Shown here: positions 1-64,000 of the stretch, piece by piece
Numbering within the stretch: the stretch's first letter is position 1
Layout of the letters: every line of letters begins with the position of its first letter
IMG/VR virus record: IMGVR_UViG_3300028027_000002
Coordinates: 47,871-111,870 of that record
DNA length: 64,000 nucleotides
Source of the DNA: a virus
Direction: 5' to 3' (one strand)
Translations under genes and position numbers: made by a program
The notes under the pieces: model-generated
What the model saw: only the letters and a program-made list of their open reading frames with translations
Database searches by the model: none
Told to the model about the DNA's origin: nothing

Positions 1-3000
1 AAACCTAAAACTCCAATTACACCAGAGTTTAGAGCAGTTTCTGCTGCAGGTTTTGAGGGAATTACACAAGAAACAAATAAAGAACTAGACCTAGGCACAG
101 CAAGTGTTACTAAGTTTGTTGATGAATTTACTAATTTAGATCCAATTGAAAAGTGGGGGACAAGTCTTAGAAATGCTGGACTTGATATTGATGCTCATGC
201 AGAAGATATCAGGCAACTCGATGCAATTTATCAAGAGCACCTAAGAACTTTTGCTGAGAGTAACACCTCTGGTGTAATGAGTGACTCAGACCTAGCAACA
301 ATTAGAGAGCAAGCACTAAATGATCCTAGGTCAAATCCAACTGTAGTCGCAGCAGCAAGAAGATCTTCTAATAATGTTTCAGGAATAAGATCAAGCGGTG
401 TTGGACAAGAGCAAGAAGATATGATTATGGAGGCATACGCAAATGGAGAGATCCCTCTTCCAGAAGGTGTAGACTCTGTACCTGAAAAATTATTTCCAAA
501 ATCAGGCTCAGCAATTGGTGGAGAAGCAGGAAGAAAGAAAAGACTTGGAGTATTTGATCAAGAAGTAGAAGATCAGTTAGCCCCACTTGTTGTTGCTACT
601 CCAGAAGCAGAAGCAAATGCTGAAGCAGAAGGTGAAAAGATTGGTAAAGCGGCGACAAGAGGTGTAAAGAAGGGTGCAAAAACAGAATCTCCTTCTACAG
701 ATGGAATTGAAGTTGGTAAGGATATTGCAGAAGGGGTTGTCATTGGTTTGCAAGAAGGAGAGGCTTCAGTTGCTTCTCAGGGTGCACAACTTGGTTCTTC
801 TGCTGTACCTAAAAAACCAAGAACTGCAGCAGAAACACAAGCAAGAGTTGATAAGATGGATCTTGACAACAAGGCTTTCTACGATGACCTTGATACTCCA
901 GAATTTCGTGATGAAAGACAAGTTCTTAAGTCTTTAGATAGACAAAGAAGAAAGCGTGGCGCTACGGGAACCGTAGGCAGTGGTCCAGCAACACCACCAG
1001 TCCCAGGACCATCTTCTTTAACTGTTGCCTCAACAGCAAGAACTGAAGCAGCAGCAGAAGATTTAGCGGTAAGTACAGAGCAGGCTGCAACAGCGCAAGC
1101 ACAAGTTGTGCAGCAAATTAATGATGAAAGTAGATCAAGAGTTACTATCAAGGGTAATACTGTTAACATTCAAAAGGCTCGTGAAGAAGCAGACAAGGCT
1201 GAAAACGAAGCAGCAATTACAAGAGCACGTGCCCATGCACTTGAAAGTGAGCAGTTAAAGCAAAAGAAGTCTAATTCACCAACCACCATCACTGATGAAC
1301 AAGTCCTGGCTGCTAAAGAAAAGGCTAATGCTGCAGAACTAGAGTATGCAAGAATAAGACAAGAACTAGCAGAGCAAGGAATCACTGCAGCACAACCAGG
1401 AGAGATGCAAGAAGTTGCTATACAGGATCCAGTTAAGACTCCAGCAAAGGTTAAAAAAGCAGAAGATATTATTTCTAACGGAACAGTCGAGCAAGGAGAT
1501 GGCCTAAGACGAATTGTTGATGGCACAGAGGACACAGCAGATTCAACTCTGCTAGTTGCAGAACAAACAGATGAGATTGCAACAGTAACTGGAGATATTA
1601 TTCCAGCACAGACAGATAACTTAGATAATGTGATAACAACAGCATCACTAAACGATGCAATTGTAAACACTACTGGAGATATTCACGGATCAACAATAGA
1701 AACAGCAATGTCTCAAGAAGAAATAGTTGCACTACAAGAACAAGAACAGGTTTTAAGAGAGCAATTAAATGCAAATCTTAGACGACAAAGTGATGCTGTT
1801 TTATCAGGTAGTGACCTTAGCCCAACAGGTAAAAGGAGACTAACCGAGCAGGAAGCACTAGACGAAGCATTTGGAAGAGATCCAGGAACAAATGGACCAG
1901 ACGACTTAGGTCAAAAGGGGTACACAAGAAATAAAAAGGGAGAAATATTATTTGATCCAGAAACTGGTCAGCCAACAACTATGGATGAAAAACAAATAAC
2001 TAAAAAGAAACGTGGTATGCGTAAAGAGAAGGTTGGAAAGTTTTCTGGTAAAGCAGCAGGTGCTTTGGGTATGGCAACAATGGTTGCTGGAGCAGTTGGT
2101 GCACCACCACAAGTTACAGCAGCATTAGGAACAGCAGCGACAGTTGCACAATTTGCCCCAATGATTGCTGGAATGGGTCCAGTAGGTCTAGCAGTTACTG
2201 CAATCGCAGCAGTTGGTGTTGGTCTGATGGCATTGAATAAGAGACTTCAAGCGTCCTATGATGCTCAAGCAAAGTTTGTTCGTGAAACATCTGCATCAAC
2301 AAAGAAGATGGCAGAAATCGGAGCAATCACTGGTAAAGTTGGTGCTTCTGAAATTATGGCCAAAAAGAGGGCAACTGGAACCACAAGAGACTATATTGTT
2401 AGAGAAAGAGCGGGATCTTCATTTGGAGACACCTTTATGCAATCTGATACTGGTAAAGCAATGTCAAAAACTCTTCAGGCAAATATTACAAAGTCTGGAG
2501 CAAAAGAAGCAGCAGAAACATTTGCAACTGAGATCGCAGCATATGTTCAAGATGGAGTTTTAACTGCAGAGCAGGCTCAGGACATTGCATATCAAATTGG
2601 TGTTAACTTTAAAGATACATCTCTTGGAATTAAAGTTGATGCAAACCTTTCAGCATTAATCGGACCAAATGGAGAAGATCTTGCAAAAGATCCTATGGTT
2701 GTCGGAATGAGGCTTGTACAGTCTGCAGAAAGAGGCTCTTTAAATTCAGTTAAAAGTATTGATGAAGCAAAAAGCCATGGTCTATCTGGAGCAACAGAAG
2801 CAGCAGATCTTGGTGCAAGAGAGGCCGTTGCTATGCAGATGGCTCAGATGCAAGCAGACGCAGTTGCCAGAAGGTACGATGATGAAATCAGAGCATTAGA
2901 AGCACAAGTTGCACAAACTAAAAATAAACAAGAACAGATAAAACTTGAAGATAAACTAACTGCTCTAAAAGAAAAAGCATATGATGCAGAATCTCAGATG

Positions 3001-6000
3001 AACAACATAGTTGCTAATCAAACAGATATGGCAATGCAAAGATTTACTGAAGAAATTCAGCACCAAAGTGTAGTTTGGGATGCTGTAACACTTGGACTGT
3101 ATAAACTTTGGGGAGCAGGAAACCAAAGAGAAGCAGCATATACTCGAGCACTTAATGGGGCAATAACTGATAAGTATGCAAATACAGAACAAGCAACTGA
3201 AGCAGCAACAGTTTCGGACAGACTTGCAAAGTTTGCTGATGGTAAGACTCTTGGTTTTGGTACAAATAATTATGAAGACGCAGGGTTTGCAGGGGGCAAA
3301 GAGGCTCAGCAGTTTGAAGTAAAGATGAAACTATTGATGGCAAATGGAACGCTTACTCCAAACCAAACAACAGCGATGCTTGACTTATTTGAAGGTAACC
3401 TTCCAAGACTTGAAACAGTGTTAGATATTGGAACAAGAATGCACGGAGCATCTGCAACAGCAGAAATTATAATGCTATTGACAAACTTCCAAGATAAAGA
3501 GTATGCACAAAAAATAGCCTTAGAAGTAACTACACAAGACAATGAGTCATTTAAAAAGTTGTCAGATATTTTTGGACTTGCAGCCCAACTTGATGGTAAA
3601 GAAATTAACATGGAAGTTGTTGTTACAGAAGTGGGTGGGGTTGCTGGATTAGAATACTATATTGAAAGACTTGACGAACTTGAAACAAAAATAAAGGGAC
3701 TTAAAGGTAAGTCTATAACACAAGAAGATGTTGCTCAATTTACAAAAGATACAAATGTAAAGGTAGACGACGGTTTCCTTGACTATATAAATACAGAGTT
3801 TAAAGGTGATGGAAAGAAGCAAGCAGATGCAATAAGAGCCTATACCCTTGTATACAAGCAAATTATGTCAATGGACTATGCAAGTGAAGAAGCAAGAGAC
3901 TACTTTAGATCACAAGCAGGTCAGATGGCAGTTGATAAATTAAATGAACTTAGAAAAGCAGGAAATGCTCCAGCAGATATTGAGACATATATAAAGAACC
4001 AAACAGAAATTGAGATTGATGCTTTAATTACAAAAGTAAAGGTCGATCCAACAGCAGTTACAGGTGACAAAGTTGAGACTTATCTAGGAACCAAACCAGT
4101 AGTTGATAGCAATACTGGACCTGGCGGTAATAAAGATGGAGGAACAAAGAAAGAAGATCCTCTAGCATTCTTAGAATCTCTTGCTATGCGTATCAAGATG
4201 GTTAGAGATCAGGCATTTAACGCAAAGAAGCCAATTGAGTCAATGCTTGCAGCATTCAATAGTCCTGCTGCAAAGAAAAATGTTGCAAACATGTTTACAC
4301 TATTTGACGGGTTACAACAAAAACTTATTGCTCTAAAGGTTCCAGAAGAATTTAGAGACTATATTGCAGGATTAGATGCCCAGCAACTTGAGGATTTGAA
4401 AAAGGCTGACCTTGACAAAAAGAAAAAGGGACAGCAAGGAATATTCCTTTATGGTGAAAAGAAAGACAAAGATGGAAAAACTGTAAAGGATAAAAAGGGT
4501 AATGTTGTTTATGATACTTCAAGAATTGTTGGAATATCAAAAGAAGGTAAGGCTATTATGGCAGCCTATAACGAAGCCCCACTGGACAAATTTAATATTG
4601 CACAGCGCAAGGTAGTAACTGACACTGACATGCAGTTTAAGGCTTTTAATAAATTAAAGGCAGCAGGAATAGATACAGGAGTTGCTCTAGAAACTGTCTC
4701 AGACTCAGTTCTTGCAGCATCCATTGCTTCAAGTGCTCTACAGGGAACTGACCTAAAAATATTCATTGATGATTTAAAGAAATCTGCATCTGCAGCAGAA
4801 AAGGCTGCTGTCATGGCAGACTTACTAAAAAAGAACGCAGACTTTAAATTTAAGAACGAGACATTCCCTAAACTTGCTTCTTCATTAAAGATTGCAGGGC
4901 TTTCTGCTGAAAACATTGCAACAGTACTTCAAGATCCAGCATTAGCAAAGCAGTTAATGGCAGACCTAGAAGATGGAAAGATAGACTCTAAGGCAATTGC
5001 TGATTACTTAAATAGTATAAAAGAAGAAAAAATTGTTGAGATTCGTGGTAAGTTTAATGCTGGAGATTTTGCTGCAGCAGCAGCACCAGGCATGGAACTT
5101 GTTAACAAGATGTTTGCAACGCAGGAAGCATTGATTAGAACTGGTATTGATGGTAGATCTAAAGCCATGGTTGCAAGACTTAAGGATTTAAAGGAAGTTA
5201 ACGAAAACCTACAACTTGATATACAAAAAATAACTTTTAATCTAATACGACCACTAGAAAAGGCTATTGAGAAGGCAACTAGAGATCTTGAAATAAAGGT
5301 TACTCGGAAGATCGAGGCTTATCAAGAAGAAGTAAGTGACCTTCAAAGAATTATTGAAATTGCTTTTGAAAGACCAATAGCAGCGATCAATGCAGAAAAT
5401 ACAATCATGTCTAATGACATGGAAATAATGAACAAGGCTGCAGAAGAAATCAACAAGAGATATGACGAACAGGCAGAAGCGTTGTCTAAGGTTGCAGCAA
5501 TTAATGCTGAAATTGTTGCCCAAGAAAAGGAACAACTCGATCTAGCAGACGCACTGTCTAAGGGTGATATAGCAGCAGCAGCAAGAGCAGTTCAGTCTAT
5601 ACGAGCATCACAGGCTGCAAAAAATGCAGACAATGCGTCAAAGGCTTTAGAGCAATCACGTAAAAATGAAGTTGATAGTCTTAGAGGTCGTGACTCTGGC
5701 CTAAGCAAAGACGAGATTACTGAAAGACAATATCAGAATGCTCAGGCAATTTATGATCTAGAAAACAGAGCGACAACAGATGTCAACGGCAAGTTGATGA
5801 CAAGGCTTCAAATACTAGATGATATTCAAAAGAAGAATGATGAAATTTATAAACTTGAAGAAGATCGTGAGGCAAGACAACTTGCTATCCGTGCACTTGA
5901 AGATAAGATTTACGATATAAATGAACAACAAATTAAGCCAAAGCAAGATATAATTGACGCCAATGCTCTTCAGATTGCTATAGATGAAGATGCACTACAA

Positions 6001-7737
6001 GACCTTGTAGACAACATTACAGTACTTGGAAAAACAAGAGATGTTTGGGATGGCATATCTGCAAAGATTGAAGCGTCATCTCTTGCTGGACAAGACTTTG
6101 ATGGATTAATGGGTGGAATGCTTGCGTCTGTTGATCAAATCGATAAGGGCTGGAAGAGCATAGAAAACACACTAAGTAAGTATTCTTCAGAATCCGCTGC
6201 AGCAGAAGGCTCAGCAATGGATGCAATGAGAGATAGACTCAACGAAGAACTTGCCTTAAATGAAAAAATTGCAAAAGAAAGAGCAGATGCTGCAAAGGCT
6301 GCACAACTTGCAGCAGAACAAAAATACGCAACTGACAAGGCTGCATACGATGCAGAAGTTGCTAACATCAAAAAACTAAGGGGTTATGGGGTTCCAAGTT
6401 TTATTACGGACTCAATGGAGGCAGCACTAAAGGCACCAGTTGCTCCAGGCCCAACTTCAGCAGCCGATAATCCGAATGTAGACTACAACGACCCTACAAA
6501 AAATGCTGCAAATGATATTTATAAAACTGGATTATTTGATGGTAAAACAACAAGTAGTGCTGGAGGAAAATCTAGTACTACTGGTGGTGGAACTACTGGT
6601 GGTGGAACTACTGGTGGTGGAACAACTGGTGGTGGAACAACTGGTGGAACAACTGACCCAGTTCCAAGTCCTGGGCAAAAGACTCCTCCAGGAGGGGTAA
6701 AGAAAAATACTAATGCTGATACTGCTGCAGGTACAGCAATGACCCAAGAAGAAAAAGCAATTTTGCAAATGGCATCCACAAAACGAATGGATCAACTAAA
6801 AAATATAGCAATTAACAGACCAAAGTTTGCTCTTAGCAACATGAAAATAAAGTATGGAACTAATACTAAAGATAGTGATATATACAAAAACTTAACTGGA
6901 GAAAAAAGAGTATCCTTTGACAAAGACTACGCAGCGTATGAGGCTCTTAAAGAAGAGGCCACTAAATGGACAACAACCGATGATGGAGTTACTACTAGTT
7001 ATGCTTATTCTTCTGCAGCAGGTGAGGCTGAAGAAGCAAGACTTCTTAAACTTTTACCCGATTGGGTGCAAAAAGCGGTAGAGTTAGTAGACAAAAGAAC
7101 TGATCTAGCGAATACAGATTTTGCAAAGTTTAAAGAAGTAAGAGATAGATACTACGATGCAAAAGATGAAATGAAGATTGGGCCCAACTGGTCATTTAAA
7201 GACATTGAAGCATACGAACCATTTATGAAGAAGTATGGAAGTCTATATAGAGAGTATAGAGCAATCCATTCAAAACTACAAGATACAAACAACGCCACGG
7301 ACTTGGCCAGAGAGAACCTACTTAAGGCTGGATACAATGACCAAAACTTAGGCTGGGCTTTTAAGAGTGCTACAAGTGCTTACCGATTTACTAATCAAAC
7401 ACCAAAAGGCTTTGTGCCATCTACTAGTTTTAATTATTATTCTAAGGGTGGGTCTGTTGCTTCTAGATTTGCACAAAGTGGATTAAGTATAGGAACAGAC
7501 ACGGTTCCAGCCATGCTTACTCCTGGTGAGTTTGTCATGAGTAAGTTTGCTGTACAATCACATGGCACAGAAAAAATGAAGGCAATAAATAATGGCTCAT
7601 CAGTAGGTGACGCAGTGTATAATTATAGTATTAGCGTAAATGTTAAGTCTGAGTCAAACCCAGATGAGATAGCAAGAACAGTCATTGCCCAGATAAAGAG
7701 CGTTGACGCACAGAAGATTAGAGGAGTTAGAATATAA
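1..7737 (+). CDS. Tail tape measure protein (5' truncated; frame is open from base 1)
   Basis: >2500 aa, Ala-rich/coiled-coil, hydrophobic segment around aa 590-650, C-terminal GTDTVPAMLTPGEFV motif typical of tape measure proteins; followed by tail genes; no stop in frame 1 between 1 and 277. Confidence 0.85.
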   Translation, partial: KPKTPITPEFRAVSAAGFEGITQETNKELDLGTASVTKFVDEFTNLDPIEKWGTSLRNAGLDIDAHAEDIRQLDAIYQEHLRTFAESNTSGVMSDSDLATIREQALNDPRSNPTVVAAARRSSNNVSGIRSSGVGQEQEDMIMEAYANGEIPLPEGVDSVPEKLFPKSGSAIGGEAGRKKRLGVFDQEVEDQLAPLVVATPEAEANAEAEGEKIGKAATRGVKKGAKTESPSTDGIEVGKDIAEGVVIGLQEGEASVASQGAQLGSSAVPKKPRTAAETQARVDKMDLDNKAFYDDLDTPEFRDERQVLKSLDRQRRKRGATGTVGSGPATPPVPGPSSLTVASTARTEAAAEDLAVSTEQAATAQAQVVQQINDESRSRVTIKGNTVNIQKAREEADKAENEAAITRARAHALESEQLKQKKSNSPTTITDEQVLAAKEKANAAELEYARIRQELAEQGITAAQPGEMQEVAIQDPVKTPAKVKKAEDIISNGTVEQGDGLRRIVDGTEDTADSTLLVAEQTDEIATVTGDIIPAQTDNLDNVITTASLNDAIVNTTGDIHGSTIETAMSQEEIVALQEQEQVLREQLNANLRRQSDAVLSGSDLSPTGKRRLTEQEALDEAFGRDPGTNGPDDLGQKGYTRNKKGEILFDPETGQPTTMDEKQITKKKRGMRKEKVGKFSGKAAGALGMATMVAGAVGAPPQVTAALGTAATVAQFAPMIAGMGPVGLAVTAIAAVGVGLMALNKRLQASYDAQAKFVRETSASTKKMAEIGAITGKVGASEIMAKKRATGTTRDYIVRERAGSSFGDTFMQSDTGKAMSKTLQANITKSGAKEAAETFATEIAAYVQDGVLTAEQAQDIAYQIGVNFKDTSLGIKVDANLSALIGPNGEDLAKDPMVVGMRLVQSAERGSLNSVKSIDEAKSHGLSGATEAADLGAREAVAMQMAQMQADAVARRYDDEIRALEAQVAQTKNKQEQIKLEDKLTALKEKAYDAESQMNNIVANQTDMAMQRFTEEIQHQSVVWDAVTLGLYKLWGAGNQREAAYTRALNGAITDKYANTEQATEAATVSDRLAKFADGKTLGFGTNNYEDAGFAGGKEAQQFEVKMKLLMANGTLTPNQTTAMLDLFEGNLPRLETVLDIGTRMHGASATAEIIMLLTNFQDKEYAQKIALEVTTQDNESFKKLSDIFGLAAQLDGKEINMEVVVTEVGGVAGLEYYIERLDELETKIKGLKGKSITQEDVAQFTKDTNVKVDDGFLDYINTEFKGDGKKQADAIRAYTLVYKQIMSMDYASEEARDYFRSQAGQMAVDKLNELRKAGNAPADIETYIKNQTEIEIDALITKVKVDPTAVTGDKVETYLGTKPVVDSNTGPGGNKDGGTKKEDPLAFLESLAMRIKMVRDQAFNAKKPIESMLAAFNSPAAKKNVANMFTLFDGLQQKLIALKVPEEFRDYIAGLDAQQLEDLKKADLDKKKKGQQGIFLYGEKKDKDGKTVKDKKGNVVYDTSRIVGISKEGKAIMAAYNEAPLDKFNIAQRKVVTDTDMQFKAFNKLKAAGIDTGVALETVSDSVLAASIASSALQGTDLKIFIDDLKKSASAAEKAAVMADLLKKNADFKFKNETFPKLASSLKIAGLSAENIATVLQDPALAKQLMADLEDGKIDSKAIADYLNSIKEEKIVEIRGKFNAGDFAAAAAPGMELVNKMFATQEALIRTGIDGRSKAMVARLKDLKEVNENLQLDIQKITFNLIRPLEKAIEKATRDLEIKVTRKIEAYQEEVSDLQRIIEIAFERPIAAINAENTIMSNDMEIMNKAAEEINKRYDEQAEALSKVAAINAEIVAQEKEQLDLADALSKGDIAAAARAVQSIRASQAAKNADNASKALEQSRKNEVDSLRGRDSGLSKDEITERQYQNAQAIYDLENRATTDVNGKLMTRLQILDDIQKKNDEIYKLEEDREARQLAIRALEDKIYDINEQQIKPKQDIIDANALQIAIDEDALQDLVDNITVLGKTRDVWDGISAKIEASSLAGQDFDGLMGGMLASVDQIDKGWKSIENTLSKYSSESAAAEGSAMDAMRDRLNEELALNEKIAKERADAAKAAQLAAEQKYATDKAAYDAEVANIKKLRGYGVPSFITDSMEAALKAPVAPGPTSAADNPNVDYNDPTKNAANDIYKTGLFDGKTTSSAGGKSSTTGGGTTGGGTTGGGTTGGGTTGGTTDPVPSPGQKTPPGGVKKNTNADTAAGTAMTQEEKAILQMASTKRMDQLKNIAINRPKFALSNMKIKYGTNTKDSDIYKNLTGEKRVSFDKDYAAYEALKEEATKWTTTDDGVTTSYAYSSAAGEAEEARLLKLLPDWVQKAVELVDKRTDLANTDFAKFKEVRDRYYDAKDEMKIGPNWSFKDIEAYEPFMKKYGSLYREYRAIHSKLQDTNNATDLARENLLKAGYNDQNLGWAFKSATSAYRFTNQTPKGFVPSTSFNYYSKGGSVASRFAQSGLSIGTDTVPAMLTPGEFVMSKFAVQSHGTEKMKAINNGSSVGDAVYNYSISVNVKSESNPDEIARTVIAQIKSVDAQKIRGVRI
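6577..6655 (+). repeat. 15-nt tandem repeat (ACTGGTGGTGGAACW) encoding (TGGGT)n linker in tape measure
   Basis: Seen directly: TTGGGTTGGGTTGGGTTGGGTTGGTT. Confidence 0.9.
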
Positions 7738-8396
7738 TGGCAACTAATGCATATATGGCAGGTCGTAAAAAATATCAAAGACCTCAAGGACTTCTCTTTG
7801 CAGATAACCAGGGTATCAAGGTAGACGGATTTCATATCCCAGAGGGAGACGAGATAGGGTCATTAGCAGCCTCTACAGACGGATATGGAGAGTTCTTAAT
7901 ACTTTCCGATAATAATAGGTCACCCATAGACTTTAAGACCACTAGAATTGAAAAAAGAGAAAGAATGATTAATGGTCGTATGAGGTCTTACCATACTGCT
8001 GACAAACTAACTATTACAGTATCCTGGGATATGCTCCCATCAAGAGCCTATGATACATACGCAGGGTTTAATTCTAATGGAGATCCAAACCTAGTAAAAA
8101 ATATAAATACCAGACCAAACCCATTAGAGTTTACTACAGATGGTGGAGCAGGTGGAGTAGAACTGCTTGACTGGTATAAAAATCATAGCGGATCATTTTG
8201 GGTTTATCTTGCTTACGACAAATACACTAACTTTAAAGACACGTACGAGACTGCACCAGATGAAAGATTTAATAATATAAACAAATATAATGAAGTTATA
8301 GAAGTATTTTTTTCAGACTTTAACTATTCAGTTCAAAAAAGAAGCGGATTAAACTTTGATTTCTGGAATGTATCTTTAACTTTGGAAGAAGTATAA
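7737..8396 (+). CDS. Minor tail / distal tail-like protein
   Basis: Directly downstream of tape measure, TAATG-coupled; ERMINGRMRSYH motif; position-based. Confidence 0.6.
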   Translation: MATNAYMAGRKKYQRPQGLLFADNQGIKVDGFHIPEGDEIGSLAASTDGYGEFLILSDNNRSPIDFKTTRIEKRERMINGRMRSYHTADKLTITVSWDMLPSRAYDTYAGFNSNGDPNLVKNINTRPNPLEFTTDGGAGGVELLDWYKNHSGSFWVYLAYDKYTNFKDTYETAPDERFNNINKYNEVIEVFFSDFNYSVQKRSGLNFDFWNVSLTLEEV

Positions 8397-11300
8397 TGTT
8401 TCAAGACAAAGATTTACTAAATCATATAGAGACAAGTTCGTCTATTAAGACACAGTCTGCAGTTATTGCTGAATGGAATATGAATATACATACAAATATT
8501 CTAGCAGTTGGAAATTATAGGTACCGTCCAAACCAATCATCTTCTATTTATAGAACAATTCCAAATACTTTTGCTTTAGAAAATAAAAATACTACTACAG
8601 CATTCTACTACGGTGCAACTGATGCAGATGTAGTTGTTGACGCAGGGTTTGAAAACAATGACTTACCAATGAGACTTGTTCCTAAAAAAGATAAACTAAA
8701 AATGCTTTACTCTTTAGAAGATTGCTTAAAGTCATTTAGACCAAGGTCTGGAATCAATAAGGCAATGTTTTTGGACGGAAGATTTCTTCACAATCCAGAT
8801 ATAAACATGGCTAGAAAACCAAGATATTATATGCCAGACAAAAATGATCCATTTAAATATTGGACATCATATAGAACTGAAAATGGAACTGAATATGGCA
8901 TATCTAATAAGACAATCAATGGAAGACATGCAATTGAAGATGCTGCTCCATTTGTTGTTTATAAAGAAAAGATTCCAGCAAATAGAATTGTCGTAAAGAT
9001 GCAAACAAACACAGGAGATATTAATTCTGGAGTATACACAAAAAAGTCTGGGTCTTTTTCAGATCCCTATTTTGGAGAACTAAATCAAACCACTCCAAGT
9101 GTTTGGAAAATTCAAGTATTAAAAAATAATAGTTGGGTCGATGCATTATCATTCTCTGATCAAACCAGAAGAAAAGATGGAACACCAATAATACAGTCAG
9201 ATGGATATGTTGAAATATCTTATGGTCTTGTAGTACCAAAAATCTATTCAGAAGTTTTTACTTATCGTGGAGAACTTTCATCAGTATCTCTTAAGCCAAT
9301 TGTTGGAACAAGAGAAGGTGATGCCTTCCTAGTTATTGAAAATTCTGGGGATATTGGAGAGTATCATATTTGGTATAAGGATGAGTGGAAGATATTCGTT
9401 CCAACCTATGGCTGGAAGTTTCAAGAGCCAGAAGTTGATAGTTTTACAAATTTTGTTACTGAGTTGTCAGATCCTACAAAGTATATAGTAAGCGGAGAAA
9501 CAAAATATAAAGAGTTTGAATATATTTCTGGAATAAGAGTTGTTGTTGATAGCATGAAGAAGTTTGACTCATCTTTTGACCTTATCGAACTTTCTCCAAG
9601 ACTGACTGCAGACCTTTCAGACAGGGTAACATCTTTTAATATTAATAAAAGTGCTTCAGATTTAGGTGTAAGCGGTATGCCAGTAGGACAACTTCTTGCT
9701 TCTACTGGTAGCATTTCTTTTTTTGATTTTGATGATTCATTTAACGATAACAACATAAAAAGCATTGTTGCTAATAAAAAAATAAAAAATGTTCAAATTA
9801 AAATATATGAAGTTTTAACAGACGCCATTGGTATAAGTTACTATGTTCCAGTCAAGACAATGTATTCCGATGGATTTCCAAAAACAAACAATCAGTCAAA
9901 AGAGGTTTCTTTAGATTTAAGAGATCTGTATTTTTATTTTGAGTCGCAAACTGCTCCAGAAATATTATCTACAAGCACATCCGTAAGTGCTGCAGTGTCA
10001 TTACTTCTTGACTCTATTGGGTTTTCTAATTACATATTTAAAAGGGTAGAGGGAGAATCTGAAATGGTAATTCCATATTTTTTCATTCCTCCAGACAAAA
10101 GCGTTGCAGAAGTCCTAGAGTCATTAGCCATTTCTACCCAGACAGCAATGTTCTTTGATGAGTATAACAATTTTGTAATGATGAGCAAAGATTATATAAT
10201 GCCAACAGAAGCACAAAGACCTACGGACCTAACATTTTACGGTTCATCAGACTCTGACGATGTCGAAGTTATAAAAAATAAAACAATCAAACCTAAACTT
10301 TCAAACATTATTGAGTTAACTAGTCAAAACAATCAGGTTTATAATGGCGGGCAAATATCCTACACCACAAGGCATATACAAAGATCAGTTGGAACTATTA
10401 AAGAAGCCCTTATGGTTGACAGAGAAAGATCTTATACATATAAACCAGTTCCTCTTTGGGAAGTCTCTGGGACAGAGTTTACAAAATCAATAAACCAAGA
10501 AGTTGGAAACATGTCTAGTTATTCTCTTAGCGCAATACCTTTAAACTCTTCACTCTCTTCTCTGGTTCCAACAGTTTCTAGCGGTAGGATTATTAACAAT
10601 ACTATCGATCTAGGGGAAGCAATATATTATATATCAAGATACAATGGATATTTTTACGCAAATGCAGAAATTATAAAGTATGATGCAGTTCAGTATAATG
10701 TTTCAGGTTCTGGAGATGTATGGATTAACAGTGTTGAGGAATACAGCAAGTACTTTGCGTCACTGCCTTTTAATGGGAAAATATATCCAACAGGTCTTAT
10801 AAGAATATACTCTGAGCCAAACTATGAAGAAGTTAATGGTTTTTCTAGATTAAAAAATGGCGAGGTTGCAAAGCATGGAAGAGGACAGTTTGGAACTCCT
10901 GTTGTAGAGCATACGGCTGGACTAAGTGATCACTGGTCAAACAATGATAACGTAAGAGGATGTAATATGGAATCTAAGTATTTGTTTAGGTTTAATCAGA
11001 CTCTTCCAGCAACGACTCAAGATGTCTCAGCGGGAATCAACAATACTCTTGCTACAAAAACGACTAGAAACGGAATTATTAAAAATTTTTATTCTTCCAA
11101 ATATATTGCAGAGTCTGAGATTAACAAAATGCTTTCAGTTCAGGCAGGCACTGTACAGTCCTCAGCCCTAGTAATGAATGGTGCAGGATTCAAAACAACA
11201 GAATCCCCTACAGACTTTATCTCTTATGTATACAAACCCCTAGACAACAACTATAAGCATTTTGGAACAAGGCTTAGAGTGATAGGAAGAATTAATGATA

Positions 11301-12694
11301 ATGAAAAAAACGGTCAAACCCCAGTAGGACTGGCAGAACTATACACTGTACCAGGTAAGACAGCGGATGAAAAAATAACTATATCTGGTGGTGGTGGAGG
11401 CCTTGGAATCATGGTTGATCCAAAAACAAACGCTGGATACTTTTTTGAGATAATTGCTCTTGATGCAACTAAATTAACAGACAAACAAAGACAAAATGTT
11501 CATAACATTATTTTTTATAAAACTGCTCGTAAAGCAACAGAAACTGATCCAACCAAGCCAGCAATTCCAATTAAACTATATGAGGGTCTTGCAAACATAT
11601 CTGTAGATGGAGGAGATTTTGCAGGACAGTATAGGCTATCTGCTGAGCAAGATCCAACTGTGTATGACCTATCAGTAGAGTATCAGGATATTGGGTCAAG
11701 AAGAAAGTTTTTCTTATATTTAAATAATAATCTTATTGCTACAGTATTTGATGATTCGCCACTAAAGGTATATAACAATGTTGCTCTTTTTGTTAGAGGG
11801 TCATCCAGAGTTATGTTTGAAAATGTATATGCATTAGCAAATAACTACTCTCAAAATACTTCATTCGAACTAAACACTCCAATATCAAGTGTATTCGGTG
11901 ACTCGAATGTAAATGCACACGACTCATTTAGAAAATATTCGATGAGCGGAATGGTTCAGGCATCCTATCTTTCTGGCATAGGTTCTTCACAGCCACCAAA
12001 GTTTAGCATGTACTTTGATGAGTTCGGAACTATAATGAGAGAAGCCTCATCATTTAATTTTAAATATGATTTGGCATATCCAGCACTTTATGCAGAACTA
12101 TCTCCGACTTTTAACAAACTAAAAGGATATGTAGTTTCTGGATTTAGGGCAAGATCTTATGGAGCAGAGTTTTTAGTTTTCAATACAACAGATACTGCTT
12201 TAAATTTAGACGAAACAAGTCAAAACTATTTGAGAGTTCAGGGAGTTGCTTTTACTAATCAATCTCCAAACAACTTTACTGTTGACGAATACTTTTTAAA
12301 AAATAGTGACATGTCAGACCCACAGTTTGACTCAACTGGTTTAATAACATCGGTAGGCAAAATAGCAAAGAACTATCAAGACATAAAGGCAAGCAGAATG
12401 CTATACGGAAGAAAAGATTTTTCTTTAGATGTCCCATATGTTCAATCCAAAGACGATGCTGAATCATTAATGTCTTGGCTTGTACAGAAAATAACAAAGC
12501 CAAGAAAGTCTATAGGTCTTAAAATATTTGCAAACCCTATGATACAACTTGGGGATATTGTAAAGGTAGACTATGTAGAAAAGGGTATAAACAAAATTGA
12601 CGAGGATGACTCTAGGTTTGTAGTGTACAATATAGAGTATTCAAAAACAAAAGATGGCCCAGAAATGTCTATATTCTTAAGTGAGGTATTGTAA
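8396..12694 (+). CDS. Large minor tail / baseplate hub-like protein
   Basis: 1432 aa, beta-rich, C-terminal NPMIQLGDIVKV motif typical of hub/Tal proteins; synteny. Confidence 0.6.
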   Translation: MFQDKDLLNHIETSSSIKTQSAVIAEWNMNIHTNILAVGNYRYRPNQSSSIYRTIPNTFALENKNTTTAFYYGATDADVVVDAGFENNDLPMRLVPKKDKLKMLYSLEDCLKSFRPRSGINKAMFLDGRFLHNPDINMARKPRYYMPDKNDPFKYWTSYRTENGTEYGISNKTINGRHAIEDAAPFVVYKEKIPANRIVVKMQTNTGDINSGVYTKKSGSFSDPYFGELNQTTPSVWKIQVLKNNSWVDALSFSDQTRRKDGTPIIQSDGYVEISYGLVVPKIYSEVFTYRGELSSVSLKPIVGTREGDAFLVIENSGDIGEYHIWYKDEWKIFVPTYGWKFQEPEVDSFTNFVTELSDPTKYIVSGETKYKEFEYISGIRVVVDSMKKFDSSFDLIELSPRLTADLSDRVTSFNINKSASDLGVSGMPVGQLLASTGSISFFDFDDSFNDNNIKSIVANKKIKNVQIKIYEVLTDAIGISYYVPVKTMYSDGFPKTNNQSKEVSLDLRDLYFYFESQTAPEILSTSTSVSAAVSLLLDSIGFSNYIFKRVEGESEMVIPYFFIPPDKSVAEVLESLAISTQTAMFFDEYNNFVMMSKDYIMPTEAQRPTDLTFYGSSDSDDVEVIKNKTIKPKLSNIIELTSQNNQVYNGGQISYTTRHIQRSVGTIKEALMVDRERSYTYKPVPLWEVSGTEFTKSINQEVGNMSSYSLSAIPLNSSLSSLVPTVSSGRIINNTIDLGEAIYYISRYNGYFYANAEIIKYDAVQYNVSGSGDVWINSVEEYSKYFASLPFNGKIYPTGLIRIYSEPNYEEVNGFSRLKNGEVAKHGRGQFGTPVVEHTAGLSDHWSNNDNVRGCNMESKYLFRFNQTLPATTQDVSAGINNTLATKTTRNGIIKNFYSSKYIAESEINKMLSVQAGTVQSSALVMNGAGFKTTESPTDFISYVYKPLDNNYKHFGTRLRVIGRINDNEKNGQTPVGLAELYTVPGKTADEKITISGGGGGLGIMVDPKTNAGYFFEIIALDATKLTDKQRQNVHNIIFYKTARKATETDPTKPAIPIKLYEGLANISVDGGDFAGQYRLSAEQDPTVYDLSVEYQDIGSRRKFFLYLNNNLIATVFDDSPLKVYNNVALFVRGSSRVMFENVYALANNYSQNTSFELNTPISSVFGDSNVNAHDSFRKYSMSGMVQASYLSGIGSSQPPKFSMYFDEFGTIMREASSFNFKYDLAYPALYAELSPTFNKLKGYVVSGFRARSYGAEFLVFNTTDTALNLDETSQNYLRVQGVAFTNQSPNNFTVDEYFLKNSDMSDPQFDSTGLITSVGKIAKNYQDIKASRMLYGRKDFSLDVPYVQSKDDAESLMSWLVQKITKPRKSIGLKIFANPMIQLGDIVKVDYVEKGINKIDEDDSRFVVYNIEYSKTKDGPEMSIFLSEVL

Positions 12695-13203
12695 TGGCAG
12701 TAGATGCAACAGCAAATCAGGCAACAACAACTTGGGTATCTGACTTTGGTCGCAGTTCTGTAAAGGATCCAATTAAAGTAGCAACCCCAAATTTGGTAGA
12801 AATATTAAATCCACCACTTGACTACAATACCATGACAGAACTTATATTTCAGGATATAGGTGGGCAAGAAATGATTAATATTTCTAGGTCTGATGCAATT
12901 AATGGACAAAATATTATGTATAGCATTATAAAAAATTTAAAAAATATAATGCTTGACTATAATTCTAATAATATAATCAAACTTCAGGGCACCTCCGATG
13001 TATATTTTAAGAACTTTGCAATAAGGCTTGAGGACAAACTGCCTATTCAGGCCTCATCAGAGCAGACACCAAACGTATATATTGAAAACAGCACTAACAA
13101 TATAGTGGTTGAGTTAGTTAATCTTGAAGAAGATGAGCAGGTAGAGATCGAGATAATAAGCCAAGGATCTTACTTTGATGATATAATTGAGGATGGGGAA
13201 TAA
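12694..13203 (+). CDS. Putative virion structural protein
   Basis: Coupled ORF in tail operon. Confidence 0.5.
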   Translation: MAVDATANQATTTWVSDFGRSSVKDPIKVATPNLVEILNPPLDYNTMTELIFQDIGGQEMINISRSDAINGQNIMYSIIKNLKNIMLDYNSNNIIKLQGTSDVYFKNFAIRLEDKLPIQASSEQTPNVYIENSTNNIVVELVNLEEDEQVEIEIISQGSYFDDIIEDGE

Positions 13204-13206
13204 TAG

Positions 13207-14370
13207 ATGATAACTAATGAAGGTAAAGGTATTTTAGCAAAATATCTTGTAGGTCAGGCTCCAGCATTTGCTTCTTTTATTGCTATTGGTTGTGGAGCAA
13301 CGCCAGTCTCTTCCTCCCACATTTTTTCAAATTCTGAATTAAATGAAATAAAAAATAAAAAATCTTTAGACTTTGAGATGTTTCGTGTACCAGTAACCTC
13401 TAGAGGATATGTTACTGAAAACGGTGTAGACAAGATTGTCTTTACTGGAGAACTCCCTACACTAGAAAGATATGAAATAACAGAAGTTGGACTTTGGTCA
13501 GCAGGATCTAATCCTAGCGCAAACTTTAATGACAGTCGACCAATATTTTTGTTTAATGAGAATGAGTCTTGGCAAAATGTTAACACTCCTGGATCAGTAG
13601 TTGAACTAACACCATATACTGACAGACTAGACTTAGATGGTGTACTAATCCCTACTGAAAAATCATTTATAACAAATTCAGACAACCCAACCTTCTTAAG
13701 ACCAAAACGCTCTGGTAAGTATGAAGGATCTAGATTTTTAAATAATGTTATAGTTCTTAGAGGAGACCTATCAAAGATAGATACAGATCCAGATACTGGA
13801 ATTTTGGAAATAAATCCAACCTCACCTAGCCATTTAAGACTAACGGCAGCGACACTAGATTTTGACAAGTCATCTCCAAAAGATGAGTTCAGATTGGCAT
13901 TTTCTGTAATAAACAAAGATGAAGACAGGGATAATATACAGCCTGAGAATGTAAAAATTGTTATAGAGTTTTCAGATAAGGATGTATTAGATGATAGTGA
14001 AAAAGAATATGCAAGGTTTGAAACAGTTCTTAATAAAGATGATGTTGACTTTGCAAATCAAAGATACTTTGTTTCTGTTACAAAATTTGAAGATCTATCT
14101 AGGAGTCCTGGTTTTACATGGAAGATAGCAAATTTGGTAAAAATTTATGTAACGATAGAGGAAAAAAATCCAAACACAAATATTGTTGCTATATCTGATC
14201 AATACTATGTTTGTCTTGACGCACTAAGACTAGAAAATACAACGAACCTTAATCCTATATATGGATTAACAGGGTATTCAATTATAAAGACTGTAGACTC
14301 AAAACCTATTGTAAAAATTTCTAACAGTTCAAACCACATTGAATTTAGATTTGGTCTGGATGTTTTGTAG
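13207..14370 (+). CDS. Putative tail/baseplate protein
   Basis: N-terminal MITNEGKGILAKYL...IAIGCG and ITEVGL motifs resemble tail collar/fibre-attachment domains; synteny. Confidence 0.5.
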   Translation: MITNEGKGILAKYLVGQAPAFASFIAIGCGATPVSSSHIFSNSELNEIKNKKSLDFEMFRVPVTSRGYVTENGVDKIVFTGELPTLERYEITEVGLWSAGSNPSANFNDSRPIFLFNENESWQNVNTPGSVVELTPYTDRLDLDGVLIPTEKSFITNSDNPTFLRPKRSGKYEGSRFLNNVIVLRGDLSKIDTDPDTGILEINPTSPSHLRLTAATLDFDKSSPKDEFRLAFSVINKDEDRDNIQPENVKIVIEFSDKDVLDDSEKEYARFETVLNKDDVDFANQRYFVSVTKFEDLSRSPGFTWKIANLVKIYVTIEEKNPNTNIVAISDQYYVCLDALRLENTTNLNPIYGLTGYSIIKTVDSKPIVKISNSSNHIEFRFGLDVL

Positions 14371-14870
14371 TGCTAGATCAAGGAATAAAAAAGGCGACAG
14401 TGTCAGAAGAAGACTTACCTTCTTTTAATGCAAGCAACTTGGGATATTTTGTTAGGTATAGAATTATCTCTAGTGATAAAAATAGATATTCACACTGGTC
14501 TCCATACTATTTTTTGCTTAAAGGGATAGTTCCAAAAGTTCCTTGCTCTGTTAGTGTTACAGGCACCTCTCTAAAGGTTATTAATATGGTTTGGCAACAT
14601 CCAAAAATTTCAGATGATGCCGAAGAAACTGAAATATCGATATTTAAAGAATATGACATATACATAAGGACAAATCTTACATTTGACCCACTAGATCTTG
14701 ACGATCCTTTGAATGGTTTTATTAGTATTGGAAGTTCTTCATCAACTCAGTTTTCAACTCTAGCACCTTCTGGCATATCTTGGTTTCAGGTTGCAATCCA
14801 GGTTCCTGTCTATCCAAAAGCCTATTCTTCAAATGCTGCAATTTTTACTTCAGCACAGACAAGCCTTTAG
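14370..14870 (+). CDS. Putative virion protein (Fn3/Ig-like fragment)
   Basis: YFVRYRIIS...SHWSP motif; GTG start overlapping upstream stop. Confidence 0.4.
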   Translation: MLDQGIKKATVSEEDLPSFNASNLGYFVRYRIISSDKNRYSHWSPYYFLLKGIVPKVPCSVSVTGTSLKVINMVWQHPKISDDAEETEISIFKEYDIYIRTNLTFDPLDLDDPLNGFISIGSSSSTQFSTLAPSGISWFQVAIQVPVYPKAYSSNAAIFTSAQTSL

Positions 14871-14885
14871 TGGTATAATTATAGT

Positions 14886-15329
14886 ATGGCAAAAATACCC
14901 TTACCTGAGCGTGGTCAACCACTAGACGTTACATATATCTATGAAATGGCACAAGCAATAAATGATTTGTCTAAAGAAGTATCTCCAGCCACCTATGACT
15001 ATGTGACTGTTCAAACAGCAGACAATGGCCCACAAAACAGAAAGATTACAGAAGTCAGAATGCTTGGGGCATTGGCCAAGGTTGCAAGCAGCAGATCCGT
15101 TCTTGCTGGGGATCAATTGCCATTCAGTGTTTCTTTTGCTGGAGAGTTTAGGTTTCCACCAATTGTTACTGCAACTGCAGTCAATGCTGGTCAAACCCCA
15201 GCAGGTGCAAATGTCACATTAATTTTAAATGATCCTTCAACATCTTCTGTTAATGGATTTGTTAAGTTTAACACTTCTGGTCTAGTGTCAGTCAATGTTA
15301 ACTTAATGATTATGGGAATACCAAATTAA
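14886..15329 (+). CDS. Putative tail fibre-related protein
   Basis: C-terminal F...F..PPIV...VNLMIMG pattern like gp53/H-type lectin-like tail domains; leaderless promoter. Confidence 0.4.
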   Translation: MAKIPLPERGQPLDVTYIYEMAQAINDLSKEVSPATYDYVTVQTADNGPQNRKITEVRMLGALAKVASSRSVLAGDQLPFSVSFAGEFRFPPIVTATAVNAGQTPAGANVTLILNDPSTSSVNGFVKFNTSGLVSVNVNLMIMGIPN

Positions 15330-15520
15330 TGCTTAAGTGTACAAAGTGCAAAGGAAGAATGTTTCTTGACAGACAGTACAGCACCATTGGTCACCTTGAA
15401 ACATATTGCATGTCTTGTGGGAACAGAATTTTTTTTAATCCACCAACAAGTTCTGCGGAGGGTTTATGGCTATTAAAAAGGGAAGTATCGAGAGCGAAGG
15501 CTACAATGTCCTCCCTGTAA
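15329..15520 (+). CDS. Small zinc-ribbon protein
   Basis: CTKC...CMSC. Confidence 0.55.
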   Translation: MLKCTKCKGRMFLDRQYSTIGHLETYCMSCGNRIFFNPPTSSAEGLWLLKREVSRAKATMSSL

Positions 15521-16008
15521 TTCCAGGGAATCAAAAAGTTTGGTTTCTTAATGGAGACCTTGTAAGAGTTTACCATCTAAACAAGTCTAATGGAATAATG
15601 TCTGTTTACAATATCACAAAAGATCAGATTGAAAGTTGTTTAATTTCTGATTTTAAAAAGAATCGTGAAAGAGCATACACTGTTAGAGAGACTGCTGATT
15701 TAGTTAATCGTCACAAAAAATATATGCCATCATTAATGAAACGAGGAGTCATTCCGTTTCCAATGGGGTCTCAAAAGGGTGGTGCAAGAGGATTTCAGGT
15801 AAGATCATATTACTCAGAATCGCAAGTAAGAGAGATACGTGATATACTTGCTACATACCATATTGGTAGACCAAGAAAAGATAATTTAATAACAAATGAT
15901 ATCACCCCAAGCAAGCAAGAGTTGACACGAAGAATGGGCGATGGTATACTTACATATACAAGAACTGAAGATGGTCGATTCATTCCAATCTGGTCTGAAT
16001 CTATTTAA
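15466..16008 (+). CDS. HTH (MerR-like) DNA-binding protein
   Basis: YTVRETADLVNRH...RSYYSESQVREIR resembles MerR-type HTH plus wing. Confidence 0.55.
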   Translation: MAIKKGSIESEGYNVLPVIPGNQKVWFLNGDLVRVYHLNKSNGIMSVYNITKDQIESCLISDFKKNRERAYTVRETADLVNRHKKYMPSLMKRGVIPFPMGSQKGGARGFQVRSYYSESQVREIRDILATYHIGRPRKDNLITNDITPSKQELTRRMGDGILTYTRTEDGRFIPIWSESI

Positions 16009-16021
16009 CGAAGGGTATGAA

Positions 16022-16228
16022 ATGGAAAACGAAGACACAAAGGTATCTGTTACACTTGGATACACACTTAACCTTGGCAACTTTCAATCGCTAAGACTTG
16101 ATCTTGGAATTGTTGACTCAAGACGTAATGGAGAAACCGCAGATCAGGCTTTTGAGCGTGTTTACAAGTTTGTTGAAGATAAGTTAACAGATAAAATTAA
16201 CGAAGCAAAGGCAGAGATTAACGAATAA
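16022..16228 (+). CDS. Hypothetical protein
   Basis: ATG 16022 with GAAGGG upstream; TLNLGNFQSLRLD motif. Confidence 0.55.
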   Translation: MENEDTKVSVTLGYTLNLGNFQSLRLDLGIVDSRRNGETADQAFERVYKFVEDKLTDKINEAKAEINE

Positions 16229-16536
16229 TGGCTGAGCGCAAAGACCGAATGGCTTTGCTTTCAAGATACAGCAAGTATCATACCGCAAGGTACGAATCAA
16301 AGCCATCCCTTAATCTAAATGTAGAACAGTGGGCTTCAGATGCCCTTGTTGAATCATATGGCATTTCAGGATGTTACGATATACTTGAGTATTACTTTAA
16401 GGTTGCAGAGAATCCTTCTTGGAACTACTTTGCATACAATGCAGAAAAGATTTTACAGGCACAAAAAGATAAAAGCAGAGACGATAACGAGAGAGCAGAG
16501 CGTAGAAGAATGGCGAAGGAGTGGCTAAGTGAATAA
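16228..16536 (+). CDS. Hypothetical protein (possible helicase accessory)
   Basis: Coupled directly upstream of dnaB. Confidence 0.5.
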   Translation: MAERKDRMALLSRYSKYHTARYESKPSLNLNVEQWASDALVESYGISGCYDILEYYFKVAENPSWNYFAYNAEKILQAQKDKSRDDNERAERRRMAKEWLSE

Positions 16537-17749
16537 TACAGAGTCCAAACTAATTACTGCAGTTCTTCAAGACAAGCAGATCCATGTGCTACTACAAGCA
16601 AATGTAGACAATCTTCTTAGAACTCATGGAGATATCTGGAACTTTATAAGGCTATACTTTGAAAACAATAAGTCTCTTCCTCCTGCAGAACTTGTTACAG
16701 AAAAGTTTAGAGACTTCTCTCCAATATCAAATGTTGGAGCAACTAAGCACCACCTTGAAGAGTTGCAGGGTGAGTACTTAAACGATAGTTTAAAAGATAT
16801 TTTGCGTTCAGCAGCAACTAATGTTCAAAACAATCAAGGTAATGTCGCATTAAATGATTTAATTACACAAACCTCAGAGTTAAAGAAAAACACTTCAGCA
16901 ATCCGTGATATTGATGTAACAGACCTAGAGTCTGCAATTGCATACTTTGAAAACTTAAAGATCCAGCAAGCAGCAGGTCATGTTGGAATCAAAACAAATC
17001 TGCCAGGGTTTGACAACTATCTTCCATCTGGAATTATGCCAGGGCAGTTAGGAGTCTTTCTAGCATACCCAGGTATAGGAAAGTCATGGATGGCTTTGTA
17101 CTTCGCTGTACAGGCCTGGAAGCAGGGTAAGACACCCCTTGTAATTTCTCTTGAGATGTCAGAGACAGAAGTTCGTAATCGTGTATTTACAATTATGGGT
17201 GAGGGTCTTTGGTCTCACAGAAAGTTAAGCAATGGAGATGTGGAACTAGATACTTTAAAGGCTTGGCATGCTAAGCATCTGCAGGGCAAGCCAGAGTTTC
17301 ACATTATCTCTAACGATCAGGGTGGAGAAATTAATCCATCAGTTCTTCGTGGAAAGATTGACCAGTACAAGCCAGACTTTGTAATTGTTGACTACCTTCA
17401 GTTAATGGCTCCTAATCAGAAGTCAGATAATGAAACGGTACGAATGAAGAACCTTTCAAGAGAACTTAAACTCATGGCTATTGGCGAAGAGGTTCCTATT
17501 ATTGCTATCTCTTCTGCTACACCAGATGATGTTAATGATCTTAGTGGTGTTCCTACTTTGGGACAAACTGCTTGGTCAAGACAGATTGCATACGATGCTG
17601 ACTGGGTTATTGCCTTGGGACGAGCATCAAACAGCGATATCATTGAGTGCGCCTTTAGAAAGAACCGTAATGGCTTTATGGGAGACTTTTTGGTTCAGGT
17701 TGATTTTGACAAGGGATACTACAGGTATAAAGATTATGAAGATAAGTAG
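16529..17749 (+). CDS. dnaB: Replicative DNA helicase, DnaB-like
   Basis: Walker A AYPGIGKS, ISLEMS, VIVDYLQLM, SRELKLMA, AYDADWV, KNRNG motifs. Confidence 0.93.
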   Translation: MNNTESKLITAVLQDKQIHVLLQANVDNLLRTHGDIWNFIRLYFENNKSLPPAELVTEKFRDFSPISNVGATKHHLEELQGEYLNDSLKDILRSAATNVQNNQGNVALNDLITQTSELKKNTSAIRDIDVTDLESAIAYFENLKIQQAAGHVGIKTNLPGFDNYLPSGIMPGQLGVFLAYPGIGKSWMALYFAVQAWKQGKTPLVISLEMSETEVRNRVFTIMGEGLWSHRKLSNGDVELDTLKAWHAKHLQGKPEFHIISNDQGGEINPSVLRGKIDQYKPDFVIVDYLQLMAPNQKSDNETVRMKNLSRELKLMAIGEEVPIIAISSATPDDVNDLSGVPTLGQTAWSRQIAYDADWVIALGRASNSDIIECAFRKNRNGFMGDFLVQVDFDKGYYRYKDYEDK

Positions 17750-17761
17750 GTATAATATGGT

Positions 17762-18115
17762 ATGTCGAAAAGTACGGAGAATGCTCCACCTACCTTCTAT
17801 CATCATAAGCCTATCAAAAAGTTTTATCTTGATGGGGTTATACACGATGAGTCGGCACTTGGTAGGCTTAAAGCAGAGTATGTCAGACTCCTTGAGTCAG
17901 AGATGCGACTTTCGGGGTATGTTCCAAGAATCGATATATTACCAGACTTTACATTAGACTATAACCACAAGAAAAAATATTTTGAATTTCAATTAACAGT
18001 ACACGGAACATATACGGGGAGAAAACAAAGCGAATGGATAGCAGGAATAGACGGAAGCACAGCAATCTATACACAAAAGAGCAAATCAAAAGAGTTCTCA
18101 CAGGAACAGGTGTAA
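17762..18115 (+). CDS. Hypothetical protein
   Basis: ORF with leaderless -10 (TATAAT 17751) upstream. Confidence 0.55.
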   Translation: MSKSTENAPPTFYHHKPIKKFYLDGVIHDESALGRLKAEYVRLLESEMRLSGYVPRIDILPDFTLDYNHKKKYFEFQLTVHGTYTGRKQSEWIAGIDGSTAIYTQKSKSKEFSQEQV

Positions 18116-18978
18116 CGATTGAGTCTGAGGTTGACTCAGACTATATTATTTTCTGTCCATATCACAACAACAACAGAACCCCAGCAGGAGAAATAGATAA
18201 GAACAATGGAACTTTCTTTTGTTTTGCATGTCACCACGTAACTGGATTTATCGAATTTGTTATGCACATGTCAAACAGGACATACTTTGAGGCTGCAAGA
18301 TTTATAAAGAGCAAAGAGACAGAGACAAGTATTGAAACAGACATTGACAAGGCTCTATATAAAAAGCCAGAGTTTATAATGTTTGATGAACTAGTTCTTA
18401 AACGATTGCACAACAATCTTATTTTATCTGATAGAGCAAAAGATTATTTTACTTATAGAAAAATAACAAAAGAGTCTGCCTCTAAATTTTCTTTAGGGTA
18501 TTCAGATAAACAAGACATGGTAACTGTTCCAGTTCATAGTCCAGATGGTTTGCCAATTGGTTTTGTTGGAAGATCAATTGAGGGCAAGGAGTTTAAGAAT
18601 ACCCCAGGACTTCCAAAGTCTAAAACATTATTTAATTTGCATAGAGTAAAAAGTTCTGGAACAGTCTATGTTGTTGAGTCATCGTTTGATGCTATCAGAC
18701 TTGACCAAGTAGGGCTTCCTGCAATTGCTACCCTTGGATCAAATGTTTCTAACATACAAATAGATTTGCTTCAAAAGTACTTCAATGATATAATTGTTAT
18801 TGCGGATAATGATGAAGCAGGTGGAAATATGAAAACTAAGATAGTTGAAAAACTTGGTTCTCGTGTATCCGTAATACAACTAAATAAGCAATATAAAGAT
18901 ATAGGCGACATGGACGATAAGTCAATTAAAGAACTGGATTTCCAGTTTGACAAATCAATACAGTCTATGCTAAACTAA
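18034..18978 (+). CDS. dnaG: DNA primase (CHC2 zinc finger + TOPRIM)
   Basis: CPYH...FFCFAC zinc finger, GFVGRS, VVESSFDA, DNDEAG, KDIGD. Confidence 0.9.
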   Translation: MDSRNRRKHSNLYTKEQIKRVLTGTGVTIESEVDSDYIIFCPYHNNNRTPAGEIDKNNGTFFCFACHHVTGFIEFVMHMSNRTYFEAARFIKSKETETSIETDIDKALYKKPEFIMFDELVLKRLHNNLILSDRAKDYFTYRKITKESASKFSLGYSDKQDMVTVPVHSPDGLPIGFVGRSIEGKEFKNTPGLPKSKTLFNLHRVKSSGTVYVVESSFDAIRLDQVGLPAIATLGSNVSNIQIDLLQKYFNDIIVIADNDEAGGNMKTKIVEKLGSRVSVIQLNKQYKDIGDMDDKSIKELDFQFDKSIQSMLN

Positions 18979-19002
18979 CATAACACAGAAAAGAGAAAAC
19001 AA

Positions 19003-19656
19003 ATGGCAATACTAAGAGGAATCAAAGAAATGGGCCCAGTACTAGACGGCCCAAAGGGTGGCGACGGCCCAAAGGTTAAGTGGCTAAAACTTGCAGATGG
19101 ACAGTCTGTAAAGATTAGATTCGTAGAAGAACTTGATGAGGACTCAGCAAACTACAGTCCTGATCGTGGTCTAGCAATCGTTGTATCAGAACACACAAAT
19201 CCAAAGGACTACAAGCGTAAGGCTGTAGACACAATGGACACAGAAGGTCGTGACTGGGCAGAAGAGATGCATCGTAAGGATCCAAAGGCTGGCTGGAGAG
19301 CCCGTCTTCGTTTCTATTGCAACGTAGTTGTAGATGACGGCATTGAAGCACCTTATGTTGCAATCTGGTCAATGGGTATTAGCAAGCAATCATCATTCAA
19401 CACAATTCGTGAGTATGCACTTGAAACAGGAAGCATCTCAAATGTACAGTGGAAGTTAAAGCGTAATGGTCAGGGAACTGAAACAAATTACACATTGATT
19501 CCATCTGCACCAGATAAGGAACCATTCAACTGGGGAGACATTAAGCCTTACCCACTAGAGTCTGCACTACGCAAGGTTCCATACGCAGAACAAGAAGCGT
19601 TCTACTTGGGCTTTGACGGCCCATCTGCCACTTCAGCAACAAACGCTGATTGGTAA
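19003..19656 (+). CDS. ssb: Single-stranded DNA-binding protein (gp32-like)
   Basis: WLKLADGQSVKIRF, KRNGQGTETNYTL, aromatic/acidic C-terminal tip; between primase and polymerase. Confidence 0.7.
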   Translation: MAILRGIKEMGPVLDGPKGGDGPKVKWLKLADGQSVKIRFVEELDEDSANYSPDRGLAIVVSEHTNPKDYKRKAVDTMDTEGRDWAEEMHRKDPKAGWRARLRFYCNVVVDDGIEAPYVAIWSMGISKQSSFNTIREYALETGSISNVQWKLKRNGQGTETNYTLIPSAPDKEPFNWGDIKPYPLESALRKVPYAEQEAFYLGFDGPSATSATNADW

Positions 19657-19657
19657 T

Positions 19658-22600
19658 ATGAACTACGTCGGCTTACATGTCCACACCCATTTTAGTTTAT
19701 TTGATGGGATTGCTACTCCAGAAGAATACGTTGAACGTGCAGTTGAGTTAGGGATGCCAGCAATTGCCATCACTGACCACGGTACTTTATCTGGGCATAG
19801 GGAACTGCACCGTATTGCAAAAGCAAAGGGCATTAAGCCAATTCTAGGTCTAGAAGGATACATGTGTTCAGACATATCTGATAAAAGAGATAAGTCTGAA
19901 AGAGAAGGTCAACAAGATCTTGTCTACAATCACATTATCCTTCTAGCCAAGAATCAAATTGGTTTAGAAAACCTCAACAAGATTAGTGAACTATCTTGGA
20001 CAGATGGTTTCTTTAAAAAGCCACGATTTGACTTTACTATTTTAGAAAAATACAAAGAAGGAATCATTGTTTCCTCTGCTTGCCCAAGTAGCGTTTTAGT
20101 TAAAGCACTTGAAGAAGAAGAGTTTGCTCTTGCTAAGAAGTACATCTCTTGGTTTAAAGAGCGCTTTGCAGATGATTATTATATTGAGGTAATGCCTCAC
20201 AATGAAGCACACATTAACAAATATCTCATAGAACTTGCAGATGAGTTTGGCATTAAGGTTATTGTAACCCCAGACTGCCACCATGTTGATCCATCACAAA
20301 AAGAAATTCAAGAGTTTAAGTTGCTAATGAATACACATGGTAAGTTCGTAAAAGATGCAACATATGAAAAGTCAAAGAAAAAGGGCAGCATGATGGAGCG
20401 CCTTGACTATCTATATGGCGAAGATCGTCAGATGTCATTTAATAAATTTGACATCCATTTGCTATCTTATGAAGAGATTAAAGCAGCCATGGAAGCGCAG
20501 GGTATTGATCGACCAGACATTTACTCAAACACAATACTATTAGCAGAGACAGTAGGAGACTATGGCATTCAAGAAGGACTAAACCTTCTACCAGTACAGT
20601 ACAAGAGTCCTGACAAGGAACTTGCAAAGGTGGCATTAGAAGGTTTGGCAGAGCGAGGTTTGTCAGAGAATCAAGAGTACCTTGACAGACTTGAGGAAGA
20701 GTTGCAGATTATTAAGGACAAGAAGTTTGCTCCATACTTCCTGGTTGTAAGCAATATGATTAACTGGGCTAAGAAAGAAGAGATTATGGTAGGACCAGGT
20801 CGTGGTTCATCTGCTGGCTCTCTTGTTTGCTACGCATTAAAGATTACAGACATTGATCCTATCGAGCATAACCTCTTATTCTTCCGTTTTATTAATCCAG
20901 AGCGTAACGACTTCCCAGATATTGATACAGATATTCAGGACACTCGTCGTGAAGAGGTAAAGGATTATCTTGTTAGACAGTATCGGCATGTTGCATCTAT
21001 TGCTACCTTCCTTGAGTTCACAGGTAAGGGAATTGTTAGAGATGTTTCAAGAGTTCTAAATATTCCTTTGTCAGATGTAAACAAGGTTTTGAAAACTGTA
21101 GACTCATGGGATGATTTCTGTACATCAAAATCAACATACGAGTTTCGTGAGAAGTATCCAGAGGTAGAGGTTTACGGAGAACAACTTCGTGGTCGAATTC
21201 GTGGCACAGGTATTCACGCTGCTGGTGTTGTTACTGCAAAAGAACCAATCTTTAGGTATGCACCACTTGAAACAAGATCATCTACTGGGTCTGACGAAAG
21301 AATTCCAGTAGTTGGTGTTGACATGGAAGAGGCTGAAAGAATTGGTTTAATTAAGATTGATGCACTTGGTCTTAAGACTTTGTCTGTTCTTAAGAACACA
21401 ATTGATATTATTAAAGAGCGAGATGGCAAAAAGATTGATCTTCTTAAGATCAAGATGGACGATGCAAATGTATATCAGATGCTATCAGATGGATATACAA
21501 AGGGTGTATTTCAGTGTGAAGCAGCACCATATACAAACCTTCTTGTTAAGATGGGTGTAAAGAATCTAAATGAACTTGCAGCATCAAACGCACTTGTTCG
21601 TCCAGGTGCAATGAATACTATTGGAAAGGACTATGTTGATCGTAAACATGGTCGTCAGAATATTTCTTATACACACCAAGTACTAAAACAATTTACGGAG
21701 GACACTTATGGCTGTATTCTTTACCAGGAACAAGTTATGCAAGCATGCGTACACCTTGGCGGTATGTCCATGTCGGAAGCAGATAAAGTTAGAAAGATCA
21801 TTGGCAAGAAAAAAGATGCTAAAGAATTTGATCAGTTTAAAGAGAAGTTCGTAGAGGGTGCATCAAAGTTTATTTCGCCCAACCTTGCTCGTGATCTATG
21901 GCATGACTTTGAGGCTCACGCAGGGTACTCATTTAATAAGTCTCACGCAGTAGCATACTCAACGCTATCATATTGGACAGCATGGCTAAAGTATTACTAC
22001 CCACTTGAGTTTATGTACTCAGTGCTAAAGAACGAAAAGGATAAAGATGCGAGAACTGAATATCTTATTGAAGCAAAGAGAATGGGCATTAGCGTTAAGT
22101 TACCTCACATTAACGATTCGGATATCGATTTTAAAATTGAGGGTAAGGGTATTAGGTTTGGGCTCACTGCTATCAAGTTCATATCTGACAAAATTGCAGA
22201 AAGATATATTGCAGCACGACCATTTGGTTCGTACAAAGAACTTGAAGAGTTTACATTTACCAAAGGCAACGGAGTAAACAGTCGTGCACTTCAAGCACTT
22301 AGGGTAATCGGTGCAGCAACATTTAATGATAATCCTAGAAATGATCAGGAGATTAAAGAGAACCTGTATGAATACTTAAACCTTCCAGAGTTTAATATTA
22401 CAATACCTTCTCACTACTATGCCTTCATTCAGGATATTGTTGACTTTGAAGAAAAAGGGTCATACATTTTTATGGGTATGGTAAAATCAATTAAACGAGG
22501 AACAGGATGGTCACGAGTTGAAATTTTGGACAAAACTGGCAGTGTCGGTATATTTGATGATGAAAATACGACTATTGAGACAGGTCGTTCTTATCTGGTC

Positions 22601-22933
22601 TTGTGTAATGATAACAGGATTGTTTCTTTCATACCTTCAGATGAGATAAAAGAATCATCACACGCTCTTGTAAAGTTCTTAAGTTATAAGCAACTTCCAT
22701 ACAAGGATGATGAGATGTTTGTGGTTTCATTTAAGCCAAGAATTACAAAGACTGGAAAGAAGATGGCATCTCTTACTCTTGCAGATACAAGCAGGGACCT
22801 GCATTCAATTACAGTTTTCCCTACATCGTTTGCAAAAGCATACATGCATATCGAAGAAGGAAAATCTTATAAGTTTGATTTTGGCAAGACTAAAGACGGA
22901 ACAGTAACATTGGAGGATGTACATGTCAGTTAG
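19658..22933 (+). CDS. dnaE: DNA polymerase III alpha subunit
   Basis: PHP domain HVHTHFSLFDG, ITDHG; GRGSSAGSLV, PDIDTD, HAAGVV, KIDALGL, YSFNKSHA. Confidence 0.97.
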   Translation: MNYVGLHVHTHFSLFDGIATPEEYVERAVELGMPAIAITDHGTLSGHRELHRIAKAKGIKPILGLEGYMCSDISDKRDKSEREGQQDLVYNHIILLAKNQIGLENLNKISELSWTDGFFKKPRFDFTILEKYKEGIIVSSACPSSVLVKALEEEEFALAKKYISWFKERFADDYYIEVMPHNEAHINKYLIELADEFGIKVIVTPDCHHVDPSQKEIQEFKLLMNTHGKFVKDATYEKSKKKGSMMERLDYLYGEDRQMSFNKFDIHLLSYEEIKAAMEAQGIDRPDIYSNTILLAETVGDYGIQEGLNLLPVQYKSPDKELAKVALEGLAERGLSENQEYLDRLEEELQIIKDKKFAPYFLVVSNMINWAKKEEIMVGPGRGSSAGSLVCYALKITDIDPIEHNLLFFRFINPERNDFPDIDTDIQDTRREEVKDYLVRQYRHVASIATFLEFTGKGIVRDVSRVLNIPLSDVNKVLKTVDSWDDFCTSKSTYEFREKYPEVEVYGEQLRGRIRGTGIHAAGVVTAKEPIFRYAPLETRSSTGSDERIPVVGVDMEEAERIGLIKIDALGLKTLSVLKNTIDIIKERDGKKIDLLKIKMDDANVYQMLSDGYTKGVFQCEAAPYTNLLVKMGVKNLNELAASNALVRPGAMNTIGKDYVDRKHGRQNISYTHQVLKQFTEDTYGCILYQEQVMQACVHLGGMSMSEADKVRKIIGKKKDAKEFDQFKEKFVEGASKFISPNLARDLWHDFEAHAGYSFNKSHAVAYSTLSYWTAWLKYYYPLEFMYSVLKNEKDKDARTEYLIEAKRMGISVKLPHINDSDIDFKIEGKGIRFGLTAIKFISDKIAERYIAARPFGSYKELEEFTFTKGNGVNSRALQALRVIGAATFNDNPRNDQEIKENLYEYLNLPEFNITIPSHYYAFIQDIVDFEEKGSYIFMGMVKSIKRGTGWSRVEILDKTGSVGIFDDENTTIETGRSYLVLCNDNRIVSFIPSDEIKESSHALVKFLSYKQLPYKDDEMFVVSFKPRITKTGKKMASLTLADTSRDLHSITVFPTSFAKAYMHIEEGKSYKFDFGKTKDGTVTLEDVHVS

Positions 22934-23933
22934 TATAGAAGAAGCGTTAGCACAACTTGATCCTAAGTTGAGAAAGAGATTAGGTAGCGGAGTAGGGGTT
23001 AACTATGAATATCAGCCTACACCTAGTTTTGGTTTAAACCGTGCTTTAGGAGGAGGACTGCCTTATGGTAGACAAGTTCTTATCTGGGGCTCTAAGTCTT
23101 CTGCAAAGTCCTCTATGTGCCTTCAGATGATTGCTCTAGCACAAGCAGAGGGAAAGTTGTGTGCTTGGATTGACTCAGAGATGTCCTACTCAGAAGACTG
23201 GGCTAGAACACTTGGGGTAGATCCAGAAAAACTAATCTATTCACAAGCAAGAACTATTAGCGATATGGTGGATGTAGGTGTTGGATTAATGAATGCAGGA
23301 GTTGATTTAATTGTGGTAGACTCTATTACATCGATGCTTCCTGCAATTTATTTTGAAAAGGATACAGATGAGATGAAGGCTTTGGAAAACACAAAGCAGA
23401 TTGGAGCAGAATCCCGTGACTTTAGTAACGCATGGAAAATGCTTAACTATGCAAACAATAAAGTTAAGCCAACTTTGCTTGTTCTTATTTCTCAGTCTCG
23501 TAATAATATTAATGCTATGTATACTAGCCAGCAGCCTTCTGGTGGTCAGGCTACTAAGTTTTATTCCTCATGTATTATTAAACTCTTTTCTTCAGAGTCA
23601 GACAATCAAGCGATTAAGGGCAAGATTAAGGTAGGAGATAAATTAATTGAAGAAAAAATTGGTAGGACTATTAAGTGGGAACTCCAGTTCTCCAAAACCT
23701 CTCCAGGGTTCCAGTCTGGTGAGTACGATTTTTATTTTAGAGGTGACGATATTGGTCTTGATACCATTGGTGATCTGGTTACTACCGCAGAACTAAATGG
23801 TATTGTAGAGCGCACAGGAGCATGGTATATACTTCCTGACGGATCAAAAGTGCAGGGCAAAGAAGCATTTGTTAATCGTGTAAGGGAGGATCTTGATTTG
23901 CAAGAATCAATCAAGGCTAAACTAAATGCCTAG
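22923..23933 (+). CDS. recA: RecA-like recombinase
   Basis: GGGLPYGR, WIDSE, LIVVDS, LISQSR, SGGQATKFY, GAWY, QGKE. Confidence 0.92.
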   Translation: MSVSIEEALAQLDPKLRKRLGSGVGVNYEYQPTPSFGLNRALGGGLPYGRQVLIWGSKSSAKSSMCLQMIALAQAEGKLCAWIDSEMSYSEDWARTLGVDPEKLIYSQARTISDMVDVGVGLMNAGVDLIVVDSITSMLPAIYFEKDTDEMKALENTKQIGAESRDFSNAWKMLNYANNKVKPTLLVLISQSRNNINAMYTSQQPSGGQATKFYSSCIIKLFSSESDNQAIKGKIKVGDKLIEEKIGRTIKWELQFSKTSPGFQSGEYDFYFRGDDIGLDTIGDLVTTAELNGIVERTGAWYILPDGSKVQGKEAFVNRVREDLDLQESIKAKLNA

Positions 23934-24102
23934 TTATACAGTCTATAATGGAAAGTTTGTTTGTCATGAATGCAAAGCAGAAGTTAAATCTCTTAGGCTT
24001 TATGCTGAGACAAAGACAATGACCTGGATGTGTCCAGCAAAACATCTAAGCACTGTCAAGTTTGGTAAGCAGAAATATAAAGGCAATGACAGAGAAAAGT
24101 GA
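23926..24102 (+). CDS. Small zinc-binding protein (not in ORF track)
   Basis: MPSYTVYNGKFVCHEC...WMCPAKH, 58 aa, fills the gap between recA and the next gene. Confidence 0.6.
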   Translation: MPSYTVYNGKFVCHECKAEVKSLRLYAETKTMTWMCPAKHLSTVKFGKQKYKGNDREK

Positions 24103-24367
24103 GTCTAAGAGAATAGGTGCCAAGCAGCACAAAAACTCTGGTCGTAATACTCAAAAAGGAGATGCCTCCTGGAAAAACTTTGTCGTAGATTTTAAAGAAG
24201 TTGGAAAGTCTTTTACTTTAAATAAAGAGGTTTGGGCAAAGGCTACTACTGATGCCATGAAGAATGGCAAAGACCCTGCCATAGTTGTCGTGATGGGCGA
24301 GGGTAACTCCAAAGTAAGACTTGCTATAATTGAGATGAGTATATTAGAAGATCTAGTGGAGGAATAA
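24086..24367 (+). CDS. PD-(D/E)XK nuclease, Holliday junction resolvase-like
   Basis: E...SGR...KGD...VDFKE pattern. Confidence 0.6.
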   Translation: MTEKSESKRIGAKQHKNSGRNTQKGDASWKNFVVDFKEVGKSFTLNKEVWAKATTDAMKNGKDPAIVVVMGEGNSKVRLAIIEMSILEDLVEE

Positions 24368-24672
24368 TGGAACAACAAGGAACAACGATAGATATGGTGA
24401 ATGGTTTGGCAGAGATTGCAGACTATATGCAAGACGAAGAACTTACAGTTGCACTTACAATGATTGCTAAACTAATTATAAAGCCAGACATCCCAATCAA
24501 TGTTGCTCACGTAGAGATTGTAAGACTACAAGCAATCGCTGCTAAGATGGCTTTCAAGGCAACCTGGATGGCCAATGTTGACAAGTCGGATCGTGGAAAG
24601 AAGAATCTTTATTACACGGCAGCAGAGTCGTTAAACAATTTAGTATCTGCGCTAAAGTATATTACACGGTAA
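24367..24672 (+). CDS. Hypothetical protein
   Basis: Coupled ORF with GGAGG RBS. Confidence 0.55.
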   Translation: MEQQGTTIDMVNGLAEIADYMQDEELTVALTMIAKLIIKPDIPINVAHVEIVRLQAIAAKMAFKATWMANVDKSDRGKKNLYYTAAESLNNLVSALKYITR

Positions 24673-24707
24673 TATGCTATACTTATACTAATAGAAACGA
24701 GCAAAAT

Positions 24708-25508
24708 ATGACAAAAAGTTTATTACAACAAATTATGGTTAAGCAGGAAAAGCCACCAGTACACTCAATAGATGTTGCTGGTTTGACTGAAAAAATTCAG
24801 TCTGGATATACTGTTAATCGTATTGAAAAACAAACACAGAAGAAAACCTTTGCGCCATCTACTATTGCCTATGGTCATGGAGAATGTCCAAGATATTGGT
24901 ACTTAGCGTTTGACGGGCAGATGTTTGAGGATGATGCAACTCCATATAGTGCAGCAAATATGACAGCAGGAACTAAGTCTCATGAAAGAATTCAGGAAGC
25001 AATGGGAAATGTTCCAGACTTCCTTGTTGATTCAGAATTTAAAATAACAAATAACGATCCGCCAATCTTTGGTTATGGAGATGTTATTGTTAACTGGCAA
25101 GGAGAAGAACTTCTTGGTGAAATTAAAACAATGATGAATGAAGGTTTTGAGTACCGCAAGGCTCACATGAAACCAAAGACTGGTCACCTAGTCCAGTTAC
25201 TTATCTACATGAAGATTCTAAAGAAGCCTAAAGCAGTTCTTATTTATGAAAATAAAAACAATCATGAGTTGCTTATCCTTCCAGTAGAAGTAAATGATTA
25301 TTATCGTCGGTGGGTAGACCAGACGTTTGAATGGATGAGATCAGTTCGTAAGGCTTGGGTCGACAGAACCCTGCCTGAAAAGAATTATCGCTCAAATTCA
25401 AAAATTTGCAAATCATGTCCTATTAAAAAGGCTTGTGCAGATGCTGGCAAGGGAGACTTTAAACTAAAGTCCTTGGAGCCTATAGATGAAGCATTGTCAA
25501 TGGTGTGA
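24708..25508 (+). CDS. Cas4-like / RecB-family exonuclease
   Basis: ECPRYWY, GTKSHERIQ, GYGD, GEIKT, QLLIY, C-terminal CKSCPIKKAC (Fe-S cysteines). Confidence 0.82.
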   Translation: MTKSLLQQIMVKQEKPPVHSIDVAGLTEKIQSGYTVNRIEKQTQKKTFAPSTIAYGHGECPRYWYLAFDGQMFEDDATPYSAANMTAGTKSHERIQEAMGNVPDFLVDSEFKITNNDPPIFGYGDVIVNWQGEELLGEIKTMMNEGFEYRKAHMKPKTGHLVQLLIYMKILKKPKAVLIYENKNNHELLILPVEVNDYYRRWVDQTFEWMRSVRKAWVDRTLPEKNYRSNSKICKSCPIKKACADAGKGDFKLKSLEPIDEALSMV

Positions 25509-25761
25509 TAAACAATTTAAAACAGATATAACATATCAAATATATTGTTCACCAGAGTGTAGAGACATGTCAACAAAAGAAAAAATTGCTGCAAGGTATA
25601 TGATTTCTAGAAGACAAAAAAGAAAAGGCAGGGAAAGAAATTGTAAGTCATGCAAAGAGCCTTTGTCAATATATAATGATGAAAGTCTTTGTGTAAAATG
25701 CAATGTCAATCCTTCCGATGTAGCAAAAGCATTAAAAGAAATTAAGGATAACTTAAAATGA
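25486..25761 (+). CDS. Cys-rich zinc-binding protein
   Basis: CQWC, YCSPEC, CKSC, CVKC. Confidence 0.6.
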   Translation: MKHCQWCDKQFKTDITYQIYCSPECRDMSTKEKIAARYMISRRQKRKGRERNCKSCKEPLSIYNDESLCVKCNVNPSDVAKALKEIKDNLK

Positions 25762-26354
25762 AATTAGCAGAGGCAATAGGAACTAAACTTCCAAAAACTA
25801 TTTGTGCTATAGACGCAAGCACGAATAGCCTTGCCTTTGCTATTTTCGATACTCAACAAAAAACTTTAGAGTCAGTAGGAAAGATTACTTTTAAAGGCAA
25901 GAACACTTACGAAAAGGTTATGGATGCAGGACAAAAGGTTAAACTATTCCTTGATATGTATGGTGGATTTGAGGCAATTGTAATTGAGCATACTGTATTT
26001 ATGAATAGCCCTAAGACTGCTGCAGACCTTGCACTAGTTCAGGGTGCAATTCTTGGATCAGCAGGTCAGTCTGGAACCAAGACTATTGGCAAGGTCGCAC
26101 CTATTACTTGGCAAAACTTTATTGGCAATAAGAAAATATCTAAAGATGAAAAACTATTTATTAAATCACAAAATCCAGGGAAATCAGAGTCATGGCTTAA
26201 ATCTTATGAGAGAGACCTAAGAAAACAAAGGACTATCAACTTTATTAACATTAACTACGACAGATCAATCACTGACAATGATGTAGCAGATGCCTGTGGA
26301 ATAGGCCATTGGGCATTAAAAAACTGGAACAAGGCAATAGGAGAGGACATATAA
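25758..26354 (+). CDS. ruvC: RuvC-like Holliday junction resolvase
   Basis: AIDAST, IVIEH, LALVQGA, DNDVADACGI catalytic acidic motifs. Confidence 0.8.
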   Translation: MKLAEAIGTKLPKTICAIDASTNSLAFAIFDTQQKTLESVGKITFKGKNTYEKVMDAGQKVKLFLDMYGGFEAIVIEHTVFMNSPKTAADLALVQGAILGSAGQSGTKTIGKVAPITWQNFIGNKKISKDEKLFIKSQNPGKSESWLKSYERDLRKQRTINFININYDRSITDNDVADACGIGHWALKNWNKAIGEDI

Positions 26355-26998
26355 TGCCAGAGTTAAATGCAAACATTCCACCAATACACTGTTATGTAAG
26401 AGGAAACTACTTAAGAAACCATCAAGATAGCCACGATAAATATTTTGAATGTGTGGTATTTGGTGTTTCAAGTTTAAAGTCTAGAAGCCCTTTGTTTCAT
26501 ATCCTGATGCCAGATGGTGGACTTTGGTGGAGACTTCCAATTTCTGCATTCTGTACTGAGCCAGGCATACCTGAAGTAGATCTTCACAATTTAGTTTTGT
26601 GGAACTCGTTTAGCCACCATGTGTCCGTAACTCAGTTTGAAAACTTAACAAACCTTAGAATGTCTTACATAGATAGAACAAAGACAATGCATAAGGGCAC
26701 CTACCTGTTTACACTAGACTGGCACAACCCAGATACAAATGTTTTGGATGATGGGTATTCAGAGAGTCCAGCAGACCATAAGTGTGGTCATGTTATACAA
26801 AGAGATGACGGAAACTTTGCTATTCAGCCTAACAATAGGGTTAGGGTATACGAGCCATCCTTTACTCTTGAAAAAGAGTATTTGATTGATAGAATTATTA
26901 ATGAAAGAAAATATGATGTTGAAAATCAAGACAAGTGGATCATGGAAAACTCTGATAGGTTTAACTATGATATTAGCGAGAAAGAAGTTGACAATTAA
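26354..26998 (+). CDS. Hypothetical phage protein
   Basis: ATG 26354 with GAGG RBS; YLFTLDW...HKCGH...QPNNRV. Confidence 0.6.
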   Translation: MPELNANIPPIHCYVRGNYLRNHQDSHDKYFECVVFGVSSLKSRSPLFHILMPDGGLWWRLPISAFCTEPGIPEVDLHNLVLWNSFSHHVSVTQFENLTNLRMSYIDRTKTMHKGTYLFTLDWHNPDTNVLDDGYSESPADHKCGHVIQRDDGNFAIQPNNRVRVYEPSFTLEKEYLIDRIINERKYDVENQDKWIMENSDRFNYDISEKEVDN

Positions 26999-27002
26999 TA
27001 CC

Positions 27003-27158
27003 ATGGGTAGTAGAATGTATACATCAGAAGTTTTTATGCGTAAGAGATATCTTGTGGATAAAAAAACACCAGAAGACATTGCAAAGGAATGCGGTTGCTC
27101 ATTGGAGACCGTCTATGTCTACCTTGCTAAATTTGGATTAAGGAAGTCAAAGCGATGA
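27003..27158 (+). CDS. Small HTH protein
   Basis: TPEDIAKECGCSLETVYVYLAKFG helix-turn-helix. Confidence 0.65.
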   Translation: MGSRMYTSEVFMRKRYLVDKKTPEDIAKECGCSLETVYVYLAKFGLRKSKR

Positions 27159-27277
27159 AAAAGATTAAATATGTTTTGTTTATACTGTCACTTGTTGCAG
27201 CGGTTGGTATCTCATATGCAACTTTGACACTAAAGGGAATGCCAGATACTTTTGAAATGGAGGACGATGATGAGTGA
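27155..27277 (+). CDS. Small membrane protein (not in ORF track)
   Basis: MKKIKYVLFILSLVAAVGISYATL..., ATGA overlap with upstream gene. Confidence 0.5.
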   Translation: MKKIKYVLFILSLVAAVGISYATLTLKGMPDTFEMEDDDE

Positions 27278-27512
27278 AAGTCTAAATATCACAGTTGATC
27301 AAGTAAACAATCCACTACACTACACTTCAGATCCATCTGGCATTGAGTGCATAGAGATTACTAGACACCGTAATTTTAATATTGGGAATGCTTTTAAGTA
27401 CCTTTGGAGAGCAGGCCTCAAAGATGAAGAGAAAACTATTCAAGATTTAGAAAAAGCAATCTTTTATATCAAGGATGAAATCAATAGGTTAGAAGGTAAG
27501 TATGTCAACTGA
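27270..27512 (+). CDS. DUF3310 (T7 gp1.7/SaV-like) protein
   Basis: VNNPLHY...IECIE...GNAFKYLWRAGLK...DLEKAIFY. Confidence 0.85.
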   Translation: MSESLNITVDQVNNPLHYTSDPSGIECIEITRHRNFNIGNAFKYLWRAGLKDEEKTIQDLEKAIFYIKDEINRLEGKYVN

Positions 27513-28044
27513 AGATGATTTAGTCAAGCACCTTGATCAAGTGAATCAGGTAGTAGAAGAATACCTAAAGGGCAATGACCCAACAGTTATTTCTAAGCAA
27601 CTTGCAATACCACGACAAAAGGTTGTCACACTTATTAATGAGTGGAAAGTTATGGCATCTGCTAACGATGCTATTCGTGCTCGTGCTAAAGAAGCCCTTG
27701 CTGCTGCAGACACACACTACAGCAAGTTAGTATCTCGCACATACGAAGTTATTGATGAGGCATCAATGACAAACAATCTTAGTGCTAAGACTGCAGCAAT
27801 TAAACTTGTGATGGATATAGAATCTAAAAGAATTGACATGCTTCAAAAGGCTGGGCTTCTTGAGAACAAAGAACTTGCAGAAGAGATGATTGAGATTGAG
27901 AGAAGACAGGAAGTTCTTGTCGGAATATTAAAAGACATAGCATCTGAACACCCACAAATAAGAGATCTAGTAATGCACAGACTTTCTTCTATTGCAAAAG
28001 AAGGTCAGGTAGTAACTATAGTTTCTGAGGTCCACAATGAGTAG
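27502..28044 (+). CDS. Putative terminase small subunit
   Basis: N-terminal HTH, helical body, located upstream of terL. Confidence 0.55.
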   Translation: MSTEDDLVKHLDQVNQVVEEYLKGNDPTVISKQLAIPRQKVVTLINEWKVMASANDAIRARAKEALAAADTHYSKLVSRTYEVIDEASMTNNLSAKTAAIKLVMDIESKRIDMLQKAGLLENKELAEEMIEIERRQEVLVGILKDIASEHPQIRDLVMHRLSSIAKEGQVVTIVSEVHNE

Positions 28045-28570
28045 TTTAAACCAAATATCTATAATAGAGTTTAAAGATATAGGTTTAGAGTATGTTTTAG
28101 AACACTGCAATGATGAATCTTGGAAAGATGGTGGCGTTGCAAAATCTAGATATTCTGCAGAAAAAGGTGCTGCTATAAATAAAAGTATTAGAGATGTAAG
28201 AGTTGCTGACATGCCAAACTCATTTTACAAGCATTTAGATTCAGTAATCGAACCACATATAAAAAAATATGCTCAAGATAATAGGATAGACATATCAAAA
28301 AATACTGCGTACATAGTTACAAGATACAACGAAGGTCAGTTTTTTGTTGAGCACACAGATTCAACAGAAGAGTTCCCAAGAAAAGTTTCTGCAATCCTCT
28401 ACTTAAACGATAATTATGATGGTGGAACACTAACATTTACAAAATTTAATAAATCATTTAAGCCTAAAGCAGGCAGTCTTTTTATTTTTCCATCTCACGA
28501 AGAGTTTTCCCACTCCGCTGATCCAGTTACGAATGGAACTAAATATGTTATAGTTGGGTTTTGGGAATAA
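28037..28570 (+). CDS. 2OG-Fe(II) oxygenase (prolyl-4-hydroxylase-like)
   Basis: HTD...SAILYLNDNYDGGTL...H...GTKY. Confidence 0.88.
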   Translation: MSSLNQISIIEFKDIGLEYVLEHCNDESWKDGGVAKSRYSAEKGAAINKSIRDVRVADMPNSFYKHLDSVIEPHIKKYAQDNRIDISKNTAYIVTRYNEGQFFVEHTDSTEEFPRKVSAILYLNDNYDGGTLTFTKFNKSFKPKAGSLFIFPSHEEFSHSADPVTNGTKYVIVGFWE

Positions 28571-30351
28571 TGGCAGACATGTTTGACGAATTCCTTGAAG
28601 CACTACAGGATGATCACTTTCAAGAGATGCCAGTAGACGCAAGAACATTTGTTGAGGGTGAGGCATACCTTGGCCAACCACCATTGTCTGATATCCAGTA
28701 CGATATTGTTGAGGCCATGAGCCAAATCTATCGTAAAGAAGATTTAATAAATCTTTTAGGTGAAGAAAAAGGATCAAGGTACTACGACAAGTACACAAAG
28801 AATGAAATCATTCTGCAACTTGGCAAGGGATCTGGAAAAGACTTCACATCAACAGTAGCATGCTCATACATCGTATACAAACTTCTATGTTTAAAAGACC
28901 CAGCAAAATATTTTGGCAAGCCATCTGGAGATGCTATTGACCTAATCAATGTAGCAATCAACGCACAACAAGCAAAGAATGTTTTCTTTAAGGGCTTCAA
29001 AACCAAGATTGAAAAGTCTCCTTGGTTTGTTGGAAAGTACAATGCAAAAGCAGACTCAGTTGAGTTTGATAAATCAATAACTGTTTATTCTGGTCACTCA
29101 GAAAGAGAGTCACATGAAGGCTTGAACTTGTTACTTGCAGTTCTTGATGAGATCTCTGGCTTTGCTTCTGAGATTGGAACAGGAAATGACCAAGGCAAGA
29201 CTGCTGACAATATCTACAGAGCATTTCGTGCTTCCGTAGACTCTCGTTTCCCAGACTTAGGTAAAGTTGTTTTACTTTCATTTCCAAGATATCCAGGAGA
29301 CTTTATTTCAGAAAGATATGATGCAGTAATTGCTGAAAAGGAGTCAATTGAAAAGACTCACAGATTTATTATTAATCCAATCTTGCCAGAAGATGATCCA
29401 GATAACTACTTTGATATTTCCTGGGACGAAGATCAAATCCTTTCATACAAATATCCAGGAGTATTTGCATTAAAGAAACCAACATGGGAAGTAAATCCAA
29501 CAAGAAAGATTGAAGATTTTAAGATTGCCTTTTTAACAGACATAGGTGATGCTATGCAAAGATTTGCATGCGTACCAACCTTTGCATCAGATGCATTTTT
29601 TAAACAGTCTGAAAAGGTAAGATCCTGCATGACATTAAGAAATCCAGTGGACAACTTCAGAAGGTTTGATGAATCTTTTAAGCCAGATCCAGACAAGGTT
29701 TATTATGTTCATGCTGACCTTGCACAAAAACATGACAAGTGTGCAGTAGCAATTGCTCATGTAGAAAAATGGGTAAATATTCAGGTAATTAATAATTATG
29801 AACAAGTTGCACCAATGGTAGTGGTGGATGCAGTTGCATGGTGGGAGCCAAAGGTCGAAGGCCCAGTTAATCTATCTGAAGTGAAGATGTGGATTCAGAA
29901 CCTTCGTAGACTTGGATTTAATATTGGAATGGTTTCATTTGACCGTTGGCAATCATTTGATATTCAAAATGAACTAAAGCAGGTAGGCATGAGAACTGAT
30001 ACTGTTTCTGTTGCCAAGAAACACTATGAGGATATGGCTATGCTTGTGTACGAGGAAAGACTTGCTATGCCAGCAATCGAACTTTTGTTTGATGAACTAA
30101 CACAGTTAAAGATTATGAAAAATAATAGAGTTGACCATCCACGAAAGAAGTCAAAGGACTTGGCAGATGCCGTGTGTGGAGCAATATTTGGGGCAATATC
30201 ACACACCCCAAAGGACCAAAATCAGGTCGTAGAAGTTCATACTATTAGTGATCGACCTAAGCAGGTTGACACAGGTAGAGACAATGTGATAGAATATAAA
30301 CCTATGCCAGATGATGTAAAAGATTATCTGGATAGATTCAATCTACTATAA
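28570..30351 (+). CDS. terL: Terminase large subunit
   Basis: Walker A GKGSGKD, Walker B AVLDE, nuclease HADLA...D, SFDRWQS, DHP...SKDLADA. Confidence 0.92.
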   Translation: MADMFDEFLEALQDDHFQEMPVDARTFVEGEAYLGQPPLSDIQYDIVEAMSQIYRKEDLINLLGEEKGSRYYDKYTKNEIILQLGKGSGKDFTSTVACSYIVYKLLCLKDPAKYFGKPSGDAIDLINVAINAQQAKNVFFKGFKTKIEKSPWFVGKYNAKADSVEFDKSITVYSGHSERESHEGLNLLLAVLDEISGFASEIGTGNDQGKTADNIYRAFRASVDSRFPDLGKVVLLSFPRYPGDFISERYDAVIAEKESIEKTHRFIINPILPEDDPDNYFDISWDEDQILSYKYPGVFALKKPTWEVNPTRKIEDFKIAFLTDIGDAMQRFACVPTFASDAFFKQSEKVRSCMTLRNPVDNFRRFDESFKPDPDKVYYVHADLAQKHDKCAVAIAHVEKWVNIQVINNYEQVAPMVVVDAVAWWEPKVEGPVNLSEVKMWIQNLRRLGFNIGMVSFDRWQSFDIQNELKQVGMRTDTVSVAKKHYEDMAMLVYEERLAMPAIELLFDELTQLKIMKNNRVDHPRKKSKDLADAVCGAIFGAISHTPKDQNQVVEVHTISDRPKQVDTGRDNVIEYKPMPDDVKDYLDRFNLL

Positions 30352-30368
30352 ATAAGGAGAAATACCGA

Positions 30369-31508
30369 ATGAATTCATTCAAGAAAATCGCACTAGCCGT
30401 GGTTGCAGCCATGACTTTGGGCATGGTCGCAGTAGCACCTGCAAATGCTACAGTAATGACAGTAGCGGTAACACTAGATTCAGTAGCAAACACTACTAAC
30501 GGTGTAATCGCAACACCTGCTACATTGCCAGTCCCAGCAGATAACACAATCGATGCAGCAGATGCACTACGCTTTGTGGCAACAGTAGCAGCAGGAACAT
30601 CAGTTTCTGCAGTAGCAACTAACGCAACAATCGTATCAGCACTACACACATCAGCAGCACCAGTCGGAGCATCGTCAGGATCATCATCTTTGACAATTGC
30701 AACAGGCACTGGAACAACTGCAACATTCTATGTCTATACAAAGACAACAGCAATTGGCACAGTTGTAATCAACAACGGTGGAACAACTCTTACATACTAT
30801 GTACAGGGTACTGCTGGCAAGATCAACAACCTAACAGTTTCAGCACCTTCAGCAGGCGCAGCAGGAACTAAGCAGGATATCGTTGTAACTGCAACAGATG
30901 CATTTGGAAACAAGGTATCTGGCAAGTCAATTACAGCAACCGTATTTGCTTCAACAGCAGTTATGGATACAGCAACAGTAACAACTGGTGCTACTCTAAC
31001 AGACTTTGGAACAGCAACCTTTAAGGCTACTCTTCCAACAACAGGAACACGCTCACTAATTACTTTTGCACCAACAACATCATCAGATGCAGTTGCAGCA
31101 GCAGTAGTTGGTTTGACTGCTCCAACACTTGCACCATTCGCAGAGATTGCAGTTCGTGATCTAGTATCAGAACTTGCTGCTGAGAAGGCTGCAAAGGATG
31201 CAGCACTTGCTGCTAAGGCTATTTCAGATGCTGCAGTTGTAAAGGCTAACGCTGATGCTGCTGCTGCACTAGCAACAGAGAAGGCAGCATCTGCTGCTGC
31301 TCTTGCTGCTGAGAAGGCTGCTTCTACAAAGGCTCTTGCTGATGCAAAGGTCGCTTCTGATGCAGCACTTGCTGCTAAGGATGCACAGATTGCCAAGTTG
31401 ACTGCAGATAATGCAGCAGCACTTGCTTCTTTGAAGAAGGCATTCAACACACTAGCAAACAATTGGAACAAGAAGAATCCAAAGGCAAAGGTTACTCTAG
31501 TTAAGTAA
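30369..31508 (+). CDS. Secreted Ala/Thr-rich surface-like protein with C-terminal coiled coil
   Basis: Signal peptide ending APANA, Ig-like TATDAFGN motif, AEKAA repeats, strong codon bias, AAGGAG RBS. Confidence 0.7.
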   Translation: MNSFKKIALAVVAAMTLGMVAVAPANATVMTVAVTLDSVANTTNGVIATPATLPVPADNTIDAADALRFVATVAAGTSVSAVATNATIVSALHTSAAPVGASSGSSSLTIATGTGTTATFYVYTKTTAIGTVVINNGGTTLTYYVQGTAGKINNLTVSAPSAGAAGTKQDIVVTATDAFGNKVSGKSITATVFASTAVMDTATVTTGATLTDFGTATFKATLPTTGTRSLITFAPTTSSDAVAAAVVGLTAPTLAPFAEIAVRDLVSELAAEKAAKDAALAAKAISDAAVVKANADAAAALATEKAASAAALAAEKAASTKALADAKVASDAALAAKDAQIAKLTADNAAALASLKKAFNTLANNWNKKNPKAKVTLVK

Positions 31509-31522
31509 TTTAGTCCAACACT

Positions 31523-31555
31523 AAAGGGGTTGCCAATTATGGTAGCCCCTTTTTT
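31523..31555 (+). terminator. Rho-independent terminator
   Basis: AGGGGTTGCC-loop-GGTAGCCCCT followed by T-run. Confidence 0.85.
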
Positions 31556-31614
31556 GTGCAATAAAATGGTATAATCATCCTATCAGACATCAGGTCTGCA
31601 AGGGGGAAAGGTAA

Positions 31615-33747
31615 ATTAAAAGACTAATACGCATACTAGCAGCCACACTTTTAGCATTCGGCTGGCTCATTATCTCCCCAGAAGGTGCCCACTCTGACGA
31701 TCCACTCACAGTTGCAGCCCAAGAAATACAGGAACTTAACGATAGCGTAGACGATCTTGGCTACCAAGATGATTTTATAGATCTTATAGATATAGCAGAA
31801 AACAAGTTCACCTATGCCAAAAATGCGATGGAACTTAGAGATGATTCCTACGATGCTCATGAGTATGCAGTAGAGGCAGAGACCACAGCCTTAGAAGCAA
31901 AGAACCTTGCCCAGTCAAATGTGGATGGTCAGACAGTCACAGTAGCCTTGGCCCTTGAACATAAAGACAACGCTCTTGAAGAAAAGAATGATGCTCAAGA
32001 TGCACTAAGCATAGCCAATATTAATGTTCAAACCACTCAATCAAATATGCAGGCTGCTGCAGGGCAAGGTTTGGCATATACTGTCTATTATTTGACGAGA
32101 ACATTCCCTGGAATAGCAACTCCAAGTGGAGTTATCTGTTCTGGTACCTGGAACTCAAGCAGCATGCAACTTCCAGTTTGCGGTAATAGATACGAAAACT
32201 TTATAGTTAAATTTACTGGACAGATAACAGTTCCAGAATGGTTCACATCAACAAAATTTGCAGGTTACACAGATGATGGATTCAAGATGTATATTGACGG
32301 ACAACTTGCTATTGATAATTGGCAAGAGCAGGGAACAGAGTGGAGCCCATATTCACCAACCTATGATGTTACAACAGATAAGACTTTTAATGTAGAAATC
32401 TGGTGGTATAACGGTGGAGGGCCAGGTTCCTATCATCTTGGCTGGGCTATACCTGGTGGATGGACTGGAGCAGGATGTGATTATGCTGGAAATCCAAGAG
32501 TCTGGGGACAAAATTTTAGTTGTAATCTTAATACATTTTCTTCTGGATCAGGACCAACTCAATCACAAATAAATGCTTACAATGATGCTGTTGCAGCACA
32601 GGCTATAGCACAAACAAACTATAACAATAAATTGGCAGTATACAATGACAAACTAAGCGTATACAACTCTGAGAATGCAACACTGTCATCAATGAATCAG
32701 GTTTTGCAAACTAAGACACAGGAACATCTTGATGCCGTTGAAGATACAGAAGATGCTTTAGAGTTGAAGAATAGCAGAATAGAAATATACAATCAGTCAA
32801 TCCTTGACTTAAATAATGCTATTAGTGATGCTTGGGAATATTATTATGATCAGGCAGAAAGAGAACTTAATGCTGCTATTGCTCAAGCAGCAGCAAATGC
32901 TGCAGCCAATCAGCCTACCCCAGAACCCACACCAGAACCTTCTCCAGAACCGACTGAAGAACCTACACCAGAGCCATCCCCAGACCCAACAGATGAACCG
33001 ACTGAAGAACCTACACCAGAGCCATCCCCAGAGCCTACAGTAGACCCTACAGACGAGCCTACACCTGAACCTACCCCAGAGGTTACACCAGATCCAGAAC
33101 CAACTGAGGAGCCAGTTGTAGAGCCTACTGAAGAACCTACACCAGAGCCTTCTCCAGAACCTGGACCAGATCCAGAGCCAGAAGATAATCCTTGGACTGA
33201 ACCAGATGCAGAAATCAAAGATGAAGTATTGGCAGCCCTCATTCCTGAAAAGGGAACTGGTACATCAGAAGATTTATCTGGAGTTATTGCTAACCTTACA
33301 AGCAAGGATAATAAGTTAGTTACTCTTTCCCCTGAACAAGTTACAGCAGTTAGCCAAACACTCAAAGCATTGACGCAAGAAGCAAAAGTAGAAGTTGCAG
33401 AAGACCTTGGTATTAAGCCGTCAGAAGTTGCACAGATTGCTGAGCAGATGAAGTCTAACCCAGCACTGGCAGAAGCATTCGTTGAGTTTACAGATAGAGC
33501 AGAATCAGCAGGGGATACACCAATGCCATTTACATTAGCAGATGCAGTAACAGAAGTACAAACAGAGGCATTTCTTGAGGATCCACTTGGTGCAGTATTT
33601 GAAGTGGATGTAGCAGAACTCCTATCTAATTTCTCTGAATTAGGTATGGACATGACAGATGATCAGAGAGAAAAAGCCCAGGAAGTCATTATCCCAGTAA
33701 TCATTGTTTCACAGATTGCAAATGTAATGATTGGGATGAGGAGGTAA
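31615..33747 (+). CDS. Secreted/membrane-anchored PA14-domain protein with Pro-Thr-Glu linker (probable ATT start)
   Basis: PA14 motifs ENFIVKFTG, TDDGFKMYIDGQLAIDNW, WYNGGG; PTPEP repeats; C-terminal hydrophobic helix; frame opens at 31615 with a signal peptide, 71 codons before the first ATG. Confidence 0.75.
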   Translation: MKRLIRILAATLLAFGWLIISPEGAHSDDPLTVAAQEIQELNDSVDDLGYQDDFIDLIDIAENKFTYAKNAMELRDDSYDAHEYAVEAETTALEAKNLAQSNVDGQTVTVALALEHKDNALEEKNDAQDALSIANINVQTTQSNMQAAAGQGLAYTVYYLTRTFPGIATPSGVICSGTWNSSSMQLPVCGNRYENFIVKFTGQITVPEWFTSTKFAGYTDDGFKMYIDGQLAIDNWQEQGTEWSPYSPTYDVTTDKTFNVEIWWYNGGGPGSYHLGWAIPGGWTGAGCDYAGNPRVWGQNFSCNLNTFSSGSGPTQSQINAYNDAVAAQAIAQTNYNNKLAVYNDKLSVYNSENATLSSMNQVLQTKTQEHLDAVEDTEDALELKNSRIEIYNQSILDLNNAISDAWEYYYDQAERELNAAIAQAAANAAANQPTPEPTPEPSPEPTEEPTPEPSPDPTDEPTEEPTPEPSPEPTVDPTDEPTPEPTPEVTPDPEPTEEPVVEPTEEPTPEPSPEPGPDPEPEDNPWTEPDAEIKDEVLAALIPEKGTGTSEDLSGVIANLTSKDNKLVTLSPEQVTAVSQTLKALTQEAKVEVAEDLGIKPSEVAQIAEQMKSNPALAEAFVEFTDRAESAGDTPMPFTLADAVTEVQTEAFLEDPLGAVFEVDVAELLSNFSELGMDMTDDQREKAQEVIIPVIIVSQIANVMIGMRR
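32914..33205 (+). repeat. Low-complexity PTPEP/PTEEP coding repeats
   Basis: Repeated ACTGAAGAACCTACACCAGAGCC units. Confidence 0.9.
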
Positions 33748-33748
33748 T

Positions 33749-33955
33749 ATGAAAATAATAACAAAGGTTGTGAAGGGATTCTTCACATGGCTAAAAGATG
33801 CAGGGGTGGAGATAATCGCACAAGCCTTTACCCTCCTTGGCTTCTTCATAGCGTGGCTAACTTTGACGGGATCAGCAAGAGACATTGTTGGTATTGCAGT
33901 ACTTGCAACCACAATCATCTGGCTAATCACAATCCCGCTAAGAAAGGAGGACTAA
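33749..33955 (+). CDS. Small two-TM membrane protein
   Basis: Two hydrophobic helices; GAGGAGG RBS. Confidence 0.6.
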   Translation: MKIITKVVKGFFTWLKDAGVEIIAQAFTLLGFFIAWLTLTGSARDIVGIAVLATTIIWLITIPLRKED

Positions 33956-33957
33956 AT

Positions 33958-34242
33958 ATGGCAACTAAAAAGGTAGTAGAGCCTCCTAAGAAGGAGCACC
34001 CACAAAAGGCAATCACTAATATTTTAATGAGAATCCTAGCAGTCTTTGCAGCATCTGGTCTATCAGTACTTGGTGCTGGAGCAGTGGTTGGAATTGACAC
34101 AATGCAGGCAGTATTCTTAGCAGGACTATTAGGCGTAGCAACAGTCATTGAAAGACTGGCAAGGGCTTTTTTGGACGATGGAAAACTCACATTGGCAGAG
34201 ATCAATGATGCGTTTAAGACGGTAGACAAAAAGGCTAATTAG
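33958..34242 (+). CDS. Holin-like membrane protein
   Basis: Two TM helices, C-terminal DDGKLTLAEINDAF; AAGGAGG RBS. Confidence 0.5.
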   Translation: MATKKVVEPPKKEHPQKAITNILMRILAVFAASGLSVLGAGAVVGIDTMQAVFLAGLLGVATVIERLARAFLDDGKLTLAEINDAFKTVDKKAN

Positions 34243-34258
34243 TCATTATTGACGGTAG

Positions 34259-34288
34259 TTGACAGCCCTCTCTGGGCAATGGTATACT
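34259..34288 (+). promoter_or_regulatory. Sigma-A type promoter embedded in an inverted repeat
   Basis: TTGACA-18-TATACT. Confidence 0.7.
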
Positions 34289-34319
34289 TAAGTATCACCT
34301 ATCTGGAGAGGGCTTTGTC

Positions 34320-34844
34320 ATGACCTGTATTGTTGCTTTACGCCATGAAGATAAAATTTATATGGCTGGAGATCGTGGAGCATCAGATGATGGTGTTATT
34401 CTTTCACTTGAATCACCAAAGGTTTGGAAGGTTGGACCTTACTTAATTGGATACGCTGGATCAATGGATGGTGACAGAATTAGACACAACTTTAGACCAT
34501 CAGCACCCAACATTAAAGACACAGATAAATATATGCACACCAAGTTCATTAAGGAACTTCGTGAATTTTATAACGAGTTCTGGATTGACACATCTAAAGA
34601 TGGCGAACTTAGTTTGATCATTGGTATTCGTGGAGAAATCTATGAGCATAGTTCTGGAGATATGTCTTTATCCAAGTATTCATTACCATATGTTTCTATT
34701 GGCTCTGGATCAGAGTATGCCTATGGTGTTTTATATGCAACAGACAAGCAAAAAAATGCAAGGAATAGAGTTAATCAGGCAGTATCTGCAGCAATTAAAT
34801 TTAACCCATCGTGCATGGGACCAGTTGACATCATAAGCGCTTAG
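34320..34844 (+). CDS. HslV/proteasome-beta-like Ntn hydrolase
   Basis: N-terminal (M)TCIVA, MAGD, KV, GYAGS, SIGSGSEYAYG. Confidence 0.8.
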   Translation: MTCIVALRHEDKIYMAGDRGASDDGVILSLESPKVWKVGPYLIGYAGSMDGDRIRHNFRPSAPNIKDTDKYMHTKFIKELREFYNEFWIDTSKDGELSLIIGIRGEIYEHSSGDMSLSKYSLPYVSIGSGSEYAYGVLYATDKQKNARNRVNQAVSAAIKFNPSCMGPVDIISA

Positions 34845-34859
34845 GGGTATACTTAATAT

Positions 34860-35063
34860 ATGAATCACACACATGATGATTTGTCACCTGAAGAACAAGA
34901 GTTCGGTATATGGCTTGAAAATGGTATTGAAAGAGGATGGGTAACTCCACCATACTGCAATACTCATGATGGCGGATACGAGTATATGGGTGAAGAAGAA
35001 ATTGAGGAGTGGGACCAAGGTGGTGACCCGTGTTGTCATGTCGTAAGACTGATGATCTCATAA
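34860..35063 (+). CDS. Hypothetical protein (CNTHDG...DPC motif)
   Basis: TTGACA-17-TATACT promoter with leaderless ATG. Confidence 0.6.
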   Translation: MNHTHDDLSPEEQEFGIWLENGIERGWVTPPYCNTHDGGYEYMGEEEIEEWDQGGDPCCHVVRLMIS

Positions 35064-35079
35064 ATAGAAAAGGAATAAA

Positions 35080-35940
35080 ATGAAAAAAGTACTACTAGCA
35101 CTACTATCAGTTGCAATTGCATTTACAGCAATCGCACCAGCACAAGCACAAGATCAAAAGGTTTTAGCAATCATTGATTCAGCAGTCGATTACAAGAAGA
35201 TTCCTTCAGTAATCTATGAAGCATGTTTCACAACTAATCTTTCATGTCCAAATAAAACAAACTTTATGGAAGGCAAGGGGTCTGCAAATTCAAATGTATG
35301 GCCTTCGTCAATTATTAATTCTATTTATCATGGTCACAACATGACTCAGGCTGCACTTACAGTAGACCCAAGCATCAAGATCGTCTTTGTTAGAGTTGCC
35401 AATGTTACAAGTTCTGGTAATATTCTTCAAGATACTAAGTCTTTGCGATCAGCAATTGACTGGGTATCAAAGAACGCTGAAAAATATAGCATCGATGCAG
35501 TTTCAGTTAGTTTATCCTCTATATCTAAAAACAATCTAACCGAATGCACAACAGACTCTGTTGTTTTGACAGCAGTGTCTTATCTTAATTCAAAAAATAT
35601 TCCAACATTTGCAGCAACTGGAAATGATGGCTCATTGAATGTAGTTGGATATCCGTCATGTGTCTCTGGTGTAATTGGAGTTGGAGCATCATGGTTTGAC
35701 ACTACAACAAAGTCTCACATTTTTGCAAAGTCTACAAATCGTGGTCCTGGTCTTGACATTCTTGGTGTAGCAGAAGCACTAGTTGTAAGATACCACGGAA
35801 CAACAGTAGAGACATCTGGAACTTCTGGAGCAACTGTTCTTACGGCAGCAAAGTATGTTTCTAAAAATACATACAAAACCTTTGGAGAATATGTATCATC
35901 TCTTCCAAAGATGCTATCATATCCATATAACGGCAAGTAG
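35080..35940 (+). CDS. Secreted subtilisin-like S8 peptidase
   Basis: Signal peptide; triad AIIDS, HGHNM, GTSGA; oxyanion AATGNDG. Confidence 0.85.
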   Translation: MKKVLLALLSVAIAFTAIAPAQAQDQKVLAIIDSAVDYKKIPSVIYEACFTTNLSCPNKTNFMEGKGSANSNVWPSSIINSIYHGHNMTQAALTVDPSIKIVFVRVANVTSSGNILQDTKSLRSAIDWVSKNAEKYSIDAVSVSLSSISKNNLTECTTDSVVLTAVSYLNSKNIPTFAATGNDGSLNVVGYPSCVSGVIGVGASWFDTTTKSHIFAKSTNRGPGLDILGVAEALVVRYHGTTVETSGTSGATVLTAAKYVSKNTYKTFGEYVSSLPKMLSYPYNGK

Positions 35941-35945
35941 TTTTA

Positions 35946-35972
35946 AGTCCTAGGCATGACTAAAACTGCCTA
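35946..35972 (+). ncRNA. Repeated H-type pseudoknot motif, copy 1
   Basis: AGTC-C-TAGGCA-T-GACT-AAAAC-TGCCTA. Confidence 0.65.
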
Positions 35973-35976
35973 ACCT

Positions 35977-36049
35977 TGCCCTATAACTCAGTTGGTAGAG
36001 TGCCGAACTGTTAATTCGGATGTCCCTGGATCGAGGCCAGGTGGGGCAG
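35977..36049 (+). tRNA. tRNA-Asn(GTT)
   Basis: Cloverleaf; anticodon arm CCGAA-CTGTTAA-TTCGG; T-loop ATCGAGG; no encoded CCA. Confidence 0.9.
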
Positions 36050-36090
36050 CGTGATATAATTGTATTGTCATACCTACAAGGAGGAATATC

Positions 36091-36729
36091 ATGGCAGCAA
36101 AAGGTAGTTTAGAAGCAATCATTGAGGTTGCAAAGAAGGAAGTGGGAACAATTGAAGGCCCTAAAGATAACGAAACAAAGTACGGTGCATGGATCAAGGT
36201 TAATTTTCAGCCATGGTGCCAGTCCTTCGTTTCTTGGTGTGCATTTACTTCGGGAGTAAAGTCATTCCCTAAGTCTGCATCAACAGTTGCAGCAGCAGAC
36301 TGGTTCAAGAAGGCTGAGCGTTGGTCAGATGCTCGCAACGATGATCCACAAGCAGGAGATTGGATCTATTTTGATTTCCCAGAAGATGGTGTAAATCGTA
36401 TTTCACATGTTGGTCTTTGCATTAAGAACAACGGAGATGGAACAATCCAAGTTATTGAGGGAAATACTTCAGGAACTGCAAAGGGAGATCAGCGCAATGG
36501 CGGAATGTGCGTAGAAAAAACTCGTGCATATGTAAAGAATAACAAGAAGAAGTTAGTTAACGCTGTAGTTGGTTGGGGCCGTCCAGTCTATACTGGTGAA
36601 GAGAATGCTCCACTACTAAACAAGGTAGTTGCATCTGCAACAACTGCAGCACCAGTTAAGAAAGCAGCACCAAAGCCAGCAGCAAAGAAGTCTTCTGGTG
36701 GCGGAGGAAAGGGCAGTGTGGCACTATAA
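36091..36729 (+). CDS. Endolysin, CHAP domain
   Basis: QPWCQSFVSW, PQAGD, SHVG, IEGNT. Confidence 0.88.
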   Translation: MAAKGSLEAIIEVAKKEVGTIEGPKDNETKYGAWIKVNFQPWCQSFVSWCAFTSGVKSFPKSASTVAAADWFKKAERWSDARNDDPQAGDWIYFDFPEDGVNRISHVGLCIKNNGDGTIQVIEGNTSGTAKGDQRNGGMCVEKTRAYVKNNKKKLVNAVVGWGRPVYTGEENAPLLNKVVASATTAAPVKKAAPKPAAKKSSGGGGKGSVAL

Positions 36730-36929
36730 TGGAATCAACTAAGAGGTCATCACTTAAAACAATTAGTTGGGAAACATTTCACCTTGTAGTTCTTGCTGGA
36801 ATCATTTACATATTTACTGGTGAATGGGAGTACGCAAGTCTTGGTGCAATTCTTTACATCGCTATTGAAGCATTAGGATACTTTGTACACGAAAGACTGT
36901 GGGCAAGGTTTGGAAAGAAGGTAAAGTAA
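36729..36929 (+). CDS. DUF2061 membrane protein
   Basis: RSSLKTISW...YFVHERLW. Confidence 0.8.
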   Translation: MESTKRSSLKTISWETFHLVVLAGIIYIFTGEWEYASLGAILYIAIEALGYFVHERLWARFGKKVK

Positions 36930-37033
36930 TGAGAATTAAAATTATTAAGTTTGTAGTAAAGGCTTTGGGTTATGAGTGGGGTGGAGACAAACTAAACCTA
37001 CCTTATTGGACAGTAAAAGCAAAGAAGAAATAA
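36929..37033 (+). CDS. Small hypothetical protein (not in ORF track)
   Basis: 34 aa, TAATG coupling. Confidence 0.45.
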   Translation: MRIKIIKFVVKALGYEWGGDKLNLPYWTVKAKKK

Positions 37034-37035
37034 AC

Positions 37036-37221
37036 ATGGCCTTGTACGAATATGATTGTATGCCATGTGCACAAAGATATATAAAGGAACGGTCTATTAA
37101 GGACAATGATCCTGGATATACATGTGAAACTTGCAATACTTCTTTGGTTCGTGTATACTCTAATGTAGGAGCAGTTTTCAACGGTAGTGGATTTTATTCC
37201 ACTGATAACAGAAAGAAATAG
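37036..37221 (+). CDS. FmdB-family zinc-ribbon protein
   Basis: MALYEYDC..C...C..C...FNGSGFYSTD. Confidence 0.85.
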   Translation: MALYEYDCMPCAQRYIKERSIKDNDPGYTCETCNTSLVRVYSNVGAVFNGSGFYSTDNRKK

Positions 37222-37231
37222 GCAGTATACT

Positions 37232-37459
37232 ATGAATACCATGATAGAAACACCTGAAGAAATCAAAGAATGGGTGCTTAAGGCAACCGATAGATGTGAT
37301 TCATGTGCAGCAGAAGCCTTAGTTCAAGTTGTTGGGCTAAATGGAGAACTGTTATTTTGTGGTCATCACTACAATAAGATTATGGATGATTCAGTCGGAT
37401 ATGAAAAGATGATGAAGTTTGCAATTACTGTTACTGACGAACGAGAAAAGTTAAGATAA
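37232..37459 (+). CDS. Actinobacterial-type small zinc-binding protein
   Basis: DRCDSCAAEA...LLFCGHH. Confidence 0.65.
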   Translation: MNTMIETPEEIKEWVLKATDRCDSCAAEALVQVVGLNGELLFCGHHYNKIMDDSVGYEKMMKFAITVTDEREKLR

Positions 37460-38302
37460 GTGCTAAAGTTTCACTACATGTTTAGAGGAAATCCCTTAGA
37501 CGCTAAAGGTTTGAGGGATCTTTCTTTTCAATTAGAGTCTTTTGGGTATGAATCGGTTCTATTGACATTTCATTCAGACTCTCCAGACTATCTTGTAAAA
37601 AGTGCTGCTGCACTTGTTCCAGGACAAAAGTTAAAATATATGATTGCTCTAAGGCCATACCATATAAGCCCACAATATTGTGCCATGGTAACAGAGGCCT
37701 TTAATCAAATAGAGCCCGATAGGTTAATTTTTAACTGGATCGCTGGAGATGAAAAAAGTACCTCTGGAGAAAAACCACAGATGGATGTCTATGGAGACAC
37801 AGAAGCATTAGATAGTATAGTAAAAAGAACAACATTTTTAAGGAATTTTATTAAACAATATAATGAAATGCCAGTGATAAGTAAAAAACCAGAAATGGTA
37901 TTTAGTGGTTTTTCAGAGTATACAGTAGAGACTGCTAGAATGTTTTCTGAAACTTCTTTATCAGTTATTGATGATTACAAAAATAATATGGACAGGTTTA
38001 AAGGAATAAAAAAAATAATGGTTATGGCTACACCTGTTATACTAGAAACAGAAAAAGAAGTTGAAGATTACAAAGAGTACCTATTTAAACAAAGTTCTAG
38101 ATTTCTAGATATGTCAACAATTGGTACAAGAGATAGCGTAAAAAAACAACTTCTTGAACTTGAAGAGTATGGAGTATCAGATGTTCTGATCAACACTCAC
38201 AGGTGGGACTTGTTTGGAAAAGATAGCCCGTTAAAAGAAAAAGATAATATTTTAATTAATGATTTAATTAAAGAAATAAATGAAGAGATGGGAAAAAAAT
38301 GA
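37460..38302 (+). CDS. Luciferase-like (LLM-class, SsuD-like) monooxygenase, copy 1
   Basis: ESFGYESVLL...LKYMIALRPYHISPQY...DRLIFNWIAG resembles the SsuD LKFLVALRP...GRALFNLVTG segment. Confidence 0.75.
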   Translation: MLKFHYMFRGNPLDAKGLRDLSFQLESFGYESVLLTFHSDSPDYLVKSAAALVPGQKLKYMIALRPYHISPQYCAMVTEAFNQIEPDRLIFNWIAGDEKSTSGEKPQMDVYGDTEALDSIVKRTTFLRNFIKQYNEMPVISKKPEMVFSGFSEYTVETARMFSETSLSVIDDYKNNMDRFKGIKKIMVMATPVILETEKEVEDYKEYLFKQSSRFLDMSTIGTRDSVKKQLLELEEYGVSDVLINTHRWDLFGKDSPLKEKDNILINDLIKEINEEMGKK

Positions 38303-39057
38303 TTATTCAGATTATAGGTCTGCCAGGTGCAGGCAAGACAGAGTTAGCCAAGGCACTCAAAGAAAGAATTAACGCTATTCATCTTAATGCAGATGAGGTT
38401 CGTGCAACAGTAAACTCAGACCTAGGCTTTAGCCCTGAAGACAGAATTGAGCAGGCACGGCGCATGGGAGATATGGCTCGCCTTATCTCTAAGCAAGGTG
38501 TTGCTCCAGTAATTGTTGACTTTGTATGCCCAACAGACTTGACTCGTGCAGCATTTGGCAAGCCAGATATTTTAGTTTGGGTAGACAGAATTGAGTCTGG
38601 AAGATTTGAAGATACAAACAAGATGTGGGAAGATCCAGAGTCCTGCGATGTCCGAATCCCTTGTGGTATGACAGTAGAAGAAGAGGCTGATTTAATCATT
38701 GCTGCTTGCCAGTTACACGATTGGACAGCCCCTACAACCCTTATGCTGGGCAGATATCAGCCATGGCATGAAGGACACCACGCCCTTTACAAAGAGGCAG
38801 GTAAGAGAACAGAGCAGGTTTTGCTGGGAGTTCGTAATACCTATAATACCAGTGAGAAAGATCCACTTAAGTTTGATCAGGTAAAAGAATATATTGCCAA
38901 GGACGACTTTATGGATGGTGCATTAGTACTAAGACTACCTAACATTACTAACATCGTATACGGTAGAGATGTAGGATACAAGATTGAACAAGTAGATTTG
39001 GGGGCAGACATTCATGCTATTTCGGCTACTGAAAAACGCAAGCAGTTGGGTCTTTAA
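38299..39057 (+). CDS. cysC: Adenylylsulfate kinase fused to HxGH nucleotidyltransferase domain
   Basis: GLPGAGKT, LNADEVR, DLGFSPEDRIEQARR; second domain GRYQPWHEGH...ISATEKR. Confidence 0.82.
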   Translation: MIIQIIGLPGAGKTELAKALKERINAIHLNADEVRATVNSDLGFSPEDRIEQARRMGDMARLISKQGVAPVIVDFVCPTDLTRAAFGKPDILVWVDRIESGRFEDTNKMWEDPESCDVRIPCGMTVEEEADLIIAACQLHDWTAPTTLMLGRYQPWHEGHHALYKEAGKRTEQVLLGVRNTYNTSEKDPLKFDQVKEYIAKDDFMDGALVLRLPNITNIVYGRDVGYKIEQVDLGADIHAISATEKRKQLGL

Positions 39058-39122
39058 TTATTTAGAAGAGTCTGGTCGCTTAATGAACGAAGCAGAAGAG
39101 CGAATAATGTTTGGAGACAAAG

Positions 39123-39326
39123 ATGAGCGTAAAGAAAAGTAGATCACTTGTTAAGTCTTTAACATGGAGAGTTGTCGCAATGGTTTCAGGGTTTGTAACT
39201 CTTTATGCTTTGAGCGAAGATATTAGTCTGGCTACTATTGCTACACTAATAACCAATGGGGTTAACTTTGTGGCATACTATTATCATGAAAGAATTTGGA
39301 ATGCTGTTGGGTGGGGCAAAGAATGA
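39123..39326 (+). CDS. DUF2061 membrane protein
   Basis: RSLVKSLTWR...YYYHERIW. Confidence 0.82.
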   Translation: MSVKKSRSLVKSLTWRVVAMVSGFVTLYALSEDISLATIATLITNGVNFVAYYYHERIWNAVGWGKE

Positions 39327-39526
39327 AAGTAACCAAAACAAGATCATTTGTTAAGGCATTAAGTTATCGCATATGGGGAACACTTTCCTCTGTTGCTGTT
39401 GCCTATGTCATAACAAGAAATACTGCTCTTTCTGTAACGATTGCGTTTTGGGAAACGGTAGTTAAAATATTCATCTACTACGCACATGAGCGTGGATGGA
39501 ACTATATACAATGGGGGAGAAAGTAA
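39323..39526 (+). CDS. DUF2061 membrane protein
   Basis: RSFVKALSYR...YYAHERGW. Confidence 0.82.
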   Translation: MKVTKTRSFVKALSYRIWGTLSSVAVAYVITRNTALSVTIAFWETVVKIFIYYAHERGWNYIQWGRK

Positions 39527-39933
39527 TGTTTGAATATTATGTAAAGAAAGTAACAAAGGTCGTTGATGGAGATACCATCGATGTCGATATTGATTTAGGG
39601 TTTGACATTTCTTTTAGTTCTAGAGTGAGACTGGCTGGTATCGACACGCCTGAGTCTCGCACAGCAGACAAGGCTGAAAAGGCTTTAGGACTGGAAGCAA
39701 AGGCTTATTTGAAGGCTGCTATTGACAGTGCTAAGTCTGTAGTCATCAAGACAGAGAAGATGGACTCTTCGGAGAAGTATGGTCGTATTCTTGGCTGGGT
39801 ATACCTTGATGGAGATACAGAGTCTATCAATGACAAGATGATTAATGATGGTCATGCTTGGGGCTATATGGGGGAAACAAAGATCAAAGATTTTCAAGCA
39901 CTTGCAAAGGCTAGAAAGATTTCTGGAAAGTGA
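39526..39933 (+). CDS. Thermonuclease (SNase-like)
   Basis: VVDGDTI, VRLAGIDTPE, KYGRILG. Confidence 0.9.
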   Translation: MFEYYVKKVTKVVDGDTIDVDIDLGFDISFSSRVRLAGIDTPESRTADKAEKALGLEAKAYLKAAIDSAKSVVIKTEKMDSSEKYGRILGWVYLDGDTESINDKMINDGHAWGYMGETKIKDFQALAKARKISGK

Positions 39934-40556
39934 TCACAAAAAATATTTTAGAAAAAAATGTATACTATTATGAAAATGTTATACAAGATCCTTTAAAGTT
40001 GGTTGAGGATATAGAAAAAATAGATCACCTATTAACAGATAAAACTGGAATTTCTAAATGGTTCAAGTGGGCAGCATATCAGTCTACATATGTATTTGGA
40101 AAACAAAAGATGATAAGAGAACATCTTTTTGATAAAAATCATGAAGCATATAGCCAATGTAGGGACATAGAAAAGCAAATAACTGATGCAATACTCTATG
40201 CATCAAAAGACTATGAGTCTTTTCATACTGGACTTAGTATTGGTTTGCTATGTCCAATATCAATAAGCAAATATTCTGTTGGAGGTGAGATGGGCAAACA
40301 TACAGACACCTATGATGACGATAAGTCAAGAACTATCTCTGTTGTTCTTTATTTAAATGACGACTACACTGGTGGTGAGATTGAATTTGAAGATCAAGGT
40401 ATTTTTATAAAGCCAACTGCTGGAAGCATTATGGTGTTCCCATCAAGGAAGCCTTACTTCCATGCTTCAAAGCCAGTTCTCTCAGGAGAAAAGTATATTG
40501 TTCCAGGGTTCTGGGAAAATAGAGTTGAGTTTCAGACTGGATGGCAAAATGGATGA
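39930..40556 (+). CDS. 2OG-Fe(II) oxygenase
   Basis: HTD...YLNDDYTGGEIEF...FH...GEKY. Confidence 0.88.
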   Translation: MITKNILEKNVYYYENVIQDPLKLVEDIEKIDHLLTDKTGISKWFKWAAYQSTYVFGKQKMIREHLFDKNHEAYSQCRDIEKQITDAILYASKDYESFHTGLSIGLLCPISISKYSVGGEMGKHTDTYDDDKSRTISVVLYLNDDYTGGEIEFEDQGIFIKPTAGSIMVFPSRKPYFHASKPVLSGEKYIVPGFWENRVEFQTGWQNG

Positions 40557-40878
40557 GTTTGATGAAATAGACAGGCTTATCCTTAACGGATGTTTGGAGG
40601 TTGCAGGGATAGATATTGAAACTGGGGAACCATTGTACAACTTTACAGAAAAATTAATTGAAGTAAATCCACAACTTCACGAAGAAATATCAAGATATTT
40701 TTCTAACGAAGCAATGTCGTTGTGGAGTGAAGGATTTTTAGACATGGATGTGACAGAAAAAAATCCAATGGTAAGCCTTACACCAAAGGCATTGAATGAA
40801 GAAGAGGTTGCAAAACTAACTAAAGATAAACAGTACACGCTAAAAGAGATCATGCGTGTTATTGGTTTAGATAGGTAG
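40549..40878 (+). CDS. Hypothetical protein
   Basis: ORF coupled to upstream gene. Confidence 0.55.
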   Translation: MDEFDEIDRLILNGCLEVAGIDIETGEPLYNFTEKLIEVNPQLHEEISRYFSNEAMSLWSEGFLDMDVTEKNPMVSLTPKALNEEEVAKLTKDKQYTLKEIMRVIGLDR

Positions 40879-40899
40879 TATAATTGTTGTGGAGGAACT

Positions 40900-41319
40900 A
40901 TGGAATATTTTCTTGGATCTGCAATAACTATGATAGCCATGTTCGTAACAACACGGCTAATTTCTTCCCAAAAAACAAACATTAAAAAGAATGATTTTGT
41001 ATATAGACAAAGCCATATACATGAAATCATTTCTCCATTAATACCATACATGATGCCACATAAAAAAGAAATAGTTAGACAGTCCAGCAACCATGAAGAA
41101 AAAACAAACATAAAGGTTGTTATTTTTGACAACAAGGCCTATTTTGTTAAGGATGGTACATTTTATTGTGCAGAAATGCACGGTACAGATATAGATGGGG
41201 CCAACGCAACCCTAGTTGACACGATGGCTATGGATAAGGTACAATTAGATAAGATGCTGTTTATAATGGATCAACTTAGAGATGGGAAGAAAAATGATAG
41301 TGGGGATTCAAGGAACTAG
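40900..41319 (+). CDS. Hypothetical protein with N-terminal TM helix
   Basis: GGAGG RBS; hydrophobic N-terminus. Confidence 0.55.
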   Translation: MEYFLGSAITMIAMFVTTRLISSQKTNIKKNDFVYRQSHIHEIISPLIPYMMPHKKEIVRQSSNHEEKTNIKVVIFDNKAYFVKDGTFYCAEMHGTDIDGANATLVDTMAMDKVQLDKMLFIMDQLRDGKKNDSGDSRN

Positions 41320-41644
41320 TAGTTTTGATGACTACCAGGTTTTTCTTAGAGCCATGGCCGTTACGATGTCTTCTTTAAAAGAAGGTGATCCGTACTTCTA
41401 TCTCTATTCTGCAGGACCAGCCAATATTAACTTAATGGCTATGGAGTTTGCTAATCTGTCAGAGAGAGGTCTTAAGGCTCGTGGTAAAAGTATTAAGTAT
41501 AAGGCTGTGCCACCTTCGTGGATTACAGAAAATATTTTAGATATAAACTACTTTGCTTTTTTAAGTAAGGAAAGAGAACAGGTGTCAAAACTTGTTGACG
41601 ATGCAAAAACAAATAATGTCGAATACGGCATTTTTAGGTACTAG
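41294..41644 (+). CDS. YspA/SLOG-like hypothetical protein
   Basis: MIVGIQGTSSFDDY start resembles the SLOG/DUF2493 N-terminus. Confidence 0.4.
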   Translation: MIVGIQGTSSFDDYQVFLRAMAVTMSSLKEGDPYFYLYSAGPANINLMAMEFANLSERGLKARGKSIKYKAVPPSWITENILDINYFAFLSKEREQVSKLVDDAKTNNVEYGIFRY

Positions 41645-41653
41645 GAGATCATA

Positions 41654-41863
41654 ATGGAAATCAAGTCATTAGAACAAATGGAAACAATTGTTAAGAATAA
41701 CAAGGGTTTGGTATGGGATGGGTGGACAGTAGTTAATTCTTATCCTTCTGAGAAGGGTAGAACAGCCCCACAAGGGGCATTCGTGGATGGTAAATGGCAT
41801 CTGCAGCGTCGCTTTGTACCTTCTAAGAATGGATGGGATATACCAGACAAGTTTGTGAGTTAA
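41654..41863 (+). CDS. Hypothetical protein
   Basis: AGGAG RBS; WDGW motif. Confidence 0.55.
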   Translation: MEIKSLEQMETIVKNNKGLVWDGWTVVNSYPSEKGRTAPQGAFVDGKWHLQRRFVPSKNGWDIPDKFVS

Positions 41864-41864
41864 T

Positions 41865-42149
41865 ATGCCAAAGCACGAATGGAAAGATGATGCTTTGTGT
41901 TTAGATTACGACACAAATATATTCTTTGAAAAGTATGAAGATGATGAACTTCTAAGACCTGCAGTAGACAAACTTTGTTCTATGTGTCCAGTGTCTAAGA
42001 TGTGTTTTGCTGTTGGTGTTTCACAAAAAGAGTGGGGTATCTGGGGTGGAGTTTATCTCGAAGGTGGACAAATATCTAAAGAGTTTTCAAAACATAAGTC
42101 TAAAACAGACTGGGCAAATACTTGGCAAAGACTAACAACGGAGCAATAA
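41865..42149 (+). CDS. whiB: WhiB-family Fe-S transcription regulator
   Basis: W...ALC...FF...C..CPV...C...GIWGG. Confidence 0.92.
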   Translation: MPKHEWKDDALCLDYDTNIFFEKYEDDELLRPAVDKLCSMCPVSKMCFAVGVSQKEWGIWGGVYLEGGQISKEFSKHKSKTDWANTWQRLTTEQ

Positions 42150-42150
42150 T

Positions 42151-42387
42151 ATGTATACAGATTCAATGAGACGAGCCTTTCGATCACTTAGGGGACCAAA
42201 AGGATTTGAACTTCAAATAGTTGATAATGACAACTTCTTGACTGTAAAAGCAAGTGAGAAGCAGTTTATGAGTCTTTCTGGAGAAGAAAGAAAACAGGCT
42301 GTAGAGTATATGGTTCGTGCAAAAAAAGCACTTGAGGATAATGGTGCGATTGTTTTGTTGGTTAGAGAGGGTGGGGAAGAATTGTGA
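42151..42387 (+). CDS. Hypothetical protein
   Basis: ORF in operon. Confidence 0.55.
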   Translation: MYTDSMRRAFRSLRGPKGFELQIVDNDNFLTVKASEKQFMSLSGEERKQAVEYMVRAKKALEDNGAIVLLVREGGEEL

Positions 42388-42809
42388 TAGAGTTAATTTC
42401 ATTTTCTATTTTTATTATTTTGTTCTTTATGTTAATTTTTAACAATGTTAGATTAAACATAAAGTTGTCTGAACTTAGGCTTGAAGTTATAAAGGCTTAC
42501 CTAGAAAAAACAATCGTATCTGAAAAGTTAATAGAAATATCTGAAGAAAAAAATAAAAAAGACGACTATTCATCTGAAGCATTCTTAAAATTTATTTCAG
42601 ATTCTAGAGACTGGGCATATCAGTATATAGATGAAGTTCAAGAAGGAATAAATAAGTTTGTTACTGATATTGAGCCTGAAATATCATACTTTGATGAGTA
42701 TGGCGCAGTTGGTTCTGCGTATCCTCACTACCACTCTATGAAGAAAATTTCTGGGGCATATAAAGAACTAAAGAAACTGATACCAGAAGACTATGATAGA
42801 ATAGAGTAA
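42384..42809 (+). CDS. Membrane-anchored hypothetical protein
   Basis: N-terminal TM; FLKFISDSRDWAYQYI. Confidence 0.55.
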   Translation: MIELISFSIFIILFFMLIFNNVRLNIKLSELRLEVIKAYLEKTIVSEKLIEISEEKNKKDDYSSEAFLKFISDSRDWAYQYIDEVQEGINKFVTDIEPEISYFDEYGAVGSAYPHYHSMKKISGAYKELKKLIPEDYDRIE

Positions 42810-42954
42810 TGATCGTACTTAAATCAACTAAAAATCTTAACATGTTTATATGTGAAGAAGAGTTGTGCCAAGATGAAAGCACAAAAGTTTGGGCAAATTC
42901 TGAGAGCAGAATCGCAGACCTTTGCGATTTCCATTATTCTGAGGCAAGTAAGCC

Positions 42955-43749
42955 ATGAATTTTTTTTGGTTTGAAAGATCAAATTCTTATGATATAAAAG
43001 AAATATCTTTAGAGTTAGAAAAATCTGGTTTTTATGGGGTTCTTTTGGTGTACTCGTTTTATAGTGATGATCAATTTGTAAAAATAGCAAATGCAATAGA
43101 TGTAAATCAAAAAATAAAATATATGGTTGCCATAAGACCTCATGTTATATCTCCACAATATTTGTCTATGATAAACAATTCATTTCAAAAAATATCAAAA
43201 GACAGAATCATAATTAATTTTATAACTGGTTGGATATCGGAATATGACAAACAGGTGGGTGGAATTCAAGGTGAAGTAAATGACCTTTCTTCAAACCTAG
43301 AAAGATCTGAGAACTTGGTAGAATATTTAAAGGTTTTAAAAAATACCGCTGGAGAAACACCAAACTTTTATGTGTCTGTTACTAATCCTATTTTACTGGA
43401 AAAGGTTTCTGGCGATAAAGTTATTATTCCATACCAGTCATACAAGCAAAACAATTTTAGCACTAATGATTCAAGCAAAATAATGATCTATATTTCTCCA
43501 GTAATAAGAAAAACAAGAGAAGAACTTTTACCACTGATAGAAAAAAATACAAGAAGTGATGTTCAGCACTTTACCTTTGATGAGTTTGAAGCATTATTAA
43601 ACGAATTAAAAAATAAAAATATAAACAATATTTTAATGGACGAAGCAGAACCCAACGAATATATAGAAAAAAAGCACACGCTAAGTTTTGTTAGTTATTT
43701 TACTAACAAAGAAACAAATATCCTAGGAGGAAAAAATGACACACCATAA
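42955..43749 (+). CDS. Luciferase-like (LLM-class, SsuD-like) monooxygenase, copy 2
   Basis: EKSGFYGVLL...IKYMVAIRPHVISPQY...DRIIINFITG. Confidence 0.75.
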   Translation: MNFFWFERSNSYDIKEISLELEKSGFYGVLLVYSFYSDDQFVKIANAIDVNQKIKYMVAIRPHVISPQYLSMINNSFQKISKDRIIINFITGWISEYDKQVGGIQGEVNDLSSNLERSENLVEYLKVLKNTAGETPNFYVSVTNPILLEKVSGDKVIIPYQSYKQNNFSTNDSSKIMIYISPVIRKTREELLPLIEKNTRSDVQHFTFDEFEALLNELKNKNINNILMDEAEPNEYIEKKHTLSFVSYFTNKETNILGGKNDTP

Positions 43750-44053
43750 CGAAACAAACTCACAGATCAAGGCAGCACTTGCATCATACGGACGCTCAGT
43801 CCTTGGTGCAGCAACAGCGATGTATGCATCTGGAGTTACAGATCCGCAGACACTAGCATACTCACTACTTGGAGCACTTGTGCCCGTAGTATTAAGAGCA
43901 GCCAACCCTAATGACAAGGCATTTGGAAAGATGCCTTCAGTAGATGAGGTAGACGCAGCAGTTAAGTCTGCAAAGGTAGTAAAGAAGACCGCTAAGAAGG
44001 CTCCTGCAAAGAAGTCATCAGGCGGAGGCAAGACAACCAATCAAGTAAAATAA
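43736..44053 (+). CDS. Holin-like membrane protein with Lys/Ala tail
   Basis: ASYGRS...VPVVLRAANPNDKAFG, two hydrophobic helices; AGGAGG RBS. Confidence 0.55.
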   Translation: MTHHNETNSQIKAALASYGRSVLGAATAMYASGVTDPQTLAYSLLGALVPVVLRAANPNDKAFGKMPSVDEVDAAVKSAKVVKKTAKKAPAKKSSGGGKTTNQVK

Positions 44054-44070
44054 TATAGTATAATTTATAC

Positions 44071-44190
44071 TATTCCGATCTAAGACTTTAAAAGGTTTTA
44101 CAACGGATGCTCTTATGAGAAGAGAGTTAGCAGGAGTCGAACCTTCGTGGCTAATAGACCTGAGCAGTCGTCTATAAACTGCTCATTTCT
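44071..44190 (+). ncRNA. Candidate structured small RNA ending in pseudoknot copy 2 (44154-44185)
   Basis: TATAAT at 44059, no ORF, several hairpins, ATAGAC-C-TGAGCA-GTC-GTCTAT-AAAC-TGCTCA. Confidence 0.5.
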
Positions 44191-44234
44191 TATGCTATAA
44201 TATTAATACCTGCCCAAATGGGGGGTAAATTAAC

Positions 44235-44261
44235 TTATTCGCTTGAAAGGGGAATAACATG
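44235..44261 (+). promoter_or_regulatory. ROSE-like RNA thermometer hairpin over the hsp20 RBS
   Basis: TTATTCGCTT-GAA-AGGGGAATAA pairs UCGCU against the SD, 1 nt before ATG. Confidence 0.6.
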
Positions 44262-44663
44262 GTAAAAACAGCACTGGATCTTTTTAATGATCCATTTTTC
44301 AATACCTTCTCAAATTTTCAGAAGGTAACAACAACAACAAACTATCCACCTTATAACCAAATCAAACTAAATGATACAGAGTATATTCTTTCATTTGCCT
44401 TGGCTGGGTTCTCTAAGGATGATGTCTCAGTGTCGCTAGACAATCGCAAACTTACAATCAAGGGCGAGAAGCAGGATGCTGAGTTACCAGAGGGTGCGGA
44501 GTATCTACATAAGGGCATTGCTGCTCGTAAGTTTACTGATATCTTTACCCTTCCTGAGTTTGTTGAGGTAGTTGGGGCTGAGTTTAAGGATGGTATCTTA
44601 GATATCAGACTTGAAAAGCAGATCCCAGAAGACAAACTGCCAAAAACAATCGCAATTAAGTAG
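44259..44663 (+). CDS. Small heat shock protein (Hsp20/IbpA-like)
   Basis: NYPPYN, ALAGFS, YLHKGIAARKF, AEFKDGIL. Confidence 0.95.
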   Translation: MVKTALDLFNDPFFNTFSNFQKVTTTTNYPPYNQIKLNDTEYILSFALAGFSKDDVSVSLDNRKLTIKGEKQDAELPEGAEYLHKGIAARKFTDIFTLPEFVEVVGAEFKDGILDIRLEKQIPEDKLPKTIAIK

Positions 44664-44675
44664 TACAATATAAAT

Positions 44676-44760
44676 GTCCCCACACAGGACCTTAGTGATG
44701 GATTAGTTACCCATTGGATAGAGACCGTGGCGCAAGTCAGGTGAATTGCCTGTGTGGGGC
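44676..44760 (+). ncRNA. Candidate ~85-nt small RNA with 11-bp terminal stem
   Basis: TACAAT at 44664; CCCCACACAGG (44678-88) pairs CCTGTGTGGGG (44749-59); internal hairpins. Confidence 0.55.
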
Positions 44761-44787
44761 TTAATATTTGGCGGTATACTTAGATTA

Positions 44788-45057
44788 ATGACTGACAAAG
44801 AGTTAGACCATTATAATAAGCAGCAGTATAAAAAGATGCTTGCTAAAATAAAAGAAGATTCTGGCTGTGTAGATTGTGGTGTTGGTAACCATATAATTTT
44901 AGACTTTGATCACATAAGAGACAAAAAATATAACATATCTAGAATGATCCACGATGGGTTTTCATGGAAGGCTATTAAGAAAGAGATAGAAAAGTGTGAG
45001 GTGGTTTGTGCCAACTGCCACAGAATAAGAACACACAACAGACTTAATGAGCAGTAG
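44788..45057 (+). CDS. HNH endonuclease
   Basis: CVDCG...DFDH...CEVVCANCHRIRT. Confidence 0.85.
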   Translation: MTDKELDHYNKQQYKKMLAKIKEDSGCVDCGVGNHIILDFDHIRDKKYNISRMIHDGFSWKAIKKEIEKCEVVCANCHRIRTHNRLNEQ

Positions 45058-45071
45058 TATTTATTACTTAA

Positions 45072-45647
45072 CTATCTAGTCCACCAAGAAAGACTATATC
45101 GTGTTGTCTTCATAACCTCATTAACACCATGCTCATATTCTTTATTGCCTGGATGCATTACGAGAGACAAAGGCTTTGGCTTAATAGATAAACCCTTTTG
45201 AGGATAGAATATTTCTCCGCCTTCATAATCATCATTTAAATAAACAACAAACCCATGAGTTATTATTTTTTCTAATGGATTATATTGAGGATGATCTGGG
45301 TGAATTTCATCTGTGTGAACGCCAAGACCTGGACCTATTCTTCTAGAAACAGAGTTTATTGGTAGATAGTAGAACTCAGAAATCCCATACTCGCTAGAAA
45401 ATATAGGCTTTGATCTATCCTGAAGCATATACATAAAATCATTATATTCTTTATATTTTTCTTTTAGATTAATTGAGTCAATTCTTAGTTGATTGCCATA
45501 CCATTCTTTTAGACCAGATCCATCGTTGGACCCATCCCAAAGTTTTGGATCCTCTGTGGCCAGAGCAAGAACATAGTCTGCTTCAGCCTGTGTTAAAAAG
45601 TCTTCAACTACTACAATTTCGTTGTCAAAAGGTCTTATTATATTCAT
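45072..45647 (-). CDS. 2OG-Fe(II) oxygenase
   Basis: HTD...YLNDDYEGGEI...EHGV...RYS; leaderless start at 45647. Confidence 0.88.
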   Translation of the reverse strand: MNIIRPFDNEIVVVEDFLTQAEADYVLALATEDPKLWDGSNDGSGLKEWYGNQLRIDSINLKEKYKEYNDFMYMLQDRSKPIFSSEYGISEFYYLPINSVSRRIGPGLGVHTDEIHPDHPQYNPLEKIITHGFVVYLNDDYEGGEIFYPQKGLSIKPKPLSLVMHPGNKEYEHGVNEVMKTTRYSLSWWTR

Positions 45648-45689
45648 ACAACCATTATACACTATATAAGATTATGGTATACTGGATAT

Positions 45690-46568
45690 ATGTTAAAAGA
45701 AGGCGACTTTGTTATGGGATCAACCTCTGAGGGGGTTGTGCATGGTGTTATAGAGCACATTATGATAGAAGGCGGAGTATACGGAGTTCCTGGAACAGAG
45801 TATGCAATCCAGTCGATGCCACCAGATAACCCAGCAATGGCTGTTAGAATTTACGAACAAGAAGATGGTGAGTGGGAGCCAACAGCGTACAGTATTGGTA
45901 TGATGTATCAAGACGCTACAAAAGTAGAAATGGAAACAAACACAATGGATTCAGAAACAGAAATGGCTATGTTTGATGCACAAATAGGCAAGACAGATGA
46001 TTCAATGATGCCAACAAATACCTATCAAAGCAACAAGCAGGCACCGTGCTGGGATGGATATGTACAGCGTGGAATGAAGCCAGGAGCAGACGGAGGTCCA
46101 GTTCCTAACTGTGTTCCTGCTGCAAAAGCAGATGATCTATTTGAAGATGACGACACAGTTGAATACGATACAGACACAGTATCAAAGGCTGAAGGTTACT
46201 CTCCACCAGCAGGAGCAAGATCTGCTGCTCGTAGAGCAATTAAGTTTAAAGAAGATGGAAAGGCTAATGGTGCAGGAACTGCAGTTGGCTGGACTCGTGC
46301 AGGGCAGTTAGCAAGAGGAGAATCAATCTCTCTAAGTACTGTTAAGAGAATGTACTCATACTTCTCACGACATGAAGTAGACAAGAAGGGCAAGGACTGG
46401 GGTAACTCAGAAAACCCATCTAACGGATACATAATGTGGCTTGCATGGGGTGGAGACGCAGGCTATTCATGGTCAAGAGGAATTGCTAATCGTGAAAGAG
46501 ACAAGTCTCTGTTTGCTGATTTTGGTAAAGATTACACAAAAGTACAAACAGAAAGACACTCACTATAA
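45690..46568 (+). CDS. Multidomain phage protein
   Basis: CWDGYVQRGMK...VPNCVP module plus GWTRAGQLA...KRMYSYFSRH...WLAWGGDAG domain seen in phage head-associated proteins. Confidence 0.6.
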   Translation: MLKEGDFVMGSTSEGVVHGVIEHIMIEGGVYGVPGTEYAIQSMPPDNPAMAVRIYEQEDGEWEPTAYSIGMMYQDATKVEMETNTMDSETEMAMFDAQIGKTDDSMMPTNTYQSNKQAPCWDGYVQRGMKPGADGGPVPNCVPAAKADDLFEDDDTVEYDTDTVSKAEGYSPPAGARSAARRAIKFKEDGKANGAGTAVGWTRAGQLARGESISLSTVKRMYSYFSRHEVDKKGKDWGNSENPSNGYIMWLAWGGDAGYSWSRGIANRERDKSLFADFGKDYTKVQTERHSL

Positions 46569-46696
46569 TGCCAAAGAAAAAAGCATCAGCATTTAATCCT
46601 GTTCAGATCAAAGATGGCTGGATTGTTAGACTATATAAAGATGGACGAGTAAAGTCTAAGATAGCACCATACGAACCAAAACATCCTACAAAGTAA
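46568..46696 (+). CDS. Small basic protein (not in ORF track)
   Basis: MPKKKASAFNPVQIKDGWIVRLYKDGRVKSKI, TAATG coupling. Confidence 0.5.
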   Translation: MPKKKASAFNPVQIKDGWIVRLYKDGRVKSKIAPYEPKHPTK

Positions 46697-46698
46697 AG

Positions 46699-46770
46699 CA
46701 CCCCTGGCAGGAATCGAACCTGCGACAAACGGATTAGAAGTCCGCTACTCTTCCGCTGAGTTACAGAGGT
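46699..46770 (-). tRNA. tRNA-Arg(TCT)
   Basis: Cloverleaf; GCGGA-CTTCTAA-TCCGT; GGTTCGATTCC. Confidence 0.92.
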
Positions 46771-46774
46771 ATTG

Positions 46775-46847
46775 TATCTCCAACGGAATTCGAATCCGTG
46801 TTGCTGCCGTGAAAGGGCAGAGTCCTAGGCCACTAGACGATGAAGAC
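46775..46847 (-). tRNA. tRNA-Glu(TTC)
   Basis: Cloverleaf; CTGCC-CTTTCAC-GGCAG. Confidence 0.92.
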
Positions 46848-46851
46848 TTAG

Positions 46852-46925
46852 TACATCTGGAAGGACTTGAACCTTCGGCTCTCTGCATATAAGGCAGGTA
46901 CTCTAACCAACTGAGTTACAGATGT
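46852..46925 (-). tRNA. tRNA-Ile(TAT)
   Basis: Cloverleaf; CTGC-CTTATAT-GCAG; GGTTCAAGTCC. Confidence 0.88.
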
Positions 46926-46929
46926 GTAG

Positions 46930-47004
46930 TACACCAGGTAGGACTTGAACCTACGAATAACCGAATTATGAGTTCGGGGCCTTAACCAACTTGGCTACTG
47001 GTGC
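46930..47004 (-). tRNA. tRNA with CAT anticodon (Met or Ile2)
   Basis: Cloverleaf; CCGAA-CTCATAA-TTCGG; lacks the initiator GGG/CCC anticodon stem. Confidence 0.9.
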
Positions 47005-47010
47005 TAGACC

Positions 47011-47154
47011 TTATGATACTAGTATGCCAAGAAGCATTCCAATTATGAAACATAGTGTTCCAACTGTCCAGTGATAATATGTTTTCATATGCTCTTTGAT
47101 AATATAACGCTTTAAATCTTTTGATATTTTTTCAAACTCTTTATTGTATGTCAT
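47011..47154 (-). CDS. Small membrane protein (not in ORF track)
   Basis: 47 aa, C-terminal TM, leaderless TATACT promoter. Confidence 0.5.
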   Translation of the reverse strand: MTYNKEFEKISKDLKRYIIKEHMKTYYHWTVGTLCFIIGMLLGILVS

Positions 47155-47185
47155 ATACTAAGTATATCAAAAAGAATTACCATTG

Positions 47186-47317
47186 TCAATTCTTGTCTGT
47201 GTTTTTTAAATCAACACTGTCTTTTGTTTCGTCTGCAGGGTTTTTGACTATCTTATCATTGTGAGTGCCATCACAATATGGATATATTTTTGATCTACCA
47301 CAGGTACATTGTCTCAT
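47186..47317 (-). CDS. CDGSH iron-sulfur (NEET-like) mini-protein (not in ORF track)
   Basis: MRQCTCGRSKIYPYCDGTH matches C-x-C-x2-S-x3-P-x-C-D-G-[ST]-H. Confidence 0.8.
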   Translation of the reverse strand: MRQCTCGRSKIYPYCDGTHNDKIVKNPADETKDSVDLKNTDKN

Positions 47318-47366
47318 TATTTAATTGTATCACATGCGAAACAACTAGTCAAGGTGTATTTTTTAT

Positions 47367-48026
47367 TTAGTACTTATTGTTTTCGTAAAAATCTTTTGTC
47401 TTAATAAATCCAACAACAACATATCTCATTGGTCCATCTTTAACAAAATTTACACCATGATGAAACTCTTCTGAGCCTGGGAATATTACCAGGGTTCCTG
47501 GTTTTGGTTTTAGTGTTACATTAATTTTATCAAAGAACAATTCTCCACCAACATAGTCATCATTTAGGTATAGGATAGCAGCGTACTGAATGGATGGGTC
47601 CGTATCCTGGTCCGTATGAGCATACAGTTGAACACCAGCATACATTCTTTGTAATATGTTAGTGCCGTTTACTATTAAATTTGGATCTGCCATTTGAATA
47701 ATGCTAACTATTTTATCGTCTATCTTTTTTGTAACATAATGATCTGAAATAGCAAGATTTTTATCTGTCCAGTTTTGAGTAATTTGCAATTTACCCTCTG
47801 CAACAAGATTGTCTATGTCATCTCTTCCATGCTTAAGTTTTGCAAATGCTTTTAAATTGTTTAGATAAATTTGTCCCCACTGCTCTTCAGTAGTGTTATT
47901 GATAACATCAAACAAACTATCTATATCTTCTTTAGATATGAAGTTTTCTATTGAAAGTATCCCGTTTGACACTTCCTCAAACTTTATTCCAAGTTCAGTT
48001 AACTCTTTAGAAAAAAATGTACTCAT
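47367..48026 (-). CDS. 2OG-Fe(II) oxygenase
   Basis: HTD...YLNDDYVGGELFF...HHGV...RY. Confidence 0.88.
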   Translation of the reverse strand: MSTFFSKELTELGIKFEEVSNGILSIENFISKEDIDSLFDVINNTTEEQWGQIYLNNLKAFAKLKHGRDDIDNLVAEGKLQITQNWTDKNLAISDHYVTKKIDDKIVSIIQMADPNLIVNGTNILQRMYAGVQLYAHTDQDTDPSIQYAAILYLNDDYVGGELFFDKINVTLKPKPGTLVIFPGSEEFHHGVNFVKDGPMRYVVVGFIKTKDFYENNKY

Positions 48027-48053
48027 ATACTAATGATACCACATATTGAAATA

Positions 48054-48512
48054 TTAGGATTTATCCCCATCCCATGTCCCAATTTTGGTTGTAGAAATCC
48101 CGTACTCTTCCCAAAGTCTTATAACATTTGGGTTATCATCTACAGCATGCAGGACATTCCAGTGTTTTTTAATCTTAAGTAATATATCTTTTTTAACTTC
48201 ATAGTCTGGCCTATTGTCTTCATCGCTACGCATATAAAGTGCATGGTGACCAATATCATTTTTAGCAAGCCAAAGCGAAGTTAGTCCACGCCAAACCTCC
48301 TTCCTTGATGTAACAATAAGAATATGCATCTGATCAAAGAAGGCTTCGTTCACCATTTGAATTACTTCAAAGTTTGGCAGGGCATCGATAGAGGCCTCAT
48401 GAAAAGCATTGTAGTCCCTATTGGAGCCACGAACAAGGTGAAGATAAGGATCTACATTGGCCAATGTTCCGTCTACATCAAATATGTATGCTCTAGGCTT
48501 AATCTTGATCAA
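48054..48512 (-). CDS. HAD-family phosphatase (T4 PNK/PseT 3'-phosphatase-like)
   Basis: IFDVDGTLA, VTSR, LYMR...RPDYEVK, VDD. Confidence 0.85.
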   Translation of the reverse strand: MIKIKPRAYIFDVDGTLANVDPYLHLVRGSNRDYNAFHEASIDALPNFEVIQMVNEAFFDQMHILIVTSRKEVWRGLTSLWLAKNDIGHHALYMRSDEDNRPDYEVKKDILLKIKKHWNVLHAVDDNPNVIRLWEEYGISTTKIGTWDGDKS

Positions 48513-48932
48513 CCTTATATGTCATTATAAAGTAGCATAGTGAATACCCAACAATAATAGATGCTGGAATTAAAAACAAAATTTCAATCATTCGAAGTCC
48601 TCCTGTCTTTCAAACATAGTTGTCATATAATTATCTTCTCCTCTTGCAATCTTTGCTGCAAGCATTCTCATACCAACTGCGTTGGTTACTGACTCTTCTA
48701 TTGGAAGAGCCTCAATAGCCCTTGCAATTTCTTCTCTCAATGCCATTTCGTCTATACTCATAGTTTAGCCACCAACTTGGATGCCATTTTAAGCCCCTTG
48801 ACTAGTCCATCATGATAGTCCTGATTTTTAATAACCTTGGTAGTATCCCAAATACGATAGGATTCTTGATCTAGTAGTTGTGCTATTTCTTGATTAGTCA
48901 TATTTCTATTATACAGTTAGTTGCTGTCTTTG

Positions 48933-49709
48933 TCAAGTAAAAAGATTTTTGTTATCTTTAACAAAATTAACTATCTTAATTCTATACTCTTCAGGCCAGT
49001 AACAATAAAACATCACACCTTCTATTCCATCTAACTTTAATTCGTTAATGATTTCTTTTAACTCCAAAGTTGTTGTTAATCTTATATCAGATCCAAGTTC
49101 TTTGCTGTTTTTTAATTTATTAAATTTTTCTTCATCATCTTCTATAAGTGGAAACATAGATAAAACTCTTGGTTTTGATATTTTTTTGTACTTAGCCACT
49201 TCAGCATGTGACTGGTATGCTGCAAAACTGTAGTCTCCATAGTTCTCAACAAGGGAGTTCATATCATCACCTTTACCAGATATGCATATCTTTGTTTCTA
49301 TTTTTAACTTTTTACAAAAATCAAAGAAGATTGGTATATAGTTTTTTAAATATTCTCTTCTTTCATAAAGGCTGGATGTATCATTTATCTCACCGATTAT
49401 CCCGCCCATACTTTTTTCTTCATCTAAAATTTGCCCAGACACAAAATTAATCCAAACCCTGCCAACATCTATAGAGTTTAATGATTTAATTATCATTCCA
49501 AGATTTTGTGGAGAAATTGTGTAAGGTCTGACTGCAACAATGTAAGTAAAATTCTGATCACTTTTAAGTGATCTGGCTATCTGTACAAAATAATCTCCAA
49601 CATCTGACCCATATGGCAAAAGGATTCCGCTGAAGCCATTGCTTTCTAAATCTAAAGACATTTCAGAAAGATTATTGTTGTGAGTTCTTCCAAACCAATA
49701 AACATTCAT
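48933..49709 (-). CDS. Luciferase-like (LLM-class, SsuD-like) monooxygenase, copy 3
   Basis: ESNGFSGILLP...YIVAVRPYTISPQ...GRVWINFVSG. Confidence 0.75.
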   Translation of the reverse strand: MNVYWFGRTHNNNLSEMSLDLESNGFSGILLPYGSDVGDYFVQIARSLKSDQNFTYIVAVRPYTISPQNLGMIIKSLNSIDVGRVWINFVSGQILDEEKSMGGIIGEINDTSSLYERREYLKNYIPIFFDFCKKLKIETKICISGKGDDMNSLVENYGDYSFAAYQSHAEVAKYKKISKPRVLSMFPLIEDDEEKFNKLKNSKELGSDIRLTTTLELKEIINELKLDGIEGVMFYCYWPEEYRIKIVNFVKDNKNLFT

Positions 49710-49922
49710 TTATTTATTTACCTTAACAATGTAATAAGTTCCCCACCACTCATATGGCTTATTAAGATATTTCCACATCTTTGCGTGGTATTTAAATCGT
49801 AAACCCAAGTTATCATCTTCATCTAAATATATAGCCTTGACTAAATGATTACCAGCATAGCCACCAAGAAAATTACCTATCCATCGTAATGGAAGTATAT
49901 TAGTCTTTTGAATCTTTTCCAT
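49710..49922 (-). CDS. Hypothetical protein
   Basis: ORF in minus-strand small-gene array. Confidence 0.5.
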   Translation of the reverse strand: MEKIQKTNILPLRWIGNFLGGYAGNHLVKAIYLDEDDNLGLRFKYHAKMWKYLNKPYEWWGTYYIVKVNK

Positions 49923-50389
49923 CTTGTGGCACCCACACTTTCTTCCCGTTTTTATATACTGGCCAATATCCCAAGGCTCTCCAGTCCATCTTCGTAATCT
50001 TAGGTTCTCTTGGCATTAGTACACCATACATGCCCATCACTCATAGTCTGATGAGTGTCCCAAAACAAGGGATCTTTCTTAGACATCTCGCACTTTAAGC
50101 ATTCGTTATTCATTGTCTATGCCGTTTCTTATTACCAAACTTAGACTTAACCTCAGACTTAGCCCTATCGACTATGGCTTTCGTAATCTCTTCAACACTA
50201 AACTCTTGGTCAAAGGTTTGCTCAGTATCCATTTATTTATCCATTTCAACGACACCCTTAGTGTCAAGACATAGTTTGCATATTTCAAAGAACATAGCAC
50301 CAGATGAGTCTATCCTGTAATCGTAATCACATTCGTGGGGGGTATTTCTCATCTCATTAAACTTTTTCCAAGGGTCTGTCATAAATTCA

Positions 50390-50599
50390 TTAATATCCAT
50401 TTAGGCACTCATTTCTTGTATGATATAGGCGAATCTTTGTCATAATTTTGCGGGATGGAGCATAAAGATCATCCTTACAAGTAGTACACCTATAAGACCA
50501 TTCACCAGTAAAGAAGTCATGAACATAACCCTTAGCGTTAGCATACTTCTTGGCTACGAAGGTTTGAAAAGGATCAGGTATATCGTAATGTTTAAGCAT
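50390..50599 (-). CDS. Small zinc-binding protein
   Basis: CTTC...H...C; likely start MLKHY. Confidence 0.5.
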   Translation of the reverse strand: MLKHYDIPDPFQTFVAKKYANAKGYVHDFFTGEWSYRCTTCKDDLYAPSRKIMTKIRLYHTRNECLNGY

Positions 50600-50822
50600 C
50601 TCGTCTCCAGTGAAGGTATGATCTAATATAAACAGCACCATAGGCTACTGCTGCAAAAATAAATCCGTATTGGTCTGTCACTAAAGCGTAGGCTATCCAT
50701 AGGCACTCATTGAACAATAGGACAAACCATCCCCATAGGGTTTTTCTTCCAACAAAGTAAATACCAGATACACCAATACAGGCAAGTACCCAGTGTGCAT
50801 AGTCAGCAATCCATTGAATCAT
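50592..50822 (-). CDS. PnuC-like small membrane protein
   Basis: Three TM helices, GRK..WGW, NECLWIAY, YIRSY..W. Confidence 0.55.
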   Translation of the reverse strand: MIQWIADYAHWVLACIGVSGIYFVGRKTLWGWFVLLFNECLWIAYALVTDQYGFIFAAVAYGAVYIRSYLHWRRDA

Positions 50823-50849
50823 ATATCCAGTATACCTTAAAGTCAGGGT

Positions 50850-51125
50850 TTAGTCAACTGATGGTTTTTGTTTCCACTTGGTTTTTACCCAAGTGCCTAT
50901 TTTATTAATGTTAACTTTTTCTCTAAGAACTTCTGCAAAATCTGTGCTTATCTCAGATCCAAGGTACTCCTCCCCAGTCTCTAAGTCAATAAGTTTCCAT
51001 TTTCCAGGAGCCTTAGTGTGAATAATTAAATCAACTGGCTTATCAAAAGAGTCAACCTCTGAACCATCTTTGAGTATTCTGCTATTCACTAGGATACAAG
51101 ACCCATAGATAGATGAACTAAGCAC
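50850..51125 (-). CDS. Hypothetical protein
   Basis: TKAPGKWKLIDLETGEEY motif; start uncertain. Confidence 0.5.
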   Translation of the reverse strand: MLSSSIYGSCILVNSRILKDGSEVDSFDKPVDLIIHTKAPGKWKLIDLETGEEYLGSEISTDFAEVLREKVNINKIGTWVKTKWKQKPSVD

Positions 51126-51296
51126 ACATCCGCAACAACATAGTCTTCGTGATCTACAACGATATCGTAATGTGTTGCATCTTTTTCACAAAAGAAGCAC
51201 TTAGATTTATTCATATATCCATTATATCATCTTTAAAGTTCGGCGCAAAATAGGAGTTATAAACCTCCCTATGCCCTAAACGGGCACCATTGGTTA

Positions 51297-51746
51297 CTAT
51301 CCCTGATTTGCCCATTTCCTTAAATTACATAACCCATGTGCTGGTCTAACATTTTCTAATGTATCTGAGCCACCCTTTGCAATAGGAACAACATGATCGA
51401 TATGCAAACCATGCTCCCAGCCATCTACCCCACATTTTCGGGGAGCCATAAAGTCAATTTCTAATCCACATAGGTAGCAATCAATACCATAGACAGATAT
51501 AACCTGGAGTTCATTATAGTCGTTCGTAATCTTTGCTCTGCGTCGCCTATTTTTAGATCGCTCTCGCTCCCTTACTTTCTCAAGGTTTCTTAGGCGATAT
51601 TTAGCAGTTACATGAGCACGATTATTTTTTTGATATCTGGCCTTATTATATAAATTGTTTGCAGTCAAACACTCAAGGCAAGGTTTAGTCTTATGGTTGT
51701 GGTGCTTTTTATATCCAGCATAGGTGCCACAGTTAGGATACATCAT
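51297..51746 (-). CDS. HNH endonuclease with N-terminal CGT...H...C..C motif
   Basis: CYLCG...HIDHVVPIAKGGSDTLENVRPAHGLCNLRK. Confidence 0.9.
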   Translation of the reverse strand: MMYPNCGTYAGYKKHHNHKTKPCLECLTANNLYNKARYQKNNRAHVTAKYRLRNLEKVRERERSKNRRRRAKITNDYNELQVISVYGIDCYLCGLEIDFMAPRKCGVDGWEHGLHIDHVVPIAKGGSDTLENVRPAHGLCNLRKWANQG

Positions 51747-51978
51747 CACTTTCCCACACCACAAGACACTTAGTACACTGGATGCCTGGCTCTCTCATAT
51801 ACCAAGTATGATCACAGCCCTTGGCTTTGTTTTGAGGTAGCCTGTGCTCACCTTTTTTGACCTGTTGTCTAAACTTTCCATTGGGGTCATGGACATGGCA
51901 CTTACCACTTGTTCTCCACTCCTCTACATAAATAGAGCAGGGAGTACCCTTCTTAGTAGTTGATGTACAAGATCTCAT
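51733..51978 (-). CDS. Zinc-binding hypothetical protein
   Basis: C...TKKGTPC...CHVH; CDH...CTKC. Confidence 0.55.
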   Translation of the reverse strand: MRSCTSTTKKGTPCSIYVEEWRTSGKCHVHDPNGKFRQQVKKGEHRLPQNKAKGCDHTWYMREPGIQCTKCLVVWESDDVS

Positions 51979-51987
51979 TAGCCCAAC

Positions 51988-52146
51988 TTACATTGGAAGA
52001 TAAGAGGCTATAAGGCCTTCTCTAATTGACTTCTGTTCTCTCTCAAACCTTGATGTCTTGTGATACGGATTGGCAGAGATTCTCTTCTTATTCTTTTGTG
52101 CTCGCTTTGCCTTGTGCTGGGATACTTTATTGTTAGTTTTTCTCAT
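51988..52146 (-). CDS. Small basic protein
   Basis: Lys/Arg-rich; -10-like element close to ATG. Confidence 0.45.
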   Translation of the reverse strand: MRKTNNKVSQHKAKRAQKNKKRISANPYHKTSRFEREQKSIREGLIASYLPM

Positions 52147-52196
52147 AGTACCAATAGTATCATGATTTGCCACGGTATGTCAAGTATAATGAGTCT

Positions 52197-52514
52197 ATGG
52201 ATGAAGCAGTCTTATACATACTATACAACCCACTACATAAGGCTGTCAAGGTGGGTATATCAGATATATCAGGCAGAAGGTTTGCAAGCCATAGGACCAA
52301 GGGTTGGATACTTATTAAGTATTGGCATTTTTTCGAACGGGATAAGGCAAGAGCCGTAGAAACCCTAGTACTAAGAACACTAAGGGAAAGATATGGACAC
52401 TTTTTGGATAAGGCGGATATGCCTCAAAGCGGATACACAGAGACCTTTGATGCCTCAAAGATAACCCGTAGGGCGTTGATCCGTATGGTCAATAAGGCTA
52501 TAAAGCAGACTTGA
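52197..52514 (+). CDS. GIY-YIG-superfamily nuclease-like protein
   Basis: LYILY...VKVGIS...RRFASH...E; leaderless TATAAT promoter. Confidence 0.55.
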   Translation: MDEAVLYILYNPLHKAVKVGISDISGRRFASHRTKGWILIKYWHFFERDKARAVETLVLRTLRERYGHFLDKADMPQSGYTETFDASKITRRALIRMVNKAIKQT

Positions 52515-52607
52515 TCCCCTGGCATTTTGGACATTGCTTAGTAGGGTTTGACACCCCATAAGGTACTTGAAACATACCCCCACAGTCAAAGCATAGGATA
52601 TCTAACA

Positions 52608-52793
52608 TTACTTACATGCCAGACAGTAGTACGGAGCACGAAGATTGTCTATATGGGTGTAGATGGTTTGAGCACACTTAGCACAGTTAATATGTACCAT
52701 GTTTGGGTCTACAGTAGGCATTGAGAGTTTAAAGTTTTTTGTATAGTATATCTTAGTGGCATACCAGGTGATTAGTATTATAATTATTTCCAT
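52608..52793 (-). CDS. Small membrane/zinc-ribbon protein
   Basis: Hydrophobic N-terminus; CAKC...CLAC. Confidence 0.5.
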   Translation of the reverse strand: MEIIIILITWYATKIYYTKNFKLSMPTVDPNMVHINCAKCAQTIYTHIDNLRAPYYCLACK

Positions 52794-52834
52794 TAGTCTA
52801 TTCTATCACATCAAGGTTAACAGTTATCCACAGG

Positions 52835-53065
52835 TTAGTGTTTATTTAGCCACTCCTGAAAATCTTTTTTGGCTTTCTCTTTTGGCCATCTGGAGAGATC
52901 ATCCCCATTCTTGATAGCCTCTTTTCTTTCATAATCATCCAAACCAATAAAGTATCCAACTATACTCAAACATACTGACCACCAAAAAGATAGTCCAAGA
53001 AGTGCTGAAAATACAATAAAGAATGCAGTTGTTAGTATTGGCTCTGTCTTGATTTTTTGATTCAT
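52835..53065 (-). CDS. Small membrane protein
   Basis: Two TM helices. Confidence 0.5.
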   Translation of the reverse strand: MNQKIKTEPILTTAFFIVFSALLGLSFWWSVCLSIVGYFIGLDDYERKEAIKNGDDLSRWPKEKAKKDFQEWLNKH

Positions 53066-53078
53066 AGTTTCCTATAAG

Positions 53079-53402
53079 TTAAAATGATAGGATTGTAGCA
53101 ACAAATAGAGCAAGGATTAGAAGCCCAAACGAACCACACAAGAAGAGAGCAACACCATTTAGATATACCTGATTCATTGCTGATTTTCTAAGTTGGTTTG
53201 GCTTTGTATAAAACTCTGGATCAATACTTTCTATTAAAGCCCTTGCCTCATTCACAGGAATCTTTTCTTCCCTTGCAGCACCAAAGATATCTCTGACTGC
53301 TTCATCAACATATAGTTTTGCATCTTCTGGAGATAACTCAGACATTTCTTTTTTGATTCTTATCTTAAGGTGTACAAGGCTTTCTCCGTCTTTTAGTATC
53401 AT
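53079..53402 (-). CDS. Membrane protein with C-terminal TM
   Basis: ORF with upstream TTGACA-17-TATACT. Confidence 0.5.
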   Translation of the reverse strand: MILKDGESLVHLKIRIKKEMSELSPEDAKLYVDEAVRDIFGAAREEKIPVNEARALIESIDPEFYTKPNQLRKSAMNQVYLNGVALFLCGSFGLLILALFVATILSF

Positions 53403-54480
53403 TGTAATCTTTCTGTTGTAGTTATATTCTAAGTATATACCCGCAGATGTGGTTTGTCAATAGGACTTATCCACAGATAAATACCCATAAAAATGTTAGT
53501 TATCCACACCTTTATCCACAGATAAATGTTACTGATTATATTATTAGACAGTCTAGAAGTGGAGTGAAGTGGAGGATAGTGGAGTAGGGAGCATCTTTAA
53601 AGAGGGCGTCGTAATCTTTTATAGCGGCCAAACCTCACATCTCCAAACCTTATAGCCCCCTTATACCACATATGAATCATATTGTCAAACCTTTGTATGC
53701 ATGGTTTGGGCATTATATACCAAACCTTTGTATTTGTCAAGCCCATTTTATGCCAAAACCTCATATAAAATTTGCTCAAATTTGCTCAGAAAATAAAGAA
53801 AACCTTCATAAAAATATATAAAGGTTTGGAAAAGTTTTAAAAATCAGGAAATAATTTATAGTGGTTTGTTATGGTGTATATACTATAGGGGATTGTGGGT
53901 TTCATCTTGATCCCCTGGCAAAATCGCCTGGTACGGGGAAGAAAAATGCTCCATCGTAATCTTATTTTGAAAAGCCCTGGTACGGGGAAAAATTTTGCTC
54001 CTTCGTAATCTTTTTTTAGAAGAGCGTCAGTTGTGTATAGACGTTGTCCCCACCTGCGGTGTCCTTAGCAGGATTATGATTCATTTTTAGCGGGGGAGAC
54101 TTAGGAAAGAAAGCCTTAAGAGTAACAATAGAATACAACATACCAGTTAAAGCACCCACTGCTTGATCAAACCCATATGAATCATATGGTGTATCATGTC
54201 TATGTGATTTGCTATTAATCATCTGAGCAAAATGGTCTCTAGGCATATCTTTATTATAACACCAGATATGAAGGTTTGACAAACAAGGTTTGATATGGTA
54301 TAAGGTTTGGTACGGGGAAAAGAATTCGTCCTTCGTAATCTTATTCTGGGAAAAATAAATGAGTGATCGTAATCTTATTTTGGAAATGTGGTTTGTCTAA
54401 TATGTCCGATTTGATATGATTTGACGTCGACGTCCCATAACCCCAGGCTTTTGTCAAGCCCAGGGATCAAGGATAAGATA
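53403..54480. repeat. Largely non-coding repeat-rich region (candidate origin/control region)
   Basis: DnaA boxes at 53467, 53500, 53512; many CAAACCT/AGGTTTG heptamers; AT-rich stretch 53760-53870; three TGGTACGGGGAA...TCGTAATCTT direct repeats. Confidence 0.6.
54016..54246 (-). CDS. Hypothetical protein
   Basis: Leaderless TATAAT-6-ATG (MPRDHF...). Confidence 0.45.
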   Translation of the reverse strand: MPRDHFAQMINSKSHRHDTPYDSYGFDQAVGALTGMLYSIVTLKAFFPKSPPLKMNHNPAKDTAGGDNVYTQLTLF

Positions 54481-54481
54481 G

Positions 54482-54793
54482 TTACTCTTGTGTGTCGGGT
54501 GGTGTGTTTTCTTTTTTGTTGTAGGCAAACGCCAAAATTGAGCCAAGGTCTCTATCTTCAATAGAGCCATCAACTTCTTCCTCAGTGACATTAATTAAAT
54601 CTAGAAACATCTTGAATGTTTCATTAATCATTTCTTCACCAAGTGGTGTTAGGTCTTTAATCAAACCTTGTGCCACCATGTATGCCATTGGACAACCTAG
54701 GTCGTTGTATTCCATAAAATTCTTGAAGTCTTCATCTTCACGGAATTCAATCCATAGTTGACCAATCGTTCCTGCTTTATCTGCGAAGTCCAT
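54482..54793 (-). CDS. Hypothetical acidic protein
   Basis: ORF; FMEYNDLGCPMAY motif. Confidence 0.6.
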   Translation of the reverse strand: MDFADKAGTIGQLWIEFREDEDFKNFMEYNDLGCPMAYMVAQGLIKDLTPLGEEMINETFKMFLDLINVTEEEVDGSIEDRDLGSILAFAYNKKENTPPDTQE

Positions 54794-55016
54794 TTACGGG
54801 TCCTTTCATCTCTAACATAAGTTTATCATACTCTTCCATAGATGTCAAACTCAAAACCTCTAGTCTGTGGTAGTTAATCAAGGGTAGGTTTCTTACCATG
54901 TAGTATCCTACTCTTTCTAAGTCTACCGCAAAATCTTGGGTAAGAAGTCTGCCTAACTGTTCTGCCATTCGTGTTTCTTTATTATGAGTCGCCGTTCGTC
55001 TAATTGAATAAGCCAT
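54777..55016 (-). CDS. Hypothetical protein
   Basis: GAGGAG RBS; TTGCGC-17-TACAAT promoter. Confidence 0.55.
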   Translation of the reverse strand: MAYSIRRTATHNKETRMAEQLGRLLTQDFAVDLERVGYYMVRNLPLINYHRLEVLSLTSMEEYDKLMLEMKGPVNGLRR

Positions 55017-55111
55017 AGGTATCTCCTCTGTTCCATTGTATCAAAAAGTAAGGGGGAGCGCAAGCCTACGAAAACCTACGCTCCACCCTGTTAGTCTAAG
55101 GGACCCACTCC

Positions 55112-55480
55112 TTAGATCTGCTCAACCAAAACCTTTGGCACATAAGCATTAATAAATAACTGCCAGTCAACCTGTAGGTCTCTGCCAGCCTCATAGATAG
55201 TCTCTTTAGCAATATCGATGACTACCGTCGTCTCACCTAGTTCAAAGTTAGTACCAGTAATAGCATAGATACCAAACCCTGTTTCCTCCAGAATTGAATC
55301 TTGCATAAGATAACTAATCATCATACGGGTAAAGTAAGCATAGTCGCTCCACCTAGGTTTTGAATGCTGCAGCGCCATTGCTAGGTCCCGCTGCCACTCA
55401 GTCTCACCCCAGTGGCTATATAGGACTACATGCGCCTCATCTTCAACATCCTTGAATACAAAGTTGATCCGTGCTCCCAT
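55112..55480 (-). CDS. Hypothetical phage protein (LYSHWG motif)
   Basis: AGGAG RBS; MGAR...LYSHWG...YFTRMMI. Confidence 0.6.
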   Translation of the reverse strand: MGARINFVFKDVEDEAHVVLYSHWGETEWQRDLAMALQHSKPRWSDYAYFTRMMISYLMQDSILEETGFGIYAITGTNFELGETTVVIDIAKETIYEAGRDLQVDWQLFINAYVPKVLVEQI

Positions 55481-55770
55481 TAGTCTTGCTCCTTAAAAGA
55501 TACAATTGATAGTTGATTTAAAATTTCATTGCAGAGGTCCTCTTCATTATCTGATTCGGCCTCGTATCTAAATGTCATGTAGTCGCCTGTAGGCTCAAAG
55601 ATTGTTTCAACTTTCCAACTAGGCATTCTCTACCTCAAATGTTTGAATAGTTGTGTAGTGAATAATCTCCTTAACTAAATCCTCTTTTGACCTAGCAGAT
55701 GACTCGTAGTCAAGGATTGTGAGAGATTGCTTTGTTGGTTCAAAAACAAAATACAGGTTGTATTTAGCCA

Positions 55771-56205
55771 TTATTTATTTTCCATTTCTATTAGGGTCAT
55801 TTCTTCAATTGTAGCGCATTGTGGGCACTTTTGCAAGTCTGCCTCGTCAAAGGCATCTCTAACTATATTATCAGGGTCCTCAAACTCAGCATTACAGTTC
55901 TCGCAGTAGAACCAGTTATGGCTTACCAAGACCTGCACGGTATCGTCAGGGGTGAAAGGAATCTCAGTGACAAAGTATCCTATTCTATTAACAAATCCCC
56001 AACCATTCCAGATATATGTGCCACCGTCGTCTCCGTCTCCATACATCCAGATATGGCCATTGCCTGCCTGCTTTACAAACTCTACTTCCTCACCATATGT
56101 TTCAAACATCAATCCGTCGAATGAAGCATTAGTGTCTATATGATTAGTGATAGGCTTGTACTTATCTACCCACTCTTCAAATTCAAGTTCTGTAAAGTTA
56201 CCCAT
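55771..56205 (-). CDS. Hypothetical protein with C-terminal zinc ribbon
   Basis: MFETYG...GFVNRIGYFVT; CENC...CPQC. Confidence 0.6.
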   Translation of the reverse strand: MGNFTELEFEEWVDKYKPITNHIDTNASFDGLMFETYGEEVEFVKQAGNGHIWMYGDGDDGGTYIWNGWGFVNRIGYFVTEIPFTPDDTVQVLVSHNWFYCENCNAEFEDPDNIVRDAFDEADLQKCPQCATIEEMTLIEMENK

Positions 56206-56458
56206 TACTCTTTATCCTATCTGCGATAGCAAATGCTAGGTCATATGTTAATTGGTATACTTCTACATAAGCGTCAAGCATACCCTCTAGATGTAGGCGG
56301 TCTACGGTTTGGTCATACTGCTCATTCTCATGGTCAGTATACTCAGCCAATGCTTGCTCGGTTTGATACATGAGGTTCTTTAATTCCCCATGTAGGATGT
56401 TGGTACCTGATTCACCTAAGTCAATCAGTTTTTGTAGTCTTGGGTCTAATGTTGTCAT
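56198..56458 (-). CDS. Hypothetical protein
   Basis: Leaderless gene under a RecA-NDp-type promoter. Confidence 0.55.
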   Translation of the reverse strand: MTTLDPRLQKLIDLGESGTNILHGELKNLMYQTEQALAEYTDHENEQYDQTVDRLHLEGMLDAYVEVYQLTYDLAFAIADRIKSNG

Positions 56459-56666
56459 TAGTCTATTGTAGCCTCTAGCACTGACAAGAAATGGTAGCAG
56501 GCAAGAATCTGTCCAGTAGTAGAAACATCTTCTAACTCTAAGTCCTTATACTCATCACAGTCAAGGTCATCATAGAAGCCCATTTGCTTCTGTAGTTCCT
56601 CAGAGTCTTGCTCCAAGGACAGCAGGTGTAGTCTTACATATTCTTCGAATGTTTTTAGGTCCATAG
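56458..56666 (-). CDS. Hypothetical acidic protein
   Basis: Likely start MDLKTF; leaderless TTGTCA-17-TATAAT. Confidence 0.5.
56465..56486 (-). promoter_or_regulatory. RecA-NDp/PafBC-type promoter
   Basis: TGTCAG-tgctagaggc-TACAAT. Confidence 0.75.
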
Positions 56667-56668
56667 TA

Positions 56669-56899
56669 TTAATTATACGGGTTGGAGTCGATTTTGACAA
56701 CTGTACGGGGTGTGACCTTGCTCACATCTGTAATGATCGGAGCATAGGCCTCTTCATAACTAATATAGTTTAACATCCTACCACAAGGGCATTTCATTTC
56801 TACAACGCCCAGGGGAAAGCCAAAGCCATCCCTAGCAGTAAACTCAACCATAGCGTCACACTCTTCGGGATCACAGACAAAGGTATACTTACTCCACAT
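56669..56899 (-). CDS. Small zinc-binding protein
   Basis: CDPEEC...CPCG. Confidence 0.55.
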   Translation of the reverse strand: MWSKYTFVCDPEECDAMVEFTARDGFGFPLGVVEMKCPCGRMLNYISYEEAYAPIITDVSKVTPRTVVKIDSNPYN

Positions 56900-57224
56900 T
56901 AGTCAAAGTACCCTTCTGCCCATAGTCCATCTAAGAACTCTGTTGCTTTAAATAGATTATCATGTAGCCAAGGGTCGTTGTTAAAATCAACGGTAGTTAA
57001 AGCAGAATGAATAGCCATAGACATATTGTCTAGATCTTCTTTAGTATAACCTAACATACTTCCTCATCCCACCAGTATTTGACTATAGTATTTAAGGTAG
57101 TGTGAATTGCACAATCACAATCCCCACCGTTCATATTTTCCATGTATTCGAGATGGGACTCGTTGTCCATATACATCTCATTGACTAGTTCGTCAATCGT
57201 TCTCATTGTTTGGGTCATGTATTA

Positions 57225-57246
57225 ATTGTAGCGTATGGGACTGACA
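57225..57246 (-). promoter_or_regulatory. RecA-NDp/PafBC-type promoter
   Basis: TGTCAG-tcccatacgc-TACAAT, ATG 6 nt downstream. Confidence 0.75.
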
Positions 57247-57338
57247 AATGCAAGGTTTGGGGAAAAAATATTTCCTATCGTAAAGAATTTCTGGGAAAAA
57301 TATCAGCCTATCGTAAAGTTATTTAATTAAAAATATTA

Positions 57339-57354
57339 TGTGATGTAGGTCACA
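57339..57354. promoter_or_regulatory. CRP/GlxR-type box
   Basis: TGTGA-TGTAGG-TCACA, perfect consensus. Confidence 0.7.
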
Positions 57355-57403
57355 GCCGACGTCGCAAAATTTTTATGCATTGCGTTGCATATTTATTTAC
57401 TTG

Positions 57404-57477
57404 CGATCCGTATGGGACTTGAACCCATGACCTCCACCGTGACAGGGTGGCGAACTAACCAACTATTCTAACGGACC
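57404..57477 (-). tRNA. tRNA-Asp(GTC)
   Basis: Cloverleaf; CCACC-CTGTCAC-GGTGG; GGTTCAAGTCC. Confidence 0.92.
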
Positions 57478-57481
57478 ATGT

Positions 57482-57511
57482 TGAGCAGTTTTAATTCATG
57501 CTCAGGAAATT
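57482..57511 (-). ncRNA. Repeated pseudoknot motif, copy 3
   Basis: AATTTC-C-TGAGCA-T-GAATT-AAAAC-TGCTCA. Confidence 0.65.
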
Positions 57512-57514
57512 TTG

Positions 57515-58528
57515 TTATGCGTTTGTTAGTTCACGCACAACTTTTAGCAAACGATTTTTTTCTGCGTTGATAGCAGGGTCAAAACCACTTGCAGATGCAA
57601 GAATGGATTCGTTAGAACCACCACGAGCAGAACGGTACCAGTCAAGGCGTTCTGTTAGTGCATTGAAAGCACCCCACGCATTACCAGCAATCATTCCATT
57701 AAACTCGCCTGTATAGATGTCGTTAATAACATCTACCTTGTTTTCCCATTTCTTGAAAGCACCCTTAGAATCCTTTTCAGGCTTTGGGTATGCAGCAAGA
57801 ATGATGTCGTTAAACATCTGAGCAGACACTTCTTTTTCAATCATAGCCTTAGCCATAAGGTCAAAAGAGTCCATGTACTTATGTGCAAGTCCAAGAGTTT
57901 CACGAGCAACGGCAACCTTACCGCTTGCAGTTTGTGTGTGACGAATCTTGAATGATTGCTTTACGCCACCCTTTTTGCGGGTAGTGTTAAGTGCAAGATT
58001 GAGAGTGTTAGCGCACACAACACGAACAGGTGTAATGCTTGCTTGAATAGCGATTGAGCCATCATGTGATGTGTTGATGAGCAAATAAGTTTTTACCTTG
58101 TCTGCAACACCATTAGGGTCAAGAATTGTTTCACGCTCTAGTGCTAAAGCACCGAACACTACACGACCACCCTTGATTGAGCCAGCCGTTTCCCAACGAC
58201 CACCACCATCAAGAATGTTATCACCGAATGAAAATAAATCTTCATTCTGCATTACATGGTAACGCTCACCAACGACACCAAGAATGTCGGTCTGAGTGTT
58301 GTCAGTAGGATTGGTACGCAATACATACTGATAGTTTTTGTCGCTTGTTAGGTGTGTGGGGGTTTCCAAATCCTCAAGACGAACATTCCAGTTGGAAAGG
58401 TTAGCCAAATCTAACATTTCTTTTGTGGTTTTTTCCTCTGTGAATACGGTACCCAATCCATGCCAAGCGGGTTCACGGAAAGATGCAAAAGATGCTTTTC
58501 CGTTTTGTGTTTCTAGGTCATGTGCCAT
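57515..58528 (-). CDS. DUF932 (phage/plasmid-like) protein
   Basis: PAWHGLG, ETAGSIKGGRVVF, NTSHDGS, TPVRVVCANTL, IRHT, AWGAFNALTE. Confidence 0.88.
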   Translation of the reverse strand: MAHDLETQNGKASFASFREPAWHGLGTVFTEEKTTKEMLDLANLSNWNVRLEDLETPTHLTSDKNYQYVLRTNPTDNTQTDILGVVGERYHVMQNEDLFSFGDNILDGGGRWETAGSIKGGRVVFGALALERETILDPNGVADKVKTYLLINTSHDGSIAIQASITPVRVVCANTLNLALNTTRKKGGVKQSFKIRHTQTASGKVAVARETLGLAHKYMDSFDLMAKAMIEKEVSAQMFNDIILAAYPKPEKDSKGAFKKWENKVDVINDIYTGEFNGMIAGNAWGAFNALTERLDWYRSARGGSNESILASASGFDPAINAEKNRLLKVVRELTNA

Positions 58529-58559
58529 GAGTTTTCTCCTTTTTGTTGTTGTTAATTTA

Positions 58560-58581
58560 AGTATACACCCACCCACTGACA
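58560..58581 (-). promoter_or_regulatory. RecA-NDp/PafBC-type promoter
   Basis: TGTCAG-tgggtgggtg-TATACT. Confidence 0.75.
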
Positions 58582-58711
58582 AATGCAAATCGGGATAGTT
58601 AGATGTGGATAAATCGGACATTGTGGTGAAGATCACCTATCGTAAACGGCGTGTCGATTTGACAAAGTTATCCACAGGCGGGACGTCAAAAATTTGCAGG
58701 GATTTTAAAAA

Positions 58712-58740
58712 TGAGCAGTTTTTAAACATGCTCAGGTTTA
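58712..58740 (-). ncRNA. Repeated pseudoknot motif, copy 4
   Basis: TAAAC-C-TGAGCA-T-GTTTA-AAAAC-TGCTCA followed by T-run. Confidence 0.65.
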
Positions 58741-58754
58741 TTAGTAGCCCCCTA

Positions 58755-59174
58755 CTAAATATCCACTCGGTCAATCGATGACGATAACCATGAAATATTA
58801 TCTGAGTTGTATTGCACTGTATCAAAATCAATATCATGAATTAAATTCTGTGCATCCTCTTCATTACGAGCATTGACAGTTACGGAGTACATTACTGTAA
58901 CTTCAACTTCAAATTCTTTTGATAGTTCAAATCCACAGATATCTGCAATTTCTTGTGCTTCTGATTCATTCAATGTACCAGAGTCAAGCGCTTCCAGTGT
59001 CCACTCTTGCATTGCTTCAACGATACGATTCTTATCTGCAGACTCGCCGTATGAGCGTTGTGTTACTACTTGAATATGCTTTTCTAGTTCATCTATGCGT
59101 GTTTTGTTTTGTGCAAGAGTGGTTTCTAAAAACTCTCTTGTCATGTAGTGATTATCGATTACTGGTTGGTCCAT
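58755..59174 (-). CDS. Hypothetical acidic protein
   Basis: GAGG RBS; C-terminal VTVNARNEEDA motif. Confidence 0.6.
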   Translation of the reverse strand: MDQPVIDNHYMTREFLETTLAQNKTRIDELEKHIQVVTQRSYGESADKNRIVEAMQEWTLEALDSGTLNESEAQEIADICGFELSKEFEVEVTVMYSVTVNARNEEDAQNLIHDIDFDTVQYNSDNISWLSSSIDRVDI

Positions 59175-59208
59175 AAGGGCTACCTCTTTCTGTTAGTTGT
59201 TTAGTTTA

Positions 59209-59230
59209 ATTGTACTGGGTACCACTGACA
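59209..59230 (-). promoter_or_regulatory. RecA-NDp/PafBC-type promoter (also TTGACA -35)
   Basis: TTGACAAA-TGTCAG-tggtacccag-TACAAT. Confidence 0.75.
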
Positions 59231-59251
59231 TTTGTCAAGGGCCCTTGCGGG

Positions 59252-59278
59252 GAGCAGTTTTGATACTTACTCAGGTAT
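59252..59278 (-). ncRNA. Repeated pseudoknot motif, copy 5
   Basis: ATAC-C-TGAGTA-A-GTAT-CAAAAC-TGCTC. Confidence 0.55.
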
Positions 59279-59430
59279 TTACACTTCTTGCAGTTGGTGT
59301 GAACTGGCTCTATAGTATTTCTATTATCGCCCTAATCAGCCTGGCGAATGATCCCTAGGGAACGCTTGCTATAAATAGCGTGGAGCGCAAGGGATAATGA
59401 GTGGGGCTTTTACACCCCACCCAATCTCAC

Positions 59431-59853
59431 TTAGAGGTAACGAGCAACCGCATTGTAAGTGCTGGTGCTAACTACTTCCTCATCTGTCATCTTGAGAATA
59501 CGAATTGCGTTTGAGATTTCCTCTTTCTGCTCACGATAGTTATAGATAGAGATTGACTCAAAATCCTTTACAGGCTCTTTTGGCAAATCCTTTTCTGCTA
59601 CTGTGAGGTCGAAGTCAATGTTTAACTGATTGTTCCATGAGCGATAGTTAGTGCGGAAGTTTTCTGCCTTCTTGATGTTTGCTATTGCATAATCAACAAG
59701 TTCCTTTTTCCACTTCTCGTATTGCTTTTGGTACTTTGCTTCGTTTGCTTCTTGTGAGGTGTAATCAAGTTCTAGTTTTGCTAGTGCGCCTTCTAGTGCC
59801 TTGATTACCTTTGGTGTTGCGATTTTTACTGAGATTGCTTTTTGTCGTGCCAT
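59431..59853 (-). CDS. Hypothetical coiled-coil protein
   Basis: ORF under RecA-NDp-type promoter. Confidence 0.6.
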   Translation of the reverse strand: MARQKAISVKIATPKVIKALEGALAKLELDYTSQEANEAKYQKQYEKWKKELVDYAIANIKKAENFRTNYRSWNNQLNIDFDLTVAEKDLPKEPVKDFESISIYNYREQKEEISNAIRILKMTDEEVVSTSTYNAVARYL

Positions 59854-59888
59854 GTTGGTTTCTCTTTTCTTTTTGTGGGTTAGTTTCT

Positions 59889-59910
59889 ATTATAGGGGGT
59901 GGGTCTGACA
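59889..59910 (-). promoter_or_regulatory. RecA-NDp/PafBC-type promoter
   Basis: TGTCAG-acccaccccc-TATAAT. Confidence 0.75.
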
Positions 59911-59993
59911 TTTCCCCCGTAGGGGGGAGAGTTCTTACTTACGACATTGGACTAGATACTCTCCTAAACTGTCCCTGTTTCGATTATCTTATT

Positions 59994-60161
59994 TTACTTT
60001 GCTGTCCAAGTTGTCCAGCGTGTGTTACCATTTACATCTAACTTAACACGAACTGTGTCGCCTGTCTTGCTAGGTGCGATTTCCAAGATTGTGCCTGTTA
60101 CCTTTGACTTCTGTGAAGTGTATAGGTCGCCTACCTTGTATGTTGCGGTTGCTACTGTCAT
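59994..60161 (-). CDS. Small SH3/KOW-like beta protein (not in ORF track)
   Basis: MTVATATYKVGDL...VTGTILEI...VRVKL...RWTTW, AAGGA RBS. Confidence 0.55.
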   Translation of the reverse strand: MTVATATYKVGDLYTSQKSKVTGTILEIAPSKTGDTVRVKLDVNGNTRWTTWTAK

Positions 60162-60273
60162 TTTGTTTTTCCTTTTCTGTTAGGGTTTGTTGCCTTATGT
60201 ATTAAGTATAGCAAAAAATCTAAGAAATAACAAATCCATTTCCAAATAATCTCAAAATGTGAGACATTATCTA

Positions 60274-60289
60274 TGTGATTTGCGTCACT
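60274..60289. promoter_or_regulatory. CRP/GlxR-type box (one mismatch)
   Basis: TGTGA-TTTGCG-TCACT; second near-site GGTGA-GAAACA-TCACA at 60360-60375. Confidence 0.55.
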
Positions 60290-60507
60290 AGGTTTCCTGC
60301 TTATAATACAATTTTAGCAGAAAAATCTCAAAAATACAAATCCTGCCTCAAAACCTGGGGGTGAGAAACATCACATCGTAAACCTGCGTGTTGGGCTTGA
60401 CAAATGACTGGTCAGCCGACGTCCCATTTTTCAGGGGATTAGCCACTACCTCCTAAGATAGAAACCATTACTATTAGTATCATTAGTAAATAGAACCAAG
60501 GGCTCAT

Positions 60508-61242
60508 TTATTTTTTACTTGCACTAAATATGATATCACTCTTAGAGTATACACAAAGTGAGCAAGAAACGCAAGCGCTACCAGCAGTTGAGATAAGTGG
60601 AATTTGTTTATTATTCTCAGGACACTTAGCAGCAGGACGGCCAGTCATTTCTTTTACATCGGCTTGACCAATAGCGAAATTCTTAGCAAGGTATGCCATG
60701 CGAACACCGCTATTAATTTTTAGATCAACCGCTGTTTTTACATTCTCGCTATCTGCAGAGAAGTATAGACTAAGATTAGGAATGTCCTTAAGAATAAGTG
60801 CAGCACTCTTTACACGAGTGTATACCCAGAATTGAACATCCTCATGCTTATCAATAACTACTTTCCATGCATATGTATATGTATCATTAAAGAAATCTCC
60901 GTCCCAGTGGATACGGAATAGCATAGGAGCGTCTTTCTTTATACAGTCATTCTTGAAATCAATGATCATCTCATTAAGCAAGCGGACCATATCTTCACCG
61001 TCTGCGTCTTTAAGCAGATCCCAATTGTGTAATAGGTTAGCCTTTACACCCTTGAAGAGTTTTTCAAGTTTTCCTGCATAGCATACGCTTTCACATACGC
61101 TAGTGGCACCAGGGCACGAGAAAGCCTTTCCAGCAGGTAGACCAAAGGTATTTGCGATTGCGGCTTGCTTTCCATTTTTTGTGACAAGATTAGCCACCTT
61201 TCTATCATTAGAGCGTTTTAGTTTAAGTGTATTAGTAGTCAA
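60508..61242 (-). CDS. GP88-family protein (Cys-rich, radical-SAM-like)
   Basis: FGLPAG...SCPGAT..C...CYA, FRIHWDGDF, FWVYTR, CPEN...CVSCSLC. Confidence 0.75.
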   Translation of the reverse strand: MTTNTLKLKRSNDRKVANLVTKNGKQAAIANTFGLPAGKAFSCPGATSVCESVCYAGKLEKLFKGVKANLLHNWDLLKDADGEDMVRLLNEMIIDFKNDCIKKDAPMLFRIHWDGDFFNDTYTYAWKVVIDKHEDVQFWVYTRVKSAALILKDIPNLSLYFSADSENVKTAVDLKINSGVRMAYLAKNFAIGQADVKEMTGRPAAKCPENNKQIPLISTAGSACVSCSLCVYSKSDIIFSASKK

Positions 61243-61411
61243 GGCCTAGACTCATTTCTAGAGCAATGTCTTCGTTATAAGTATATGACATTTCTTCAAG
61301 AAGGCAATGAGTGCACTTATCTTCATACTCATCTACAGAGTTTTCTTTGCATGAAGGGCACACTGTTGCATAGTACTCATCAAGAATTTCATCGTTTTCG
61401 TAGGTCATGGG

Positions 61412-61558
61412 CTATTCTCCTTTTTGTTGATATTTTAATTGTATCAGTTCGGACTGACATTTCTTTCGATTGTAAGTCCTTTTAGAAGGCACGGCAGAGG
61501 CAGCGTTGCTACGGCGTAGGTCCATAAGCCTGCGGAGTTCCTCATCTGTTTTCTTCAT
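61412..61558 (-). CDS. Small basic protein (not in ORF track)
   Basis: MKKTDEELRRLMDLRRSNAA...; leaderless start. Confidence 0.5.
   Translation of the reverse strand: MKKTDEELRRLMDLRRSNAASAVPSKRTYNRKKCQSELIQLKYQQKGE
61438..61459 (-). promoter_or_regulatory. RecA-NDp/PafBC-type promoter
   Basis: TGTCAG-tccgaactga-TACAAT. Confidence 0.75.
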
Positions 61559-61604
61559 ATAACAATATTAACACACATCCAACAAAAATGTCAAATCTGA
61601 ATCG

Positions 61605-61620
61605 TGTGATTAAAATCACA
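61605..61620. promoter_or_regulatory. CRP/GlxR-type box
   Basis: TGTGA-TTAAAA-TCACA, perfect consensus. Confidence 0.7.
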
Positions 61621-61788
61621 AAAATTTTTCCGAGCCCAGGTTCGGGGAAAAGAAAATTAACCTTCTTAAAGATATTTTATATAGGTTACTGGTGAGTAGG
61701 GCAAGGTTATCCACAGGTTATCCCCAGACACACCCGAACGCGACGTCCAAAAATCGCAGAGTTTTATTTCTGCGATCTTGGTTTTTAT

Positions 61789-62055
61789 TTATTCGTTTTC
61801 TAAATACGATTCAAAATCATTTAGAAAAACACGATACGCAATCGGGTCGCACTCTTTTAGAATGTCAGCAGGATAAAATAAAATTCCTGCAATCACTACT
61901 GGTTCATGCGAATCGTTTATGTATTCGTTGAATTGCTCTTGCAATTCTTGTTCTAACTCATAGTCAGTTTTTTCATCAATCTCATTTAGCAATTCTGCTA
62001 ATACGGGCTCAACTGCTTTTGCAGCAAGGTCTAACTTTTCTTGTAGTGTTTTCAT
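61789..62055 (-). CDS. Hypothetical protein (LKECDPIAYR motif)
   Basis: ORF in early array. Confidence 0.55.
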   Translation of the reverse strand: MKTLQEKLDLAAKAVEPVLAELLNEIDEKTDYELEQELQEQFNEYINDSHEPVVIAGILFYPADILKECDPIAYRVFLNDFESYLENE

Positions 62056-62250
62056 TTATTTAACCAACCCTTCGAACCATTGAGAATAACCACCCATGAA
62101 GAATACCTCTTCACCTTTGTGATTAGTAAGTGTTGCAGTCAATGATTCAGTTTCATCATTAACCTCTAGAATCTCTTTGACAAGATAGTTTTGATCGTTG
62201 GAGATAAACAGTTTTCCAACATTGGTTTTATTTATTAGTGATAGTGACAT
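62056..62250 (-). CDS. Hypothetical protein
   Basis: ORF in early array. Confidence 0.5.
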   Translation of the reverse strand: MSLSLINKTNVGKLFISNDQNYLVKEILEVNDETESLTATLTNHKGEEVFFMGGYSQWFEGLVK

Positions 62251-62553
62251 TAGTTTTCTACTTTCTTTAATTCATGTTGATTGTTAAGGGGGCGATTGTT
62301 ATTGGAGAACATGGCTTCAATAACCGCTTTATCTTTTATTGATTGAGCAATTCTTTTTTCTTGTTGCTCTTTAAGAATTCTATCAAAGGTACTCATTAGT
62401 CAAAGTATCCAAATTCTCCTATGCAAGAACCACAGATACCTGAAAATTCTTGCTCATGCTTTTCGCAATAAGCGACTTTCTTTGTTACATTAGTGTTAGT
62501 CATTTTTGACCTAACCTTTCTTAGTGAGAGTTTCTCACTTTCTTTATACTGTA

Positions 62554-62575
62554 AGTGTAGCATGGGGGACTGACA
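62554..62575 (-). promoter_or_regulatory. RecA-NDp/PafBC-type promoter
   Basis: TGTCAG-tcccccatgc-TACACT. Confidence 0.75.
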
Positions 62576-62614
62576 AATTAGCCTGTTTTTCGGGCGTGTC
62601 GGAAAACTATTTTT

Positions 62615-62663
62615 TGTGATAAGCATCACATGACTTATCCACAGGTTATCCACAGGCGACGTC
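62615..62663. promoter_or_regulatory. Composite block: CRP box + two DnaA boxes + GACGTC
   Basis: TGTGA-TAAGCA-TCACA (62615-30), TTATCCACA (62635, 62646), GACGTC (62658). Confidence 0.75.
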
Positions 62664-62703
62664 GCATTTTTTATGCGGGGAAGTGCATAAAAAATACTTT
62701 TAG

Positions 62704-62946
62704 TTATTCTTCATCTTCAATAAAAACATACAAGGGAATTAAATCGGTGTAAGCAAATTGCACTATTTCTTTTTCACCAAATTCGTTTTCTGTTTGTATG
62801 TCATAGTTATCGCCAGTAGAATCACTCTCAATAAAAAGAATCTCAACAATGTCATCTCCCGTTTTTATCAAATCGCCTAGCATTAGTTGATCTGGTGTTA
62901 AGTTATCTGCGTGTATTAAATCCATAGCAATCATTGTATCAGACAT
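62704..62946 (-). CDS. Hypothetical acidic protein
   Basis: ORF in early array. Confidence 0.5.
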   Translation of the reverse strand: MSDTMIAMDLIHADNLTPDQLMLGDLIKTGDDIVEILFIESDSTGDNYDIQTENEFGEKEIVQFAYTDLIPLYVFIEDEE

Positions 62947-63085
62947 TAAATAAATTCCGCCAAATCTCTATCCATGATCTCATTCATTTCAAGCCCTTCG
63001 CTTTCTGCAATGGCTTCCCATAGATCGTTTTCTGTAAAGTCACCATCAGGGTGCCATTCTGCAAGAATTGAGTATAGGTTTCTCA

Positions 63086-63364
63086 TTAGTATTCCTCATC
63101 TACTGGGTCAATAAACCAAGATAAGTGGTGCTGCTCTACAATTGCTCTTGCTGGTGCGTGGCTCATTCCTTTATAGAATACGCCTTCAGGCATAGCAATA
63201 AATCGCTCATAGTCCTCATCATAGTATGCGTCAATAGCCTCGATACAAGGTTGCACCATACTTAGCGGTACTGGAGGATAGTGATTACCCTGCAAATGAT
63301 ACGCTAATTGTGTTTCCAAATCCAATACGCTATCTGCTAATCCAATTGCTGTAACACTTCCCAT
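63086..63364 (-). CDS. Hypothetical protein (HLQGNHYPPVP motif)
   Basis: GGAGG RBS. Confidence 0.6.
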   Translation of the reverse strand: MGSVTAIGLADSVLDLETQLAYHLQGNHYPPVPLSMVQPCIEAIDAYYDEDYERFIAMPEGVFYKGMSHAPARAIVEQHHLSWFIDPVDEEY

Positions 63365-63583
63365 TTACTTACCTCCTACAATTCCTGAGCGATACAAAAT
63401 CTTTGTATGCATTTTGCCACTAGGCTCTGATAAATTAACTGTACGGAATTCATTAGCAAATCCGTGGTCTGTAAATCTTTCAAAAACTTGCACGGCACTT
63501 AGTGCATCTGAGTAGCGACCAACCCAATTAGGCTTAGCCTCTCCGTCATTAGTAGTAGTAACTGAGTATAGGTATTCGTTCAT
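63365..63583 (-). CDS. Hypothetical protein
   Basis: AAGGA RBS; PSGKMHTK motif. Confidence 0.55.
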   Translation of the reverse strand: MNEYLYSVTTTNDGEAKPNWVGRYSDALSAVQVFERFTDHGFANEFRTVNLSEPSGKMHTKILYRSGIVGGK

Positions 63584-63780
63584 TATGCATTTTCCTTTTC
63601 TTTATTGTGTTCATTTATTTCATTACTAGCGTACCATACGACATAGTCGTTTTCAAGTGACACGCCTTTAGCGCACTCACAAAATTCTGAGTCATACTCG
63701 CCTGATGAGTTACCAAAAAATAGTACGCCCTCATCATAGCAATCAACGCAATCAACCAAAAATTCAATTAAGTTTCCCAT
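63583..63780 (-). CDS. Small Cys-containing protein
   Basis: CVDC...CEC. Confidence 0.5.
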   Translation of the reverse strand: MGNLIEFLVDCVDCYDEGVLFFGNSSGEYDSEFCECAKGVSLENDYVVWYASNEINEHNKEKENA

Positions 63781-63986
63781 TAGTTATCCTGTACCTTTAC
63801 TGCTAGTGTGCGACAAGTAGTTTTCCCACCATTACTAGGGCGAACCTCGACTAGATAACTTTCGCAATCTTTGTACCAAACTGCGTTAGGGTGTTTTTCT
63901 GCTGAAATAATTTCTCCCTGCAAGGTGCGTGAGAAATACATTTTTCCTACAAGTAGGTTTTCTATTGTATAGACATTTGCTGACAT
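63780..63986 (-). CDS. Hypothetical protein
   Basis: GAGG RBS upstream. Confidence 0.55.
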   Translation of the reverse strand: MSANVYTIENLLVGKMYFSRTLQGEIISAEKHPNAVWYKDCESYLVEVRPSNGGKTTCRTLAVKVQDN

Positions 63987-64000
63987 TTGCCAACCTCTTT

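Follow-up and report, generated by a model that had tools for sequence, protein, structure and literature searches.

In actinobacteria the main activator of the DNA-damage response is PafBC, whose signal is single-stranded DNA, which is also made during phage infection, and PafBC is a proposed drug target in mycobacteria. The RecA-NDp promoters of actinobacteria were reportedly treated by Gamulin in 2004. In Mycobacterium and other actinobacteria these PafBC (RecA-NDp) promoters are read by 'sigma adaptation' (PMC8635444; PMC11804915; PMC8223512), and the promoter of M. smegmatis has been given as tGTCgg(N10)tA(N3)T, the box being a -26 element (PMC8635444). Two phage systems invite comparison. 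In the middle promoters of T4, which combine a MotA box with a -10 box and are served by MotA/AsiA, a box set at a constant distance upstream of the -10 box takes over from the -35 element, the adaptor acts on region 4 of sigma, and the promoters are interspersed with ordinary early ones. In the SOS-wired phages, by way of LexA boxes or RecA-dependent cleavage of a repressor, the phage programme is tied to the DNA-damage signal of the host. The lake-phage promoters described here share with PafBC promoters the box TGTCRG at 10 nt from TAnnnT, its location near -26, the choice of A or G at position 5, a T-S-S flank directly following the box and, at some sites, a leaderless start. They differ in belonging to a lytic phage, in being crowded together on one strand, a dozen or more per block, and in preceding small genes of unassigned function rather than repair genes. 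The first-pass annotation was not aware of any description of this design for a phage regulon, and in the literature searched, on RecA-NDp and on PafBC together with phage or mycobacteriophage, no such phage promoters were found. A 2025 study, known through a paper that cites it, reportedly concerns pafBC and mycobacteriophage resistance.

The virus record comprises 111,870 bp with a GC content of 38%, is circularly permuted and carries a 99-bp end repeat; the window, i.e., the whole stretch of DNA that was analysed, is 64,000 nucleotides long and corresponds to bases 47871-111870. The source is an uncultured lake phage of ~112 kb and, judging from its genes, its host is an actinobacterium. 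The window contains 10 exact matches to TGTCAG-N10-TAnnnT, while 100 dinucleotide shuffles gave an expectation of 0.89 +/- 1.03, and none of the 100 reached 10. The seven minus-strand sites claimed by the first-pass annotation, 56465-86 through 62554-75, are all present. The features of the window are as follows.

56465-56486, minus strand: TGTCAG-N10-TACAAT promoter of an 86-aa ORF (56198-56458), whose ATG at 56458 is leaderless.
57225-57246, minus strand: TTGCAT-t-TGTCAG-N10-TACAAT promoter of a 55-aa ORF (57051-57218), whose ATG at 57218 is leaderless, and of the small genes downstream.
58560-58581, minus strand: TGTCAG-N10-TATACT promoter, serving the DUF932 gene (57515-58528).
59209-59230, minus strand: TTGACA-aa-TGTCAG-N10-TACAAT promoter, serving a 139-aa ORF (58755-59174).
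59889-59910, minus strand: TGTCAG-N10-TATAAT promoter, serving a 140-aa ORF (59431-59853); a hairpin directly precedes it.
61438-61459, minus strand: TGTCAG-N10-TACAAT promoter, serving a 58-aa ORF (61232-61408) and the GP88-family gene (60508-61242).
62554-62575, minus strand: TGTCAG-N10-TACACT promoter, serving four small ORFs in a row (62504 to 61789).
63964-63985, minus strand: TTGGCA-aa-TGTCAG-N10-TACAAT match, a candidate promoter that overlaps the start of an ORF (63780-63986); end-repeat copy of genome 63-84.
61565-61594, minus strand: TG-extended promoter of the ordinary sigma-70 type (TTGACA-18-TAATAT), upstream of a basic ORF of 48 aa; one of several canonical promoters in this region.
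60303-60331 and 60205-60233: further canonical promoters, interspersed with those of the TGTCAG class.
41865-42149, plus strand: WhiB-like phage gene, which points to an actinobacterial host; outside the promoter cluster.

Two of the sites had been described as preceding a leaderless ATG by 6 nt, and the ATGs at 57218 and 56458 do lie at that distance past the -10 box; the others stand 22-53 nt before an ATG with a Shine-Dalgarno sequence. The DUF932 (E value 1e-46) and GP88 (E value 8e-53) genes each follow a site, again as claimed. The eighth same-strand site, 63964-85, was absent from that annotation. The remaining two matches in the window, 4609-30 (minus) and 61863-84 (plus), were set aside as probable chance occurrences; both are antisense within genes and have poor -10 boxes.

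Over the whole genome there are 12 promoter-like sites, 11 of them on one strand, all with TGTCAG as the box; they span ~10.5 kb, and the other 100 kb contain none. The first-pass annotation had predicted such confinement to one region. The cluster forms the head of an arm of small genes that wraps around the record ends, and it crosses the junction, with minus-strand sites at genome positions 118-139, 978-999 and 2099-2120 and a divergent plus-strand site at 2982-3003. A background genome of 2.9 Mb contained 19 matches as compared with 14 for the reversed control, or ~1 per 150 kb. LexA-box-like sites are not enriched in the phage (3 vs 2.7 expected), and the lake phage, which lacks an integrase, would differ from the SOS-wired phages in using LexA-independent activation rather than derepression.

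The same arrangement recurs in related lake phages. In 80 related loci there were 398 matches on the gene strand and 5 on the opposite strand, and a scan of spacer lengths from 6 to 14 nt placed 398 matches at 10 nt as compared with 0-25 at the other lengths. A larger set of 111 related loci (962 kb) yielded ~500 sites in all on the gene strand, 476 with TGTCAG and 29 with TGTCGG (1 on the opposite strand), while every other one-mismatch box was at background (10 or fewer). The only tolerated change of the box is thus TGTCAG to TGTCGG. The TGTCGG sites are located at real promoters, including an orthologous DUF932 promoter (locus L014), and across 56 distinct orthologous DUF932 upstream regions the box and the -10 element are kept and the spacer sequence varies. 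Across this group of phages, 11% of the sites are leaderless.

Multi-copy, intergenic sites in one orientation recall the stoperators of cluster A mycobacteriophages, asymmetric sites at early genes that are bound by a phage repressor. Their sequence we take to be GGTGGMTGTCAAG, and the stoperator of L5 presumably contains TGTCAAG. That the lake-phage sites are of this kind is, however, hardly credible: each is locked at 10 nt from a -10 box, which stoperators are not, and TGTCAA occurs at background (10 vs 14). Moreover, searches for an integrase and a resolvase in the phage genome were negative, and no repressor was found either in these searches or among the ORFs of the arm. The absence of integrase and resolvase likewise led us to reject a temperate lifestyle.

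A comparison with the recA promoters of actinobacteria provided an independent view of the box. In a metagenome scan, the motif was located 85-115 nt before the sequence encoding the GKG motif of RecA in at least 120 contigs, with TGTCAG as the box, and ~90% of 80 loci among the matches listed encode an actinobacterial-type RecA. In the contigs of low GC content (44-48%), the best match of RecA to a solved structure is the mycobacterial protein (603 bits, vs 487 for that of E. coli), the gene order dapA-rnj-ftsK-rimO-pgsA-cinA-clgR-recA-recX is actinobacterial, and each locus has one such motif, before recA. Among 48 distinct actinobacterial recA promoters, T or A occupies +6 in 43, and G or C occupies +7 in 46 and +8 in 45. 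The flanks of the phage sites are similar, with T/A at 84% for +6 and G/C at 87-89% for +7 and +8, despite the genomic GC content of 38%. Furthermore, the choice between A and G in the phage boxes (TGTCAG/TGTCGG) mirrors that in the PafBC boxes of hosts. The likeness to the PafBC promoter type that the first-pass annotation had noted extends to the core, the 10-nt spacing, the A/G at position 5 of the box and the T-S-S flank, all of which agree. These recA promoters serve as a proxy for the PafBC of the host, and the lineages that carry them may not be those infected by the phage.

Given this match, and since neither this phage nor a second one, G002 (see below), encodes a WYL protein or a sigma factor and this phage lacks an integrase, dependence of the phage promoters on host PafBC, as proposed in the first-pass annotation, appears to be the best reading, and in our judgement a moderately probable one. 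The -26 element TGTCAG, 10 nt upstream of TAnnnT, would be bound by the host heterodimer PafBC, which would bring the RNA polymerase of the host, carrying the housekeeping sigma, to the promoter by 'sigma adaptation'. Because single-stranded DNA switches PafBC on, the system would be triggered by the entry or replication of phage DNA, by the action of a nuclease, or by UV damage in the host. The outcome would be the activation of about a dozen small-gene units, among them those of the DUF932 and GP88 genes, comprising the head of the arm and its divergent partner. Gene content suggests that the arm is expressed early.

Several observations bear on whether the reader is instead a phage protein. 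When the phage genome was searched for WYL and for regions 2 and 4 of sigma, the outcome was negative apart from a single weak match (E value 0.038; genome 74909-74983), no DNA-binding family was found among the 79 ORFs of the arm, and comparison of ten small arm proteins with PHROGs gave nothing informative. Canonical sigma-70-type promoters (window 61594, 60331 and 60233; genome 1126, 2420 and 3872) do drive tiny proteins without assigned function. An activator made from such ordinary arm promoters might read TGTCAG and redirect the host polymerase, the likeness to PafBC sites being mimicry or coincidence; a box that replaces or adjoins the -35 element recalls the T4 middle promoters (PMC8635444), and small proteins diverge so fast that a common factor may have escaped detection. 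In T4, however, the adaptors are encoded by the phage, whereas none was found in the lake phage in the searches for WYL, sigma and DNA-binding families, and the box is identical to the site of a host activator. That chance would converge on the 6-mer of the host, its spacing, its A/G tolerance and similar flanks is very unlikely.

Further evidence comes from G002, a lake actinophage of 110.9 kb (43.7% GC) with two WhiB genes, in which neither a capsid homologue nor structural genes shared with the first phage could be detected. Its genome carries 19 promoters of this class, which form a block on one strand with 18 lying inside 15 kb; searches of it for WYL and sigma were negative. The two phages have ~13 proteins in common, none of which is encoded in either promoter block. 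The presence of the same promoter class in two phages so different is most simply explained if the reader is a host protein, and it speaks against a phage-made activator, which we consider improbable. Counting against PafBC, the G002 sites have G at +6, a base that is rare in the recA promoter set (1/48), and nearly all have TTGCAA at 17 nt.

The last feature raises the question of how far the TGTCAG box is needed for transcription. Of 510 sites in the phage group, 42% carry a -35-like hexamer, counted as 4 or more matching bases out of 6 at 16-18 nt, as compared with 19% in the background; the -10 box is TG-extended in 55%, as compared with 10.5%. Many sites could therefore fire without an activator. 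The mycobacterial PafBC promoters are without a -35 element, unlike ~40% of the phage sites, and it should be borne in mind that binding of PafBC to the phage sites is predicted from their sequence. Together with the nearly constant TTGCAA of G002, these figures might indicate housekeeping promoters in which TGTCAG is an operator within the spacer, a frequent location of repressor operators. PafBC or another protein would then repress the genes, or the many copies would titrate PafBC and blunt the damage response. Yet in 58% of the 510 sites no more than 3 of 6 bases agree with the -35 consensus and the exact phasing of the box is still kept, the box lies where the -26 element of activated promoters lies, and neither a repressor nor an integrase was found. 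We therefore regard an operator function as unlikely.

The host is taken to be an actinobacterium on the basis of WhiB, GP88, DUF932, the best matches to cultured phages and the leaderless promoters. The best cultured matches (capsid protein 45%, WhiB 43%) are to actinobacterial phages, chiefly of Streptomyces. By capsid and WhiB, the nearest cultured relatives are the Stanwilliamsviridae Streptomyces phages Jay2Jay, BillNye and Sham and the unclassified Ankus, in which genome size and the position of WhiB are similar to those of the lake phage. The motif is not enriched in these four (0-2 per genome vs 1-5 for the control), and since their hosts have PafBC this absence counts against dependence on PafBC; it also means that they offer no ready bench model. 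Searches with the phage WhiB gave metagenomic matches only, probably all from phages. The one match in the contig search was binned in a 'Chitinophagaceae' MAG, which was rejected as a host; the contig probably belongs to a related phage and was mis-binned, and motif counts in the MAG are at background.

Returning to activation by host PafBC, a broader proposal is that abundant lytic lake phages of at least two unrelated lineages have independently made PafBC the main switch of their small genes, with the sensing by the cell of incoming or replicating phage DNA, or of sunlight damage, licensing expression, and that the copies of the box may divert PafBC from the repair and defence regulon of the host. 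We put this forward tentatively, as a possibility that falls just short of evenly balanced. The phage promoters are short and could be tested directly with the existing pafBC mutants of M. smegmatis and Corynebacterium and with the published in vitro system. If the PafBC reading is true, they would provide natural, compact and strongly selected promoters of the PafBC type for study, and would represent a new mode of host takeover, by way of a host stress activator and without an adaptor made by the phage. The activity of lake phages would, moreover, be linked to the damage that sunlight does to bacteria ranking among the most abundant in fresh water.

The window corresponds to bases 47871-111870 of an IMG/VR virus record (111,870 bp, 38% GC). 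The record carries a 99-bp end repeat, and the assembly is therefore circular or circularly permuted. An exact-match search of the window recovered all seven minus-strand TGTCAG-N10-TAnnnT sites listed in the first-pass annotation. In total, the window contains 10 matches versus 0.89 ± 1.03 in dinucleotide shuffles, none of 100 of which reached 10. Two matches, 4609-30 (minus strand) and 61863-84 (plus strand), are antisense within genes, have poor -10 boxes, and look like chance occurrences. The remaining match and those added by a whole-genome search are:

Window 63964-85, minus strand: eighth same-strand TGTCAG site, an exact match overlooked previously
Genome 118-139, 978-999 and 2099-2120, minus strand: further TGTCAG sites beyond the record junction
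Genome 2982-3003, plus strand: divergent TGTCAG site

The promoter cluster spans the record junction, with 12 sites within about 10.5 kb of the whole genome, at the head of a ~19-kb minus-strand arm of small genes and the start of the opposite arm. Enrichment had been expected in this region only, and the 12 promoter-like sites all lie there, with none in the other 100 kb. As background, a 2.9-Mb genome gave 19 matches versus 14 with a reversed control, or ~1 per 150 kb.

Ten of the TGTCAG sites lie 22-53 nt 5' of an ATG that is preceded by a Shine-Dalgarno sequence. The two at window 57246 and 56486 are each followed by an ATG after 6 nt, as had been claimed, so that leaderless mRNAs are predicted. 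Genes for DUF932 (E value 1e-46) and GP88 (E value 8e-53) proteins were likewise located downstream of TGTCAG sites, and the other genes behind such sites encode small proteins without a family. Gene content and layout suggest that the arm is early. Interspersed with the TGTCAG sites, several with a TG extension, are:

Window 61594, 60331 and 60233; genome 1126, 2420 and 3872: ordinary sigma-70-type promoters

Several TGTCAG promoters are preceded by short boxes that recur in a fixed order: first a hairpin or pseudoknot at the gene end, then GACGTC, one or often two copies of the DnaA-box-like TGTGGATAA, a palindrome resembling a CRP site (TGTGA-N6-TCACA), and finally ATGTCCGATTT. The set is found at:

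Window 58600-58725, 61700-61790 and 62610-62700, minus strand: recurrent box set
L009 1140-1215 and 2150-2260, minus strand: recurrent box set

Between the divergent promoters, L009 2260-2400 (genome coordinates) contains an 18-nt repeat, about CACATGACyrGTCTTAGG, four times, together with several TATAGGGG(G)TA repeats adjoining doubled DnaA-box-like sequences; this region may be a replication origin or packaging site. A tRNA-Asp gene (window 57403-57477, minus strand) stands by itself in this promoter-rich part of the genome, flanked by the DUF932 cassette and the promoter that follows, and the arm has four further tRNA genes at its other end (46698-47004). Ten ORFs of the whole genome match 2OG-Fe(II) oxygenase families, a load which is unusual for a phage, and three match DUF2061.

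Using the DUF932 protein as query, we retrieved 391 related viral contigs. Across the 80 best of these 391 loci (655 kb), there are 398 gene-strand copies of the motif versus 5 on the other strand, and the spacer is conserved as expected, since only length 10 is populated while lengths 6-14 give 0-25 matches. The logo of 270 distinct sites reads A-W-W-TGTCAG-T-S-S ... (T)G-n-TAyAAT, with G or C at positions +7 and +8 in 87-89% of sites in a genome of 38% GC. Among 56 distinct DUF932 upstream regions, the box and the -10 are kept and the spacer sequence is variable. Pooling 111 related loci (962 kb), we counted the box and each of its one-mismatch forms with unchanged phasing:

TGTCAG: 476 on the gene strand, 4 on the other strand
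TGTCGG: 29 on the gene strand, 1 on the other strand
Every other one-mismatch box: at most 10 each on the gene strand, similar counts on the other strand

The TGTCGG sites appear to be real promoters: the DUF932 orthologue in the related phage locus L014 has one of them as its promoter, and most read TGTCGGTGG. The counts indicate that the sole tolerated change is A/G at box position 5. Gamulin is said to have described the host motif in 2004 as tTGTCRgtg-8nt-TAnnnT. The ChIP consensus of M. smegmatis PafBC is tGTCgg(N10)tA(N3)T (PMC8635444), and the PafBC boxes of hosts vary between A and G as the phage box does, the recA promoters of the metagenome scan described below having TGTCAG. The claimed match to the PafBC motif thus holds for the core, the 10-nt spacer, and the A/G tolerance at position 5.

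The phage has a WhiB gene at window 41865-42149 in addition to GP88 and DUF932. The best cultured-phage matches of its capsid protein (45%) and WhiB (43%) are Streptomyces phages, mostly Stanwilliamsviridae, and the phage-collection matches to WhiB come exclusively from actinobacterial phages. A scan of metagenome contigs, which required the RecA GKG motif 85-115 nt downstream of the promoter motif and the Walker A motif after that, found the promoter motif before recA in at least 120 contigs. In 80 loci among the matches listed, ~90% encode an actinobacterial-type RecA and most have a GC content of 58-74%. In many of them, the start codon is a GTG 7 nt behind the -10 box; this is the known leaderless arrangement of recA. 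In L098, L106, L152 and about 30 others from high-GC soil metagenome, the leaderless recA has TGTCAGTGGCAGGCGTTAGCGT and then GTG after 7 nt. An initial search in S. venezuelae found no conservation of the mycobacterial PafBC motif (PMC9380542); despite this, the TGTCAGTGGCAGGCGTTAGCGT recA promoter is nearly identical in dozens of high-GC contigs. A RecA-NDp promoter has been reported for S. coelicolor recA (PMC5087735), and our scan placed the motif before many high-GC recA genes.

A low-GC group (L132, L119, L166, L172 and L122; 44-48% GC) has RecA proteins 92-96% identical among themselves and 78-81% identical to high-GC RecA, the best solved match being mycobacterial RecA (603 bits versus 487 for E. 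coli). The gene order in L132 is dapA-rnj-ftsK-rimO-pgsA-cinA-clgR-recA-recX. In each of 10 low- or mid-GC loci (up to 14 kb), the recA site is the sole match to TGTCRG-N10-TAnnnT. In low-GC actinobacteria, recA thus retains the promoter, implying that these lineages also have its reader; base composition suggests that they may be the hosts of the phage. Across 48 distinct actinobacterial recA promoters, T/A at +6 (43/48) and G/C at +7 (46/48) and +8 (45/48) resemble the phage logo at these free flanks.

The TGTCAG promoters might instead be served by a phage-encoded adaptor comparable to T4 MotA/AsiA. The phage genome has no WYL domain, sigma region 2, integrase or resolvase, and only one weak match to sigma region 4 (E value 0.038), and none of the 79 arm ORFs matched DNA-binding families; we regard such an adaptor as unlikely. 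A pattern scan of viral contigs found at least three one-strand sites in 35 of 80 loci, 34 of them related to this phage; single-match loci were nearly all unrelated to it. The exception belongs to G002, a lake actinophage record (110.9 kb, 43.7% GC) with two WhiB-like genes, no detectable homologue of the capsid protein, and ~13 proteins in common with this phage, none in either promoter block. Its one-strand block comprises 19 of these promoters, 18 of which fall within 15 kb:

G002:C1:44400-59600 and 72885 (loci L340, L341): promoters with consensus TTGCAAA-TGTCAGG-N9-TAnnnT

Almost all of them have TTGCAA, a good -35 hexamer, at a spacing of 17 nt, and most have a TG-extended -10 box; the G following the box is rare at host recA. 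Neither a WYL domain nor a sigma factor was found in G002, and a promoter class common to two such different phages points to a host reader. The motif is not enriched in four cultured Streptomyces relatives; the design was therefore not an ancestral trait of the wider family, and none of the four offers a bench-ready model. A 22.9-kb contig, L094 (CANGYR010000020.1), with a 79%-identical WhiB and two TGTCAG promoters at its end, was binned in a MAG labelled Chitinophagaceae (contig C20 of G001); it probably represents a relative of the phage that was mis-binned. Window 34320-34841 (plus strand) encodes a 174-aa protein matching the proteasome subunit family (PF00227, E value 8e-7), with a counterpart (26% identity) in the otherwise unrelated G002; this is a curious match, since the Pup-proteasome system is what clears the proteins of the host PafBC regulon.

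Mycobacterial PafBC promoters lack a -35 element (PMC8635444). Among 510 phage-group sites, 42% have a -35-like hexamer (at least 4/6 bases, 16-18 nt; background 19%) and 55% a TG-extended -10 box (background 10.5%), so that many could fire without an activator, and the TGTCAG box might add to, replace or even repress promoter activity. It could accordingly be a spacer operator or a PafBC sink on otherwise ordinary promoters, to which we give a low probability; stoperator-like repressor sites are very improbable. Reading of the promoters as a whole by host PafBC is the account we favor, with some reserve. It follows from the promoter sequences that host polymerase with its housekeeping sigma would immediately transcribe the ordinary promoters. 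PafBC, whose level is constant, is activated by single-stranded DNA (PMC11804915; PMC8223512); we infer from motif identity that it would then bind the -26 boxes and recruit polymerase to the dozen TGTCAG promoters. Speculatively, the trigger might be single-stranded DNA that arises as the phage enters, replicates or recombines, or through nuclease action or host damage by sunlight.

Full-text literature searches on PafBC, RecA-NDp, phages and mycobacteriophage yielded no description of phage promoters of the PafBC/RecA-NDp class; where phages are linked to PafBC or WYL regulators in print, the subject is host defence. We regard the finding as a promoter class already known that now has a new context, a dense phage regulon, and to which -35 and extended -10 features have been added.
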